Positions 1 through 52,185 of a stretch of 52,185 nucleotides of DNA are shown here, piece by piece. Origin of the DNA: Candidatus Thorarchaeota archaeon SMTZ1-45 (GTDB lineage: Archaea > Asgardarchaeota > Thorarchaeia > Thorarchaeales > Thorarchaeaceae); assembly GCA_001563335.1 (NCBI GenBank), contig LRSL01000089.1, positions 1-52,185 of the forward strand, read 5' to 3'. The notes beneath the pieces were generated by a model. The model worked only from the letters and a program-made list of their open reading frames with translations. It was not told where the DNA came from and made no database searches. The first letter of the stretch is position 1, and each line of letters opens with the position of its first letter. The translations under genes were made by a program, and so were the position numbers.

Positions 1-2
1 CA

Positions 3-260
3 ATTGATGACTACCTTGACCGATTGACTCAACAAATTGTGGGCAAATTCAATCGAGCCAATTTGAATGACCTCCATATCTATGTCACCCATGACACAGT
101 GATTGCTGCATCACGAAGTATCTACTTAGACTATCCAGTCGATGAGGGACTTTCAGTTTCTTTTCTTGGCGGATATGGCATTGCAAAGACTGATAGCAAG
201 CTAGTGGGCTTTAAAGACGGAGAGGTAGTCAATATTACTAGAAACTTCCCACTCCATTGA
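3..260 (+). CDS. C-terminal part of a probable histidine phosphatase family protein (5' partial)
   Basis: Frame is open from the window edge. IYVTHDTVIAA resembles the second conserved His motif of histidine phosphatases. Confidence 0.5.
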   Translation: MDDYLDRLTQQIVGKFNRANLNDLHIYVTHDTVIAASRSIYLDYPVDEGLSVSFLGGYGIAKTDSKLVGFKDGEVVNITRNFPLH

Positions 261-291
261 GATGACAGATCTTCACTCTGCATTATCTTGT

Positions 292-1317
292 TTAATCTCC
301 CATTTTGTCTTCATAGAAGATGTTGGGATGATATGGATAAGGCCACTCAGGAGCATTATCCAAAATACTCTCAATCTCTTCAAGCGTGTTCTTTGAGAGG
401 CTCACATCAGAAGCTCTAACATTTTCAATCACGTGTTCAGGCTTTGTAGCACCTACCAGTGCTGTTGAAACCTCAGGGCGTCTAAGAACCCAAGCTAGCG
501 CCAGCTGTCCAGTAGTGATATCGAGTGAAGATGCAATCTCTCCAAGTTTTCTTACCTTTGATATATTCTCCTCAGTGAGATATTTGTTCATTATCTGAGA
601 TGTGGCTCCCCGACTACCTTCTGGCACACCATCATTGTATTTTCCCGTAAGAAGACCCTGTGCCAGTGGACTAAAAACTGTAAACCCCATACCATGAGTC
701 TTTCCCACTGCTAAGATCTCTAGCTCAATGAAGCGGGAGAGCATATTGTATAGGGGCTGTTCAACGATCGTGTATAGGGGCTGTTCAACGATCGGTCTGT
801 GCGCACCAGACTCCTTTGCCACTGCATTCACTCGTTCAAGCTGAGCTGCGGTCCATGCGGAGGTTCCCCAGTACAATACCTTTCCAGCTTTGATGAGGTC
901 ATCCATCGCCATAATGGTTTCTCTCACAGGTGTCGTGTAATCGTATCTGTGCAGAAAGTATATGTCAATATGGTCCAGATTCAAGCGCTCCAAGGTGCCA
1001 TCAATAGCATTCATGATGTTCTTTCTGTTGTTACCCCAATCAGTAATCTCCTCACTTGTAGGCCAGAAGACCTTACTTGATATTACCAAATTCCTTCTAC
1101 TGACGTTCTCATCCCTAAGAAACTGAGCTATGACCTCCTCAGCTTTGCCTCCTGCATAGATCTCTGCAGAGTCGATAAAATTGACCCCGTTGTCCAGCGC
1201 TGTGGCCATGCACTTTTTGGCCACCTCATTGTCAACAGTCCCACCATAAGTCAACCAAGAACCAAGTGAAATCTCACTGATTTTCAGACCACTTTTTCCA
1301 ACCTTTCGATATCTCAA
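292..1317 (-). CDS. Aldo/keto reductase (Kv-beta/YghZ-like)
   Basis: Motifs YRKVGKSGLKISEISLGSW, DSAEIY, DIYFLHR and FSPLAQGLLTGKY. TTG start with an AGGAGA SD-like sequence upstream. Confidence 0.93.
   Translation of the reverse strand: MRYRKVGKSGLKISEISLGSWLTYGGTVDNEVAKKCMATALDNGVNFIDSAEIYAGGKAEEVIAQFLRDENVSRRNLVISSKVFWPTSEEITDWGNNRKNIMNAIDGTLERLNLDHIDIYFLHRYDYTTPVRETIMAMDDLIKAGKVLYWGTSAWTAAQLERVNAVAKESGAHRPIVEQPLYTIVEQPLYNMLSRFIELEILAVGKTHGMGFTVFSPLAQGLLTGKYNDGVPEGSRGATSQIMNKYLTEENISKVRKLGEIASSLDITTGQLALAWVLRRPEVSTALVGATKPEHVIENVRASDVSLSKNTLEEIESILDNAPEWPYPYHPNIFYEDKMGD
747..794. repeat. Perfect 24-bp tandem duplication inside the AKR gene
   Basis: TGTATAGGGGCTGTTCAACGATCG occurs at 747-770 and 771-794, giving PIVEQPLY-TIVEQPLY. 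Confidence 0.95.
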
Positions 1318-1414
1318 AAGAACATCTCCTTATTCTTCTCTCTTATTTATTTTAACAATAGTTAATATTATTATGTGTTTGGTTTCAGTACAAGACCGTT
1401 TTTAGCTGTGAAAA

Positions 1415-1428
1415 TATCACTAGTGATA
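1415..1428. promoter_or_regulatory. Perfect 14-bp palindrome, candidate operator of the PadR-like regulator
   Basis: TATCACTAGTGATA lies in the divergent intergenic region about 30 bp upstream of the PadR ORF. Confidence 0.5.
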
Positions 1429-1457
1429 CATTCGAATGACATAAAGGTTAGTCCTCC

Positions 1458-2234
1458 TTGAATCAAAGCATGCTTGGCCCTTTCCGTAGAATGATAGAAG
1501 TCTTTCAAGAGAAAGAAGCGACTACTCCTGAAAAAGCTCTTACATGGAAGGATCTAGGTTTTCCTACTGAGTTTGAAGTGTTTTCTTCACAGTTACCTCC
1601 AGATGAATCTCCCATAGTACGTGTTGGTAACAAGTATTACTTGTCTGAAAAGCGTTTGACAGAATTGAGGAAGAGGAGAAATGAGCTATTTAGCCCTCTG
1701 AGAAAGTGGATTAAACATACCGCGAAAGTACCAAAGGGATTTCTTCGATATCAGGTGCTCTATAAATTGAAGGAACGTCCAATGTCTGGTTCAGAACTTA
1801 CAGCAGCAATCGAAGAGGACCTAGGTGGTTTCTGGAAACCTAAACCTGGCTCCATGTATCCTTTGCTGAAGAGTCTTTTCAGAGATGGGCTTACAAGAGA
1901 AATACCTGATGAAGATGGGCGAACTCGAAGATATGAATTGACTCCAAAAGGATTAGAGTTCATTGAGAATGAAATCGAAAGGAGCAGTGAACTTCGCGAG
2001 AAGATAAGCCAAGTTCTTTTCCCATCTGCCTCTTTCTCTCCATTCATGGACAGTCCTGAAAAGATACCACCTGCTCTTCAGAATCTTTTCCCAACTCTTC
2101 TGAGCTTGCGTATCCTACTAATGAGCAACCCCTCTCCGATAATACTTGAAGAGATTGCCAAAGCTGCTGAGCGTTTCATTCTTGAGCTAGAAAAAATTCG
2201 AAAAAAGTATGAGCCCTCAGACTCAACCAACTAG
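1458..2234 (+). CDS. PadR family transcriptional regulator with an extra N-terminal domain
   Basis: GFLRYQVLYKLKERPMSGSEL...WKPKPGSMYPLL...RRYELTPKG is the PadR winged-helix signature. Confidence 0.88.
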   Translation: MNQSMLGPFRRMIEVFQEKEATTPEKALTWKDLGFPTEFEVFSSQLPPDESPIVRVGNKYYLSEKRLTELRKRRNELFSPLRKWIKHTAKVPKGFLRYQVLYKLKERPMSGSELTAAIEEDLGGFWKPKPGSMYPLLKSLFRDGLTREIPDEDGRTRRYELTPKGLEFIENEIERSSELREKISQVLFPSASFSPFMDSPEKIPPALQNLFPTLLSLRILLMSNPSPIILEEIAKAAERFILELEKIRKKYEPSDSTN

Positions 2235-2301
2235 ACTTCTTCTACACCTTGTAATGATGCGTATGTGAAAAATGATATACCCTGCATCCAATCTATAACT
2301 C

Positions 2302-3033
2302 ATGGCGTGTGATCGTTTGAAGAGCTCTGTAGATCGATTGCAAATTATTCGTTCAGGAACAACAATGCGTGATCCTGAAGTCTGGAAACTAGGGTTTAAT
2401 GGTCCTGAAATACGAGCATTGGAACAAGATCTTGGTGTGCTGAACTTAGCAACTGTCATTCTTGTGGAATCTGATGGGCTAAATATTCTGATTGACACAA
2501 GTTGGGAGGGCACGAGTGATGAAACAGTAGTGCCTATCGAGCAGAACAGGTTAGTCATGGAACTGAATTACTTTGGTGTTAAACCTGAAGATATTGATGA
2601 GATCTTTATTACCCACTGGCACTGGGACCACTGGGAGAACATCTACCTTTTCCCGCAAGCTCGTGTTTACTTTGCTGGTTGCCCGTCAAACTTTGTAAAA
2701 AAGAATCTAGGTATGATTTCAGCAGATAATGAGATTCTCAAACTCAATGAGAATGACGATTGGCACTCTGGACTGGAGATACTAAAAACAGATGGGCATT
2801 CAGACCACGACCACTCTTTGGTTATTCAATACAAGAATAAAACGTTCGTCGCAGCAGGTGACGCAATAGTTTCCAAGATGTATTACCACACTGATACATT
2901 CTTCCCAAATGATCGAGTAACTGACTTTCAAGAAGAACTTCAAGCCTCATTCAGGAAAATTGTCAACCGAGCAGACTTTATCATCCCAGGTCATGATGGT
3001 CCCTTTGTCAACTACAAAAAAGGGCAATATTAG
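2302..3033 (+). CDS. MBL-fold metallo-hydrolase
   Basis: THWHWDH (HxHxDH), GHS, AGDA and IIPGHD motifs. Start uncertain. Confidence 0.88.
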   Translation: MACDRLKSSVDRLQIIRSGTTMRDPEVWKLGFNGPEIRALEQDLGVLNLATVILVESDGLNILIDTSWEGTSDETVVPIEQNRLVMELNYFGVKPEDIDEIFITHWHWDHWENIYLFPQARVYFAGCPSNFVKKNLGMISADNEILKLNENDDWHSGLEILKTDGHSDHDHSLVIQYKNKTFVAAGDAIVSKMYYHTDTFFPNDRVTDFQEELQASFRKIVNRADFIIPGHDGPFVNYKKGQY

Positions 3034-3140
3034 AAGACCTCTTGCTGGTATGAAAAGTTGTAACAAAATTAGCCATCGCTCTTAAAATTAAACCTTTTAA
3101 GTAAGCCAAGTATCGGCATTCTTAACCTCTTTGAAGTGAG

Positions 3141-3494
3141 TTGTTACAGTTGTCCAAACAAGAAACGGAATCCGACACGGATAGAGAAAGCAGAAGTCTA
3201 AGGGACGAGCTATTAGGTCGGTTTGAACGTGATGAACTCGGCCTGAAACACCGAGAGATATCGGTCATGACCAGGCTGAGTACGGATATTGTCGAGATTC
3301 TAGACGCGTTGGTCGAACTGGAGATATTCAAGAGTCGGTCGGAAGTGGTAGCATCATTTGTTGAGAAAGCAATAATGGACCGCAAAAGTGTCTTTGACTC
3401 CATATCAAAGCAGGCAAGTGATATTACAAAGAAACGAGAGGCGGCAAAGCATCTGGCATTTCAAGCGATTCAATCCAAGAGCGAATCCGACTAA
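3141..3494 (+). CDS. Ribbon-helix-helix (CopG/MetJ-like) DNA-binding protein
   Basis: ISVMTRLSTDIVEILDALVELEIFKSRSEVVASFV matches the RHH pattern (strand, LD.LV, SRSE). Confidence 0.7.
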   Translation: MLQLSKQETESDTDRESRSLRDELLGRFERDELGLKHREISVMTRLSTDIVEILDALVELEIFKSRSEVVASFVEKAIMDRKSVFDSISKQASDITKKREAAKHLAFQAIQSKSESD

Positions 3495-3495
3495 A

Positions 3496-5046
3496 TCAAA
3501 AGATGTCTGTATAGCAATCGTTCGGGTAGTAATTCGCCGCCTCCTTATCGTGGTTAGGATACCAAACTTGTGCGAAGAAGGGGTTTCTCTTTGCAATCTC
3601 GTCATCATTCCACGGAGGCGCAAGACACTCTGGACACCAATGACCAGTCTTTAACACAAGATAGGGCGTTCCTTCGAACCTGTGATTGAATGCACATTTC
3701 CACATCAGATGGGTATACATGTCATTGTCCCATTGAGTAGAGAGAAGTTCCCCTCCACGGAAGTGGGCTGCTCCCTGAAGGTCACTTATTTCAAGAGAAT
3801 CCTTGGACTCGTCATATCCATGATCCAATCTGATCCACTCTGGTCTAAGATTGGGCATGTCTTGGTCATCCCAGTCACCAATGGCCTCGTATCTCTCATA
3901 GGACCCATAGAATGCAGATATTCTCCTATCGTTCCTGTTCTCATACCAATAGAGCGTGCCGTCTTTTCCTGAGACCATCTCTTTCATCCTTTTGTAGGCC
4001 ATTTTGCGAATGAAAGAACGTATGCCTGGTATCCTGTTCAGAAACGCAGCTACCCTCAGCACGAATGGGCGATTCTTCATCACTTGGTCATAATGGTCCT
4101 CCAGTGACTCTCCCCAATTGTGTATGTACTTGTTGAGAATCCAGCTATCCTCAAAATAATGGCAATGGAAATTCCTAAGAGCAAACCATTTTCGCTCCAT
4201 GATTTTCCGATAGTTTCCCATGCCAAGCATCATCATCATTCTTTCAACATATTCAATAAAGACGACTCTGCAGCTTGGGCCACCACCCATGTTGTAGACA
4301 CGACGCCAAAAATCTGAATCTTCAGGAACATCCAGACAGGTCACAAGTCCTCTTCCAGCATCAAAACATGTGTTCAGCTCGATACATGTGTCTATTGGCT
4401 GATGGAACATAATTGGGTCCATCAGGCTCATGGCATCTGGAATGGCGATGTATGTCTGTCTAAGAGACGCCCAATACTTTAATCCTGAATCAATAACAGC
4501 TCGTTCTCCTCGAATCTTGCATGTCGCATAGAAATCAAACACACTTGGTTTCAGGGGGTCTCCAACTCGACCCATATGGATGGACTGCAAGCGGTCACCA
4601 GTTTCTGCCACTGAGCCAACATAGACGAACTTGATGTGGTCCTGTCCCCCCACCTCATAGATGGCTTTGATTACGTGTTCAATTGCCCTTGTATTGACAG
4701 CCTCAGACATCTCTGGATTGTGATCTGCAGCAGGGGCAATGAATGCCATAGGAGAGAGAATCCAATCAACACCACGTACAGACTCAAGGACGTCTGAATA
4801 TTCTGTGGCATCACCCCAGACTATCTTGAAACCTTCCCCCTCCATGACACCATTTCCAGGTATACCAACCAATCCACATTGTCGTTCATAAGGGGCAAAA
4901 AGTTTCTTGTTCTTTTCAGAAGGTCGTAGCAAGAGAACGATGTTGTATTTCCGCTGACCATTTTCATCTATGCGAGTCCAGAGCTCCTTGAATGCAACAA
5001 AACCCATAGACCCAGATGCACCAAGTAACAAAACAATCTCTTTCAT
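3496..5046 (-). CDS. NAD-dependent epimerase/dehydratase (extended SDR) with a C-terminal zinc-ribbon
   Basis: LLGASGSMG Rossmann motif and YATCK (YxxxK). C-terminal WKCAFNH...HWCPEC. An alternative ATG is at 5073. Confidence 0.82.
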   Translation of the reverse strand: MKEIVLLLGASGSMGFVAFKELWTRIDENGQRKYNIVLLLRPSEKNKKLFAPYERQCGLVGIPGNGVMEGEGFKIVWGDATEYSDVLESVRGVDWILSPMAFIAPAADHNPEMSEAVNTRAIEHVIKAIYEVGGQDHIKFVYVGSVAETGDRLQSIHMGRVGDPLKPSVFDFYATCKIRGERAVIDSGLKYWASLRQTYIAIPDAMSLMDPIMFHQPIDTCIELNTCFDAGRGLVTCLDVPEDSDFWRRVYNMGGGPSCRVVFIEYVERMMMMLGMGNYRKIMERKWFALRNFHCHYFEDSWILNKYIHNWGESLEDHYDQVMKNRPFVLRVAAFLNRIPGIRSFIRKMAYKRMKEMVSGKDGTLYWYENRNDRRISAFYGSYERYEAIGDWDDQDMPNLRPEWIRLDHGYDESKDSLEISDLQGAAHFRGGELLSTQWDNDMYTHLMWKCAFNHRFEGTPYLVLKTGHWCPECLAPPWNDDEIAKRNPFFAQVWYPNHDKEAANYYPNDCYTDIF

Positions 5047-5106
5047 GGTGGCGCCTCTGAGATGAGTGCCCATCAGAGGGATATATTATGATATTGTTGA
5101 GGAATC

Positions 5107-5487
5107 TTACCCGTGTAAATCCGAGGGTTCCCATAATTCGATCTTGTTCCCCTCAGGATCCATAAACCATGCAAACTTACCCTCAGGTGTTTCTTGAACT
5201 CCCTTCTCATCCACCTCAACGCCTCTTGATTTCAAATCTGCAACTATCTCCTCAATGTCACTCACAACAAAGTTAATCATCCAGGTCGAGTCGCTTGGGC
5301 TGAAGTATTTCGTGTCTTCGGGAAATGGTCCCCACAGAGTATAGCCTGGTGCCTTCAGGTCTTTCCATTTGAAGTAGACATACCCCTCCTCATCGGGTTT
5401 CAAACCTAGATTCTCTTCGTACCATTTCTGAAGTTTCGTTTTGTTATTTGACTTGAAGAAGACTCCTCCAATTCCTCTCACTGTCAT
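5107..5487 (-). CDS. VOC/glyoxalase family protein
   Basis: VRGIGGVFFK, MINFVV and GKFAWFMDPEGNKIELWEP motifs. Confidence 0.92.
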   Translation of the reverse strand: MTVRGIGGVFFKSNNKTKLQKWYEENLGLKPDEEGYVYFKWKDLKAPGYTLWGPFPEDTKYFSPSDSTWMINFVVSDIEEIVADLKSRGVEVDEKGVQETPEGKFAWFMDPEGNKIELWEPSDLHG

Positions 5488-5553
5488 TGTTCATTTCACT
5501 GACTTCCACGATATGACCAATCTATATGTTAGTTCAGGTATGGAAGGATTTCA

Positions 5554-7131
5554 TCAACTTCTTTTTCGCAGACTATATCCAATGATTAGCAAAACAACCA
5601 CAACAACAACAACAGTGATCAAAATCTCAAGTAGTATTGGACTTCCTAATGATACAGGTGGAGGAGAAAAAATCCAAACCATTGTGTCACTCATACCTCC
5701 ACCGTACTCATCTTGAACTGCTCTAAGTGTTGGAAGGTCATCCGAGCTTGTATATCCAATAACCGCAATGTTACCACCAGCAATAGACATGCCCAACACA
5801 TAGTCATTCATCTGACCTCCAAAATAACTACCAAATGCAACACTTGGCGTTTCTCCTCTAATGAGAGCGATATACCCATCAGTACCACCACTACAGTTCT
5901 GTTGAAACGGGTTTACTGTGGGCATATCAGTGGATGCAGTCGGCATTGTAATTAATATTGCATCACCTGGAAGAACCTCCATTGCATATGAGCGATCTTC
6001 AAGATTGCCTCCAAGGTAACTTGACAAAAGAAGACTATCACCGTTTCCACTCAGTTTTGCGAAGAATGCATCATATGCCGCAGTGTTATTCTGTAGTTGG
6101 TTTTCTAGTGGAAAATCTGAAGATCCTGTGTATCCTGACACGACGATATTGTTACTGGAATCGAAGCCTACCTGGTCCCCAAACTCCCAACCATTCCCTC
6201 CCAACAATGATGACCAATAAAGGGATGAGCAATCCGATGTGAACTTGGCTACAAAACAGTCCGTTAGCCCACCACCGTAGGTCTGCTGGTATGCAGAGTC
6301 AGTTGCTACTGCATCTCCATTAGTCATTCCAACAATTACCAGGTCGCCGGTTGCATCAATACCAACAGCCCATGCATCATCGGCTGTTGTGTTACCAAAG
6401 AAAGTTGATGAAATAATGGAATGATTTTCACTGCCCATCGATGTGATGAAGACATCAGAGTTTCCGCCTCCAAAGCTCTCTTGATAGGCACCCGGACTTG
6501 TGAAGAAGTCAGCTGACTCAGTGGACCCAACGATTACATAGTTCCCATTAAAATCAAGGACAATGTCCTCTATGCGATCAGATTCATTGCCACCAAAATA
6601 TGTCGAGAAAATAAGAGTCCCATTACTACTGAATTTCGCCAGAAATGCATCAGAGGGTCCGTTCAACTCTTCCTGGATTGGGTTCAAGACTGTGAGATTG
6701 TCTGAACTTGTACCTCCAGCAACGATGATATATCCGTAAGCATCAACTAACAGTGCCATTGGCTCTTCAAGTCCACTCCCACCAAAGTAAGTATAGAACT
6801 CAACCTGGTACTGAGGATTCAACTTCACAATGAATGCATCTCCTCCTCCTCTGTATTCCTCTTGATGTGCGTTGACAACCGGAAGTCCAGATGACCTAGT
6901 CATACCGGTCAGTACAAAGCTACCATCAGTACAACAGTAAATATCATTTGACCACTCCTCGCCATCTCCACCAAAATAGGAACAAAATAGTACATCTAGC
7001 CCCTTAGTAGCTATTACCTCCTCCAAAGAAATGCTAGTCTGAGCTACGTACTGTCCTCGACCTGTTTCAATCAAAACAACTCCTGAAATGAATATAAGAA
7101 AGACTGCGAGAGTCATCAAACGCATTACCAA
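5554..7131 (-). CDS. SBBP-type beta-propeller repeat surface protein with signal peptide and C-terminal TM anchor
   Basis: Repeated STYFGG..D...I.D..G...V.G.T.S.D...DAF..K blades. Hydrophobic N-terminus, and a C-terminal hydrophobic helix followed by RKRS. Confidence 0.88.
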   Translation of the reverse strand: MVMRLMTLAVFLIFISGVVLIETGRGQYVAQTSISLEEVIATKGLDVLFCSYFGGDGEEWSNDIYCCTDGSFVLTGMTRSSGLPVVNAHQEEYRGGGDAFIVKLNPQYQVEFYTYFGGSGLEEPMALLVDAYGYIIVAGGTSSDNLTVLNPIQEELNGPSDAFLAKFSSNGTLIFSTYFGGNESDRIEDIVLDFNGNYVIVGSTESADFFTSPGAYQESFGGGNSDVFITSMGSENHSIISSTFFGNTTADDAWAVGIDATGDLVIVGMTNGDAVATDSAYQQTYGGGLTDCFVAKFTSDCSSLYWSSLLGGNGWEFGDQVGFDSSNNIVVSGYTGSSDFPLENQLQNNTAAYDAFFAKLSGNGDSLLLSSYLGGNLEDRSYAMEVLPGDAILITMPTASTDMPTVNPFQQNCSGGTDGYIALIRGETPSVAFGSYFGGQMNDYVLGMSIAGGNIAVIGYTSSDDLPTLRAVQDEYGGGMSDTMVWIFSPPPVSLGSPILLEILITVVVVVVVLLIIGYSLRKRS

Positions 7132-7252
7132 ACCTCCTTACTACAAGTTGACACGTTTTAACCTGAATAAGAGGGAAATGTTCACAGCATGCGCCCATCC
7201 ATCAAATCTGCCCGGCAGAAATCACATATGTTGTCGATGGTGAGTCTGAATC

Positions 7253-7984
7253 ATGCCAGCATCATGGGATGAAGTAGCATATGACTACCACAAGACTGTA
7301 GGTGAAACCGGGGATTCATACCATCGGACCTATGTCAATCCAGTAATTTTTGATATTCTAGGAAACATCAATGGATTAATAGTACTTGATCTTGCCTGTG
7401 GTCAGGGCTATCTTTCAAGAATACTCGCCCGCAAGGGAGCAAGGGTTGTTGGTATTGACATATCAGAAAAGATGCTTGAGATTGCTCAGAATTCCGAAAA
7501 AGCTGAACCTTTGGGCGTGAAATATATTCGATGCAATTCAGGGGATATGTCAGAGATTGCTGACGAATCCATTGACTGCATTGTTTCCACCTTTGGATTT
7601 CATGACATCAAAGAGATTGGCGCAACAATCGAGGAGTGCAGTCGTGTTCTCAAGAGTGGAGGAAAACTAGTATTTGCAATCCCACATCCCTTCACCTATG
7701 CACGACGAGTACAAGATGAGGAGGGCTACTATCTTCAGATTCGAGATTATATGTCAATCAAAGAAATCCCTCATCCCAAATACAAAGATACTGAAGTTGT
7801 AGCTTACCATCGACCCCTCTCCTATTACTTTGAGAGACTTTTCTCTGTTGGAATGCAGATAGTCGCTTTTAGAGAAGTTACAGCTGAGTTATCCAGGGGT
7901 CGACCAATCAAAGATAAACAACTTCTTGCGTACAAAAGGGAGATTCCAGGATTCCTCGTTGTAGGTCTGGTAAAAGTCATGTAG
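7253..7984 (+). CDS. Class I SAM-dependent methyltransferase
   Basis: VLDLACGQG, VVGIDISEKML and RVLKSGG motifs. Confidence 0.92.
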   Translation: MPASWDEVAYDYHKTVGETGDSYHRTYVNPVIFDILGNINGLIVLDLACGQGYLSRILARKGARVVGIDISEKMLEIAQNSEKAEPLGVKYIRCNSGDMSEIADESIDCIVSTFGFHDIKEIGATIEECSRVLKSGGKLVFAIPHPFTYARRVQDEEGYYLQIRDYMSIKEIPHPKYKDTEVVAYHRPLSYYFERLFSVGMQIVAFREVTAELSRGRPIKDKQLLAYKREIPGFLVVGLVKVM

Positions 7985-7995
7985 AGAATAGACTC

Positions 7996-8922
7996 TCAAG
8001 AAAAATGAGATAGTGGTTGACTTGCTGCTAGTCTTACAGGTTCTTCATCCCACTCACCAAAGTTCTGAGCAGCGAGTTTCAAATATCCAACTGAGTTTGG
8101 ATCTAGTCCAACATGCGAGGTGACAACAGCATCCAGCTCGAGAGTGTCATCACAACTCCATAGAACACCAGGATTTGTGAAGACTTGAGGTTCTAATGTC
8201 ATTCCGCTTGATGCACTATGAACTGCCTCCACAACTCCCCTAGTCTTGAACAGCGACCGATAGATCTTGTTCATGTCAATGATACTGGAATTCATTGCCT
8301 TGTTCATCTCTCCATGGAATTCTCCTCGATCCGGTCCTGGAATCATACCAAAGAGATTCTTTAGAGTCAAAGAGATGACAATATCCTCTCCCATGAATTT
8401 GAGCTTTGCAAGATTGAGAAGCGTTCCATCACTCATGTCGTATAACCGCTGAGGTACAAATGATGCCATCTTCTTCGTGAATAACGGTGCGTACGAATCC
8501 TCTACAATTCTTTGGATGGTTTCTTGTTCTACTACCCGACCTGCCCAGATCTCCTCTGTGATATTGATATACTCTACATCATGTTTTTCCAAGACCTTGT
8601 CAATTCCAGAGTATCGTAGAAACCATTTGTCAGAGTTGCGTAAAGCATCGCGGTCGAATGACCCGTACTTCTTCTGCTCTACTGCCTCTCTGCATCTGGC
8701 CCATCCATAGCTCTCAACGACGATAGCATCACCATCAATTGCAGTGAGTGTCCAATCTAAGACTGTCGCCTCAGTGAAGATGACAGAGAACCCCCAGTTT
8801 GGTTTAATGACCACAGGGGGTGTTAGGTCGAGGTCCTTGATGACCTCAATGAACGACTCTCTTTGAGTCCGATCCTGGAATGTAACGCGCCCGAATGTCC
8901 GAATACTGTCTTGCTGCATCAT
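7996..8922 (-). CDS. DUF362 domain protein
   Basis: VVIKPN, NLAKLK, SLTLKNLFGMIP and ELDAV...GLDP..VGYL motifs. Confidence 0.8.
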   Translation of the reverse strand: MMQQDSIRTFGRVTFQDRTQRESFIEVIKDLDLTPPVVIKPNWGFSVIFTEATVLDWTLTAIDGDAIVVESYGWARCREAVEQKKYGSFDRDALRNSDKWFLRYSGIDKVLEKHDVEYINITEEIWAGRVVEQETIQRIVEDSYAPLFTKKMASFVPQRLYDMSDGTLLNLAKLKFMGEDIVISLTLKNLFGMIPGPDRGEFHGEMNKAMNSSIIDMNKIYRSLFKTRGVVEAVHSASSGMTLEPQVFTNPGVLWSCDDTLELDAVVTSHVGLDPNSVGYLKLAAQNFGEWDEEPVRLAASQPLSHFS

Positions 8923-9030
8923 AGAAGTGGACCATGTGGATTCGGTAAAGTAGTATTCACTCGGAGATTTTGAGAGTTAGAAATGTTGATAGTCGGGGGT
9001 GTCCAGTTAGTAAAGCAAGGAGGATTCTAA

Positions 9031-9252
9031 ATGACCTGCTATTTTAGACACATAAACGAGCTTTTTGCTGAGCTTGGTGTCGTGGTGACGCCAGCGAATA
9101 AACGGGACATTGACAAAGTGATACACAAGCTTGTTGGAGTGGACTACAAAAACTGTTCTGCTGCTTGGAAGACGATTAAGAAGCAAAGAGATGAAGACGC
9201 CTCGAGGTTCATGAAATCTCTTGATGGAGTGCTTCAAAAATTTAAGGAGTGA
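9031..9252 (+). CDS. Small conserved hypothetical protein (MTCYF family), paralog of 21696..21929
   Basis: ATG preceded by GGAGG. Clear similarity to the 21696 ORF. Confidence 0.8.
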   Translation: MTCYFRHINELFAELGVVVTPANKRDIDKVIHKLVGVDYKNCSAAWKTIKKQRDEDASRFMKSLDGVLQKFKE

Positions 9253-9255
9253 ATC

Positions 9256-10086
9256 TCAGCGGTTCTGCAATATCCAATCTATTGCAAAATCAATCAGTTC
9301 CCTCATAGGCAATAACCTAGAATCTGCCTGACCTACTTTGGTGATCTCATAACCAATCGACTTCTCAAAGGCTGCTCCCAACTCTTTGAAATCATCTGAA
9401 TTATACTTGACCTCTTCCCATGAGACCCATTTTCTCTCTCCCCCTTGAATGATGGCTGCACCTGTAATCTGCTTGGGAGTCTCTGGAGTAATGATCTTAC
9501 TCTCGGCATAATGTAGTGCAGTGTTGGACTCGTGGTCCGCACCGAGAAGCAATATTTTACTCCCAAGTCTATAGAGGACTCCCCATGGGGATTTATCTCC
9601 ATATGAGTCTGTCAAATCATGCACTTTCACTATTCTCTTTGCATGCTTTCCCCATGCAGTACAAGAAACCTGAGGATGATTACTGCGAAGAACTCCTGGC
9701 ATTGTTCTGAACAGTTCTGGTACCCGACCAATATTTCTCAGAGGTGTGATAGTGGGGCGAAAAGGTGGCATCTCCCTTCGGATGGTTTCCCACCACTTTT
9801 CTGGGACTGGAGGAAAATTCCAATTTCTGGGATCGGAATTTCCGGTGCTGTGTGCTTGCATGACGATAGTACCCCTCTCTGACACAGCTTCCATCAGAGC
9901 TTCGATGACAGTGACTTGGTCCCCCACTACCCATCCAATCTTACTCATGGAGCTGTGTACAGACAAAATGTCCCCAGGTTGGACTCCGATTGCCTTCAGG
10001 TCGTGGACCAATTGTTTCTTTGTGATTGGCGATGGAGTGCTGTCCACAACAAGCTTTTCCTTCTCCCAGCGAGCCATGTTTCTCAC
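9256..10086 (-). CDS. Aminoglycoside N3-acetyltransferase (AAC(3)/YokD-like) family protein
   Basis: GDILSVHSSMS, RSNHPQVS, KILLLG and NTALHYAE motifs. Confidence 0.9.
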   Translation of the reverse strand: MRNMARWEKEKLVVDSTPSPITKKQLVHDLKAIGVQPGDILSVHSSMSKIGWVVGDQVTVIEALMEAVSERGTIVMQAHSTGNSDPRNWNFPPVPEKWWETIRREMPPFRPTITPLRNIGRVPELFRTMPGVLRSNHPQVSCTAWGKHAKRIVKVHDLTDSYGDKSPWGVLYRLGSKILLLGADHESNTALHYAESKIITPETPKQITGAAIIQGGERKWVSWEEVKYNSDDFKELGAAFEKSIGYEITKVGQADSRLLPMRELIDFAIDWILQNR

Positions 10087-10128
10087 AGACTACAAATGGG
10101 ACAATCTCATATTCAAAACTGTTGATGA

Positions 10129-10527
10129 CTAGGTTTCTTCTTCTGATTTAGGTTTGAAATCTAATGCAACTGAATTGATGCAGTACCTTAGTCCTGTAGG
10201 ATTGGGTCCATCGTCAAAAACATGACCAAGATGACCTCCACATTTCTTACACATAACCTCAATTCTACGCATTCCATAGCTTGTGTCTATTTTTCTCTCA
10301 ATGCTATCCTCGGAAACCTTGTCCCAAAAGCTTGGCCATCCAGTCCTAGACTCAAACTTGGTGTCTGAACTGAAGAGCACATTGCCGCACCCAGCACAGA
10401 CATAAGTGCCTTTACCCTTGTGATGCACATACTTTCCTGTGAAGGGTGGTTCAGTTCCACATTGTCTGAGGACTCTGTACTGTTCAGGACTCAGCTTTAC
10501 TTTCCAATCTACTTCTGATTCTTCCAT
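10129..10527 (-). CDS. msrB: Peptide-methionine (R)-S-oxide reductase MsrB
   Basis: [38 protein letters not shown] and RYCINS. Start moved to the ATG at 10527. Confidence 0.96.
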
Positions 10528-10680
10528 AGTTAACAATAGTACATTGACATTGATAATCTCTTTGAAAGTGGCTATTTCAACAATCATAATAATTGGATTA
10601 TATGAAACAGAAACTAGGTGTTGCCCCCAACGTCTACTGAGGTCCCAACAGTTTTATGAGAGCTAATTGGTCAATGTATA

Positions 10681-11607
10681 TTGAGGGGCATCAAGTTGAC
10701 ACGAGCAATAGTTGAGGTTGAGATACGAATTCTCTCAGACGGGAATGTTGAGAATTGGAGAGTCTTGGGAGAGGCTGGATTTACTGCCCTCGTCAAAGTC
10801 ACTTATGATGACACGAGCGAATTCCAATTCCTCTTTGATACAGGGGGAGGGACTCCCGCCTTGGAGCACAATGTGGGTGTTATGAAAGACACCTTGAAAC
10901 GAGATTTATCTCCTATTGAAATGATAGTCCTCAGTCATGGACATTGGGATCATACTGCAGGTTTGTTGAAAGTCATAGCGATGACTAAAAAACGAGTACC
11001 TGTCCTGTGTCATCCAGATGCACTCCTACATAAGATATTCACCTCTGATGACGGAAAGCGCCACGAAATCGGAATTCATGAGTACTACACCAAGTCTGAG
11101 CTTGAGTCTAGGACTGAGGTCATTGCCACTACAGAACCATATGCTATCGCTGATGGGATAATGACCACTGGTGTCGTTCCTCGTACTAATGCCTTTGAAA
11201 AGCTGACTGGACGCTTACAAAAGATTATGATTATTAGAGATGGAGAAGAAACCCCTGATTTGATTGAAGATGACCTCTCGGTTGTTTTCCACTTGAAAGA
11301 TGACTCAGTTGCAGTTCTTACAGGTTGCTGCCATTCTGGGATTGTCAACACAATCAGTCATGCGACAAAACTTACCGGGTCCTCATCTATTGTCGGTATC
11401 ATAGGTGGATTTCATCTCCACGACGCATCAAAGGAACGCTTGACCAGTACCGTTGAACATCTCGGTCATTACCCACTCTCTATAATTGCACCATGTCATT
11501 GCACAGGTCTTAGAGGTCGTTCTGCCCTCATGAATGCATTCGAGGGTCCATTCAAGGATATTGGTGTAGGCTCAGTAGTCAAGTTTGAGGCAAGACAGAC
11601 TGAATGA
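10681..11607 (+). CDS. MBL-fold hydrolase, COG1237-like (dihydropteroate synthase-related)
   Basis: LFDTG, VLSHGHWDHTAG, TGCCHSG, GGFHL and PCHCTG motifs. Confidence 0.85.
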   Translation: MRGIKLTRAIVEVEIRILSDGNVENWRVLGEAGFTALVKVTYDDTSEFQFLFDTGGGTPALEHNVGVMKDTLKRDLSPIEMIVLSHGHWDHTAGLLKVIAMTKKRVPVLCHPDALLHKIFTSDDGKRHEIGIHEYYTKSELESRTEVIATTEPYAIADGIMTTGVVPRTNAFEKLTGRLQKIMIIRDGEETPDLIEDDLSVVFHLKDDSVAVLTGCCHSGIVNTISHATKLTGSSSIVGIIGGFHLHDASKERLTSTVEHLGHYPLSIIAPCHCTGLRGRSALMNAFEGPFKDIGVGSVVKFEARQTE

Positions 11608-12653
11608 AGTCGCTGACCAAGTCCGCTATCATTCTTGCACCAGCAGTGTTCAAATGCAGATAATCAACATGAAGAGAGAAGCCTGCGCTCTTCGATATTG
11701 TATCCCAGCTTTTCCTGAGAAGATAGCGGTTGATGATAACCTTGATGATACCTAAGTAGTATCTCTCATAAGGATATGTTTGCCCTACCGGAGAATTCTG
11801 AAGTGATTCATTCATTCTCTCATGCAAGGGTGGTCAACAGCTGCTGAAACCTTTGACAAAGTTGGACATCCTTTAAATGATCGTTTGAGCCATTGTTGTA
11901 GGTCTTTAAATATCATTATCAGGCGACAGAACTCTGAGGTCGCCCGGACACGCACCTGACCTCGCAGAGTCCACCCAGTGCCGTTTCCTGGGAGTACAAC
12001 GCTCTGGTGTCCAAGATTGTACAACATACAATGAACGGTAGGTATGCAACATTCATTTCTTCAGCTATATGCTGTATAATGCTACTATACTCAGAACTCC
12101 TAATGAACGCTGGATGACTGAAATCCTCTCCAATTGGAGGAATTGAAAGGAGTGCAATTCTTGCATTTGTTTCTGTTCTAAGCCTCTTCACAAGTGATTG
12201 AAGGCAATCTTCATACCAACTCGAATCGGGATCTCTTGGAAGTTTCATTCTCATTACATAGCTCTTCATCGCATCTGAAGACATAGTAGCATTTACGTCA
12301 TCAGTACCAATGAGTACGGTAACAACATCCGGGTCGCACTGAATGACCTCTTCGACTCGTTGTAGATTGTTCCATGCAAGTTCAGAGTTTATACCTGCAT
12401 TAATGAACTCGAAAGACTCACTCTCGAATCTCTCCTGAACCATGTCTACATAGTTAACGCCAACTCTTCCGTGAGTTATGCTATCTCCCAAAAAGACTAC
12501 AACACTCTTTCGAACATCTTTCTGAGGATGTGCTCTTAGGTATGTTGAAGGAGTTTTTTCGGGTTTCTTCATTGACTGATAGAAGGCATATCCTGTGAGA
12601 GGAATAAGAACAAGAATGAGTAAACCAAACAAGAACAGGAGTTGCCCCAGCAT
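11579..12653 (-). pseudogene. SGNH/GDSL hydrolase interrupted by a 208-bp insertion
   Basis: The N-terminal part (12653-12037) has GDSIT, NAGIN and LIGTDD. The C-terminal part (11830-11579) has the catalytic D-YL-H-LN..GA motif. Removing 208 nt joins them in frame as ...VAYLPLHERM... Confidence 0.85.
11829..12039. mobile_element. Small non-coding structured insertion (205 bp plus a 3-bp GGT direct repeat)
   Basis: GGT occurs at 11829-11831 and 12037-12039. The insert breaks the GDSL frame, contains several nested inverted repeats and encodes no transposase. Confidence 0.65.
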
Positions 12654-12745
12654 AAGGACAGAACCCGCAAGTGGTTCTGATTAATCTTTGCAGAAATGTA
12701 ACATTGAACAACTCTTTTGAGTGATTTACCAACCAACAAGGAATC

Positions 12746-13219
12746 ATGTCCGATGAATACATCCAAGACTTTTGGCCTGAGGAAGGGACCTTTTGTTGGG
12801 GCTGTGGGAAAAACAACAAGCACGGTCTCCAGTTGAAGAGCTTTTGGAACGATGGTGAAACTGTAGCAGTATGGGAACCGAAGGAATACCACCTAGCTTT
12901 CCCCGGGATGCTAAATGGAGGAATCATTGCTACACTGATTGACTGCCATGGGACTGGAACTGCAAATGCAGCAGCTCACAAGGCTGCTGAAGGGTCAGCT
13001 CAACACATCATGTTTGTCACAGGCGGCATCTCTGTGAAATATCTTAGACCAACTCCCATTGACAAGCCTATCACACTCCGAGCAAGAATTACAGAGATAA
13101 GTGAAAAGAAGATCAAGGTTGCATGTGATCTCTATTCTGGAGATATGAGATGTGCGTCTGGGGAGGTGTTGACTGTCAAGGTCGATCTGGGACTTTTTCT
13201 GAAAATCGAAAAAAAGTGA
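12746..13219 (+). CDS. PaaI family thioesterase (hotdog fold)
   Basis: CWGCG.NN.HGL, AFPGMLNGGIIATLIDCH and VKYLRPTP motifs. Confidence 0.9.
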   Translation: MSDEYIQDFWPEEGTFCWGCGKNNKHGLQLKSFWNDGETVAVWEPKEYHLAFPGMLNGGIIATLIDCHGTGTANAAAHKAAEGSAQHIMFVTGGISVKYLRPTPIDKPITLRARITEISEKKIKVACDLYSGDMRCASGEVLTVKVDLGLFLKIEKK

Positions 13220-13391
13220 AATATTTCGCCATTTTTGAGTCCATTTGCGCATTTTGATAACAAAAGAGTCTGAAAAAGAGAATTAATAAGACAACTTGTT
13301 ATACGTTGGAGGTTGTTGCGAGGCAGAGTGGACAGTCGATTCCTGCGGATGTTGATTGATTGTTATAGTCGCAAACGGGAGTAGAGCCTCA

Positions 13392-15200
13392 ATGAATATT
13401 GAGAAGAAAGCATGTTTGCTAGTTGTATCACTTACTTTAGTGCTAGTCTTACTGAATGTAGTACCTGCGGTCGTGTCTTCATCTGGAGTTGATCATTCTC
13501 TTAGTGCATCTCGGAATGATTTCTCTTTGTCCCAAACCGGAACGATTGAACCTCTCGAAACAACAATTAATTTAGTGGGGACCCATGGCTCAGGAGGCTG
13601 GTATGTTTCAGATGTCACCGTCACATTCTCTGTGTTTAGTTCAGCAGACGAATACACTACTGCATATAGCTATGATGGTGAAAACTGGATCATCTATAGT
13701 GATGCCTTTGTGGTATCAACTGAGGGGGATACCACTATTTACTATAACTCAACTGACTCTTCTGGATTTATTGAAGGTACAAAGGAAGAAATAATTAGAA
13801 TTGATAAGACAGCTCCAGAACTCAACCTTGAAACAGAAAACGTTCCTGGTGAAGGTACTTTTGTAACATTGAGTGCAATTGAATATGGTTCTGGCCTTGC
13901 TAGTATTGCATACAGTCTTGATGGAAAACGTTTGGAACGCTATGTAGATCCCTTTAATATCTCTACTGAAGGTTTTCACACCGTTTTCTATCAGGCTCAA
14001 GATTTCGCTGGTAATTTAGCAACTAAGACTGAAACCATCGAAGTGATCATTGAACCTATCGCCATCCCAACAGAAGTTATCTACAAAGGTGACACATCAG
14101 GTGTTTATTCTGACCAGATTACTCTTAAAGCGCAGCTTATGGATTCGATGAATGATGTACCACTTGCTGATAGATTAATCAAATTCACAGTTGGAGCACA
14201 AACAATGACTGTGATCACCGACTCTGATGGAGTTGCATCTTGCTTATTAATCCTAGATCAACCAGCTGGGATTTATATGGTTTCTGCAACCTTTGAGGGC
14301 GAGATTGGGTACCTTGATTCATCAACCACTGCTGAGTTCGTTCTTGGAAAGGAGTCTGCAACCACTTATTATACTGGTCTGACAATCATTGAAGAAAAGG
14401 ATGAAACCTTAACCCTGATTGCCACTGTGTTCGAAGAAAATGATGGCTTCTTAGGTGACTTGACTAAGATCTATGTGACCTTTACACTCTATTCATCAGC
14501 TGATTCTTCTACACCTATCGATGTAATCGGTCCTATCATGGTCATGCCTACTGATATGGCAGGAGTTGGGATTGCCATTGCAGAAGTCCCTAACTTAGAT
14601 GAGGGAGAGTATCTGGTTGTTGTTAGTCTTTGTCCCGAATACAACTTTCACTACAGCAGTCCCGATTCGGATGCTGCTATTCTAACCATCTATGAACCTT
14701 CTCGAGGTAAAGCGACAGGTGCCGGTTGGATTCGTGACTCGGATGGAAACAAGGGGCATTTTGTCTTCCTTGTACAATACAGCTGCCGAGGAACTCTGAA
14801 GGGCTTTGCTTACTACACTGTTCGAATTGACAATCTAGTGTATTTTGTAAAGACTACTGAAATCACTGGATTCTCAATTGATGGGAATCATGCCTTCTTT
14901 GAAGCAATCTGTACAATCTATGTGATTAACTTAGATATGTGTGAGAAAATCCAACTAGAGGAGAGCTTTAGGCTTCGGATAGATGTTTGGGACTACAAGA
15001 AACGATGTAGAAATGATATCTTTCAGATTCAAATCTTTGACCAATACGGAGTGGTTGTGTATGAGGCTGGATTTGATCCTCTAGGTTATATACACCGAGG
15101 AAACATAGTAATCCATAGTTATCGATGGAAACATCACTCACACCACTATCATCATTGGAAGCATCGGTCGTGCTGCCATCATAAAATGCGGCATTGGTAA
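13392..15200 (+). CDS. Secreted Ig-like multi-domain protein with a His/Cys/Trp-rich C-terminal tail
   Basis: Signal peptide. GWY.SDVTV...EG..TIYY.S.D..G and IDKTAP Ig-like repeats, a GKATGAGWI beta domain, and the tail HSYRWKHHSHHYHHWKHRSCCHHKMRHW. Confidence 0.8.
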   Translation: MNIEKKACLLVVSLTLVLVLLNVVPAVVSSSGVDHSLSASRNDFSLSQTGTIEPLETTINLVGTHGSGGWYVSDVTVTFSVFSSADEYTTAYSYDGENWIIYSDAFVVSTEGDTTIYYNSTDSSGFIEGTKEEIIRIDKTAPELNLETENVPGEGTFVTLSAIEYGSGLASIAYSLDGKRLERYVDPFNISTEGFHTVFYQAQDFAGNLATKTETIEVIIEPIAIPTEVIYKGDTSGVYSDQITLKAQLMDSMNDVPLADRLIKFTVGAQTMTVITDSDGVASCLLILDQPAGIYMVSATFEGEIGYLDSSTTAEFVLGKESATTYYTGLTIIEEKDETLTLIATVFEENDGFLGDLTKIYVTFTLYSSADSSTPIDVIGPIMVMPTDMAGVGIAIAEVPNLDEGEYLVVVSLCPEYNFHYSSPDSDAAILTIYEPSRGKATGAGWIRDSDGNKGHFVFLVQYSCRGTLKGFAYYTVRIDNLVYFVKTTEITGFSIDGNHAFFEAICTIYVINLDMCEKIQLEESFRLRIDVWDYKKRCRNDIFQIQIFDQYGVVVYEAGFDPLGYIHRGNIVIHSYRWKHHSHHYHHWKHRSCCHHKMRHW

Positions 15201-15215
15201 AACACCTCGGTCGAT

Positions 15216-15962
15216 CTACCTGGATATCCTATAATTTGAACTGGGCGCCTGTTCAACAAGACCATCAGCTACTAGTTGAGCTATAATCATTTCCATTTCT
15301 GCTCTTTTCAAATCACAGCCAATCATCAACATAAGCTCTTCAAGCCCCACCTCATCGGTTTCTGTCAGAGCCCTGATTACTGCACCCCGTACTTGTCTCG
15401 TTGAACCCTCATAGCAAGCTTGTCTTGAGGTGGGTGAAATACCGGTTGAGTTGGCTGTCATAACCTGTGATCCATAATCCATGAGGGCATTATGCCAATC
15501 TCGAGACCTTCCTTTCAAGAGTACTCTGTCTGCAATTGCTTGAAGCTCTCTCTCTGAGTTGAACGCGAAAATAAGAATCGATCGTGATGTATATGGTCCA
15601 ATACCTTTCAGCTGCATAAGCTCTTTGACAGCCTGAGGGAACTCCCCTCTATCAACAACCTGCTTGGCTGCCTCCTTTAACCACAGAGCCCGACGGTTGT
15701 ACCCTAGTCCACTCCAAACTTGAAGAAGATGCCTAGTTTCAGCAGAGGCAAGTGATTCAAATGTGGGGAACTTCTCTAGGAACTGCTTGTATTTTGGAAT
15801 AACTCGATTGACCTGGGTTTGTTGTAACATGACCTCTGATATCATGACATGGTAGGGGCTTGGATCCTCTCTCCAGGGAAGAGTACGAGCATTCTTTTTC
15901 CACCAACTCATAACCTTTTCTTGGAATGCCGCTATGTCTTTCTGTTCGAGTTCTTGTTTCAA
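15216..15962 (-). CDS. mutY: MutY-like HhH-GPD DNA glycosylase lacking the Fe-S motif, with an apparent internal deletion (possibly inactive)
   Basis: LPWR, SEVMLQQTQV, WSGLGYNRRA and LKGIGPYT are present. The VD(G/T)N catalytic segment after FAFN is absent. Confidence 0.78.
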   Translation of the reverse strand: MKQELEQKDIAAFQEKVMSWWKKNARTLPWREDPSPYHVMISEVMLQQTQVNRVIPKYKQFLEKFPTFESLASAETRHLLQVWSGLGYNRRALWLKEAAKQVVDRGEFPQAVKELMQLKGIGPYTSRSILIFAFNSERELQAIADRVLLKGRSRDWHNALMDYGSQVMTANSTGISPTSRQACYEGSTRQVRGAVIRALTETDEVGLEELMLMIGCDLKRAEMEMIIAQLVADGLVEQAPSSNYRISR

Positions 15963-16056
15963 GCATATACACCCAGTGGTTCATTCTCATGAACCTCCCC
16001 TCCTTATATCCTGCTAAAGTGGCCAAAACTTGATTGCAAATTACCTCAATACAATC

Positions 16057-17826
16057 CTATTCGATCCTTATTTCAGCAATTGTTCCAAGTTGTTTTCCCA
16101 ACAGCTCCAGAAACATTGTGTCACGTTTCAGAGACTTCTCATTTTCAATAGTCTGATTATAGGCGATTGTATACAAAGTCTTGACATTACTCACATTACT
16201 ACGTATTCGACCAAGGCTCTGTTCATACCTTTCAAGTGAGGCTGTGGTCCCATAATAAAATCCTACATCTGCCTCTGGAAGGTCTGTCCCTTTCTCAATC
16301 AACCGTTCAGATGCAAAAAGGACCTTCTTCTTTCCCTCCTTGAATGCCTTAATCTGGCTATATTGTGTTGCTCCATCCATTCCTCCGTGTACAAAGGTGG
16401 CTGAGATTCCCTTCTTTTCAGCAAGAGCGGCTAAATGTTTTGTGACTTCAACAAAGCGGCACATCACCAGGGACTTCTTTTCCTCCTTGTCCATCATCTC
16501 CAGCCAAAACAATAGCCTCTTTTCCTTCTCACTCGTGTACTCCTCAGCTGCTAGATACTCAGTCATTTTTTCACGCACTTTGTTCCTCATGAAACTGAAA
16601 TCGGTGTTTGCTATCAGCGTCTTGTTATCTATTCCCTCGATGAACTTTGAGAAAGACTTGAGCGTACTCTCTAGGAGACGTTGCCTTGCGACGGTCATTA
16701 ACAGATATGCACTTGCGTGAGAAAGATACACGTGAAATCGCTCCTTGTTGTTACCAAGTCTCTCAAGGAAGGTCTTCTGGATGCTCTTCTTCCCAAGCAG
16801 GTCTGAGACAAAAAGAAGAATTCGATCGGTTGGTATCTGACTTTTGCCAGTTAGAATCTTGTAGCTCTCTGATAGCTTAGAGAAAGATGTCTGACGAATC
16901 TTACCAATTAGGGAGTCAATATCTGCAATCCAATCGTCAAAAACTCGAATCTGTTTAAGGTCATAGGCTGGTCTATATGACTCGAAATCATCCCCTACTG
17001 GATGAATCTCTAATACTCTGTTCTCCCCAAGGGTGGTCTTCAGCAGGTCTATCTTCGTTTCTTGAGAAACGGATGCAGTGAGTCCAATTATAATCTTCTG
17101 TGAATCGGTTGAGAGAATGCCAAGTAGGTTCAATATTGGTTCAAACTTCTTGTTCAAGCGGTAATTCTTTGACTCAAACTCACGGACCAAGTTGTCTGCA
17201 ATGCTCTGCTCATCAAACTTTCTGCCATTATCTGTTTCCCTCTTTTCTAGCTCCTCCTTCAGGTTCTTCACAATATCTGCAAACTCTCTACCACCTCCAA
17301 ACCTTCTCTCGATATACTTGATTGCTTCTTCTCTAGGTCGTTTTGTACCATAACTCTGTGCAAAGACATCGAAGATCTCATCGATGATGACGACTCCAAC
17401 CTTCTCGAGAGTTTCTCTATCAACTCGCGGACTCTTACCAACAACAGAATTCATGAGAAGAATAGGTGTAGCAAAGATGAATTTCGAGAGAGATGCATGT
17501 TTTCGAGTCATCTGGGGTGGGATGCCTTTCTGGTCGTCCAACAGATAGAGATGACCATGTTTGGCGAGACCGTACTGAGTCATCATACTATGAAGCTGGT
17601 GTTTCAACTTACGATCCTGAACCAAGAACAAAACCTTCTCATCAGGAGCCACAAGCCCACGTTCTAGAATTATCTCTACAATGAGAGCTGCAATCAGAGT
17701 CTTTCCCATGCCTGTTGGAAGAAGTATCAGGAATGCACTCTTTTTTTCATTCTCAATATTATATATGACCTGGTCTCTGGCATTAATCTGGTAAGATCTT
17801 GGCTCAATAACTGATTCTTCACCCAT
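16057..17826 (-). CDS. Divergent SF2 helicase (Hef/FANCM-like N-terminus, no nuclease domain)
   Basis: EPRSYQ, LPTGMGKT, IIDEIFD, GLTAS, EKGTDLPE and YEQSLGRIR motifs. Confidence 0.82.
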   Translation of the reverse strand: MGEESVIEPRSYQINARDQVIYNIENEKKSAFLILLPTGMGKTLIAALIVEIILERGLVAPDEKVLFLVQDRKLKHQLHSMMTQYGLAKHGHLYLLDDQKGIPPQMTRKHASLSKFIFATPILLMNSVVGKSPRVDRETLEKVGVVIIDEIFDVFAQSYGTKRPREEAIKYIERRFGGGREFADIVKNLKEELEKRETDNGRKFDEQSIADNLVREFESKNYRLNKKFEPILNLLGILSTDSQKIIIGLTASVSQETKIDLLKTTLGENRVLEIHPVGDDFESYRPAYDLKQIRVFDDWIADIDSLIGKIRQTSFSKLSESYKILTGKSQIPTDRILLFVSDLLGKKSIQKTFLERLGNNKERFHVYLSHASAYLLMTVARQRLLESTLKSFSKFIEGIDNKTLIANTDFSFMRNKVREKMTEYLAAEEYTSEKEKRLLFWLEMMDKEEKKSLVMCRFVEVTKHLAALAEKKGISATFVHGGMDGATQYSQIKAFKEGKKKVLFASERLIEKGTDLPEADVGFYYGTTASLERYEQSLGRIRSNVSNVKTLYTIAYNQTIENEKSLKRDTMFLELLGKQLGTIAEIRIE

Positions 17827-17875
17827 GTGTTCCCTTGAAATTTACTGCTTTATAAAGACTTGAAATTCGGAAAAC

Positions 17876-19117
17876 TCACCACACTTTCTCAAGCACTCGA
17901 AGAGCATTTTTCCCTGCAATCTTTGCTATCTCCTCATCTGAATAGCCATTCTTGACCATCCATCGAATCACATTATAGACTGCTTCCGTCGGGTTCTCCA
18001 AGCCCTTGACATAGTCTGGAAGTTCTCTTACTTCAAGGTCCTCCTTTTGTTTGGGACGTGGGTAGTGCCCTACTCCATCCCTCGTCAGTCTATCATCGTA
18101 TAATTTGTAGAGACCTACATGATCCCCATAGAGTGTATCAGGGCCACATCCTACATGGTCAATGCCCATTAGCTCTACACAGTACTCCAGATGAGCCATA
18201 TATGTATCAATCGAGGGGACTGGATTGTCCTTTGTTGCAGTATATCCCGGAGCTGCCTCGATTCCAATGACGCCATCAATCTCAGCCAATGCTTGAAGGA
18301 CATCATCAGGCACCATTCGCTTTATTGGATGAATTGTCTGTGAGCCCGCATGCGAGATGATGACTGGTTTTTTACTTGATTCAATAGTGTCTCTGGCAGT
18401 CTGATCGCTCACATGACTCACATCAATAAGCATCCCGACTTTGTTCATCCTCAAAACACAATCATATCCAAAATCAGTGAGTCCTCCATCCCTCATCTCA
18501 TCCAGTCCAGTACCAAGCTGGTTTGACTCGCTATATACAAGCCCCATCTGACGAATCCCCAGACCAAAGAGAACATCAATTCTGTCAACCTCATTCTCGA
18601 TGCAGGTTGATGACTCCATCGCAGCGACCCATGCCAACCTTCCTGTTTCAAATGCATAATGGATGTCTCTTACGGTCTTGCAATGGATGACATAGTCCTG
18701 ATGTGCGATGTCACACAGTCGCTGGCCCAAGTCATGAATTGTGTCTGTCCATTTCCAACCATGTTTTGAAGTGACATTCGCAGAACCATCCATCATGTTG
18801 TCAAAGACACAGTCCAATCCTGTTTTGCTCAACGCCTCATACGCCATAAAGTCCCTGCCTTCTCTGTTGAGTTCTAAGGGCTGACTTGGATTCTCTGTGC
18901 AAAGTACTGGATGTTCATGAAGATCAATTATGATGTTCTTCTCAATTATCTCCTCGACTCTTTCCTCCTCAGCCTTTGAAAGAGGGACCAAGTATGACCA
19001 GTCCTTCCTTGTTGGATCTCTGAACCTGAACTCCTTGTAGTCGACTCCAGGTTTCAAATAATCATAAGCTTTGTAGCCTGAATACTTCTTTCCTTTTCCC
19101 AAGTTTCTCTTCTCCAT
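17876..19117 (-). CDS. Membrane dipeptidase family (peptidase M19)
   Basis: DLHEH, GLTDFG, GMLIDVSH, IISHAG and GIDHVG.GPD motifs. The ATG at 19117 lies just after the upstream stop. Confidence 0.9.
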   Translation of the reverse strand: MEKRNLGKGKKYSGYKAYDYLKPGVDYKEFRFRDPTRKDWSYLVPLSKAEEERVEEIIEKNIIIDLHEHPVLCTENPSQPLELNREGRDFMAYEALSKTGLDCVFDNMMDGSANVTSKHGWKWTDTIHDLGQRLCDIAHQDYVIHCKTVRDIHYAFETGRLAWVAAMESSTCIENEVDRIDVLFGLGIRQMGLVYSESNQLGTGLDEMRDGGLTDFGYDCVLRMNKVGMLIDVSHVSDQTARDTIESSKKPVIISHAGSQTIHPIKRMVPDDVLQALAEIDGVIGIEAAPGYTATKDNPVPSIDTYMAHLEYCVELMGIDHVGCGPDTLYGDHVGLYKLYDDRLTRDGVGHYPRPKQKEDLEVRELPDYVKGLENPTEAVYNVIRWMVKNGYSDEEIAKIAGKNALRVLEKVW

Positions 19118-19118
19118 T

Positions 19119-19862
19119 CTATTGCTTGAATACTGTTCCCACGAGCTTCTTGAAGTCTGCGGCAGGGTATGTGACACGGCTCTGAAGAATCCCCATGTCT
19201 ACAAAACTCTCAGCAACCTTGATTGCTGCACTTAAGGGATTGATGACTGGGATTCCTACCTCCCATTTAGTTTTGGCAGTCCGAAATGCCATTGACATGC
19301 AGCCAAGTACAACAGCCCCTGCTCCATTCTCTTTGGCTTTGTTGATTGCTTTGGTGGCTTGCTTGATAATTGCTGTCGCATCATCTCCCCACATCTCAAC
19401 AACAGGCATCTCTACGAACTCAACCGATGCCAATCGACTGTTGATTCCCATCTCCCTAGTGCGAGCTACAAGGTCGTCTGCAGCTTTGACACCGCCCGCC
19501 TGCGTGGGGGATATCACACTGAACCTGTCTGCTACCATACAAGCAATGTGATACGCTGCCTCTGCAGGTCCAATTATTGGAACATCCATCAACTCTCGTG
19601 CAGCTCCTAGTCCTGGGTCTCCTGCACACCCGATGATTATAGCATCATACCTGTTGTTTTTTCGAAGTTCAAAAAGCCATTCTAGCACCGGCCCAATTGA
19701 CATATACGCTTCAATCTCAGACTCGATGGATAGTGGTCCCTTTCCAACCTCTTCCACGGTGACTTTTGTACCCGGTCTGGCGAGAGATTTTGTGATTTCC
19801 TCTCGCCTCTTAATCTCGTCATCAGGCATTCCATCTCCGGGGATAAGATAAAGCAGTTCCAA
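19119..19862 (-). CDS. Asp/Glu/hydantoin racemase family protein
   Basis: GPLSIES, IIGCAGDPG and VVLGCMSM (two catalytic Cys). TTG start inferred. Confidence 0.88.
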   Translation of the reverse strand: MELLYLIPGDGMPDDEIKRREEITKSLARPGTKVTVEEVGKGPLSIESEIEAYMSIGPVLEWLFELRKNNRYDAIIIGCAGDPGLGAARELMDVPIIGPAEAAYHIACMVADRFSVISPTQAGGVKAADDLVARTREMGINSRLASVEFVEMPVVEMWGDDATAIIKQATKAINKAKENGAGAVVLGCMSMAFRTAKTKWEVGIPVINPLSAAIKVAESFVDMGILQSRVTYPAADFKKLVGTVFKQ

Positions 19863-19954
19863 TTGGCACACCATCCCTTGGGGTGTGACCATCCAGTTAT
19901 TAGTCCTTTCGAGTTACGTAAGACTCATCTGATTAGAAATAAACATGTGAACAC

Positions 19955-20917
19955 ATGCCAAGAGAAGATACTCTTCGTACACCTGACTATCGATTTGATG
20001 ATCTTCCTGACTACAACTTTCAGGCAAATTATGTGGACATCAAGGGACTGCGTATCCATTACGTTGATGAAGGTCCAAAAGAGGCACCTCCCATCCTCCT
20101 AATGCACGGAGAACCATCATGGAGTTATCTCTACCGGAAGATGATTCCTCCCCTAGTGAAAGAGGGATTCCGATCTATTGCCCCTGACTTGATGGGCTTT
20201 GGAAAGTCTGACAAACTTCCACGAATCAAAGATTATTCGCATACAAAGCACGTTAGTGTGATCCTCGAGTTTGTCAGAAAGATGAATCTCAGAGATATCA
20301 CTCTCTTCTGTCAGGATTGGGGAGGCCTTATCGGTCTGCGAGTCGTCGGAGAAGAACCGAATAGATTCTCTAGGATTATAGCAGCGAATACAGGTCTTCC
20401 AAGTGCCAAGGGAATCAGAGCTAAGATTGGATATCCATTATTCAAGTTACAGATAAAACGTATGGGGAGAGTGACTCAGTCACAGCTTCAAGAACATACG
20501 GACTTCATGAGATGGGTGGCATTTTCAAAAACCGTTCCAGAACTACCAATCGGTGACATTATACAAATGGCAACTTTGTCAAAACTGTCTGCTGATGTGA
20601 TCAGAGCATATGAAGCTCCTTTTCCAGATGAATCGTATAAAGCAGGAGCAAGAATATTCCCATATCTAGTCCCTTCCGAACTGTCAAAGAACCGAAAAGT
20701 CTGGGACAAAGTCTTGACAAAGTGGAAAAAACCGTTTCTCACCGCTTTCAGTGACCGAGACCCAATAACTAGAGGGGGTGAGAAGTACTTTCAGAAGATG
20801 ATTCCCGGAGCGCAGGACCGGGAGCATGTCATAGTCAAAGATGCAGGTCATTTTCTTCAAGAGGATAAGGGGCAGGAATTAGCACAGATCATTTTGAACT
20901 TTATTCAACAGGGTTGA
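19955..20917 (+). CDS. Haloalkane dehalogenase
   Basis: LRTPD.RF, LMHGEPSWSYLYRKMI, QDWGG, AYEAPFPD and AGHFLQED motifs. Confidence 0.92.
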   Translation: MPREDTLRTPDYRFDDLPDYNFQANYVDIKGLRIHYVDEGPKEAPPILLMHGEPSWSYLYRKMIPPLVKEGFRSIAPDLMGFGKSDKLPRIKDYSHTKHVSVILEFVRKMNLRDITLFCQDWGGLIGLRVVGEEPNRFSRIIAANTGLPSAKGIRAKIGYPLFKLQIKRMGRVTQSQLQEHTDFMRWVAFSKTVPELPIGDIIQMATLSKLSADVIRAYEAPFPDESYKAGARIFPYLVPSELSKNRKVWDKVLTKWKKPFLTAFSDRDPITRGGEKYFQKMIPGAQDREHVIVKDAGHFLQEDKGQELAQIILNFIQQG

Positions 20918-21074
20918 TTGAATCTGCAGTTTTTCATAGAAACGTCATGGGACATTCAGCTTATTGTGACTCCTCCCTGTCACTATACCCGACTCAAAAG
21001 CAGGACTACAGTCATGACTACATGCAGCAAGTCCTTCAAAGAGATCAGTGTTGCCATATGACTCATGTTTACAT

Positions 21075-21428
21075 CTAGATAGTCCGTGTCCTCTCTTGTT
21101 CTAACGCTAGCTTTAGACCACTAATTGACTGTCCAGTGAACAAACTCCAGACTTCTTCCAAGATATCACAGGGATAATCAGAACAGAGTGAACAGACCCT
21201 ACATCCCTTTTCCTCTGCACAAAGCCTGACCCTACACTCAAGACAGAAAACATGCAGTCTCTCACTACTACATCCATCGCAGATCAGATCTAATGCATCA
21301 TATTGATGACTCTCGTCTGACCACTTCTTTGCTGTTTCTTCGAGCTGCTCCATATTGTTTGTCTGAGTTCCGATGTACGCTGGACACTCTGAGCAATCAA
21401 TACCACAAGGGGCTATCATTCTACTCAT
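21075..21428 (-). CDS. DUF3795 Cys-rich protein
   Basis: APCGIDCSECPAY...CDGC...C.ECRVRLC...C..CSDYPC. Confidence 0.85.
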   Translation of the reverse strand: MSRMIAPCGIDCSECPAYIGTQTNNMEQLEETAKKWSDESHQYDALDLICDGCSSERLHVFCLECRVRLCAEEKGCRVCSLCSDYPCDILEEVWSLFTGQSISGLKLALEQERTRTI

Positions 21429-21695
21429 GACTTACAGTCAACTGAATCCACATATCAGGTTTCTACAGACATATGTCGGTACTAACCAGTCCCAAGTGTT
21501 TCTTGAGTCAAGAATGCAGAATATCACTTGGTAAAAATCCCATTTGTCTCAGTTCTTTGAAATTTCGTTCATGATATTATCTGAAAACGATCTGGATTCT
21601 TCCCGCATAGACTCCTATCACAGTTCCATAAACCGCAGCATTATATTAGAGAAACTCATCTACTGTAATGTCAAAAACTGATTGGTGCCACAGTA

Positions 21696-21929
21696 ATGAC
21701 CTGTTATTTCAAGAACTCCAGAATGAAGGAACTGCTCCACGATATTGGAGTTGAAGAAACTAAAGAGAACATAAAGAAGGTCGATATGATTCTTCACGAT
21801 ATGTTGAGTGTTGATTATCCCAACTGCGCTGCTACCTGGAAGATGCTGCGTCAAAAACTCGAATATGATGCTGAAGGTTTTAGAGAACGAATGAAAATTG
21901 CTGTTCAAACTGTAGTAGAATCCAAATAA
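21696..21929 (+). CDS. Small conserved hypothetical protein (MTCYF family), paralog of 9031..9252
   Basis: Shares MTCYF...GV..T..N...D..H...VDY.NC.A.WK with the 9031 ORF. Confidence 0.8.
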   Translation: MTCYFKNSRMKELLHDIGVEETKENIKKVDMILHDMLSVDYPNCAATWKMLRQKLEYDAEGFRERMKIAVQTVVESK

Positions 21930-22017
21930 CAGACTACTAACACCCCATTTTTAATTATCAGCTAGGTTTTTTTGTGCGTATGACACTGTAATATAATACG
22001 TTCAGGAGGAAACGACT

Positions 22018-22242
22018 TTGGTGGTTGTTATTGTACTAATACAGGTGAAAGCAGGGACAGCGAGTGCTGCTTTTGAACATATTGGGAAAATTAAGGAAAT
22101 CCAACAGGTACACATGGTCACTGGTCCATATGACATCATTGCCATTGCTGATATACCTGTAAAGGCTGGTTTTCGTAGGCTAGTTGAAAATATCCATGAT
22201 GTGCCCGGTGTGGAAAGAACCGAGACCTGCATGTCCATCTAA
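22018..22242 (+). CDS. Stand-alone Lrp/AsnC ligand-binding (RAM) domain protein
   Basis: HMVTGPYDIIA...IHDVPGVERTET. GGAGG upstream. Confidence 0.88.
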   Translation: MVVVIVLIQVKAGTASAAFEHIGKIKEIQQVHMVTGPYDIIAIADIPVKAGFRRLVENIHDVPGVERTETCMSI

Positions 22243-22354
22243 TTGATGAATAAATCACCCACCCTCAACATCAAACGACATTGAACTTCAGTGGGTCGTG
22301 AGTTTTTTCTCAAAAGGTTCAAATGACAAACTCGTAGTGTGTTATTCTGCTTCC

Positions 22355-22891
22355 TTATCGGCCTGCAGCATACAAGACTGCTGCTGTGGACTCCAAGAGG
22401 TCATTACTTTCACCGAGCGCGCCAACTGGTTCAGTTCTTGAAACAGCAAAATAGTCCGATTTGGAACTCATGATTCCCTTAGGTCCTTCAATCTTGAGTT
22501 TCATCAGAAAAGCAAAAGCCCTTGCCGTAGCACTATCTTTACTTATTGGCTTTCTCGTGTCCTTGTAGTGTTCGACAACGAGTCTTTCGACAAAACTTAT
22601 TCGCTCCCAAAATTTACTGATGGTCATGTGTAGCTTGAAAGCTACCACATCACCAAGCGAGTCTAGTATGAACACGCCGCATGTATTTCGTGGGAGACTT
22701 CCAACTATCACTTTGTGCACATATTCTGTCAGAGTAGTTCTACTAAGTTTTCGTTTTTCATGTAGAGTTTCATTGACTTTAACGATCGGGACAATCACTA
22801 TGCCCGGGTAAGAGAGAGGCTCACTCAAACAGAAATTCTGACCCTTAAGAATCTCATCCGCCAATACTCTCACACAATCCGACCCAGTCAT
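22355..22891 (-). CDS. Hypothetical protein
   Basis: 178-aa ORF with an ATG start and AGGAG upstream. No motif recognised with confidence. Confidence 0.6.
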   Translation of the reverse strand: MTGSDCVRVLADEILKGQNFCLSEPLSYPGIVIVPIVKVNETLHEKRKLSRTTLTEYVHKVIVGSLPRNTCGVFILDSLGDVVAFKLHMTISKFWERISFVERLVVEHYKDTRKPISKDSATARAFAFLMKLKIEGPKGIMSSKSDYFAVSRTEPVGALGESNDLLESTAAVLYAAGR

Positions 22892-22909
22892 GCGTCTCCT
22901 CTCGAGTCA

Positions 22910-22932
22910 ACGTAATCCTATTACGTATTACG
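22910..22932. promoter_or_regulatory. Candidate operator: ACGTAAT-N3-ATTACGT plus an extra ATTACG
   Basis: Inverted and direct repeats of ATTACG lie about 20-40 bp upstream of the 22891 start. Confidence 0.4.
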
Positions 22933-23038
22933 CGACAAGAACAAATATAAACTCTTTCATTTTTATCTTTTGTCTAAAAATAGGCCGATTTTGGTTGAAA
23001 AATAATGGTGGGAGAGGTTTTTTCGTCACTCTTACAGA

Positions 23039-23518
23039 TTAATTTGTTAATATAGTACCAATCTCCCTACCAATCTGGTGAAATTTCTCTTCCGCGCCAA
23101 TGTCTAGAGGACCCTCTCTTCCATGAACAATAGATGAAACCCTTGGTTTGATGATTTTCATCTTCAATCGCTTCATCATGCCCTCAATGGATCGAGCAGC
23201 ACTGTTCTCAAGGACTAATAGACTTCTTTTGTTCATTCGAGACTCGTTTCTAGTATCAAAGCTGAATCCAAACAGGCCCCTGAGTTCAATGTTTCTGAGT
23301 TGATTCAAGAACTCCTTCATCTCTTTAGAAGGTCTAATCATGTGAGTTGGACTCCCTATAGCAATCAGGTCATGCTTTGGAATCTCATTGATGTCAACTT
23401 CACCGATACTCATACAATCCACTTCAATGCCCAACTCTTCAATCCCTCTGGCTAGACTCATAGCAACAGTCTTGGTATTTCCAAAGAGTGAATGATAAAG
23501 AACAAGAGCTCGCTTCAT
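23039..23518 (-). CDS. Flavodoxin-like protein
   Basis: VLYHSLFGNTK, IGSPTH and FSFDTR motifs. Confidence 0.9.
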   Translation of the reverse strand: MKRALVLYHSLFGNTKTVAMSLARGIEELGIEVDCMSIGEVDINEIPKHDLIAIGSPTHMIRPSKEMKEFLNQLRNIELRGLFGFSFDTRNESRMNKRSLLVLENSAARSIEGMMKRLKMKIIKPRVSSIVHGREGPLDIGAEEKFHQIGREIGTILTN

Positions 23519-23528
23519 TCTCTCTCAC

Positions 23529-23999
23529 CTAAACCTCCATCTGTTTGAATATCCCTACAAGGATGCCAAGCACAACACCAAAACCAACTCCAGTTCCCAT
23601 GCCTATGAACATTATAATGTCCACTCCGCCAAGAAGCCCAATCAAAAGACCTCCTGTAGTTCCTATGAAGACGCCCAGTCCAATGTTTCTGCCCCTTTTC
23701 AACCTATGAACAAAGAAGATACCTATCAGTGTGGTCGCAAAGAGGGTGAGAGTACTGATAGGAGCAAATGAGCAGTGTGAAACATAGCCAATCAAGTTCA
23801 CTCTGTTTGCTCCCCAGGATAACAGTGAAGTCGGTATCACAGTCCAAATAGCTGCAGCGAAACTTCCTACAGTCATTGCTGAAAGGAATGCCCAGACTAG
23901 GCTCAATCCCAAAATGATGAAGAACCTCTTGATTCCACCAATTTGACGTGCTGTATTATGTTCTTGCTTCTCTAGTCGAATTGTATCTGTTTTACTCAT
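23529..23999 (-). CDS. Hypothetical membrane protein
   Basis: About four hydrophobic, Gly-rich segments. Lies between the TetR and flavodoxin genes on the same strand. Confidence 0.75.
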   Translation of the reverse strand: MSKTDTIRLEKQEHNTARQIGGIKRFFIILGLSLVWAFLSAMTVGSFAAAIWTVIPTSLLSWGANRVNLIGYVSHCSFAPISTLTLFATTLIGIFFVHRLKRGRNIGLGVFIGTTGGLLIGLLGGVDIIMFIGMGTGVGFGVVLGILVGIFKQMEV

Positions 24000-24022
24000 C
24001 TTGTTTACCTACTATTTATAGT

Positions 24023-24706
24023 TCAATCATCATAGTGCTTCAGTCCCTGATCGATAATGTTGAAGAAAACCGAAAGATACTCCTTTGTCTTCTCCTCAGG
24101 CTGGTCACTTGCTCGATACCGCATTACTAGTTCACGTATTGCCTGAGCAAAAGTACTGAGAACCATTATCACTGAGAAAGGATCGACCTTGTCTTCAATT
24201 CCAGATTGTCTTAAGGTTGCAGTGATTACAGAGGTCATTAACTCCTCAATCATACCCATGTAGTGTCTGAATTCCTGTTCGCTCTCAGTCAGTGGTTCAT
24301 TACTTTCTTGTTTCTTCATTATCTTGGAGATAATTACGCTCAAGCGTCCTGACTCGAAGAGAATTGCATAATCTGTGTGCTTCTCGAAGAATGAAAGATA
24401 TGCATCTCCCATGGAACGAAGTTCGTAAGAAACTTCAGCCTGCTTGAGATGACTATTCATTATCTCGTAGAGAGTCTGATACGCCTCTGTGACAACTGCT
24501 ATGAAGAGATCATCCTTTGACTCAAAGTAGTTGTAGAGGGTCATCTTTGTGTAGCCAGCAGCCTGTGCGATATCCTCTACCATTGTCTGGTCATATCCCT
24601 GACTTGAGAAGAATTCCCCTGCAATCTTGATGATGGCTTTGCGGCGCTGTTTTCTCTCACGCTCAAGTCTCTCTTCTTTTGGTGACGCGGCTTTGTACCT
24701 ACTCAT
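24023..24706 (-). CDS. TetR/AcrR family regulator
   Basis: FSSQGYDQTMVEDIAQAAGYTKMTLYNYFESKDDL. Confidence 0.93.
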   Translation of the reverse strand: MSRYKAASPKEERLERERKQRRKAIIKIAGEFFSSQGYDQTMVEDIAQAAGYTKMTLYNYFESKDDLFIAVVTEAYQTLYEIMNSHLKQAEVSYELRSMGDAYLSFFEKHTDYAILFESGRLSVIISKIMKKQESNEPLTESEQEFRHYMGMIEELMTSVITATLRQSGIEDKVDPFSVIMVLSTFAQAIRELVMRYRASDQPEEKTKEYLSVFFNIIDQGLKHYDD

Positions 24707-24724
24707 GGGACCACTCCGAAGATG

Positions 24725-24760
24725 ATTTTACTTAAGTAAAATATAATATACTCAAGTAAA
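24725..24760. promoter_or_regulatory. Tandem candidate TetR operators
   Basis: Perfect 18-bp palindrome ATTTTACTTAAGTAAAAT (24725-24742), with a second core TACTCAAGTA (24749-24758) 20 bp away, just upstream of tetR. Confidence 0.7.
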
Positions 24761-24825
24761 TAAGAGTTGCGATGAGCGTAACATAAGAAAGGCACCTGCT
24801 CTAGAAGAGAATAGGCGTTTTTAAA

Positions 24826-25479
24826 ATGAGTCACAGGAACACGATCTGGTTGGAGGCATTCAGAGAAACCGTAGAGGATAGGAAACAAGGCCCAGACCTC
24901 AAACTCATCGAATATCTTGACAGCATCCCAAAGGGTCCAGTTCTTGATCTTGGAATGGGGCGGGGTAGACATGCAATCTTCTTTGCGAAGCTGGGCCGAG
25001 AGGTAGATGGTGTTGACACCTCTAGGCTCTCAAAGGGAATATCTGAAATGGTTAGTGCCGAGGGACTCGACTTCACCTATCATAGGATGGACCTCCGAAA
25101 CTTCGATATTCAACCAAAACGATATGCTTTGATTATTGCTTCGAAGATTATTCAGCTATTTCAGAAAGCTGACATTGAGGTCATAGCCGAGCGGATGCAG
25201 GCCGGTCTGAAACGAAAGGGAGTATTATACATCTATACATTCTCTGTTGAGCATTTGGAACATGTCACAAAATGGGATGAAATCGAGAAGGTCGAAGACA
25301 ACACCTATTACCACTCTGAATACAAACAACATTTTCATTTCTTCACGAGAGATGAGATTCTTGGGCTCTTCCCAGACCTAAAGCTGGAATACTACACAGA
25401 AGGGCTCACCTTTGACAAGAGACCATCTCGCCTTCGACACACTGGCATCATTCAATATGTTGGTCGAAAAATGAACTGA
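24826..25479 (+). CDS. Class I SAM-dependent methyltransferase (TehB-like)
   Basis: VLDLGMGRGRHAIFFAKLG and GVDTS motifs. Confidence 0.88.
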   Translation: MSHRNTIWLEAFRETVEDRKQGPDLKLIEYLDSIPKGPVLDLGMGRGRHAIFFAKLGREVDGVDTSRLSKGISEMVSAEGLDFTYHRMDLRNFDIQPKRYALIIASKIIQLFQKADIEVIAERMQAGLKRKGVLYIYTFSVEHLEHVTKWDEIEKVEDNTYYHSEYKQHFHFFTRDEILGLFPDLKLEYYTEGLTFDKRPSRLRHTGIIQYVGRKMN

Positions 25480-25497
25480 CTAAAAGGCTGGATCTTC

Positions 25498-26781
25498 ATG
25501 GACGAGTATGAGATTGATGATAAGAGAAGTTCTATACCATTCACAGCCCGACTCATAGCTCATTATCGTGCCATGGAGTCTCGTCGAGAGAGTCCGCTCA
25601 TTGTCGATCCCTATGCTGAACGTCTTGCTGGAAACATGGAGTCATATTTCGATGAACACAGGTGGTCTCGTGGAACAGGTGATTATGCAGTTGTCCGAAC
25701 TCACTACATCGACAACTACATTCTGACTCCTTGGTGTGAGGACCATGCAGTATCACAGATTGTACTTCTCGGGGCTGGGTTGGACGCTAGAGCATACCGT
25801 CTTCAAACTCTCAAAGAGGGCCAACATACCATCTTTGAGGTTGATTATGACTTGATAAACAAATACAAGTCTGCTGTGCTTAGAGATGAGAAACCTCTAT
25901 GTGACATTGTACGGGTCTCTTCGGACTTATCCGAATTGAGCTGGATCTCCAAACTTGAGAAATCAGGATTCTCATCTAAGACTCCTGCATTATGGCTACT
26001 GGAAGGTCTTGTCTACTATGTTGACCAGACAATTGTTGAATCAATCCTAAAAGATGCTGCTAAGAATTGTGCAGACAAGAGTAAGGTATTCGCAGATGTT
26101 TGTGTTCCTGGCCTTACTCAGGCACAATTCGGACCATTCATGATGCACTTCAAATGGGGGTTGAACATAGAGGATGTTCCTGCTTTTTTTTCTCGGACAG
26201 GCTGGAATGTCACTTGCGCCTTTGCAGATGCGTATGATCAAGGGCGAGATGTAGGACAGAAAGGGCTCATTTTTGTCACTGGAAAACGTGATCTGTCACT
26301 ACTTGATACGACTGGGAAACTCAACGCAGAAGATATGCTAAGAAGGATACCTGCGTCTGAGTTCCAGTCCTTCTCGATTAAGTTCTTGAAGAATGTCATG
26401 GATGCGACTGGTATCATCGTTGAGGCATACAATGATAATCCCGATGATGGACTAGGTAGCTATTTTCAGTTCATTGATCGAATAAAACCAGCAGTACATG
26501 CAATAATAGAGAGCCTTTCAGATCCATTGTCTATTAGACATATATCATCAAGACTGCTACGAGACCCATCGACAGCAGTTCTTCACACTGCAGATGAAAA
26601 AGAAGCACATATTGTGGGCTATCTAAAAGCACTGCTGTTTCTAGGGTTTTGTGGGGCAAGAGGTATAGCTGGAGAGCATTTCACCTCAACAAATGTCTAC
26701 TTAGAAGGACTGAAGACTATAAAGATTGACCATCTGTCCTCACTTACACAGCTTATTCGGGAAGAGATAGATAACTCTTAA
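25498..26781 (+). CDS. LCM-like SAM-dependent methyltransferase with a C-terminal extension
   Basis: TARLIAHYRAME, DPYAERL, QIVLLGAGLDARAYRL and LLEGLVYY motifs. About 160 extra C-terminal residues. Confidence 0.88.
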   Translation: MDEYEIDDKRSSIPFTARLIAHYRAMESRRESPLIVDPYAERLAGNMESYFDEHRWSRGTGDYAVVRTHYIDNYILTPWCEDHAVSQIVLLGAGLDARAYRLQTLKEGQHTIFEVDYDLINKYKSAVLRDEKPLCDIVRVSSDLSELSWISKLEKSGFSSKTPALWLLEGLVYYVDQTIVESILKDAAKNCADKSKVFADVCVPGLTQAQFGPFMMHFKWGLNIEDVPAFFSRTGWNVTCAFADAYDQGRDVGQKGLIFVTGKRDLSLLDTTGKLNAEDMLRRIPASEFQSFSIKFLKNVMDATGIIVEAYNDNPDDGLGSYFQFIDRIKPAVHAIIESLSDPLSIRHISSRLLRDPSTAVLHTADEKEAHIVGYLKALLFLGFCGARGIAGEHFTSTNVYLEGLKTIKIDHLSSLTQLIREEIDNS

Positions 26782-26825
26782 ATCGACTCTGACATTTCCC
26801 TACCCAGAACCAAAGAGGCTTGAAT

Positions 26826-27290
26826 ATGAAGAAAGTTCTAGTTGTTTTTGACACGACTTATGGAAACACTGAGAAACTCGGAAGAGAGATCGCTGCTGGT
26901 ATTGAGGAGACCGGTACTGCGGAGTGTAAGGTAATTGGAATCAAGGAGGTAAAATCGGAGGACATCTCTGGTTTTGATGGTGTGCTCTTTGGAGGACCAA
27001 TCCATGCTTTTAGGGCAACGCGAGGAATTAAAGGCGCAGTCAAGGATGCTGCAAAGAAGGGTCTTGATGGTAAGCTGGTTTCCACATTTGACACCTATCA
27101 AGCTCCTGGACATAAGGGACGAGCAGCCAAGCAGATCGAAGAGATGATTGCTGACAAGGCCCCTGGTGCAAAGATACTCTCTCCTGGATGTACAGCGCTT
27201 GTGGATGGTCGAACCGGTCCACTCAATGCCGTTGAACCCGCAAAGGCTCGTGAGTTTGGTAAGAAATTCGCAGAAGAACTAGCAGGTTGA
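26826..27290 (+). CDS. Flavodoxin-like protein
   Basis: VVFDTTYGNTEKL, GGPIH, FDT and GPL motifs. Confidence 0.9.
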   Translation: MKKVLVVFDTTYGNTEKLGREIAAGIEETGTAECKVIGIKEVKSEDISGFDGVLFGGPIHAFRATRGIKGAVKDAAKKGLDGKLVSTFDTYQAPGHKGRAAKQIEEMIADKAPGAKILSPGCTALVDGRTGPLNAVEPAKAREFGKKFAEELAG

Positions 27291-27315
27291 AGATATCATT
27301 TTTGTGAGTTAATTG

Positions 27316-27348
27316 AAAAAAGTGATGAGAGAGGATGACCCTCTCTCA
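27316..27348 (-). terminator. Hairpin plus T-tract after Kelch gene 1
   Basis: 9-bp stem TGAGAGAGG/CCTCTCTCA (27326-27348), then an A6 run on + (T6 on the coding strand). Confidence 0.5.
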
Positions 27349-28506
27349 ATTATTGTGCAGATTGTCGTTTTCTCCGACAACTGTAGCAAGCACCCATTGC
27401 CAACCATTGGGGATAATCATGGTGCTCATCTCTCCGTTTTCTTCATACTCAAGCGACCAAGTATCACCCAAGATACTGTCGTACCAGTCCTCTCCAAGAC
27501 CACCATAGAGCAGAGTCACATCTGATTCTGCATCGTACGCGAGGTAGGACCTCTCTCGACCACAAGGACAAATGTTGATGCTTAGATTAGACCAAGTATT
27601 GGTGTTGTAGTCATAGGTCCAAGTTACATTGCATACTTCTTCTTCATCATCTAACCCACCAAAAGTGATACACACATCATTCACTGAGTCATAGGCCATC
27701 TGTGCCGCACCACCTATTCCATGGTCATCCGGGTTCATGTTCTCCCAGGTGTCCATGTTATAGTCATACGCCCAGGTGTCGGTAAAGATACCCAATCCTG
27801 CCCCAGAGAAAAGAATAATCCTATCACTCTCTGAGTCATAAGCCATGAGAGAATAGAATCGTGATGATGGTCTTGATGTGGGATTCATTTCTTCCCATGT
27901 GTTCGTATTGTAGTCGTATGCCCATGTATCTCCGGTCGTGCCGCCTGTGGCAAGGACTCCACCGAATATAATGACTCTATCTGAATCTGAATCATACGCT
28001 GTTGAGCTATACCGACGCATTGGTGGACTCACCGCAGGACTCATGTTCTCCCATGTGTTTGTGTTGTAGTCGTATGCCCATGTGTCTCCACGATGAAGAA
28101 TTGCTTCCCCATCGGGGGTATACCATCCACCAAATACAATGATCCTGTCAGACTCTGAGTCATATGCAACATTGAATGCGCTTAGTTCTGGAGGTCCAGA
28201 CTCTGTTGTCTTGTTCATCCAGGTGTTTTGGTCATAATCATAAGCCCATGTGTCATTGAGGGTTACACCCCCTGGGCCAGTGTCACCCCCAAATAAGACG
28301 GTCACATCGGACTCTGCATCGTATATGAAGCAATTCCCATTTCTAGCTGGAGGTTCTGTGCTAGGACTCATCTCTGTCCATGTCCAAGTAGGTTCTGTAA
28401 CGTCTGGACCAACTGGAGGATTCATCCATATCCAAACCCCACCAGATACAACAATTAGCACTACAAGCAAAACTGCTAGTATTGTTCCTTTTTTCAATCT
28501 TCTCAC
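27346..28506 (-). CDS. Kelch-repeat beta-propeller protein with an N-terminal signal anchor
   Basis: Six repeats of AYDSESDR.I.FGG...DTWAYDYNTNTW. N-terminal basic stretch followed by a hydrophobic helix. Confidence 0.9.
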   Translation of the reverse strand: MRRLKKGTILAVLLVVLIVVSGGVWIWMNPPVGPDVTEPTWTWTEMSPSTEPPARNGNCFIYDAESDVTVLFGGDTGPGGVTLNDTWAYDYDQNTWMNKTTESGPPELSAFNVAYDSESDRIIVFGGWYTPDGEAILHRGDTWAYDYNTNTWENMSPAVSPPMRRYSSTAYDSDSDRVIIFGGVLATGGTTGDTWAYDYNTNTWEEMNPTSRPSSRFYSLMAYDSESDRIILFSGAGLGIFTDTWAYDYNMDTWENMNPDDHGIGGAAQMAYDSVNDVCITFGGLDDEEEVCNVTWTYDYNTNTWSNLSINICPCGRERSYLAYDAESDVTLLYGGLGEDWYDSILGDTWSLEYEENGEMSTMIIPNGWQWVLATVVGENDNLHNN

Positions 28507-28531
28507 TCCTAACCTTTGTTTGTTTACTTCA

Positions 28532-29893
28532 TCAGGTCAAGAGTTCCCGAGTGTTAACTGCAAGGTCAGAGCTTGATTGCTGTCTTGGAATGACTGCAAG
28601 TCCTGTTTGATCTAGGGTGGCACTTGTGTGTATCATGCCCGTAAATACAAACCCCCCATCATTACAAGCAGTCAGCATGAATCCACACTGTGATTGGATT
28701 CCTGTATATCCTGCATCCCATAGTAACATTCCATCTGAGTCGGTTCGTCCAAGCCAGAGATTGTCTTCGTTTATATCTGGTGAGTATCGATTTTGTCCCG
28801 CGATGACAAAACCTCCATCATCGCACTCAAAAACTGAATACCCACCATCTGGATGCGTGTCGCAATAGTTTTCATCCCAGAGAAAGTTACCCTGCGAGTC
28901 TGTGCGAACCAGATAGACAACACCAGAATATTGCATCTGAGTTCCTATAATTGCATATCCTCCATCACTGCACTCAGTTGCAGACCACCCAAACTCCTCT
29001 AGGTATGTACCGTAGGTCCTATTCCAGAGATGGCTACCCCACGAGTCGGTTCTCACAACCCAAACATCTCTCAATCTGACTGGATTGCTTTCAGTCCACC
29101 CGACCATCAGAAAACCGCCATCCCTGCACCGGATAACTGAATTTGCTGCCTCACCCAGATCTCCGCCAAACCTCACGTCCCAGAGAAGTTCACCTGCACT
29201 ATTAGTACGAATGAGCCACATGTCCTGGTCAATTGTCCCAGCTATCGCAAACCCGTCATCGTCGCAGACCACTATTGACCGACCATTCACAGACATAGAA
29301 GTCTGTTCTCCGAAGGTCTTCATCCAGAGTTGATTTCCATACGCGTCCAATCCGACGAGGATTATATCCCGTTCACCTGAACCGAAGCTCTCAGTTTCAC
29401 CAACTGCTGCGAATCCAACACGAGTTTCTGTAATGTCATAGCATTCCTCCCATCCTGTGGCCCCAAACGTCACATTCCATGCTATGAATCCTTGATTGTC
29501 CGTACGTACCATCCACATGTCAGAGTCGCCTGAACCAAAGCTCTCTGTCGACCCTGCCACAATAAAACCTCCATCATTGCACTGGATAACTGTATGCCCT
29601 ATATCTCTGAGATCGCCCCCATAGGTATAGTCCCACTCCACATTTCCATTCTGATCAACACAGAGTAGGTACATGTTCTCGCCAAGTGGTGGTGGAGGTG
29701 GAAAATTGAATATCAACCCAATGATCGGCTGAGGGTTTAACAGCACAAAGAAATTTGTCATGAGAAGCATCGTAAGCCCCACACTCATAACGCGTGTCAT
29801 CAAACCAACATGAATTTCTCTCTTCTTTGATATGGGTGGGATTGGACAGGCTTCGCGTCCTCTACTTACACTCCTTCTGAATCCTTGATCCAT
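28532..29893 (-). CDS. Membrane-anchored beta-propeller protein (DGG[FY] repeats), paralog of 32280..33659
   Basis: Repeats W..TYGG...D.G..V..C.DGGF..AG...DMWL.RTD..G. N-terminal CPIPP followed by a TM helix. Confidence 0.85.
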
Positions 29894-30348
29894 TTCAGCC
29901 GCCTCATTATAGTGTCAAACAGGTATATTGAAAGATCTGTCGGAGGCCTTTCATCAGGGATGGCGACCTTCCATTCCTCGGCAAGCTGTTGTAGTGTTTC
30001 TGTACATTGTTCAATCTGGTCGCAGGTGCCACAGTCGCCCTCGTGGGCGAACCATGTCTGAATGCCAATCTTTGGTGAGTAGAGAATATATGTTTCAGTG
30101 TCGTATGCTGAACAATAACCCACAGCAATACCGTAGTTGGTGCTAATGTGCCTTATGCTAATTCGGTTTATTGAGGCAGCATGACGAAGTAGTTTGTCTA
30201 TTCGCGCTTCTGCGATTCTCTGAGCCTTACTCACAAATGGTCGTGACACGTTCATCTCCTTCGCGATTTCATAGGGACGGATCTTTTGCCTCCTCTTGAG
30301 CCAGATGAGCCCCTGTTGGGTTGTTGGATATCGCAGTGATTTGAACGT
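29866..30348 (-). CDS. Tfx/sigma-70-region-4-like HTH regulator with an H-x3-CxxC-x5-C domain, probable ACG start
   Basis: The frame extends 31 codons above the tracked ATG ([37 protein letters not shown]) and is colinear with the paralog at 31825. ACG at 30348 follows AGGAGGAG. Confidence 0.8.
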
Positions 30349-30496
30349 CGCACGCTCCTCCTGAACACTCGAGAGTTAACCTGATTTAGGCAATCAATAT
30401 TAAACTTCCGTTTTACTAATAAATTAACCGGTTTTTGGCAATTAATATGAAACAAATGTTTGAATAATCTATTTTGTCTTCTAACACACTCTAGGT

Positions 30497-30529
30497 AAAA
30501 AAAAGGGGGAGAGAGGAGGATTCTCTCTC
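30497..30529 (-). terminator. Hairpin plus T-tract after Kelch gene 2
   Basis: GAGAGAG/CTCTCTC stem (30509-30529) and an A8 run on +. Similar to the 27316-27348 element. Confidence 0.5.
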
Positions 30530-30544
30530 AACAAGTTGTATTTT

Positions 30545-31726
30545 CTACCTTCTTCTCATAAATACTACGAGAACTACGATGACTACTCCCGTACCTGCAA
30601 CCGCGAGATACACCCATAATGGAAGACCACCATTACCACCATTGCCGCCATTTGTGAGTGATATATTATAAAGAACCCACGTATCGCCATATGCATCAAC
30701 CCTATTTGGAGTTCCACCAAAGAGAACAACCTTCTTCGAATCATTATTATAGACTAGATCCGCGTAGGTCCTACTGGATGGATGAGTATCAAAATCCAGC
30801 TCAGTCCAGTTGTTATTGTTGTAGTCATATAACCAAGTGTCCGAGTAGTACATGGATGGGTCATCTCTGTCCCCACCAAAGAGGACGACACGGTCCCAGT
30901 CAGCATGATAGGTCATCTGGAAAGAGTTTCGCGCGGGAGGAGCCACAGGTGGGTTCATGTTAGTCCACGTGTTAGAGTCGAAATCATATGCCCATGTCTG
31001 ATCTCTCTGTTCTTCGAAGGTTGCATTTCTGAACTTCCCACCAAAAAGGATGATTCGATCTGACTCACTATCATATGTCATCCCAAAGGCATAGAGAAGA
31101 TCGGGATTTGTTGAAGGACTCATGTTGGTCCAGATGTTTGAGTCATAATCGTACGACCAAGTTTCTGATGAAGGGACTCTGTCGTCCCACACACCACCAT
31201 ACAGGATGAGTCGGTCCGATTGACTATCGTATGCCATGGCGGGCATCGCAGTGCCTCTCGGACTTACAGCAGGTGTCTTGTTCTCCCAAGTTCCAGTGTC
31301 TGTATGGAAGGCCCATGTGTCATTCCAGCATACGAACGGTTCCATCTGTTTCACTCCTCCGAAGAATATCACTCTGTCAGAGTCGCTGTCATACTCAAAC
31401 GCACCCATTGTTCCCCGTGGTGGTGGACTGTCCTCTGGAGTCACATTAGTCCAGATGTTCGAATCAACATCATACGTCCATGTATCCCCGAATACATATG
31501 GAAGCTGAGGATCTTTCCCAGAGAAGAGGACAACAAGGTCCGACCCACTGTCATACGCCATACCTGCAGCCCTTCGAGCCGATGGTTTGGTAGATGGATT
31601 CATGTTTTCCCATATTGTATTCTCATCCAGACCATTCACCTGTGGTTGCAGGACAAGGATTGAGAATGTTAGAATAATCACGAGTCCAAGTGAAAGAGCT
31701 TTGTTTTCATTCCATTTTCGATTCAT
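30545..31726 (-). CDS. Kelch-repeat beta-propeller surface protein with signal peptide and C-terminal TM anchor
   Basis: Six repeats of YDS.SDR.I.FGG...TW.YD.DSN.W. Gly/Asn linker, TM helix and terminal RRR. Confidence 0.9.
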   Translation of the reverse strand: MNRKWNENKALSLGLVIILTFSILVLQPQVNGLDENTIWENMNPSTKPSARRAAGMAYDSGSDLVVLFSGKDPQLPYVFGDTWTYDVDSNIWTNVTPEDSPPPRGTMGAFEYDSDSDRVIFFGGVKQMEPFVCWNDTWAFHTDTGTWENKTPAVSPRGTAMPAMAYDSQSDRLILYGGVWDDRVPSSETWSYDYDSNIWTNMSPSTNPDLLYAFGMTYDSESDRIILFGGKFRNATFEEQRDQTWAYDFDSNTWTNMNPPVAPPARNSFQMTYHADWDRVVLFGGDRDDPSMYYSDTWLYDYNNNNWTELDFDTHPSSRTYADLVYNNDSKKVVLFGGTPNRVDAYGDTWVLYNISLTNGGNGGNGGLPLWVYLAVAGTGVVIVVLVVFMRRR

Positions 31727-31824
31727 TGAATATCTCCCTCTGACCGAACAATTTATTACGAACTTGTTAATATATTTTTGTTAACTATGTTAAGCAATGT
31801 GTGTTAATTGATAGAGGGAATATA

Positions 31825-32295
31825 ATGTTCACCACTCTGCGGTATCCGACCAAGCAGCAGAACCTCATCTGGCTTAGGAGGCGACAAAAGGACCGACCGT
31901 CAGAGATTGCGAACGACCTGAATGTGTCAAGACCCCATGTGACAATGGAACAGAAGAGAGCAGAGGATAGAATCCAAAAGCTCATTGAACATGCTGCGTC
32001 AGTCAACAGAGTGAAGATAGAACATATGAGTGCTCGATATGGTATTGCTGAGGGCTACTGTCATGCCTATGACTCGAAGACATACATCATCTATTCCCCC
32101 AAGATTGGTGTTCAGAACTGGTATGTACACGAGGGAAACTGTGGCACCTGTGATCTGGAAGACCAGTGTAAGGAAACCCTTCGTACTTTGGCGGAGGAGT
32201 GGGAGATAGGAATCCCACCAGGAATGCCACCAACTGAGCTTGGTGTGTACCTGTTTGAGAGAATCCGGAGGCGACTCAAGTGGGACAAGCTGTAA
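31825..32295 (+). CDS. Tfx/sigma-70-region-4-like HTH regulator with an H-x3-CxxC-x5-C domain
   Basis: PTKQQNLIWLRRRQ..RPSEIANDLNVSRPHV forms the HTH. YSPKIGVQNWYVHEGNCGTCDLEDQC follows. Confidence 0.82.
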   Translation: MFTTLRYPTKQQNLIWLRRRQKDRPSEIANDLNVSRPHVTMEQKRAEDRIQKLIEHAASVNRVKIEHMSARYGIAEGYCHAYDSKTYIIYSPKIGVQNWYVHEGNCGTCDLEDQCKETLRTLAEEWEIGIPPGMPPTELGVYLFERIRRRLKWDKL

Positions 32296-33659
32296 AGGAC
32301 CACTCAAGAGTATGCCCATTACCTCCGGGTCCGACCAAGAGAGGCCCTAGGTTACTTAACTCTAAGAACATCATCATGGCAATAGGACTTGTTTTAATCC
32401 TGACAACAGCTAGCTTTTCAGCGTTGGTGTTCACGAATTCCACCTTTGTTCCACCGATTGTCATAACAGGTGAACCATCCGACCATGATGCTCTTCTCCT
32501 GCGATTTGATGATAATGGTGACCTTCTTTGGGATATGACATTCCGCAGCTCTGCCCATGACATGGCCTTCTCTGTTGTGGCGGTAAGTAGTGGGGGATTT
32601 TTGATAGGTGGCACAACAGAGTTGGGGGGGCATCCAATGAAATTTGAGTTATGGCTTATCCGAACCGATGTAGATGGAAATTTATTGTGGCGCAAGACCC
32701 TTGGAGAGGCACATTCCGGCGGAAAACTGCTAGAAACCAGTGATGGTGGATTCGCTATCCTCTATGGAAACCGCACATCAATTTATGATTTTCACAAGAT
32801 TCTATGTATCGATAGGAATGGACAGCCAGTTCAACAACACGAATCGTGGTCTTATGCAGACACTTTTTGGGAGCACAACGAGGGTGGATTCGTTGTTGCA
32901 GGTGGTGATAATGGTGAACCATATGGAACAAATATCGGTATGATAGACACATATGGCAACGAACTTTGGACTCAACATTTTGATTTCCCATGGGCTCCAC
33001 CCGGTCAAGATTTCATTATCGAGGCGACCACTGGTGGATTCATGCTTGTTGGGTATGCTGGACCTGATGTCGGTTCATATCTCATTAGCACTGACACTGA
33101 GGGAAATATGATTTCAGAGAAGAACTATCCAGAAGGCAGCTTTACGTCAATCCTTCAGTGCAGTGACAATGGTTTCTTACTCGTCGGTCCCGAGTCAGCT
33201 CTTCGTCTCGACGAAGCTGGTAATGTCCTTTGGAAATATGACTTTAATTACTTAGATGGAGAATATCACAATCTCGAAACGTTTCCTTTTGAGTTCGTGG
33301 AACTTCAGACTGGAGGTTTCGTCTTTACCCATGGAGCTTGTGAAGTTGGTGAGATGTTTGTCCTGGAATGCATCACTGAACAAGGAAGGAGTGTCTGGAA
33401 TCACACCTTTGACTTAGTAAGTGAACCAAGATACCATGAAACAGGATCTATTGATATTGCAGCTTGTAGCGACGGTGGATTTGTATTGGCAGGGTCAGTC
33501 GAATCTTCACATCTGACACCGCTCATTGATAGCATACCAAGAGCTGAACAAATAACATACAGAATCTATCCAGAAATATTAGTTGCAGGTGCTGCTACTT
33601 TCTTATCTTTTGCAGTCATTGTTGTTTTTGGAAAACAAACACTCTCCATCGGAAAGTGA
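32280..33659 (+). CDS. Membrane-anchored beta-propeller protein (DGGF repeats) with N- and C-terminal TM helices
   Basis: CPLPP then a TM helix, repeats LIRTD.DGNLLW and SDGGFVLAG, and a C-terminal hydrophobic helix. Confidence 0.82.
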   Translation: MGQAVKDHSRVCPLPPGPTKRGPRLLNSKNIIMAIGLVLILTTASFSALVFTNSTFVPPIVITGEPSDHDALLLRFDDNGDLLWDMTFRSSAHDMAFSVVAVSSGGFLIGGTTELGGHPMKFELWLIRTDVDGNLLWRKTLGEAHSGGKLLETSDGGFAILYGNRTSIYDFHKILCIDRNGQPVQQHESWSYADTFWEHNEGGFVVAGGDNGEPYGTNIGMIDTYGNELWTQHFDFPWAPPGQDFIIEATTGGFMLVGYAGPDVGSYLISTDTEGNMISEKNYPEGSFTSILQCSDNGFLLVGPESALRLDEAGNVLWKYDFNYLDGEYHNLETFPFEFVELQTGGFVFTHGACEVGEMFVLECITEQGRSVWNHTFDLVSEPRYHETGSIDIAACSDGGFVLAGSVESSHLTPLIDSIPRAEQITYRIYPEILVAGAATFLSFAVIVVFGKQTLSIGK

Positions 33660-33755
33660 TTCTGAGAAGTAGTCCCTCCTTGAGTATCATCCTATGGTTT
33701 AATATCAAATGAACGCAATAGGTATGTTTTGACGAATTCGCAAGGAGGTGAGAAG

Positions 33756-34052
33756 ATGCCGATATTCGTGATAATGGGTAATCTGACTGAGAAAGGAATC
33801 AAGACCATAAAGGATGCCCCAAAGCGCCAGAAACAGGCTGAGGAGATCATCAAGTCAGTAGGTGGAAAGCTCCTGGGTCTATACTACACCATGGGCAAGT
33901 ACGATTGGGTTTCCATTGTGGAAGGTCCATCCATCGAGGCTGCTATGAAGGCTCTGTTCATCTTTGGAGCTGGTGGAACAAACAGGACCAGGACTATGGT
34001 CGCTCTCACTGCTGATGAGGCAAACAAGATAATCGGTGAGCTTCCTGACTAG
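33756..34052 (+). CDS. GYD domain protein
   Basis: T.KGIKTIKD.PKR...GGKL..LYYTMGKYD. GGAGGTGA SD before the ATG at 33756. Confidence 0.9.
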   Translation: MPIFVIMGNLTEKGIKTIKDAPKRQKQAEEIIKSVGGKLLGLYYTMGKYDWVSIVEGPSIEAAMKALFIFGAGGTNRTRTMVALTADEANKIIGELPD

Positions 34053-34116
34053 TACAAACACTGGGAACGGGAAGACACAAAGGGAACAATAGGCAGCAGA
34101 CCAACGGGTCTTGAAG

Positions 34117-35241
34117 ATGGACTTGGGATACTGTGAACGATTGAACACGCTGACAGCACCAGCAAGAGTAAATCCTGATATAATTGATCTCTCGATGTGC
34201 GATCCTCCACGGTTCGGTTTCGGACCTGATCCAAGGACTCTTGAATCAATCAACATCAAGAGGGCAGAAAAGGGATATCCCTCAATGAATGAAGAGTTGA
34301 TTTCTGAGATTCGAAGACGAACCAAATCATACACTGGAGTGTCCGTCGATGACTCTGAGGTCATCATCACCAATGGATGTGGTAGTGCCTTTGCAGTTCT
34401 ATCAATAGCCCTCAAGGGCTGGCCAGTTGGAATCGAAACCCCCTTCTACTCGCCAGCCTACGAGTATTTCCGGAGGACCTGTTACCTCTGGTATGCTCGG
34501 TGTAAACCTGAACTTGAGTGGGACTTAGATTTCGACCTCCTTCGGATTGAACTGATGCGACGTAAGGGACCTGGTGCCCTCTTTCTTGTTAGTCCCTCAA
34601 ATCCAACTGGTCATGTGCATAGTGAGTCAGACTGGAAAAAGCTGGCTGACCTAGCTGGGGAGTTCGATCAGGTCATCATAACGGACGAAGTCTACGATGA
34701 GATGAGCTACAGGCCTTTCAGCTCGATGCTACGCGTGGCTAAGGATGTACCTGTTATCTACATGCATGGTTTCAGTAAGGTCTGGAGAACTCCCGAGATA
34801 CGTGTGGGCTTTCTCATTCTTCATGACCCAGAGAATCATGCTTCAGGTCTGTATCAAGAGATACAGAAGGTCGCTGCACTCGGGTTTGGTGTGAATCCCT
34901 TCTCGCAGATGATAGCTCTAAGACTCCTAAATGAGGATCTTGACTATAGGAAGAAGCAGTTCGCCTTAATTAGAGAACGACGAGATATTCTACTCAAGGC
35001 TATCAGTGAGTCTGAAAATCTCCAGAGTGTCGAGGCTGGAGGTGCCACCTATCAGATGGTGGAAACTCCATGGAACGATTGGGAAACCTGTTCACGTCTT
35101 GTGGATAAACACAGCATTCTTGTGACTCCAGCCAGTGTCCATGACCCATTCATCGGGGACAAATATGTGCGGATTGTCTTTCTCAATACGCCTGAGAACC
35201 TGACTCGTTTCGTTAACATTCTTGACACTAATCTCTATTGA
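34117..35241 (+). CDS. PLP-dependent aminotransferase class I/II
   Basis: VIITNG, SPSNPTG, ITDEVY and GFSKVWRTPEIRVG motifs. Confidence 0.9.
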   Translation: MDLGYCERLNTLTAPARVNPDIIDLSMCDPPRFGFGPDPRTLESINIKRAEKGYPSMNEELISEIRRRTKSYTGVSVDDSEVIITNGCGSAFAVLSIALKGWPVGIETPFYSPAYEYFRRTCYLWYARCKPELEWDLDFDLLRIELMRRKGPGALFLVSPSNPTGHVHSESDWKKLADLAGEFDQVIITDEVYDEMSYRPFSSMLRVAKDVPVIYMHGFSKVWRTPEIRVGFLILHDPENHASGLYQEIQKVAALGFGVNPFSQMIALRLLNEDLDYRKKQFALIRERRDILLKAISESENLQSVEAGGATYQMVETPWNDWETCSRLVDKHSILVTPASVHDPFIGDKYVRIVFLNTPENLTRFVNILDTNLY

Positions 35242-35651
35242 TCCTCAGGATTAAAGATATCATCCCAGCCAAAGAGGAGCGGCGCGAGCAGGACCCAACC
35301 AATGAGCACTCCTACAAGCACATGGACAAACATGATGTTCGCAACCAAGATGTCCACTGTGAAGCCAATCAGGAACGACACGATCCCAAGATACCCACCA
35401 ATCTTGTTCGCACGCAGAATCAGAAAGACTGCCACAAGTGCTAAACCTGCGCTTATCAAGACTATTGGACCCCAGAAGAATAACCGTGAGGTCCATTGTT
35501 GGAAATGATAGGAGAGATAGTTCCCAGCAATATCGTACAGAAGTGTTTCATAACCTGCTTGAATCATTACCCATGCTAGGAAGGCACCAACTCCACCAAT
35601 TACATAAAATAAGAACTGCGCAGCTACAATCTTCGCGTTTGGCCATCTCAT
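35235..35651 (-). CDS. Hypothetical membrane protein
   Basis: Four hydrophobic segments. Confidence 0.7.
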   Translation of the reverse strand: MRWPNAKIVAAQFLFYVIGGVGAFLAWVMIQAGYETLLYDIAGNYLSYHFQQWTSRLFFWGPIVLISAGLALVAVFLILRANKIGGYLGIVSFLIGFTVDILVANIMFVHVLVGVLIGWVLLAPLLFGWDDIFNPEDQ

Positions 35652-35729
35652 ACTGAACACTCGGTAATGGATGTATTCACTCTTTTCCTAGTTCATGAAT
35701 CGCACTACATCGACCGTTTATCAATCCGA

Positions 35730-35752
35730 ATGTTCATTGTTTTTATGAACAT
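35730..35752. promoter_or_regulatory. Inverted repeat ATGTTCAT-N7-ATGAACAT, candidate operator
   Basis: Perfect 8-bp arms in the divergent intergenic region upstream of the giant surface protein. Confidence 0.35.
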
Positions 35753-35975
35753 CCTTCGATTGAATCTTGATTGCCAACTAGTATGCAGATTATTCCATGA
35801 TTGACGATATTAAAAACAAAATTTCCATTTTTCGTAAAGAGTTCAAACCGGTCTTACATAAATATCTCTGATTACTTATTTTACTGCCTGATAAAGACAC
35901 AATATTGCACTATGATAAAGTCGGGATGCAAGGACACCTCAGGTATGTGATATCTAGTATCTTTGAGGCTGGACA

Positions 35976-38900
35976 ATGAAGAAAATGATGAGAAAACCTC
36001 TACTCTTCGGTTTGCTTATCATAGGTTTTCTCATATTAGGTGCTTTACCGATTCTAGGAAACCCCTCCTTAGCTAGAATATCTACTAACCCTGGAGATGT
36101 CCGCGCACAATACGTTCCCAATAGATCTCATCAGACTGCTGCTGCTCCTACAAAGACTGGTATCCTCTCCCCACTGGAGTTTCTGCAATATGGTATTAAT
36201 ACTGAAACAACAGGCAGCATTTTCGCAAGGACTGATGAGACCCCCTCAATTACAACTGAGCTGACGTTAGATACTGCAAACGGATGGAAAAGTGAACAGG
36301 TGGAGCTCAATGTTTCCGAAATCAGGAAGCTTTTCGTTCTCAATGGTACATTTTCAGATGGATATCCGGGGACCAATATAGAACCATCAGGAAGCGTATC
36401 CTATCATCCGCTGGGGTGGGATGCTGACTCTCTCAATGATGAACCTTCCAAGCAGACAATAAGCGCTACTTATAATGATACAGGCCAAGAGTATGTGGAA
36501 CTCGAGGTTGAGGGAGAATCCACTGGAACCCCATGGGATTTTAAAGTCTACAAACACTCTCATGTCTTTTGGTATCAGGATGTAACACACTCTTTGTCTG
36601 AAACTGACTTCTTACTCAGTTTCGATCTTCTATATGATAGTGGTCCAATTGGAACTCGCCATCTTCAGGATTTTGAGCTCAGGGTAGAAGCTGATTGGGG
36701 CTCTGGAAATGTGATCCTTTGGAGTCTCGACCCTGTTACCATTCCAGCTAGGGATATGTGGGACACTATAGGACCAATTCCAATCACATTGACAGGAGTT
36801 CCTACAACATTTGAATTTCGTTTCATCTTTGAGATTATAGAAGATCGAACACTCGAAGGTGATAGAGAGGACTTTGATGATGATTGGGATAATGCAAAGT
36901 TTGTTAGGTTCTTTGTTGATGATCTTTCCTTCATTTCAGCGGACTACCCAAATCCTGAAGATGTGAATTTGAGGGCTGATATTTCTCCAATCGGAGTATC
37001 GCTCATCGTTGGACTGGGGAGCAGTAGTCAGACGTTGATAAATTACTCGTACTGGGAAACCAGTCCTTTGCCCATAGAGATACTCTCTGACACGCCTGTT
37101 TCCTTCGAGTACGAGGCACGTTTTGTGAGGCAATTTCGGACTGGCAATACAAGTTGGACAACCAACCCATCAGAACTTGGTATTGGATACTCTGTTGATA
37201 TATCCTCAAGTTCTGCACTAACATCATTCTTCTATATTCCTAATCATGATAATCTAGAGGGCTTTATAGTAGAACTGCCCCATGCGTCTGATTATGAAAA
37301 TGCTACTATTTTAGATGCATTATCCACCGATGTAACCTCGTTTTGTACCATTAGTGAGGGCTTGATTCTCATTAGTGGTGACATCCTTGACTCGCTCGGG
37401 TGGTGGAAAGTATCCTTCGACGCACCAAATTATGCTGAAAATGTGACCACCCAGAGGTATGAGGCACCGACCTGGGTCAATCAAACCAGCTTCGATTCAG
37501 GAGACCTAATCCGGTCATCTATAGATATAGGCACCTCTTACTCAACTCCTGCCCTCATAGAGGGCTTGTCCATTGAATGGTTTCTACCAAATAACACTGC
37601 TTGGCATATGGAAATAATCAATGATGGAGTAGGTGGAACTGTCCAGAGTTCTGCACTTACGTTAGGAGCATATAATACGACACCCGGCGAGTGGATCAGT
37701 AGAATCTTCTGGACTAATGGGACTGAAGTCGCTTATGGTGAAACGCAATTTGATCTCTTTCATGAGTCAAGTCTTACACCAGCTACACCAATAATCACTG
37801 CAGGAACAGACACAATAACAACCTGTGCAGTGTATCTTAGAGACTCGGACACGAATGAGTTTCTCCTTGATGATCTATGCGAAGTAGTTGGGAATTGGTC
37901 AAGTGATACAATCATCTTCCAAAGAAATCTTGCAAAATCGTGGTGGGAGGGGGACCTCAACACAACTTTAGTAGGCACAGGCAATCACACCATTGTCATC
38001 AACGCCACAAGACCATATTATAGCTCCAGCAACTGTACAGTTTTGGTCGAGATTGCTACCATCACTCTATTCACGTACTTTGGACCAGACTACATAGATG
38101 TTGGTCTGGGAAGTACTTATACAGCCAATTTCAGATACTGTCTTTCTGATGGGACTGGGCTTGAGGATGCATTGGTTGAAGTAACCACAGTCATTGGTCC
38201 AGTAGGTGGACTGAACTCTGGAAGCACAGTTGCAGTTGCAGGACAACCTGGTAACTATTCAATAGATTTTCAGGTGACTATTGGAGGTTCCTACTTTATT
38301 GTAGTAAGCGCATCCAAGATCGGGTATGATACAAAGACCACATCTTTCAATATAATCTCAGCAGCCATCGGAACAGACCTGATTCTCCTCAATGGGACTT
38401 CTGACGCAATGAATGTGGGTGAGAGTTACAGACTTGCCTTGCAATACCGGAATGATACCGGAGAGGCTCTTGCTGGCGCAACAGTCACAGTTGTGGATGT
38501 TGTACCAAGTGCAGGTCTGACCTTTGATCCCGTTCAGTACCATGGAACTGGCATCTATTCAATTTTGGTGAATGCAGACCTTACAGGCATATTCTCAATA
38601 ACTATCAGAGTAAGCTTGGACGGTTATGAATCACAGGTACGAACTTTCACTATGGTCGTATCAACAATATCGAGTATTCTCTCAGTAGACCCCTCTTTTG
38701 TAACGATATCTGCTGATACCAACTATACTCTGATTGTCACTTTCACAGACGACCTCCTGCAGGGGCTCGAAAATGCAACTGTTTCTGTCATTTCTATAAA
38801 TCCCGCCTCCGGGCTCTACCCATCCGCAACGACAGACCTTGGTTCAGGCTTGTATTCTATAACCTTAGTTCCCTCTGAGGAGGGGACTTACAGTGTAGTC

Positions 38901-40946
38901 CTAAGAGGCTCCCTACTGAACTATCAGAATAGCACAGTACTCTTCACCCTCGTAGTCACAGATGTACCAACCTCCCTCCAGACATCAGACGGTCTCGTTT
39001 CAGGATTCTGTTATTTCACAGACACTCTAGAGATAGTTCTTCTATACGAGCGAACTGATGATGATACATTTGTCCCAGGAGCACTGATTGAGGTTTCTGC
39101 AGTTGCAGGTCTTGACTATGCTGTAGTAGAAACTCCTCAGGGCTATAACCTCACGTTGAATCCCAGTTATTTGGGTCATTGGTCTTTGACCTTTAAAGCC
39201 TCAAGGTCTCAATTTCGAAATGCCACCATGATCTTTGACTTCGAAGTGCGTGAAGCAATCACAGGACTCTCTGGAGGTACTCCTCCTCCGAGCCTTTACT
39301 TCGGAGTTGAGTACAGCTTTGCCATTACATATGACCATGGTAGTACTCTTGGGATTTCTAATGCCTCTATAACGCAAACATACAGGGGCGTTCAGGGCGA
39401 TCCACTCCTGTGGGTTGATCACAGCAATGGGACCTATACTTTCACACTCATCGCTGGTGACCCAGGATCTTATGTTATTTCAATTGAGTTCTCAAAATAT
39501 GGGTATGAGTCAGCTGAGATAGCCTTCTCTTTTGTCATCCTTGAAGTTCCAACCATTGTGACCACGACCACGCTACCAGGATCACTTTATGGGTCTCGAG
39601 TATACGTGGTTGGTGTCCATGTCACCTCAAACGAACATGGGCCAGTGATGGGTGGTGAGGTCAGATACTCCAACAGCTTAGCCTCATATATCACGTCAGA
39701 GAGTTTCGCCAATGGATGGTATAATATCACCTTCTCTCCTGAAACTGGCAACTTCTCCCGCGCTGAGATTCATATCACGAAGCATGGTTATAGCGAGGCT
39801 GTTGTGGTGTTCTCACTAAACGTGAGTTCAATTCCATTAGTGATTTCTCCGGGATACTTACTGAACAGCTCATACTCTCTACTTCAGGGACAGAATCTTG
39901 TCCTGACTCTACGTCTGGAAGCTGGGGACACTGAAGAGCATATTTCAGATGCCACAATATCTTTTTCAATTCTTGAAACAGAATCAACAGGTTCCTTTGA
40001 AAGTCAACCTGATGGCAGTTATAGCGGAATTATTCCAGTACCACAGCAAGCTGGTACTTACTCCCTTCAGATTCGAGCTTCGAAACCCCAGTTTTCCATT
40101 CTGCGCATTGAGATTATCCTAATTTCGGAGGTTGATGAGAGCGCTCTAGTGAGAGGTGTCGTGTTCACAGGTCTTCAAATTATGGCCCTATTAATTGGGG
40201 GCATTTCCTTAATCTATGTAGGTCAACGTCGTCAAAAACGAATCTCTCTAAGGAATCAGATGGAGCTCATGAGTCTAAGAGCACGATTCAGTGACGCTAG
40301 CAATATCATTGGTTTTCTCGTCATTCAACGGAATAATGGACTGCCCATCTATTCCAAAATTCTGAAGGGTGGATTTGAGATGTCCATAATCAGCGGGTTC
40401 ATCACAGCAATATCGAGCTTTGCTATGGAGATTCGATCTGAAGAGAAACTATGGAGTGCAATTCCAATCTCCGAGGTTGTCACTGCTGTGCAAACCAAGG
40501 AACTCATCTGTGCTCTTTTGACAGTTGACGCACCATCATCGCAACTTATTAGAATCCTTGAGGATGAGGCGGTAATAATCGGCTCAAGATTCGACTCCTA
40601 TCCTGATCTCTTGGGCACACTAAGTCACAAAATCGACACAGCCTTGGAGTATAAGAAGGAGTTCGATCTGTTCTTTGAGAATCAGTTTGATTTCAAACTT
40701 TTGAGAAGCTATTCCTCCTACGATTTGAGCCGAAAGGGAGAGTTACCGCTGATTGAACAAGCTATAATCTCAGGAGAGATGAATAGACCCTTCTATGTGT
40801 CAGAGCTTGTTCGATACTTGATGGCTTCTGGTGTCGAGGAAACTGGAGCTTATCAGATGGTGATGGCGGCAGTTGAATCTGACTTTTTATTATCGCTAGA
40901 AAAATCTGCCAAGGATGAAGAAACTCCCACCGAATCAACGAGCTGA
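35976..40946 (+). CDS. Giant Asgard-type single-pass surface protein (Ig-like repeats, TM helix, cytoplasmic longin/roadblock-like domain)
   Basis: Signal peptide and repeated beta-sandwich units (G.YSI...G.Y.I.I.ASK.GY). TM helix near aa 1395-1415, then LVIQRNNGLPIYSKIL...IISGFITAISSFAMEI. Confidence 0.85.
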   Translation: MKKMMRKPLLFGLLIIGFLILGALPILGNPSLARISTNPGDVRAQYVPNRSHQTAAAPTKTGILSPLEFLQYGINTETTGSIFARTDETPSITTELTLDTANGWKSEQVELNVSEIRKLFVLNGTFSDGYPGTNIEPSGSVSYHPLGWDADSLNDEPSKQTISATYNDTGQEYVELEVEGESTGTPWDFKVYKHSHVFWYQDVTHSLSETDFLLSFDLLYDSGPIGTRHLQDFELRVEADWGSGNVILWSLDPVTIPARDMWDTIGPIPITLTGVPTTFEFRFIFEIIEDRTLEGDREDFDDDWDNAKFVRFFVDDLSFISADYPNPEDVNLRADISPIGVSLIVGLGSSSQTLINYSYWETSPLPIEILSDTPVSFEYEARFVRQFRTGNTSWTTNPSELGIGYSVDISSSSALTSFFYIPNHDNLEGFIVELPHASDYENATILDALSTDVTSFCTISEGLILISGDILDSLGWWKVSFDAPNYAENVTTQRYEAPTWVNQTSFDSGDLIRSSIDIGTSYSTPALIEGLSIEWFLPNNTAWHMEIINDGVGGTVQSSALTLGAYNTTPGEWISRIFWTNGTEVAYGETQFDLFHESSLTPATPIITAGTDTITTCAVYLRDSDTNEFLLDDLCEVVGNWSSDTIIFQRNLAKSWWEGDLNTTLVGTGNHTIVINATRPYYSSSNCTVLVEIATITLFTYFGPDYIDVGLGSTYTANFRYCLSDGTGLEDALVEVTTVIGPVGGLNSGSTVAVAGQPGNYSIDFQVTIGGSYFIVVSASKIGYDTKTTSFNIISAAIGTDLILLNGTSDAMNVGESYRLALQYRNDTGEALAGATVTVVDVVPSAGLTFDPVQYHGTGIYSILVNADLTGIFSITIRVSLDGYESQVRTFTMVVSTISSILSVDPSFVTISADTNYTLIVTFTDDLLQGLENATVSVISINPASGLYPSATTDLGSGLYSITLVPSEEGTYSVVLRGSLLNYQNSTVLFTLVVTDVPTSLQTSDGLVSGFCYFTDTLEIVLLYERTDDDTFVPGALIEVSAVAGLDYAVVETPQGYNLTLNPSYLGHWSLTFKASRSQFRNATMIFDFEVREAITGLSGGTPPPSLYFGVEYSFAITYDHGSTLGISNASITQTYRGVQGDPLLWVDHSNGTYTFTLIAGDPGSYVISIEFSKYGYESAEIAFSFVILEVPTIVTTTTLPGSLYGSRVYVVGVHVTSNEHGPVMGGEVRYSNSLASYITSESFANGWYNITFSPETGNFSRAEIHITKHGYSEAVVVFSLNVSSIPLVISPGYLLNSSYSLLQGQNLVLTLRLEAGDTEEHISDATISFSILETESTGSFESQPDGSYSGIIPVPQQAGTYSLQIRASKPQFSILRIEIILISEVDESALVRGVVFTGLQIMALLIGGISLIYVGQRRQKRISLRNQMELMSLRARFSDASNIIGFLVIQRNNGLPIYSKILKGGFEMSIISGFITAISSFAMEIRSEEKLWSAIPISEVVTAVQTKELICALLTVDAPSSQLIRILEDEAVIIGSRFDSYPDLLGTLSHKIDTALEYKKEFDLFFENQFDFKLLRSYSSYDLSRKGELPLIEQAIISGEMNRPFYVSELVRYLMASGVEETGAYQMVMAAVESDFLLSLEKSAKDEETPTESTS

Positions 40947-41071
40947 ACCAAATTCTGAGAGAAGCAGAAATATCCCATGAAAAAACAAAGAACAGAGCGC
41001 ACTTTTCCTCTGACTAATGACCCGCATATGTTTATTATATCATAACATCAACTATGATTACGTGAATTGTT

Positions 41072-41758
41072 ATGAGTTTGCAAAAACTGAGCATGTTCTT
41101 TGTGATGGTTCTCACACTTGCAATGTTGGCAGGGTTCGTTCAAATTACTCCTGTGGCTGCCACCGAACCCTCTGATATGCAACTTGTCTATGATTTTGAA
41201 ACTCAAACACTCTCAGTGAATGTTTCACACTATGTCGCAAATACGAAGACTCACTATATAGAAACCATTGAGATACAGAAAAATGGTGTATTCGCACAAA
41301 ACAGATCCTATGTAAACCAATCGTTCAATTATGGGATGTATGACACATTCAGTGTTTCAGCAGTTGTTGATGATAATCTTACAGTTACTGCTATCTGTTC
41401 GAAAGGGTATTCACTCACAAGATGGCTGATTGTTACATCCACAACTGCAACGAACACACCACCGCCGACTGATACAACAACTACAACCACAGAACCAACG
41501 AATGGGATTGACTCACCAGGAACACCTTTAGGTGGAGAGATTGCTATTGTTGCTGGAATCGGAGTTGTTGTATTCCTCATCATATTCTTTGCTTGGCTTA
41601 ACCCAGACAAGGTTCCTGGCGCTTTCAAACAACTCGGTTCACGAATAAGTGGCGGATTCAGTTGGTTCGGAGATAAGCTGAGAGGAGCCCTTTCCTGGTT
41701 GAAAGTAGGGCTCGGCAATCTTCTTCAGCAAATCAAAGCCAAATCATCATCAAAGTAA
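41072..41758 (+). CDS. Exported His/Cys-containing beta-domain protein with Thr-rich linker and TM anchor
   Basis: Signal peptide, VSHYV....HYIETIEI...AICSKG, a TTATNTPPPTDTTTTTT linker, a TM helix and an amphipathic tail. Confidence 0.72.
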   Translation: MSLQKLSMFFVMVLTLAMLAGFVQITPVAATEPSDMQLVYDFETQTLSVNVSHYVANTKTHYIETIEIQKNGVFAQNRSYVNQSFNYGMYDTFSVSAVVDDNLTVTAICSKGYSLTRWLIVTSTTATNTPPPTDTTTTTTEPTNGIDSPGTPLGGEIAIVAGIGVVVFLIIFFAWLNPDKVPGAFKQLGSRISGGFSWFGDKLRGALSWLKVGLGNLLQQIKAKSSSK

Positions 41759-41764
41759 CCAGGC

Positions 41765-42541
41765 TTATACCGCTGTTATGTCCTGCAAGAATTCGATTGT
41801 GCAATCGAACAAGTCGTTCTTGTACAGGTCATCGCTCATGATGGCATGTGGCGCTCCTTCAACCATATGCATTTTCTTTCTTTCAGAAGCCAAACAATCG
41901 AAGATTCTCTGAGCACTGTCTTTTGACACTCCATCGTCAGCAGTCCCCTGAATGATGTAGGTAGGACAAGTCACATTGCTGAGCGCTTTCTTGAGACGTT
42001 TCAGGGCATCATGTGCTATAAGCCCAATACTTGTTGGGATCCATTCATACCCCACCCAACCTTTCTCTCGTAGCCATCTAGGAGCCATTGACTTATGTCG
42101 CTCAGGAATGGCTCTCCTAATTAGGGGAGTCTTGCTTATGACGGGAAGTAGGTGTAAAAGTCTACTCTGGACTGCATAAGGAGCCGCCCAGGTAACCACA
42201 CCACTTACTTCACTTCTCTCTGATGCTATGAGTAGTGCAAGAACACCTCCTAAACTGTGTCCCACGATGAAGACTTGCTTACAGGTTTCTAGAAGACGGT
42301 CAAGTCCTGAATGTGCATCTGTGAGCCAATCCTCCAAAGTGACTCCAATAAGATCCTCCGGTTTAGTACCAAATCCTGTCAGTGATGGCAACCAGATTGT
42401 CATTCCAGTCCTTTCATGCAGAATATCTGAAAATTCCTTTTGATCCCAAGCAGAACCACCTCCTGCTCCGTGGAGTATAAGACAACCTGCTGTATTGCCA
42501 GCTATGAAAAGTGGTTCAGCACCAGGCATATAATCAGTCAT
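41765..42541 (-). CDS. Carboxylesterase/monoacylglycerol lipase-like alpha/beta hydrolase
   Basis: GAEPLF..G...GCLILHG, GHSLGG, QGTADD and GAPH motifs. Confidence 0.9.
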   Translation of the reverse strand: MTDYMPGAEPLFIAGNTAGCLILHGAGGGSAWDQKEFSDILHERTGMTIWLPSLTGFGTKPEDLIGVTLEDWLTDAHSGLDRLLETCKQVFIVGHSLGGVLALLIASERSEVSGVVTWAAPYAVQSRLLHLLPVISKTPLIRRAIPERHKSMAPRWLREKGWVGYEWIPTSIGLIAHDALKRLKKALSNVTCPTYIIQGTADDGVSKDSAQRIFDCLASERKKMHMVEGAPHAIMSDDLYKNDLFDCTIEFLQDITAV

Positions 42542-43899
42542 TTCTGACCCCCATTGTGCTCTATTTTGAGTGCTTCGAAATCAGGGTCAATATCGATATA
42601 TCGAAGGATGAATGCGGCAATAAGGAGGAACGGTGCGAACACAGGACCCCACCACATAAGCCCCGCAAGTTCTGATCCCGTTAGGATGACCGATAGTTGC
42701 ATGACGCCGCCTAGAACTAGGCTTGATGCTGCTTGGAACATGTTCAGAGGTACACCAATGAATCCAGTGTATATCCCTGAGCGACTATCTCCTGTCACAA
42801 TCTCATCGACCTGAGCAATGTCTGCAGGAACAACATAACTCATCAGATAGTAGATGGCCATTCCTGCTCCAATGGGGATAAAGAACAGTGTTGCTGCCAA
42901 GGTGTATCCGATAACAGATCCAAGATCTCGTAAAATTGGAGTTATAGGCGTGAATAAAGCGAGTAGTACCAGCCCGATGATTAGAGACCGTCTTTTACCT
43001 AACCTGCGAACTCCTGTGAGCCAAATATAGAAGAAGACTATCGTAGAACCAAGCATGGCGAGGGCCGCAGGAGCCAATGCTCCAATTGAATCAAGAAACA
43101 TCACCTGTTGAAGGAATCCCACCAGCGAATGATTGATTGCTATTAGCGTGAAAGATAGAAAACCCACAGCCAGGGTCCATCCAACAAAGGTGCGATTTCC
43201 AATCGCTACTTTGGTTTCTTCCTTCAAGCTACGCTCAATAGGTGTGATACCAGGTTTTGCCCGAATGACCAACATTGATGGCAACATGAAGAGAATCGTG
43301 ATCCCACAAAACAATAGTAAAAGATTGAGCCCAGTTTCACTCAACTGCTCTGGAGGTCCTGCTACAAACAGTAGGGGTGTCATGAAACCCATAATTCCAC
43401 CTGCAGAGTCCGCAACAAAGTTGAATGTGTTCATGAATCCTGACACAAGTGGTCTCTCAGCCTCATCAGTGATTTCAGGCAACCATGCCTGATGAGCAGT
43501 CATTACAAACGCATAGAAGAACTTGAAGAGGCACAGAAAGATAAGGTAGTAGGTAAAGAGCACTAATTCAAGGGCAGGATTCGCTGTGTCAAGGAACCAG
43601 TTTGGCACAAACAGAAAGAATGCGGAAATCATTATGCCCGGCGTACCAATGATGACAAATGGTCTCCTTCTACCCCATCTGCTCTTTAGTGTATCACTAT
43701 AGTATCCAGTGAACCAATGGGTAAGACCAATGACGATATAGGACGCAGCCAGTGAGATGCCATTCAGGAACCAATTGAGCTGAAAGCTGGTTCCATAGAC
43801 ATAGAAAACCGTCATAGTGATCATGGTCATCAGAAAGGACGGACCAAATCTTCCCATAGAGTATCCAATCTTCTTTGGCAGAGAGAGCATTGGTATCAT
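42538..43899 (-). CDS. MFS transporter (GPH/MelB-like)
   Basis: About 12 TM helices. GYYSD..KSRWGRRRPF, AWLPEIT and D.A..DE..TG..RSG.Y motifs. Confidence 0.9.
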   Translation of the reverse strand: MIPMLSLPKKIGYSMGRFGPSFLMTMITMTVFYVYGTSFQLNWFLNGISLAASYIVIGLTHWFTGYYSDTLKSRWGRRRPFVIIGTPGIMISAFFLFVPNWFLDTANPALELVLFTYYLIFLCLFKFFYAFVMTAHQAWLPEITDEAERPLVSGFMNTFNFVADSAGGIMGFMTPLLFVAGPPEQLSETGLNLLLLFCGITILFMLPSMLVIRAKPGITPIERSLKEETKVAIGNRTFVGWTLAVGFLSFTLIAINHSLVGFLQQVMFLDSIGALAPAALAMLGSTIVFFYIWLTGVRRLGKRRSLIIGLVLLALFTPITPILRDLGSVIGYTLAATLFFIPIGAGMAIYYLMSYVVPADIAQVDEIVTGDSRSGIYTGFIGVPLNMFQAASSLVLGGVMQLSVILTGSELAGLMWWGPVFAPFLLIAAFILRYIDIDPDFEALKIEHNGGQK

Positions 43900-44046
43900 T
43901 TTTCCTTTGTCTTAACATACTATTGAGCTTGCTGATTCTAGGGTTATGGTGTAACAATCTATTTGTAGCTAGTAGAACTCTCACCATACAGCCCTCTATG
44001 ATGATGAAGAATCATGGACATTCGAGAGGCTGGAGGTCAATGACCA

Positions 44047-45336
44047 TTGGATGTATCATTTTCAGCAAAACAGATTGCTCCGTCTGCAACACTGGCCATA
44101 AACGAACTAATCGCAACTATCAGAGCTGGTGGTGAAAAAGTCTATCACATGGGCTTTGGAGAGTCACCATTTCCAGTACATTCCCGTGTTCGCAAAGCGC
44201 TCTGTGATAACTCCTGGCGGCAGAGATATCTTCCAACTCAAGGCATAATCGAACTAAGAGAACAGATATCGGGATTTTATCAGAAGATGTTTGACCTACA
44301 GTACTCTCAGGAGCAGATTGTCATTGGTCCTGGTAGCAAGCCACTCATGTTTGCAGCCCTTACAGCTCTTGATGGTCCAATTTTCCTTCCAGCACCCTCA
44401 TGGGTCAGTTACCAGCATATGGGTCGGTTTCTCTCACGAGATGTACATCACATTGTGACCCTCTCAATGAACTCCTATCGTTTAGAACCTGATTTACTGG
44501 AGTTGGCAATCAGAGCTCACTCCCCAGATCGTGACCAGCAGAAAGTGTTAGTTTTGAACTATCCATGTAATCCGACTGGACACACCTTTTCATCTAAGGA
44601 GTTGAAAGAGCTCGCAGATGTTGCTCGTGAGTATAATGCTGTTGTCGTTTCTGATGAGATCTATGCATTAACACATTTTCGGGACCAAGAACACCATAGT
44701 ATAGCAGAGTTCTATCCAGAGGGCACGCTCGTCACTGGTGGTCTCTCAAAGGATAGGTCTCTTGGTGGTTATCGGTTAGGCGCACTCCTGCTCCCTCCAG
44801 ATGAGAAACAACTTCTACGAAGTATTCTCGCTGTTGGGAGTGAACTCTGGTCAAGCGTATCTGCTCCTATTCAGTATGCTGGAATCGAAGCATATCGCAC
44901 AGATACAGAGCTTGTTGACTATATTGAGGACTGCGCTGTTGTGCACGAGCTGGTCACAAGATACGCCTACAAGAGAATTCACAACATGGGTGTTTCGTGT
45001 CCTTACCCACAAGGAGCCTTCTATCTGTTTCCTGATTGGAACAGTCAGAGAGAGGCACTTCAAAAGAAGGGAGTGACAACCTCTAATGAACTGGCCAAAC
45101 ACCTCCTCAAGAACTGGTTTTTAGCAAGTCTACCCGGTGTGGAGTTCGGTATGCCTCCTGACGATCTTTCCTTACGTCTTGCTACTGTTGACTATGATGG
45201 CGCTTCAGCATACAAAGCTTTTCAGAAAAGACGAAAATCTGCTATCAAGGACCCAGAGTCTTTCGTCTTGTCTATTGCGCCTTCGGTTGTAGAGGGGTGT
45301 AATCAGCTTGAACGGTTTACTGCAGAGCTTGACTAA
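44047..45336 (+). CDS. Aspartate aminotransferase-like (class I/II)
   Basis: PSATLAINE, GFGESPFP, GPGSK, NYPCNPTG, SDEIY and GLSKDRSLGGYRLG motifs. Confidence 0.92.
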   Translation: MDVSFSAKQIAPSATLAINELIATIRAGGEKVYHMGFGESPFPVHSRVRKALCDNSWRQRYLPTQGIIELREQISGFYQKMFDLQYSQEQIVIGPGSKPLMFAALTALDGPIFLPAPSWVSYQHMGRFLSRDVHHIVTLSMNSYRLEPDLLELAIRAHSPDRDQQKVLVLNYPCNPTGHTFSSKELKELADVAREYNAVVVSDEIYALTHFRDQEHHSIAEFYPEGTLVTGGLSKDRSLGGYRLGALLLPPDEKQLLRSILAVGSELWSSVSAPIQYAGIEAYRTDTELVDYIEDCAVVHELVTRYAYKRIHNMGVSCPYPQGAFYLFPDWNSQREALQKKGVTTSNELAKHLLKNWFLASLPGVEFGMPPDDLSLRLATVDYDGASAYKAFQKRRKSAIKDPESFVLSIAPSVVEGCNQLERFTAELD

Positions 45337-45358
45337 TGCAAAGGAGGAGATGGTACGG

Positions 45359-46177
45359 ATGGAGAAGCTCATAATCACAGTTGCACCAACTGGTTCTGTT
45401 CCAACCAAGAAGGACACCCCTCATCTACCGGTGACACCAGATGAGATTGTTGAAACTGCCTATTTGTGTGCGCAGGAAGGAGCATCGATTATTCACGTTC
45501 ACTGCCGAGATGAGAATGAGAAACCCACCTCTGACTCTAGCCTCTTCGAAGAAATCGTGAGGAAGATCCGGAAGCGAACCAACCTGCTAGTCATGGTATC
45601 AACAAGCGGGGTTGCGGGATGTTCTGATGAGGAACGTGCTGAGCCGTTGAGAACCAACCCCGAACTGGCTAGTCTGACCACAGGGTCTCTCAACTTCACG
45701 GGTCGAAAACCTCCAGTGGTGTATAGGAACTCTTGGGAAACCATCACATACCTTGCTCAACGAATGCGTGACCTAAAGATCAAACCAGAAATGGAGGCAT
45801 TTGACGTGGGCTTCATACCACAAGGTATCATGCTCATCAAGGAGGGTATAGTTTCAGAACCACCACTCTTTCAACTTGTCATGGGTGTTGGTGGGGGGAT
45901 TCCAGCCACTATTGACAACCTACTGCATATGCGAGCACAACTCCCAAAGAATGCAGTCTTCACTGTGGCAGGGATCGGAAGGACACAGGTTGACATGACA
46001 ACCATGTCTATTTTGATGGGCGGCCATGTCAGGGTCGGGCTTGAAGACAATATCTACCTTACAAAGGGTCAACTCGCCCCTAACGAGGACTTTGTAGTCC
46101 GAACACGTCAAATTGCTGAATCTCTTGGCAGAAAAGTTGCTTCTCCAGACGATGCACGGGTCATTCTTGGATTATAA
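45359..46177 (+). CDS. kce: 3-keto-5-aminohexanoate cleavage enzyme (BKACE/DUF849) family
   Basis: KLIITVAPTG, GASIIHVH.RD, KPE.E.FD and GGHVRVGLEDN motifs. GGAGGAG upstream. Confidence 0.9.
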   Translation: MEKLIITVAPTGSVPTKKDTPHLPVTPDEIVETAYLCAQEGASIIHVHCRDENEKPTSDSSLFEEIVRKIRKRTNLLVMVSTSGVAGCSDEERAEPLRTNPELASLTTGSLNFTGRKPPVVYRNSWETITYLAQRMRDLKIKPEMEAFDVGFIPQGIMLIKEGIVSEPPLFQLVMGVGGGIPATIDNLLHMRAQLPKNAVFTVAGIGRTQVDMTTMSILMGGHVRVGLEDNIYLTKGQLAPNEDFVVRTRQIAESLGRKVASPDDARVILGL

Positions 46178-46194
46178 CCCCTACAAATCAAACT

Positions 46195-47790
46195 CTATCT
46201 GAATGAGCTTAGGAATGACTGCACCCAAGCTGCTTCTCTGTACTGTTTCACTTTTATCGCCTCAGCCAACTCACTCTGTCTTAGAGCCGCTGTAAATGTA
46301 TCTGATCCGGTCTCCATATTGAGGATTGACCTTATGGACTTCACGAGATCTTCATCAAACGGTGGTTTGAGGTGGGATGACGCTAGTCTGAGGTGTTCAA
46401 TCAATCTCTCCCTAGCTCTATTCTCCCTTCGTCGCCAGTAGTAGCTATAACCCCTGCTACCCTGATGCTGCCATCTCTTGAGCTCTCTTCCGAGTCTTTC
46501 GAACCTTTTTGCAAAGTACTGATGAACTTCCTGCATACTAGCCACACCAGAGATGCCTAACATCCTTGTGAGTGCAGGCTTTGAAGGTCTGTCATATCCA
46601 ATGCGCTTGATAACGATGGGTGCTTTTGCCCTGATGACTGCCTCCCCCTCACTCCCCAGTTCTGACAGTGCAAGAACACTCGCTCGAACTACTGGTCTGC
46701 TACTGTTTACAACATAGGGAGATATCAGTCCAACAAGGTCTGGTAACTCTTGTTTTGACAGTGCCTGAATTACCGCCGCTCTGGTTGTATTTCCATCATG
46801 TTTTAGCAGCTCGATTAGAGTTTCCTTACACCTCGGAGAGTAGATTCCACCTAGCGCCTCTACCATAGCCTCTCCTTCCTTTGAGAGGTATCGACCTCGA
46901 GGTGTAGCTAGTTCCTTCAACATCTCGATGGACGACTCATGGCCGACTCTCCCAATAGCCTCAGCCATAGAAATCCTGACCTTTGTACTCTGTTCAAGAG
47001 GAAGACGATGATGGAGGAATGGCAAGACCCTAGAGTCACCTGTTCGACCAAGAGCCCTTGCTGCAGTGCTACGATTTCCGGGTACCTTGTATAATGCAAG
47101 CCTTACTGCGTTAGCCAAGATGTCTGCAGTGGCCTTGGTGCATCTGCTCTTGAAGACTGGACTGCTCCCAAGTGTCCTGTATCTCTTGTCCATGTCCACC
47201 TCATCAGCCAATTCCCCTGTGATCTTCTTCACAGCATTGGCTGCACTGTCTGATATCCGTTCATCCAACCAGGTTCTTCGACGCCAGCGATAGTATCCAT
47301 ATTGGCTCTGGGAATCATGAGGCTTGGACCCATCAGTCATGAGTATCTGGAATCCGTAATATGTTCCAAGTACATCAATCCTCGAGGGACTTCCTTCCAA
47401 CTGCTCTAACTCTCGTTTGCGTGCTTTGATGACCTCTTTGACTAGTATGACATAGGGCGTCATGGTCATGGCATCAATATCTATGAAATATGTGTGCTTG
47501 TTCTCAATCTGCTCTCTCAGAACATCCATCGCATGATGGACTGTGTTTGCCCTGACCTGACGGAGATTGCCGCCCTCCAGTGATTCAAACTCCTTGAAGA
47601 CATCAGAGTCTGACCCACCGACTGCATCCAGTTGCAGGAGGGCGACCACAGCATCCCGCGCCTTCCCATCAGGGCGAACCTGCTTTAAGCGGCGTAAGAG
47701 TGCTTCCCAACCCTCAGTCTTGATGAATTCGTCAGCTCGTTTCTTTAACTCAGAATATTGCCTTCTTGTGGCAAGATCTACAATCGTCAT
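46195..47790 (-). CDS. HEAT-repeat (PBS-lyase-like) protein
   Basis: RSTAARALGRTGD.R.LP.L, VRISMAEAIGRVG, RAAVIQALS and VRASVLALSELG repeats. Confidence 0.82.
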   Translation of the reverse strand: MTIVDLATRRQYSELKKRADEFIKTEGWEALLRRLKQVRPDGKARDAVVALLQLDAVGGSDSDVFKEFESLEGGNLRQVRANTVHHAMDVLREQIENKHTYFIDIDAMTMTPYVILVKEVIKARKRELEQLEGSPSRIDVLGTYYGFQILMTDGSKPHDSQSQYGYYRWRRRTWLDERISDSAANAVKKITGELADEVDMDKRYRTLGSSPVFKSRCTKATADILANAVRLALYKVPGNRSTAARALGRTGDSRVLPFLHHRLPLEQSTKVRISMAEAIGRVGHESSIEMLKELATPRGRYLSKEGEAMVEALGGIYSPRCKETLIELLKHDGNTTRAAVIQALSKQELPDLVGLISPYVVNSSRPVVRASVLALSELGSEGEAVIRAKAPIVIKRIGYDRPSKPALTRMLGISGVASMQEVHQYFAKRFERLGRELKRWQHQGSRGYSYYWRRRENRARERLIEHLRLASSHLKPPFDEDLVKSIRSILNMETGSDTFTAALRQSELAEAIKVKQYREAAWVQSFLSSFR

Positions 47791-47817
47791 CCATCATAAC
47801 TCCCTAGCTAACCTAGA

Positions 47818-47946
47818 TCATGCAATATGGTTAATGACCCATAGCCGCATGAAATTTCTGTGTTCCACCCTTCCCTTGCCAGTGTCACCACCATCCAGCA
47901 TTTTCGAGAAAATGCTAAACTTAGCAAGAGCTTTGTCAATGTTCAT
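47818..47946 (-). CDS. Possible 42-aa small protein (not in the ORF track)
   Basis: MNIDKALAKFSIFSKMLDGGDTGKGRVEHRNFMRLWVINHIA. ATGA overlap with the upstream ORF stop and GGAGGG upstream. Confidence 0.3.
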   Translation of the reverse strand: MNIDKALAKFSIFSKMLDGGDTGKGRVEHRNFMRLWVINHIA

Positions 47947-48239
47947 CGGAATAGAATCCCTCCTGAAGACCTGGCTTCTTTCTCCTGTACTAGTGTTGAG
48001 TCATCACCTTCAACAACAGAGAGTGTTTCCACAGTTCTTACCACGACGGGGTCATCATCACTCATCCCAAGTTCGTCACCGAACCTGAGAAAGTCCAACT
48101 GGACAAAGTGAACCACCGCGGACTCTCCAGAACCTGATGTTGGTTTTTTCTTGGAGAGTAAGGACTTCCCTTGAGAAGACTTCTTCCTTTGGGCTTTTGG
48201 TCGCACACATTGAACCTCGTTCAAAGTCCTAGTCCACAT
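47943..48239 (-). CDS. Hypothetical protein
   Basis: 98-aa ATG ORF on the same strand as the HEAT gene. Basic N-half and acidic C-half. Confidence 0.4.
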   Translation of the reverse strand: MWTRTLNEVQCVRPKAQRKKSSQGKSLLSKKKPTSGSGESAVVHFVQLDFLRFGDELGMSDDDPVVVRTVETLSVVEGDDSTLVQEKEARSSGGILFR

Positions 48240-48307
48240 ACCTAGTCCCCTAGATTTGTCAGACTGGTGGGTATATTAACTGCACATTTCCCCTTCCAAA
48301 GCTAAAA

Positions 48308-48331
48308 AAGTTAGAACACGTGTTCTAACTT
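48308..48331. repeat. Perfect 24-bp palindrome (terminator hairpin or operator)
   Basis: AAGTTAGAACACGTGTTCTAACTT equals its own reverse complement. It lies downstream of the GNAT stop and next to an A-run (T-run on the minus strand). Confidence 0.85.
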
Positions 48332-48368
48332 ACTCTCTTTATAATTGTACTCAGAAAATAAAAATGAC

Positions 48369-49625
48369 TTAGTAATAGGGGTCGACAATTGCCTCCAGAC
48401 GTGGAAATAGTGTTCTGACTAGAGGTCGCATCTCTGCAGCACATTGAACATCTGGTTCATGGCCCGTGAGGTCATCAAGAGTCTCGTATCCCATCAATAG
48501 TCTTGTCAAGGAATCAATTGGTATCCTGAGGTTGTAGTTCATTGGATTCTTCTCATCACTCTCGGTTATCCCCTTGAACACACCTCTCTCAAAGGAGAGT
48601 GAATAACCCTCTTTGTAGGTTGTGATCGTTAGTTCTCCAGTGAAGCCATTAAACTCAGTATCCCTCAAACGATCTGAGAAGAGGGGGCTGATGGTCTCAA
48701 TGAATCGCGATATGGATGGGATCTTGACATACCATGCATATCTCCCAATCTCCATCACCTGCACACGTGCACTCACATACTCTCTCACTCTCTTCTGATT
48801 TGGTGGTGCTACTCTGACTGGAATCTCACCCCACTCTTGAGCCCTGGTTAAGGCAAAGCGCATGACAGCATCCGCATGTTGATGGTTGTCCAAATACAGC
48901 TCTACGATATCCAGCCTACTCTCCCACCGAGCAAGGTAGAACACACCTGCTGTCTTCCCCTTCTCCTTTACAAGGTAGAAGAAGAACGCCTCTTGCTCAT
49001 CAGAAGAGGTCTCATAAATGAGGTAAGCTGCATCCTCTGGCCTTAACTTTCGAGTCCAGGTTCTCCAAGGTAGGTGGTTCTCTCGGAAGCTCAGGAACTC
49101 TTTGAAGTTACGAGAAGTCACCGCCTTGAAGGTGACAGGTTCCCTCTCACCCTCAGGGATTTTAGGAATGAGGCTGGGGTTGACAGCGTAGCCACCTCCC
49201 AAACGTGCAGCATACTCGTACCCGAAGTTTCGGTAGAAGTAAGGTATCCCAGCAATGGTCTGGATCACAGGATGAAGCTGAGCCGCGCGTTCCTCAAACT
49301 TTTCATTGAGAAGGTGGATATGTCCTCTGTATCTGTAGGCATTCAGCGTGCCCACCGCCTCCATCTCAACAGAAGGGACTTCAATCCCATCGAGGGTCCA
49401 TGCGTTCTGCAGAAGCATGACACAAGATACAACCTCTCCTGAGTTGGGGTTCTCAATTATGAAACAGTCCTCCCAAGAGAACCGAGGGTAGCGTTCTAGC
49501 ATCACTCGGAGTTGATCTATTACCCCCTCCCCATGGACACCCTTGAAGTGCTCCAGGAGCGCTGGGATGTCATCTCTACTTGCATTCCGCATGACGAGGC
49601 CATCACCTAGGTACTCAGGTTTCAT
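48369..49625 (-). CDS. GNAT acetyltransferase (Eis-like tandem GNAT plus SCP2-like domain)
   Basis: EAVGT...YRYRG and GIPYFYRNFGYEYA motifs. C-terminal LTRLLMGY. Confidence 0.85.
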   Translation of the reverse strand: MKPEYLGDGLVMRNASRDDIPALLEHFKGVHGEGVIDQLRVMLERYPRFSWEDCFIIENPNSGEVVSCVMLLQNAWTLDGIEVPSVEMEAVGTLNAYRYRGHIHLLNEKFEERAAQLHPVIQTIAGIPYFYRNFGYEYAARLGGGYAVNPSLIPKIPEGEREPVTFKAVTSRNFKEFLSFRENHLPWRTWTRKLRPEDAAYLIYETSSDEQEAFFFYLVKEKGKTAGVFYLARWESRLDIVELYLDNHQHADAVMRFALTRAQEWGEIPVRVAPPNQKRVREYVSARVQVMEIGRYAWYVKIPSISRFIETISPLFSDRLRDTEFNGFTGELTITTYKEGYSLSFERGVFKGITESDEKNPMNYNLRIPIDSLTRLLMGYETLDDLTGHEPDVQCAAEMRPLVRTLFPRLEAIVDPYY

Positions 49626-49651
49626 GATAGTAGAAGAAGAGGATTGGCTTC

Positions 49652-50461
49652 TTATAACTTGTCAAAATCATGGAGCGCTCTAATCACATCAACAGTGGTA
49701 ATACCTGTGAATTCATCCCCATCATTAGAGATCCAGCTACCATCTGGTTCTTGTATACTCTCTAATGTACTAATGGCTTTTGAAACTAATTCATCATCCA
49801 CGCCCAGTCCAATATCTCTTAGGCAACGAAGTAACCAAGCAAGGTCTGTCCCATCATGCTCATTCGGTGCGAATTGTACTCTCACTCCTGATAGTAGGTT
49901 TTTGAAGACGTCCGACTCTGGTCCTGGATGGTAGTTGAACATCACCAGTGCATCCCAGCTCGCATAGAGGTATCCCCGAATAAGACCAGACGACTTCATG
50001 TGTTGCATTAGGAACTCCGCTGGGCAACCCTTCGTTCCAGGTGGTTCAGCTCGACCAAAACGGATGAACCAATGAGCACAGCACGCTGTCAACCAAGTAC
50101 GTGTATTGAGTTCACTGGGCATCATGAATGGAGGTGGCTCGAAACCTCTGACCTCCTCAATCTCATCCCATCCTCCGTCATTTTGTTGATGCTTAAGAAG
50201 GAAATCGAATGTCTTATCGACAAGTGGTCCCTTTCGAAATGAGAAGTCATCAAGCCAACCAACAATATTCAAGGTTGATGTTATACTGCTCACATCTTGT
50301 TTCCAGAAGGCAAAACCTCCATCAGACTTCCTCATGTTCTCTATTTTGCCTAGGACATGCCTACTGGGTTTCCTATTCTCTAGAATAGCCTCAAGCCTGG
50401 CATTCAGTATCTCATCACCTAGACTCTCCACAAATGTTGATGCCTTTCTCACGTCGACCAA
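49652..50461 (-). CDS. Prenyltransferase/squalene-oxidase (QW) repeat protein
   Basis: RKSDGGF, FLLKHQQNDGGW and LESIQEPDGSW repeats. Confidence 0.82.
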   Translation of the reverse strand: MVDVRKASTFVESLGDEILNARLEAILENRKPSRHVLGKIENMRKSDGGFAFWKQDVSSITSTLNIVGWLDDFSFRKGPLVDKTFDFLLKHQQNDGGWDEIEEVRGFEPPPFMMPSELNTRTWLTACCAHWFIRFGRAEPPGTKGCPAEFLMQHMKSSGLIRGYLYASWDALVMFNYHPGPESDVFKNLLSGVRVQFAPNEHDGTDLAWLLRCLRDIGLGVDDELVSKAISTLESIQEPDGSWISNDGDEFTGITTVDVIRALHDFDKL

Positions 50462-50589
50462 GGAAAGTACCCCTTCCTTTACACAAATCCTGTTTTGAAA
50501 TACGCCTCACAGCCTTTGAAATTAATGTTTCAATGCATATGTAAAAGTGGAAGCCTCTTATGTCATTGGGAGTCTTTTTGTACAGTAAG

Positions 50590-50985
50590 ATGTCATTTGA
50601 GATACACACAGAAGGATCTTGCATTGGAAAACGTGGTAGTTGGTCCTATAGAGTTGAACATAGGCACAGTGAGTCTGTTGTTGCAACCCTCCATTCTGAT
50701 TCTGGTGAAGCATCTGGTACAACCGACATTCAGATGAAGCTGATGGCTATACTCAAGGCGCTGGCTTTTGTCAGATCGATTGTTTCTGACGAACTCATCA
50801 TCATCAAGTCTGACTGTGCCCTTTGTATCAAGTGCATAACTAGGGAGTTCGACTGTACCAGCGATGATGCCTTCAAGAGGGACAAAGTGACGAGAGGGTT
50901 TGTGCAATATCTTCAGGAGATCTGGTGGAAGATGAGCGGACTAAATGTGCAGTTCGAGTGCAGCACTGATTCAGTCCCCCTGTGA
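50590..50985 (+). CDS. RNase H-fold protein with degenerate catalytic residues
   Basis: IHTEGSC, G...TTDIQMKLMAILKAL, IIIKSD and VQFE align with RNase HI elements. Confidence 0.65.
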   Translation: MSFEIHTEGSCIGKRGSWSYRVEHRHSESVVATLHSDSGEASGTTDIQMKLMAILKALAFVRSIVSDELIIIKSDCALCIKCITREFDCTSDDAFKRDKVTRGFVQYLQEIWWKMSGLNVQFECSTDSVPL

Positions 50986-51014
50986 AAAATCAATTGGCGA
51001 AGGAGGAGACCATA

Positions 51015-51896
51015 TCATCCCTTAAGAAATTCATGCAGCAGTTTCAGATACTCGTCCATTCTTGTTATCGAGGGCATGTGCCCCTCCTCAAGGAAGACAT
51101 GTGTTCTTGCGTTTGGATACATCCTGTCAAGAGCCTCAGAAGATCCTTCAAGTACTCCCGGATCATCCCTCGACTTGATTATCAACACCTTTGTGTCCCA
51201 CTGACTTGTGCTCTCTGGAGTGAACTGATGGTTCAACTGGAAGTCAATCAACCCCTCAAAATGACAGACAAGTTCCTTCTTTGTGTACAATCCACGTACA
51301 AATAACTCGTCGACCAGCGATTCGTAGACAGTCCTTTGGTCCTCCTCGATTCCTTCAAGCATTCGTTTGAACGCCCTCTTCGCAATCTGCGTGACCAATC
51401 TCCCGGGTAAAATTCGAATCAGACCGAGCCTTCTCTTCAGTAGCTTGACCACGCTGGGGTCGTCAGATATAGTTCCAGTGTTTGCTATGATTGCATGACT
51501 GACTCGCTGAGGAACAATGTGGAGAATGCTCTGAAGGACAATGCCCCCATAGGAACTCCCGATGATCGAGAACCTGTCAATCTGCTCATGGTCTAGAATG
51601 GATAGGACTCCTCTTACAAGCACATTCATGCTCCCAGTTGTGGGGTAGGATGGCGCGATGATTCTATAGTCTTTCTCAAGCTGCTCCAAGAGTTGCCATC
51701 CGATGCTTGGATGACGGAGACCTCCAGGGAGCATGACTAGGGTCTGCTTATCCGTTCCACAGTCAAGATACTCCCAAACATGCGTATTGACAGTGATGGT
51801 CTTGGGTATGTGAGTTTCTCTGAATCGCCAGATTTGTTCTCTCATGGACTGAGAGACCTCTGAGAATACTCTCTCGAACGTTTCATCTGACATCAA
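51015..51896 (-). CDS. Alpha/beta fold hydrolase
   Basis: LVMLPGG, IGSSYGG, SRDDP and GH motifs. Confidence 0.88.
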   Translation of the reverse strand: MMSDETFERVFSEVSQSMREQIWRFRETHIPKTITVNTHVWEYLDCGTDKQTLVMLPGGLRHPSIGWQLLEQLEKDYRIIAPSYPTTGSMNVLVRGVLSILDHEQIDRFSIIGSSYGGIVLQSILHIVPQRVSHAIIANTGTISDDPSVVKLLKRRLGLIRILPGRLVTQIAKRAFKRMLEGIEEDQRTVYESLVDELFVRGLYTKKELVCHFEGLIDFQLNHQFTPESTSQWDTKVLIIKSRDDPGVLEGSSEALDRMYPNARTHVFLEEGHMPSITRMDEYLKLLHEFLKG

Positions 51897-52015
51897 CTAT
51901 TCCCTCCTGAATCCAGAAATCATCGACAAGCGACGTTTCCTGATTTCCGCAGATAACGCTTCTTGTATCAGCATATTGAGCAGTCTACACTTGTCACTAT
52001 TGTGGCGTAGTAGTG

Positions 52016-52183
52016 TTATTCTTCTCTCATTTTTTGCTTTGAAAAGAAAGATATCAAATATCCATCTGGATCCTTGAAAGTGAACTCCCTGTCTCCCCAT
52101 GGCTTGTTTTCAATATCATCTATGATTTCTAAGTTGCCTTGGTATCTCTCGTATAGTATGTCCACGTCTTCGACTCGAATATA
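52016..52183 (-). CDS. VOC/glyoxalase (bleomycin-resistance-like) protein, C-terminal part (5' partial, not in the ORF track)
   Basis: Manual translation gives YIRVEDVDILYERY...ENKPWGDREFTFKDPDGYLISF...REE*. Confidence 0.85.
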   Translation of the reverse strand, partial: YIRVEDVDILYERYQGNLEIIDDIENKPWGDREFTFKDPDGYLISFFSKQKMREE

Positions 52184-52185
52184 GA

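Follow-up and report, generated by a model that had tools for sequence, protein, structure and literature searches.

The omega RNA of characterised TnpB systems is encoded at the 3' end of tnpB, at the right end of the element. The described elements that come closest to the locus reported here belong to the IS607 family, which according to the excerpted text of PMC6188088 insert at GG, with (G)GG preferred, and carry GG at their termini. The same excerpts give these elements no inverted repeats and no target duplication, which fits a 2-bp crossover by a serine recombinase. In the part of bioRxiv 10.1101/2023.11.20.567912 that we draw on, TGGG serves an IS607-family element, assayed in E. coli, both as its target and as the TAM of its TnpB; this element has a right end that finishes ...TCGG and an omega-RNA scaffold that ends ...UCGG. 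That part of the text also places the end of the IS607-family TnpB scaffold at the right-end ...CGG, and makes position -3 the base that separates an empty site from the element's own right end. A second group of described elements consists of protein-less IS605 derivatives (PATEs), which, in the section of bioRxiv 10.1101/2023.03.14.532601 used here, “often encode omega RNAs” and need TnpB in trans.

Here we describe a 208-nt insert in a hydrolase gene of a Thorarchaeota genome. It lies in a window of 52,185 nt, by which we mean the whole stretch of DNA that was analysed. The insert is a known kind of mobile DNA, and we consider it highly likely that it is a miniature which encodes no protein and derives from an IS607-family insertion sequence. 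An earlier note on this DNA had called the element one of unrecognised type; its ends, its target, and its autonomous relatives, which encode a serine transposase and TnpB, instead assign it to the IS607 family. A full-text search of the literature on MITEs in Asgard archaea or Thorarchaeota and on IS607 in Asgard archaea, with supplementary files outside its scope, returned no description of the element.

Results

A 208-nt insert divides a GDSL hydrolase gene

The interrupted gene encodes a GDSL/SGNH hydrolase on the minus strand and is split by 208 nt at 12036..11829 (Table 1). On the gene strand the sequence reads ...GTT GCA TAC CTA CC / GTTCATTG...GTTGACCACC / C TTG CAT GAG, where the slashes mark the two junctions. 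The upstream frame opens at an ATG at 12653, enters the insert and meets a stop at 11919, making an ORF of 244 aa. The downstream frame is a different one; it restarts at ...CCC TTG CAT, after ...GTTGACCACC, and ends at 11579. When the 208 nt are deleted in silico, V-A-Y-L-P-L-H-E-R-M is restored, and the hydrolase sequence rejoined in this way contains ...CTACCCTTG.... A deletion of 205 nt is also in frame, but it leaves an extra Pro that is absent from every homologue.

Apart from the insert the gene appears sound, with neither stops nor frameshifts in either half. The N-terminal part matches Pfam Lipase_GDSL_2 (1.6e-15), and the C-terminal part carries the block-V D-x-x-H motif (HVDYLH). 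With the N-terminal part as query, a protein search gave 471 matches at E<=0.001. Among these, the best of the full-length homologues have 283-290 aa and up to 72% identity, and several of them are named Thorarchaeota. In an alignment with 10 such full-length homologues (283-290 aa), the two pieces abut at Y-L/P-L-H-E with no missing or extra columns. This gapless alignment and the restored YLPLHE bear out the claim, made in the earlier note, that the insert splits the gene to the base. Within the genus, Y-L-P-[LV]-H-E is unbroken in all nine of the orthologue loci that were read. A hydrolase match at E<=1e-30 is present in 16 of the 27 other genomes of the genus and contains internal stops in none of them; the open frames of these orthologues run from 280 to 325 aa, with the exception of one of 239 aa that lies at a contig end. 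We found no second copy of the hydrolase gene in the window's own assembly. Because the N-terminal ORF is without the D-x-x-H block, and because there is no sign of repair at the RNA level, the gene has most likely been inactivated by the insertion.

The trinucleotide ACC stands at 12039..12037, before the insert, and again at 11831..11829, as the last three bases of the insert, so the insertion cut can slide over four registers. No ORF of the 208-nt insert has a match in Pfam, and no terminal inverted repeats were found in it: neither of the ends, GGTnnnnAACAG... and ...CAATGAAC, is an inverted copy of the other. The initial impression of an insert with neither a transposase nor a clean terminal inverted repeat is thereby upheld.

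Table 1. Coordinates of the insert, the interrupted hydrolase gene and their features in the window.
Feature	Position	Strand	Remarks
IS607-family miniature element, 208 nt	11829..12036	+	left end 11829, right end 12036; antisense to hydrolase
GG core, left-end junction	11829..11830	+	with G 11828 and A 11827 forms AGGG, target/TAM-like 4-mer
GG core, right-end junction	12037..12038	+	is the CC of gene-strand ACC; from flank tallies
Left-end subterminal repeats TTGACAA / TTGGACA	11853..11868	+	conserved across copies
Inverted counterparts TGTCCAA / TGTACAA	12008-12025	+	subterminal, right side
TATA-like box TTTAAATA	11905..11912	+	124 nt before right end
RNA-like module, candidate omega-RNA scaffold	11925..12036	+	from pair counts, G-U bias, covariance model R1
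Helix A	11936-11941/11958-11963	+	in RNA-like module
Helix B	11965-11970/12001-12006	+	in RNA-like module
Helix C	11974-11978/11988-11992	+	in RNA-like module
Pseudoknot D	11994-11997/12019-12022	+	in RNA-like module
Flank, putative guide	12039..12058	+	if module is omega RNA; arbitrary length; by analogy with IS607-family TnpB
Hydrolase N-terminal part	12037..12653	-	205 codons and 2 bases of split Pro codon
Hydrolase C-terminal part	11579..11828	-	last Pro-codon base, 82 codons, stop; D-x-x-H block

The insert belongs to a multi-copy family

Within the window's own genome, BLAST with the insert as query recovered only the insert itself, plus chance matches of 15-22 nt. Among genomes of the same taxonomic family, matches to the 208 nt at E<=0.01 are present in 49 of 86 (13 of 16 genera; the window's genome is counted), often with many matches per genome and often at contig ends. 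The 112 nt at the right end match in 43 of 400 genomes of the phylum and in 42 of the 85 other genomes of the same family; at the sensitivity of BLAST they match in none of 314 genomes from 32 other families of the phylum. The earlier note had proposed a search for other copies and for an autonomous parent; related genomes supply copies, and an autonomous relative described below, whereas in its own genome the insert is single-copy.

To compare copies we fetched 59 loci and searched them with an nhmmer profile of the first copies, which gave 67 matches, 57 of them near-complete. The set used below comprises 58 near-complete copies of 175-217 nt, that of the window included. Read in the sense of the hydrolase gene, all 58 start GTTCATTG and finish ...CTGTTnnnnACC. 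In 14 of these copies, removal of the element in silico restores a frame that extends for at least 40 codons to either side; five of them have the orientation seen in the window and nine the opposite one. The remaining 44 are apparently intergenic or lie at gene ends. Seven split-gene candidates were checked against Pfam. Two are clear split genes, both with the element in the opposite orientation, namely a DUF763 gene (profile positions 1-218 and 249-319 on the two sides) and an ADP-ribosylglycohydrolase gene (5-111 and 120-287). Two others match on one side only, to SurE and to HAD; in one the element lies at the very end of a carbamoyltransferase, and two gave no match.

The insertions follow an IS607-like target rule

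Flanks could be tallied for 57 of the 58 copies. The end of the element was set by seeking ACC, so the three bases that close it cannot be counted as independent evidence. Read with the hydrolase gene, the 5' flank has A at -3 in 52 of 57 copies, C at -2 in 55 and C at -1 in all 57, and the 3' flank has C at +1 in 54 and T at +2 in 34, with no preference at positions farther out. Turned into IS orientation, the 4-mers at the left junction are AGGG (31), TGGG (12), GGGG (10) and others (4; n=57), which puts an NGGG-type 4-mer (AGGG, TGGG or GGGG) in 53 of 57 copies, and GG stands again past the right end. The right end itself finishes ...AACGG, so that its 4-mer is ACGG. In this orientation the junctions of the window read (A)G-GG-T...element...AAC-GG-T.

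These tallies explain the ACC repeat as a property of the whole family, arising from the fixed CC on both sides and the preferred A in the flank. Two readings of the repeat had been offered, a GGT/GG recombinase core and a 3-bp target duplication. The first stands; the second gives way to a CC/GG core accompanied by the preferred A. In 19 copies compared by eye, the repeat common to flank and end is 2-5 nt long, with exceptions of 9 and 12 nt (L018 and L021). Short subterminal repeats are present on both sides of the element (Table 1). They are kept in the alignment of the copies and occur also in the ends of the autonomous element described below, and are probably binding sites for the transposase.

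An autonomous relative encodes a serine transposase and TnpB

Five copy-rich genomes were searched for autonomous relatives. Resolvase-domain genes are present in three of the five and TnpB zinc-ribbon domains in all five, and matches to the element profile (nhmmer) adjoin tnpB genes in these genomes. With the element read in the direction of the hydrolase gene, its first ~62 nt directly follow a tnpB stop codon, in reverse orientation, and its last ~65 nt are situated upstream of a resolvase gene. The five genomes yielded only one autonomous relative that shares these ends and is apparently intact (L099). It occupies 2175-5362 of its locus, 3188 bp bracketed by the two end matches; it starts GGTGGTATACAGC... 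and finishes ...TTGTACAACTTACAATGAAC, and GGT follows. At 2246-2848 it encodes a 200-aa protein with HTH_17/MerR at residues 1-48 and Resolvase at 65-196, which passes the NCBIfam equivalog NF033518, ‘IS607 family transposase’, with 160.5 bits against a cut-off of 110. Its second protein is a TnpB of 504 aa that ends 29 nt before the right end, and a third, antisense ORF of 320 aa belongs to no family. The interior of L099 differs from that of the miniature element, so we treat it as a relative and not as the proven parent.

Two further loci contain related elements. L100 has the same ends as L099, and its resolvase frame contains a stop. L085 is a 365-nt deletion derivative in which the left and right ends enclose the final 100 codons of tnpB, which shows how such elements may shrink. 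An nhmmer match at 69-202 of L085 was considered as a homologue of the interior of the miniature element and rejected, being mostly left end beside a tnpB fragment; an IS607-like element in another genome (G014:C57) was set aside as a relative, its ends being unlike those of the miniature element.

The multi-copy family, with ends that match an element bearing a serine-type tnpA and a tnpB, confirms the earlier proposal of a non-autonomous mobile element. A search for a serine recombinase gene in the window's own genome gave 0 matches in an assembly that is 87.72% complete, and for want of a serine transposase in that assembly the window's copy may be stranded in its own organism.

Would another transposon family account for the insert equally well? 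The candidates are an IS200/IS605 ‘PATE’, moved as a single strand by a Y1 transposase, and an element of IS110 type. Either would suit an insert that has hairpins, no inverted repeats and no duplication, and the conserved motif in the left flank and the link to TnpB would also fit IS605. However, the relative with matching ends has the IS607-equivalog serine recombinase and not a Y1 transposase, and the occurrence of the same dinucleotide at both junctions and in the target is that of a 2-bp serine-recombinase crossover. The flanks, moreover, are random past 4 nt, unlike the long programmed targets of IS110. We regard a different transposon family as improbable, and the IS607 family as the highly likely source of the insert.

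A structured module adjoins the right end

The best-conserved part of the IS607-family miniature element is the 112 nt adjacent to its right end. On the right-end alignment of the 58 copies we drew by hand a structure of four helices with 21 pairs (Table 1). Paired bases fill 93.3% of 1211 cells, as against 28.8-42.7% when the partners are slid by 1-3 columns. Two-sided changes are present in 50 cells, a number reached in none of 500 shuffles (12.3 +/- 2.8), although relatedness among the copies can inflate such a test. The pseudoknot pair 83:109, for example, is UA in 25 copies, GC in 17 and CG in 12, and pair 61:80 is CG in 48 and UA in nine. Helix A is misaligned in one subfamily, which lowers its pairing to 84%. 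Cells with G-U on the IS-sense strand number 75, such as those of pair 19:43, which is U-G in 35 of 58 copies; in helices B-D, with three doubtful pairs omitted, there are 30 G-U cells versus 7 A-C cells. This excess of wobble pairs places the structure on the IS-sense strand, antisense to the hydrolase. Folds of single sequences are no better than those of shuffles (z -1.74 and -0.33), and RNAalifold, run on the full-length MAFFT alignment, returns a single helix, because the loops are misaligned.

When 35 loci with tnpB or a resolvase were searched with a covariance model of the module (R1), it matched at 15 places, 13 of them distinct. All of these matches extend over the whole model (1-112), are in tnpB sense and stop at the right end ...CAATGAAC. 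In the window's own genome the model finds the element and three tnpB 3' ends; the frames of two of these tnpB genes are open over a long stretch. Conservation of helix B is poor in the right ends linked to tnpB. Upstream of the module, an octamer TTTAWATA is present in 50 of the 58 copies (22 exact, 28 with one mismatch); it ends 122-127 nt from the right end and lies ~24 nt before helix A. Shorter subfamilies have lost the spacer between the left end and this TATA-like box and have kept the box and the module.

These features suggest that the module is probably a stand-alone omega (guide) RNA. The element as a whole may then be composed of a left end, a promoter, an omega-RNA gene and a right end, a composition we favour with some reserve; we infer the activity and direction of the promoter, and the use of the RNA by TnpB, from the sequences compared here.

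A structured insert with exact boundaries might also be an intron-like element, removed from the hydrolase mRNA so that the gene stays functional, and the earlier note had offered this reading too. Candidates would be archaeal introns of the bulge-helix-bulge type, small self-splicing ribozymes and IStron-like units that combine transposon and intron. The interruption is indeed exact to the base, the halves of the gene are intact and the element is highly structured. IStrons, which join an IS607 or IS605 element to a group I intron, splice from host transcripts according to the excerpts of bioRxiv 10.1101/2023.11.20.567912. Against splicing, a scan of 11000-13000 with Rfam found no intron or ribozyme family at E<=10, and the fold of the region is, as noted, not above shuffles. 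(Its sole hits, three sub-threshold matches to toga_FSE, at 26.2 bits against a gathering score of 40, to DUF2693-FD and to CrcZ, were treated as chance.) The boundary bases are also wrong for the known classes. The rules for group I fail, as the 5' exon ends in C or A and the insert never ends in G; the GUGYG...AY of group II is absent; and inspection by eye of all four registers revealed no 4-bp central helix with 3-nt bulges, as a bulge-helix-bulge intron would have. The exon flanks of the other copies are unrelated beyond 3-4 nt, so no pairing between exon and intron can be general. Judging from the G-U pairs, it is the antisense strand of the hydrolase that carries the structure. Finally, the copies are mostly intergenic and the genic ones occur in both orientations, which is expected of a DNA transposon and not of a spliced element. 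With Rfam, the boundary bases, the orientation of the copies and the antisense structure all against it, removal at the RNA level is decidedly improbable, and we retain insertion of an IS607-derived element at the DNA level.

Both junctions are present in public sequence data

The assembled contigs of four public runs were compared with 11330-12540 of the window. A single contig of the probable source run extends over 11425-12540, and so over both junctions, with 0 differences. The 12036/12037 junction is also crossed, again with 0 differences, by contigs from two other studies (run X2, 11875-12243; run X3, 11923-12330) and is therefore present in independent data. For the 11828/11829 junction, the only bridging contig is that of the probable source run. 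The junction-spanning sequence that the insert's authenticity calls for is thus available at the contig level for both ends in the source run, and beyond that run for one end. No empty-site joint was seen among the contigs of the four runs, which as contigs drop rare variants. Over 11926-12040 the depth is three- to six-fold higher, and the match of several other contigs is confined to this stretch, with divergence at 12039/12040; these were the earliest hint that the insert is in part repeated in the community.

An assembly chimera, in which a repeat was misjoined into the hydrolase gene, is very unlikely and the least probable reading we considered, for although the element is a community repeat with extra depth and many loose ends at 12039/12040, and repeats do cause misjoins, both junctions lie in a single source-run contig, the one at 12036/12037 recurs without differences in two other studies, and the insertion obeys the target rule exactly, as a random misjoin would not.

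Discussion

Our analysis favours the insertion of a miniature IS607-family element into the hydrolase gene. We propose that it entered at the DNA level through a serine-recombinase transposase (TnpA) supplied in trans, with the crossover at the CC/GG dinucleotide within the Pro codon of ...CTA CCC TTG.... The two halves of the hydrolase would have stayed intact because insertion by a serine recombinase is conservative and was probably recent, and since IS607 recombination is conservative, precise excision would restore the gene. Of its parent the element would have kept the left end (~45-65 nt, with TTGGACA-type repeats), the TATA-like box, and the last ~112 nt, which would correspond to the 3' end of tnpB together with the right end. 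An omega transcript would leave the right end and run into the flank, and might be used by a TnpB made elsewhere in the genome. Such a TnpB would cut the empty site (AGGG plus flank), and retention of the element would thereby be favoured.

What appears to lend the element its added interest is that it may be a promoter-equipped, guide-RNA-only derivative spread across one Asgard family. A bolder proposal, which we hold as possible but doubtful, is that it is a selfish transposon consisting of a guide RNA only, ~200 nt long, equipped with an archaeal promoter of its own and with an omega-RNA scaffold that has been optimised, and that it borrows both its serine transposase and its TnpB from other elements. 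If this were true, every copy would supply TnpB with a guide against that copy's empty site. Copies could also come to serve as RNA-guided or antisense regulators of the genes towards which they point; in the window, the RNA would read antisense into the hydrolase. Guide and nuclease would then be evolving as separate mobile units in about half of one Asgard family.

The results also bear on annotation. The hydrolase is best annotated as a gene disrupted by a mobile element, and neither as two genes nor as an intron-bearing gene. In many Thorarchaeota-like genomes, contigs and genes are broken by ~200-nt elements of this miniature family. For Asgard biology, the analysis disposes of what could have passed for an intron within an Asgard protein-coding gene, and would in that case have been a striking claim. 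For the study of TnpB and OMEGA systems it offers a compact archaeal set of 58 aligned copies together with tnpB-linked ends. Natural variation among these copies exposes a candidate omega scaffold, a TAM-like NGGG, and a contrast between self and non-self in the ACGG of the right end.

The element resembles several known systems in part. Like classical MITEs it is short, non-coding and multi-copy, and derived from an insertion sequence by internal deletion; it differs from them in having neither terminal inverted repeats nor a target-site duplication, so that the term ‘MITE’ can be used for it only loosely. With PATEs, as these are presented in the portion of Meers et al. (bioRxiv 10.1101/2023.03.14.532601) on which we rely, it shares a plan of two ends plus a guide-RNA-like module, with TnpB and transposase acting in trans. 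PATEs, however, are moved as single strands by a Y1 (HUH) transposase and have palindromic ends, whereas the insert has ends of serine-recombinase type with a GG core; the insert also has a TATA-like box and could drive an RNA on its own. It is like IStrons in its IS607-type ends, its TGGG-like target and its exact interruption of a host gene. In contrast to them it is without a group I intron, for which 208 nt leave no room, and it lies antisense to its host gene.

The closest likeness is to IS607 and IS1535 elements, with which the insert shares a GG core at the ends and in the target, a (G)GG/NGGG preference and a right end that finishes ...CGG. As in these elements, terminal inverted repeats and target duplication are absent, short repeats are subterminal, and the relatives encode an HTH-first serine transposase (NF033518) and TnpB. 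It departs from them in being gene-free and only 208 nt long, against ~1.7-3.2 kb, and in residing in a Thorarchaeota-like Asgard host, with end sequences specific to one taxonomic family.

Element copies and tnpB genes

Some copies of the 208-nt element lie grouped at a spacing of a few kilobases, on three contigs from genomes of the same taxonomic family (table). These clusters might represent a composite unit, or might simply mark a variable region.

At two loci the repeat shared by flank and element end is longer than the usual 2-5 nt. The last 12 nt of the element are repeated in the preceding sequence at L021 (G056:C279; element at 1406-1612), and the last 9 nt at L018 (G030:C8; element at 1501-1706). 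Read in the orientation of the parent IS, the right end at both loci runs on into the start of a left end. The long repeats could be the remnant of a tandem insertion at the GG of an existing element, or of a circle junction.

No serine transposase is detectable in the window's own genome (G000), and its tnpB genes share 47-73% identity with the TnpB of the 3.2-kb autonomous relative (L099). Contig C69 carries a truncated tnpB copy whose right end has GA after it in place of GG.

Coordinates of element copies, right ends and ORFs
Feature	Location	Strand	Remark
Element copies	G036:C139, 5071-5277 and 11909-12108	+ and -	Inverted pair, 6.6 kb apart
Element copies	G030:C8, 7955-8154 and 14074-14281	both +	
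Element copies	G041:C50		Three within ~22 kb
tnpB-associated right ends	G000, C15:25279-25512, C36:2438-2671, C69:134465-134632		End in ...CAATGAAC
614-aa ORF	Window, 13356-15200	+	ORF reading of window
320-aa ORF	L099 (G051:C24), 2851-3813	-	In 3.2-kb IS607-like element; antisense, between tnpA and tnpB

Other features

An Rfam match to the togavirus frameshift hairpin at 11826-11873 (+) of the window covers a hairpin made by the element junction and the left-end repeat; at 26.2 bits, below the gathering score of 40, we judged it to be chance. In the 614-aa ORF of the window the N-terminus is signal-like, beta-rich segments occur repeatedly, and the tail is rich in His and Cys (...HSYRWKHHSHHYHHWKHRSCCHHKMRHW). 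The 320-aa ORF of the autonomous relative, with no match in Pfam or NCBIfam, may be a passenger gene.

Follow-up and report, generated by a model that had tools for sequence, protein, structure and literature searches.

A protein-less IS607-family mini-element with a conserved omega-RNA-like fold interrupts an SGNH hydrolase gene in a Thorarchaeota genome

The interrupted hydrolase gene

The window analysed here is a stretch of 52,185 nucleotides from the genome of the Thorarchaeota archaeon SMTZ1-45. It contains, on its - strand, a gene for an SGNH/GDSL hydrolase that is split by 208 nt into two parts in different reading frames. The features of the locus, with the helices of the RNA given further below, are:

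12040..12653, - strand: SGNH/GDSL hydrolase gene, 5' part; an open reading frame that ends ...NVAYLP, with a Pfam Lipase_GDSL_2 match
11579..11831, - strand: SGNH/GDSL hydrolase gene, 3' part, in the other frame (LHERMNE...DYLHLN...); takes in the target bases of the left flank
11832..12039, + strand: protein-less IS607-family mini-element of 208 nt, delimited by flank alignments and copies in genomes of the genus
11827..11831, + strand: AGGGT, taken to be the target of TnpA and a TAM-like motif for TnpB, from conservation at the left edge
11853..11868, + strand: left-end subterminal repeats TTGACAA / TTGGACA, candidate TnpA(Ser) sites
11905..11912, + strand: TATA-like box TTTAAATA, conserved in its spacing; candidate promoter (archaeal type) for the RNA
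11935..12039, + strand: omega-RNA-like scaffold of five helices that covary in 59 copies
12008..12024, + strand: subterminal repeats of the right end, TGTCCAA / TTGTACAA, in inverted orientation to those of the left end, as read from the sequence
12040..12059, + strand: guide segment predicted for the transcript that would read out of the element, after the TnpB omega-RNA model; its length is a guess

Translation from 12653 down to 12036 yields hydrolase residues 1-206 (...NVAYLP), with a Lipase_GDSL_2 match at E 3.3e-16, and the remaining part is translated from 11827 down to 11579, the two frames lying 208 nt apart. The N-terminal part of the hydrolase has matches without internal stops in 17 of the 24 other genomes of the genus and none in 16 genomes from other genera of the phylum. 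Three uninterrupted orthologues from other species (L014, L016 and L017), which were read over their whole length, comprise 288 amino acids each, and their motif YLPLHE[KR]M spans the break site. Since these orthologues read continuously over the break, the insert measures 208 nt (about 11832-12039), and not the 143 nt that an earlier note, made from the letters of this DNA alone, had assigned to it. As 208 leaves a remainder of one when divided by three, removal of the insert restores the frame; indeed, deleting 208 nt gives back A-Y-L-P-L-H-E for every placement of the junctions. Among the contigs of four metagenome DNA runs neither an empty-site allele nor a joint skipping the element was present, and a tRNA scan of the whole window returned no genes.

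Boundaries and target site

The boundaries were aligned with 15, and later 29, full-length copies from other genomes, flanks included. The conserved part extends from (A)GGGT on the left to ...ACAATGAACGGT on the right; beyond it the copies have unrelated flanks. At the left edge GGGT is almost invariant in the 29 copies and is preceded by unrelated DNA. At the right edge similarity among the contigs of other family copies in the four metagenome runs is lost exactly at 12039/12040, and the conservation of the scaffold likewise stops at 12039 in 59 copies. An imperfect repeat, AAGGGT (11826-31) and AACGGT (12034-39), occupies the junctions, and the element as given here may therefore be shifted by up to six bases. 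GGT is present at both junctions, and the GG at 11829-11830 is, by analogy with IS607 elements, one possible core dinucleotide.

In the aligned copies and their flanks the mini-element has no terminal inverted repeats and no target duplication beyond AAGGGT/AACGGT. The lack of these two features sets it apart from classical MITEs, with which it shares a short, multicopy and gene-less make-up and a location within or between genes, and it rules out a classical MITE. What the ends do possess are the two sets of subterminal repeats. Those of the right end (TGTCCAA / TTGTACAA) are candidate TnpA(Ser) sites that would overlap the RNA.

Parentage of the element

Several full-length relatives connect the mini-element to the IS607 family. 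In the locus L056 the left-end match is followed by tnpA and then by a tnpB-like gene whose stop adjoins the right-end match, i.e. the order is LE-tnpA-tnpB-RE, and L056:443-1045 encodes a Resolvase domain (E 2.2e-21) with an N-terminal HTH_17/MerR domain. The sequence GACAAAGTTGGACAT, which is conserved among mini-element copies and belongs to the left-end repeat region 11853-11868, recurs 25-45 nt upstream of tnpA(Ser) in four loci (L056/L101, L108, L110 and L103). The right end of the element matches the 3' ends of tnpB genes for proteins of about 700 amino acids, which are read towards that end. Intact TnpBs of this kind measure 701-731 aa and display a Cas12f1-like_TNB domain together with a weak OrfB_IS605 domain; among solved structures, those nearest in sequence are Cas12f (7l48, E 3e-5) and TnpB-type proteins, and in seven aligned TnpBs, two of which come from the genome under study, no variation is seen in the D, E, D and CxxC...CxxC motifs. 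TnpA(Ser) is present in 7 of the 28 genomes of the genus and was not found in the element's own assembly, which is 87.7% complete.

An IS200/IS605 origin, first suggested by a conserved flank on one side only, was rejected because the Y1 TnpA (PF01797) occurs in none of five genomes, control genomes being positive, and because a serine tnpA adjoins the left end.

In some relatives a cargo ORF of 1426-1659 aa lies between tnpA and tnpB, and its 1659-aa version has neither a Pfam match nor a usable match in the protein atlas. Among serine-recombinase-associated TnpB branches some are described as archaea-specific and cargo genes as rare (Altae-Tran et al. 2023, PMC10691335). By description, the relatives studied here, with an archaeal TnpB linked to a serine TnpA and an occasional cargo of unknown kind between the two, resemble these branches; the cargo ORF itself is not named in the passages of that paper used here.

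Spread of the family

A DNA search found the element to be single-copy in its own genome, where all other matches have E >= 0.7. The same search gave matches in 15 of the 28 genomes of the genus (its own included), with up to 33 per genome, and many of these matches are located at contig ends. A covariance model of helices A, C and D (see below), built from 59 protein-less copies, returned 165 matches in 16 of the 28 genomes. In part of the family matches only the ends are retained, namely bases 1-42 and 147-208, at a distance of 370-480 nt from each other, and the intervals hold remnants of the N-terminal part of TnpA and/or of the TnpB zinc ribbon (e.g. on contigs 46 and 17 of genome G001). 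Such end-to-end forms are interpreted as deletion intermediates between full-length and protein-less elements. At six loci that were examined (L035-L039 and L115) the copy sits between ORFs and not within one.

Folding energy and covariation

The earlier note had described the interior of the insert as a GC-rich, multi-stem RNA-like fold with two mutually exclusive pairings. All of its complementary segments are present where it had placed them, and its count of 56 G or C among the 90 nt of 11921-12010 is exact. Two of the checks that it proposed gave negative results. Single-sequence folding energies are no better than those of shuffled sequence on either strand: the segment 11885-12040 has a z-score of +0.15 on the + strand (108 of 200 shuffles fold as well or better) and of -0.61 on the - strand (56 of 200 at least as good), and the corresponding values for 11935-12039 are +0.84 (166 of 200) and +0.50 (128 of 200). 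Similarly, no Rfam family was matched, be it HEARO, HDV-like or other ribozymes or group I/II introns. The whole window yields no match at gathering score, and at E-values up to 10 the segment 11780-12100 yields only toga_FSE (26.2 bits, against a gathering score of 40), mir-1842 and SOX2OT below threshold, three unrelated families that are noise.

The third check, covariation among homologues, had a different outcome. A model with five helices on the + strand was evaluated in 59 homologous copies, with shuffles and with helix partners slid by 1-3 columns as controls:

Helix A, + strand: 11935-41 with 11958-64; first stem-loop (nexus-like), 97.6% paired
Helix B, + strand: GACAC 11947-51, in the loop of A, with GTGTC 12007-11; pseudoknot, 92-100% paired
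Helix C, + strand: CAGAG 11965-69 with CTCTG 12002-06; 97.3% paired
Helix D, + strand: CCCAG 11974-78 with CTGGG 11988-92; 98.6% paired
Helix E, + strand: GTACAA 11994-99 with TTGTAC 12017-22; covarying, crosses B and C

Overall, 93.9% of the 1651 cells of this model are paired, as opposed to 32-45% with slid partners. Two-sided (compensatory) changes affect 11 pairs and 83 cells, and none of 500 shuffles reaches any of the measures, a significance that is overstated because the copies are related; the control with slid partners is free of that flaw. Examples of variable pairs are found in each helix: UA in 47, AU in 6, CG in 1 and GC in 1 of the 59 copies in helix A; a change from CG to UA (3 copies) and one from AU to GC (2 copies) in helix B; AU in 40 and GC in 13 in helix C; CG in 45 and UA in 13 in helix D; and GC in 24, CG in 17, UA in 15 and no pair in 3 of the 59 in helix E. 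One pair of helix A is a U-G wobble in 46 of 59 copies, which could not pair if the opposite strand were the RNA, and the RNA is therefore read from the + strand. This is the strand of tnpB, and it is antisense to the hydrolase gene.

The predicted fold is pseudoknotted, with B lying in the loop of A and E crossing both B and C, and helices C and D are together modelled as one long hairpin. Ordinary energies of nested folds are to be expected of a structure that is pseudoknotted; the unremarkable energy of the single sequence is thus compatible with a real RNA that is seen upon comparison of homologues.

Several of the pairings proposed beforehand reappear in this model. The stems CAGAG/CTCTG and CCCAG/CTGGG were confirmed by covariation in the 59 copies. 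GGACAC/GTGTCC holds as a covarying helix of five base pairs (11947-51/12007-11), without its outermost G-C pair, which can form in 5 of 58 copies only. The pairing regarded as the competing alternative survives in its GAGGTC/GACCTC core, which covaries. Its ACTCT/AGAGT extension does not: the extension is paired in 19 to 57 of the 59 copies, depending on position, and has no compensatory change. Lengthening helix A in this way was rejected both as a continuous helix and with a GC bulge, neither version displaying a compensatory pattern. The idea of two mutually exclusive folds likewise has to be given up, as covariation supports both GAGGTC/GACCTC and GGACAC/GTGTCC, which have no base in common; a better reading of the two is a pseudoknot, in which the loop of a stem-loop pairs with bases further downstream. 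Finally, the outer stem TGTTGTA/TACAACA and the stem GGCGAC/GTCGCC are together no better paired than chance in the 29 full-length copies (63.9%, with a mean of 64.3% in 500 shuffles, 364 of which are as high). Helix E, which had escaped the earlier note, occupies bases that the outer stem would require, and a role of this stem in closing a self-contained domain is unsupported. A further small hairpin, TTGT/ACAA (12017-20/12028-31), is paired in 87.8% and would compete with helix E; it is uninformative because it is invariant.

Homology to scaffolds at the 3' ends of tnpB genes

In the element's own genome the covariance model matches four further places, three of which adjoin the 3' end of a TnpB zinc ribbon on the same strand (contig 69 with 49.8 bits, contig 36 with 33.7 and contig 15 with 30.4). 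These tnpB-linked scaffolds were found with the covariance model only and were missed by the DNA search.

Among the listed members of the 165 matches in the genus, at least 84 score at least 100 bits and all of these are of the protein-less type, as expected by construction, 59 such copies having gone into the model. Of the weaker matches, 25 of 38 below 80 bits, in five genomes, lie directly 3' of a PF07282 match that has the same orientation. Conversely, 25 of 94 PF07282 matches have an adjoining match to the model, the rest representing other TnpB types, and all ten tnpB loci that were searched individually have a match at the 3' end of the gene. In the alignment of tnpB-linked copies, which was fitted to a model that contains helix D, helices D and E are 92.3% paired, compared with 17-48% when partners are slid, and comprise seven compensatory pairs. 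Helix D is 100% paired there, with four compensatory pairs, and the pairing of helix E is also kept. In full-length elements the bases of helix D additionally encode the C-terminal end of TnpB (...PSAVSG).

The correspondence is limited to the 3' half of the scaffold. Helices A-C have no sequence match in the tnpB-linked copies, where the respective positions are tnpB coding sequence, and homology of the 5' half to the tnpB-linked scaffolds would be a matter of similar architecture only. Folding suggests that an analogous GAACAU hairpin or pairing may be situated upstream of D in the tnpB-linked copies. On these grounds the proposal of a conserved structured non-coding RNA carried by the element stands, with five covarying helices, and its type can be narrowed to the guide RNAs (a TnpB omega-RNA scaffold), one of the options named beforehand, at the expense of ribozyme, intron and switch.

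Candidate promoter and proposed mechanism

Upstream of the scaffold the TATA-like box TTTAAATA was judged against the archaeal consensus TTTAWATA and the usual archaeal distance from TATA box to transcription start. At least seven of its eight positions match the consensus in 25 of the 29 full-length copies, and in all 29 the box is separated from the start of helix A by 21-22 nt, although the sequence of the spacer varies. Nothing in the full-length loci corresponds to the middle of the element, where this promoter would be located. A probable RNA start lies near 11935, from where transcription would pass the element boundary at 12039; ACTCT and GGCGAC would consequently fall outside the transcript.

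The locus thus holds a mini-IS607 within a broken gene, and its conserved + strand RNA structure is homologous to the scaffolds at the 3' ends of tnpB genes. By analogy with known TnpB systems we infer that the element transcribes its own RNA, that the flank supplies the guide and that TnpB acts in trans. All in all, we consider it highly probable that the 208 nt are a non-autonomous derivative of the IS607 family, composed of the element ends, a TATA promoter and an omega-RNA scaffold, which went in antisense and broke the SGNH hydrolase gene.

The life of such an element may be envisaged as follows. Insertion would have taken place at a GGG(T) site, in antisense orientation, with disruption of the hydrolase gene. 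Transcription would begin about 22 nt after the TATA box and cross the scaffold and the right end of the element; since the transcript would extend into the flank there, the 3' part of the RNA would consist of flanking gene sequence, i.e. of the guide. A TnpB made elsewhere in the genome could load this RNA and cut element-free copies of the locus at the GGG motif beside the guide match, and recombinational repair would then restore the element at the cut locus and bring about its retention. Movement to other sites would require TnpA(Ser) supplied in trans. A point against the use of the mini-element RNA by the resident TnpBs is that the tnpB-linked scaffolds of the own genome score no more than 30-50 bits with the model of the protein-less copies.

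Comparison with known systems

The IStron of Clostridium botulinum is an IS607-family element with TnpA(Ser), TnpB and an omega-RNA at its right end (Zedaveinyte et al., 10.1101/2023.11.20.567912). The passages of that report on which we draw describe an IS607 example in which the core dinucleotide is GG and the target, 5'-TGGG, doubles as the TnpB TAM, as well as omega-RNAs made of consecutive stem-loops, the first of which pairs with the 3' part of the scaffold (10.1101/2023.11.20.567912). As far as these passages go, the likeness is considerable. The relatives of the mini-element encode an HTH plus Resolvase TnpA, inverted ends and target duplication are lacking (10.1101/2023.11.20.567912), GG is present at both junctions with (A/T)GGG on the left, comparable to the published GG core and TGGG, the right boundary also terminates the scaffold, and a pseudoknot joins the first stem-loop of the scaffold to a segment downstream. 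Unlike the IStron as described there, the mini-element contains no group I intron, resides in a Thor-group archaeon and is related to TnpBs of about 700 aa; furthermore, it has lost both genes, apparently has a TATA box of its own and possesses a second crossing helix (E).

A second point of comparison are the PATEs, protein-less IS200/IS605 elements that encode omega-RNAs and need TnpA and TnpB in trans (Meers et al. 2023, PMC10055086). In the part of that work used here, they too are minimal non-autonomous elements consisting of ends and an omega-RNA (PMC10055086). By contrast, PATEs are described as moving in single-stranded form by means of a Y1 HUH transposase and as having hairpins at the ends (PMC10055086), whereas the relatives of the mini-element carry a serine recombinase and Y1 TnpA is absent from the five genomes searched. 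In the literature that we searched there is no prior account of archaeal omega-RNA mini-elements of the IS607 type, of which the supplements of published surveys may list some.

The locus is accordingly a fresh case of a selfish element of known type, and not a ribozyme or a switch. A single known mechanism accounts for both the broken hydrolase gene and the odd GC-rich fold. In addition, the element contributes an omega-RNA family backed by covariation and absent from Rfam, which belongs to large Asgard TnpBs. As a ready minimal cassette of promoter, scaffold (about 105 nt) and boundary, it could guide the reconstitution of these nucleases of about 700 aa, which are Cas12f-sized or between TnpB and Cas12f.

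A more far-reaching idea, which we put forward as tentative and hold to be fairly unlikely, is that the protein-less family has gone beyond decayed IS copies and become a self-transcribed guide-RNA parasite of IS607, having rebuilt the 5' half of the scaffold out of non-coding sequence, acquired an archaeal promoter of its own and colonised dozens of loci in a genome. If so, the resident TnpBs of about 700 aa in Thor-group Asgard archaea would be loaded with many different guides derived from the genome. This natural, dispersed multi-guide state would stand between the transposon with one guide and an arrangement of the CRISPR kind, and genes that are read into might experience regulatory side effects.

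Alternative explanations

The alternative that fares best accepts the mini-IS607 and regards its RNA as a dead relic: the helices would be inherited, or would be TnpA sites acting at the DNA level, and no working guide would be made. The element is indeed single-copy in its own genome, TnpA(Ser) was not found there, and helices B and E share bases with the right-end repeats, which are possible TnpA binding sites. Against this, compensatory changes have occurred within the protein-less copies, in the 5' half that is unmatched in the tnpB copies, the spacing of the TATA-like box is fixed at 21-22 nt in 29 of 29 copies despite drift of the spacer, and strand-specific U-G wobbles are unexpected for double-stranded binding sites. 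We therefore regard a dead relic as unlikely.

Far less probable is an intron, either of the group I type as in IStrons or an archaeal one with a bulge-helix-bulge motif, that would be spliced out of the hydrolase mRNA and leave the gene working. The interruption is exact and its removal restores the frame, as such an intron would require, and some IS607 elements are described as carrying group I introns (10.1101/2023.11.20.567912, in the passages used). The conserved RNA strand, to judge from the wobbles and from the orientation of tnpB, is nevertheless antisense to the gene, Rfam gives no match to an intron family even below threshold, and the copy lies between ORFs in the six loci mentioned above. 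Besides, 208 nt are too short for a group I core. The bulge-helix-bulge variant was dropped after a check of the junctions by hand, in which no motif giving the right exon join was present.

We give equally little credence to a ribozyme, a riboswitch or a two-state switch unrelated to transposition. Such an RNA might be imagined from the several GC-rich helices, and ACTCT/AGAGT can extend helix A at the cost of helix C, but no compensatory change is seen in the extension, whose 5' strand is situated at the predicted start of the RNA or upstream of it, no Rfam family matches, and 25 of the 38 weaker homologues of the fold are situated at the 3' ends of tnpB genes.

Least credible of all, and in practice negligible, is an assembly chimera in the metagenome bin: repeats often misjoin contigs, and many family copies do lie at contig ends, but in run X1, which is possibly the source sample and hence not independent, and which alone bridges the left junction, a single contig covers 11500-12400 with no differences from the window, and contigs from other studies, in runs X2 (11875-12243) and X3 (11923-12330), bridge the right junction, again with no differences.

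The insertion site and its neighbourhood

At the insertion point of the mini-element, the orthologues of the interrupted SGNH/GDSL hydrolase gene in L014, L016 and L017 read CCA TTA or CCA CTA within the YLPLHE codons, and the orthologous sites therefore lack the GGG motif (CCC in gene sense) presumed to mark the target. Judging from these codons, it is the codon choice of the window's lineage alone that would have made the hydrolase site a presumed target. Two further genes lie nearby:

10681-11607, + strand, metallo-beta-lactamase-fold gene, convergent with the hydrolase gene
13356-15200, + strand, ORF of 614 aa whose N terminus resembles a signal or anchor sequence

The former overlaps the 3' end of the minus-strand hydrolase gene (down to 11579) by 29 nt (11579-11607), and L016 has the same neighbourhood of metallo-beta-lactamase-fold and hydrolase genes. 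The 614-aa ORF ends in a C-terminal tail rich in histidine and cysteine (...HSYRWKHHSHHYHHWKHRSCCHHKMRHW); in L014, too, a homologue of it adjoins the hydrolase gene.

Full-length elements

The full-length elements that carry the left and right ends of the mini-element are 8-9 kb long, not ~3 kb:

L127, G015 contig 20, 400-8800
L128, G015 contig 189, 8800-18500

Between tnpA(Ser) and tnpB each holds a giant ORF (1659 or 1426 aa), and the start of this ORF also adjoins tnpB in the loci L055, L057 and L059. The two giant ORFs are homologous (E 9e-70, 27% identity across 900 aa); neither matched a Pfam family, and a protein atlas search returned no usable match. One stretch, '...VDLIL...LEIKT', bears a possible resemblance to a PD-(D/E)xK nuclease motif. 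L128 has a further ORF between the giant ORF and tnpB:

L128:5280-6278, + strand, Rad51/RadA-like ATPase (Pfam Rad51, E 5.1e-21)

TnpB types and the RNA model

The covariance model of the omega-RNA-like scaffold weakly matched the first tnpB codons at two loci:

L055:3543-3651, - strand, 16.5 bits
L059:2626-2711, - strand, 13.5 bits

At both, the large tnpB ORFs open with codons (...QQTMDD...) that look like the right-end terminus: ...CAACAAACAATGGACGAT versus ...CAACTTACAATGAACGGT.

A second TnpB type, the more abundant one in the genomes G015 and G007, occurs on many of their contigs as ~400-aa open frames (PF07282, 84-92 bits). Since this abundant type gave no match to the RNA model in either genome, G015 and G007 hold at least two TnpB/omega-RNA systems.
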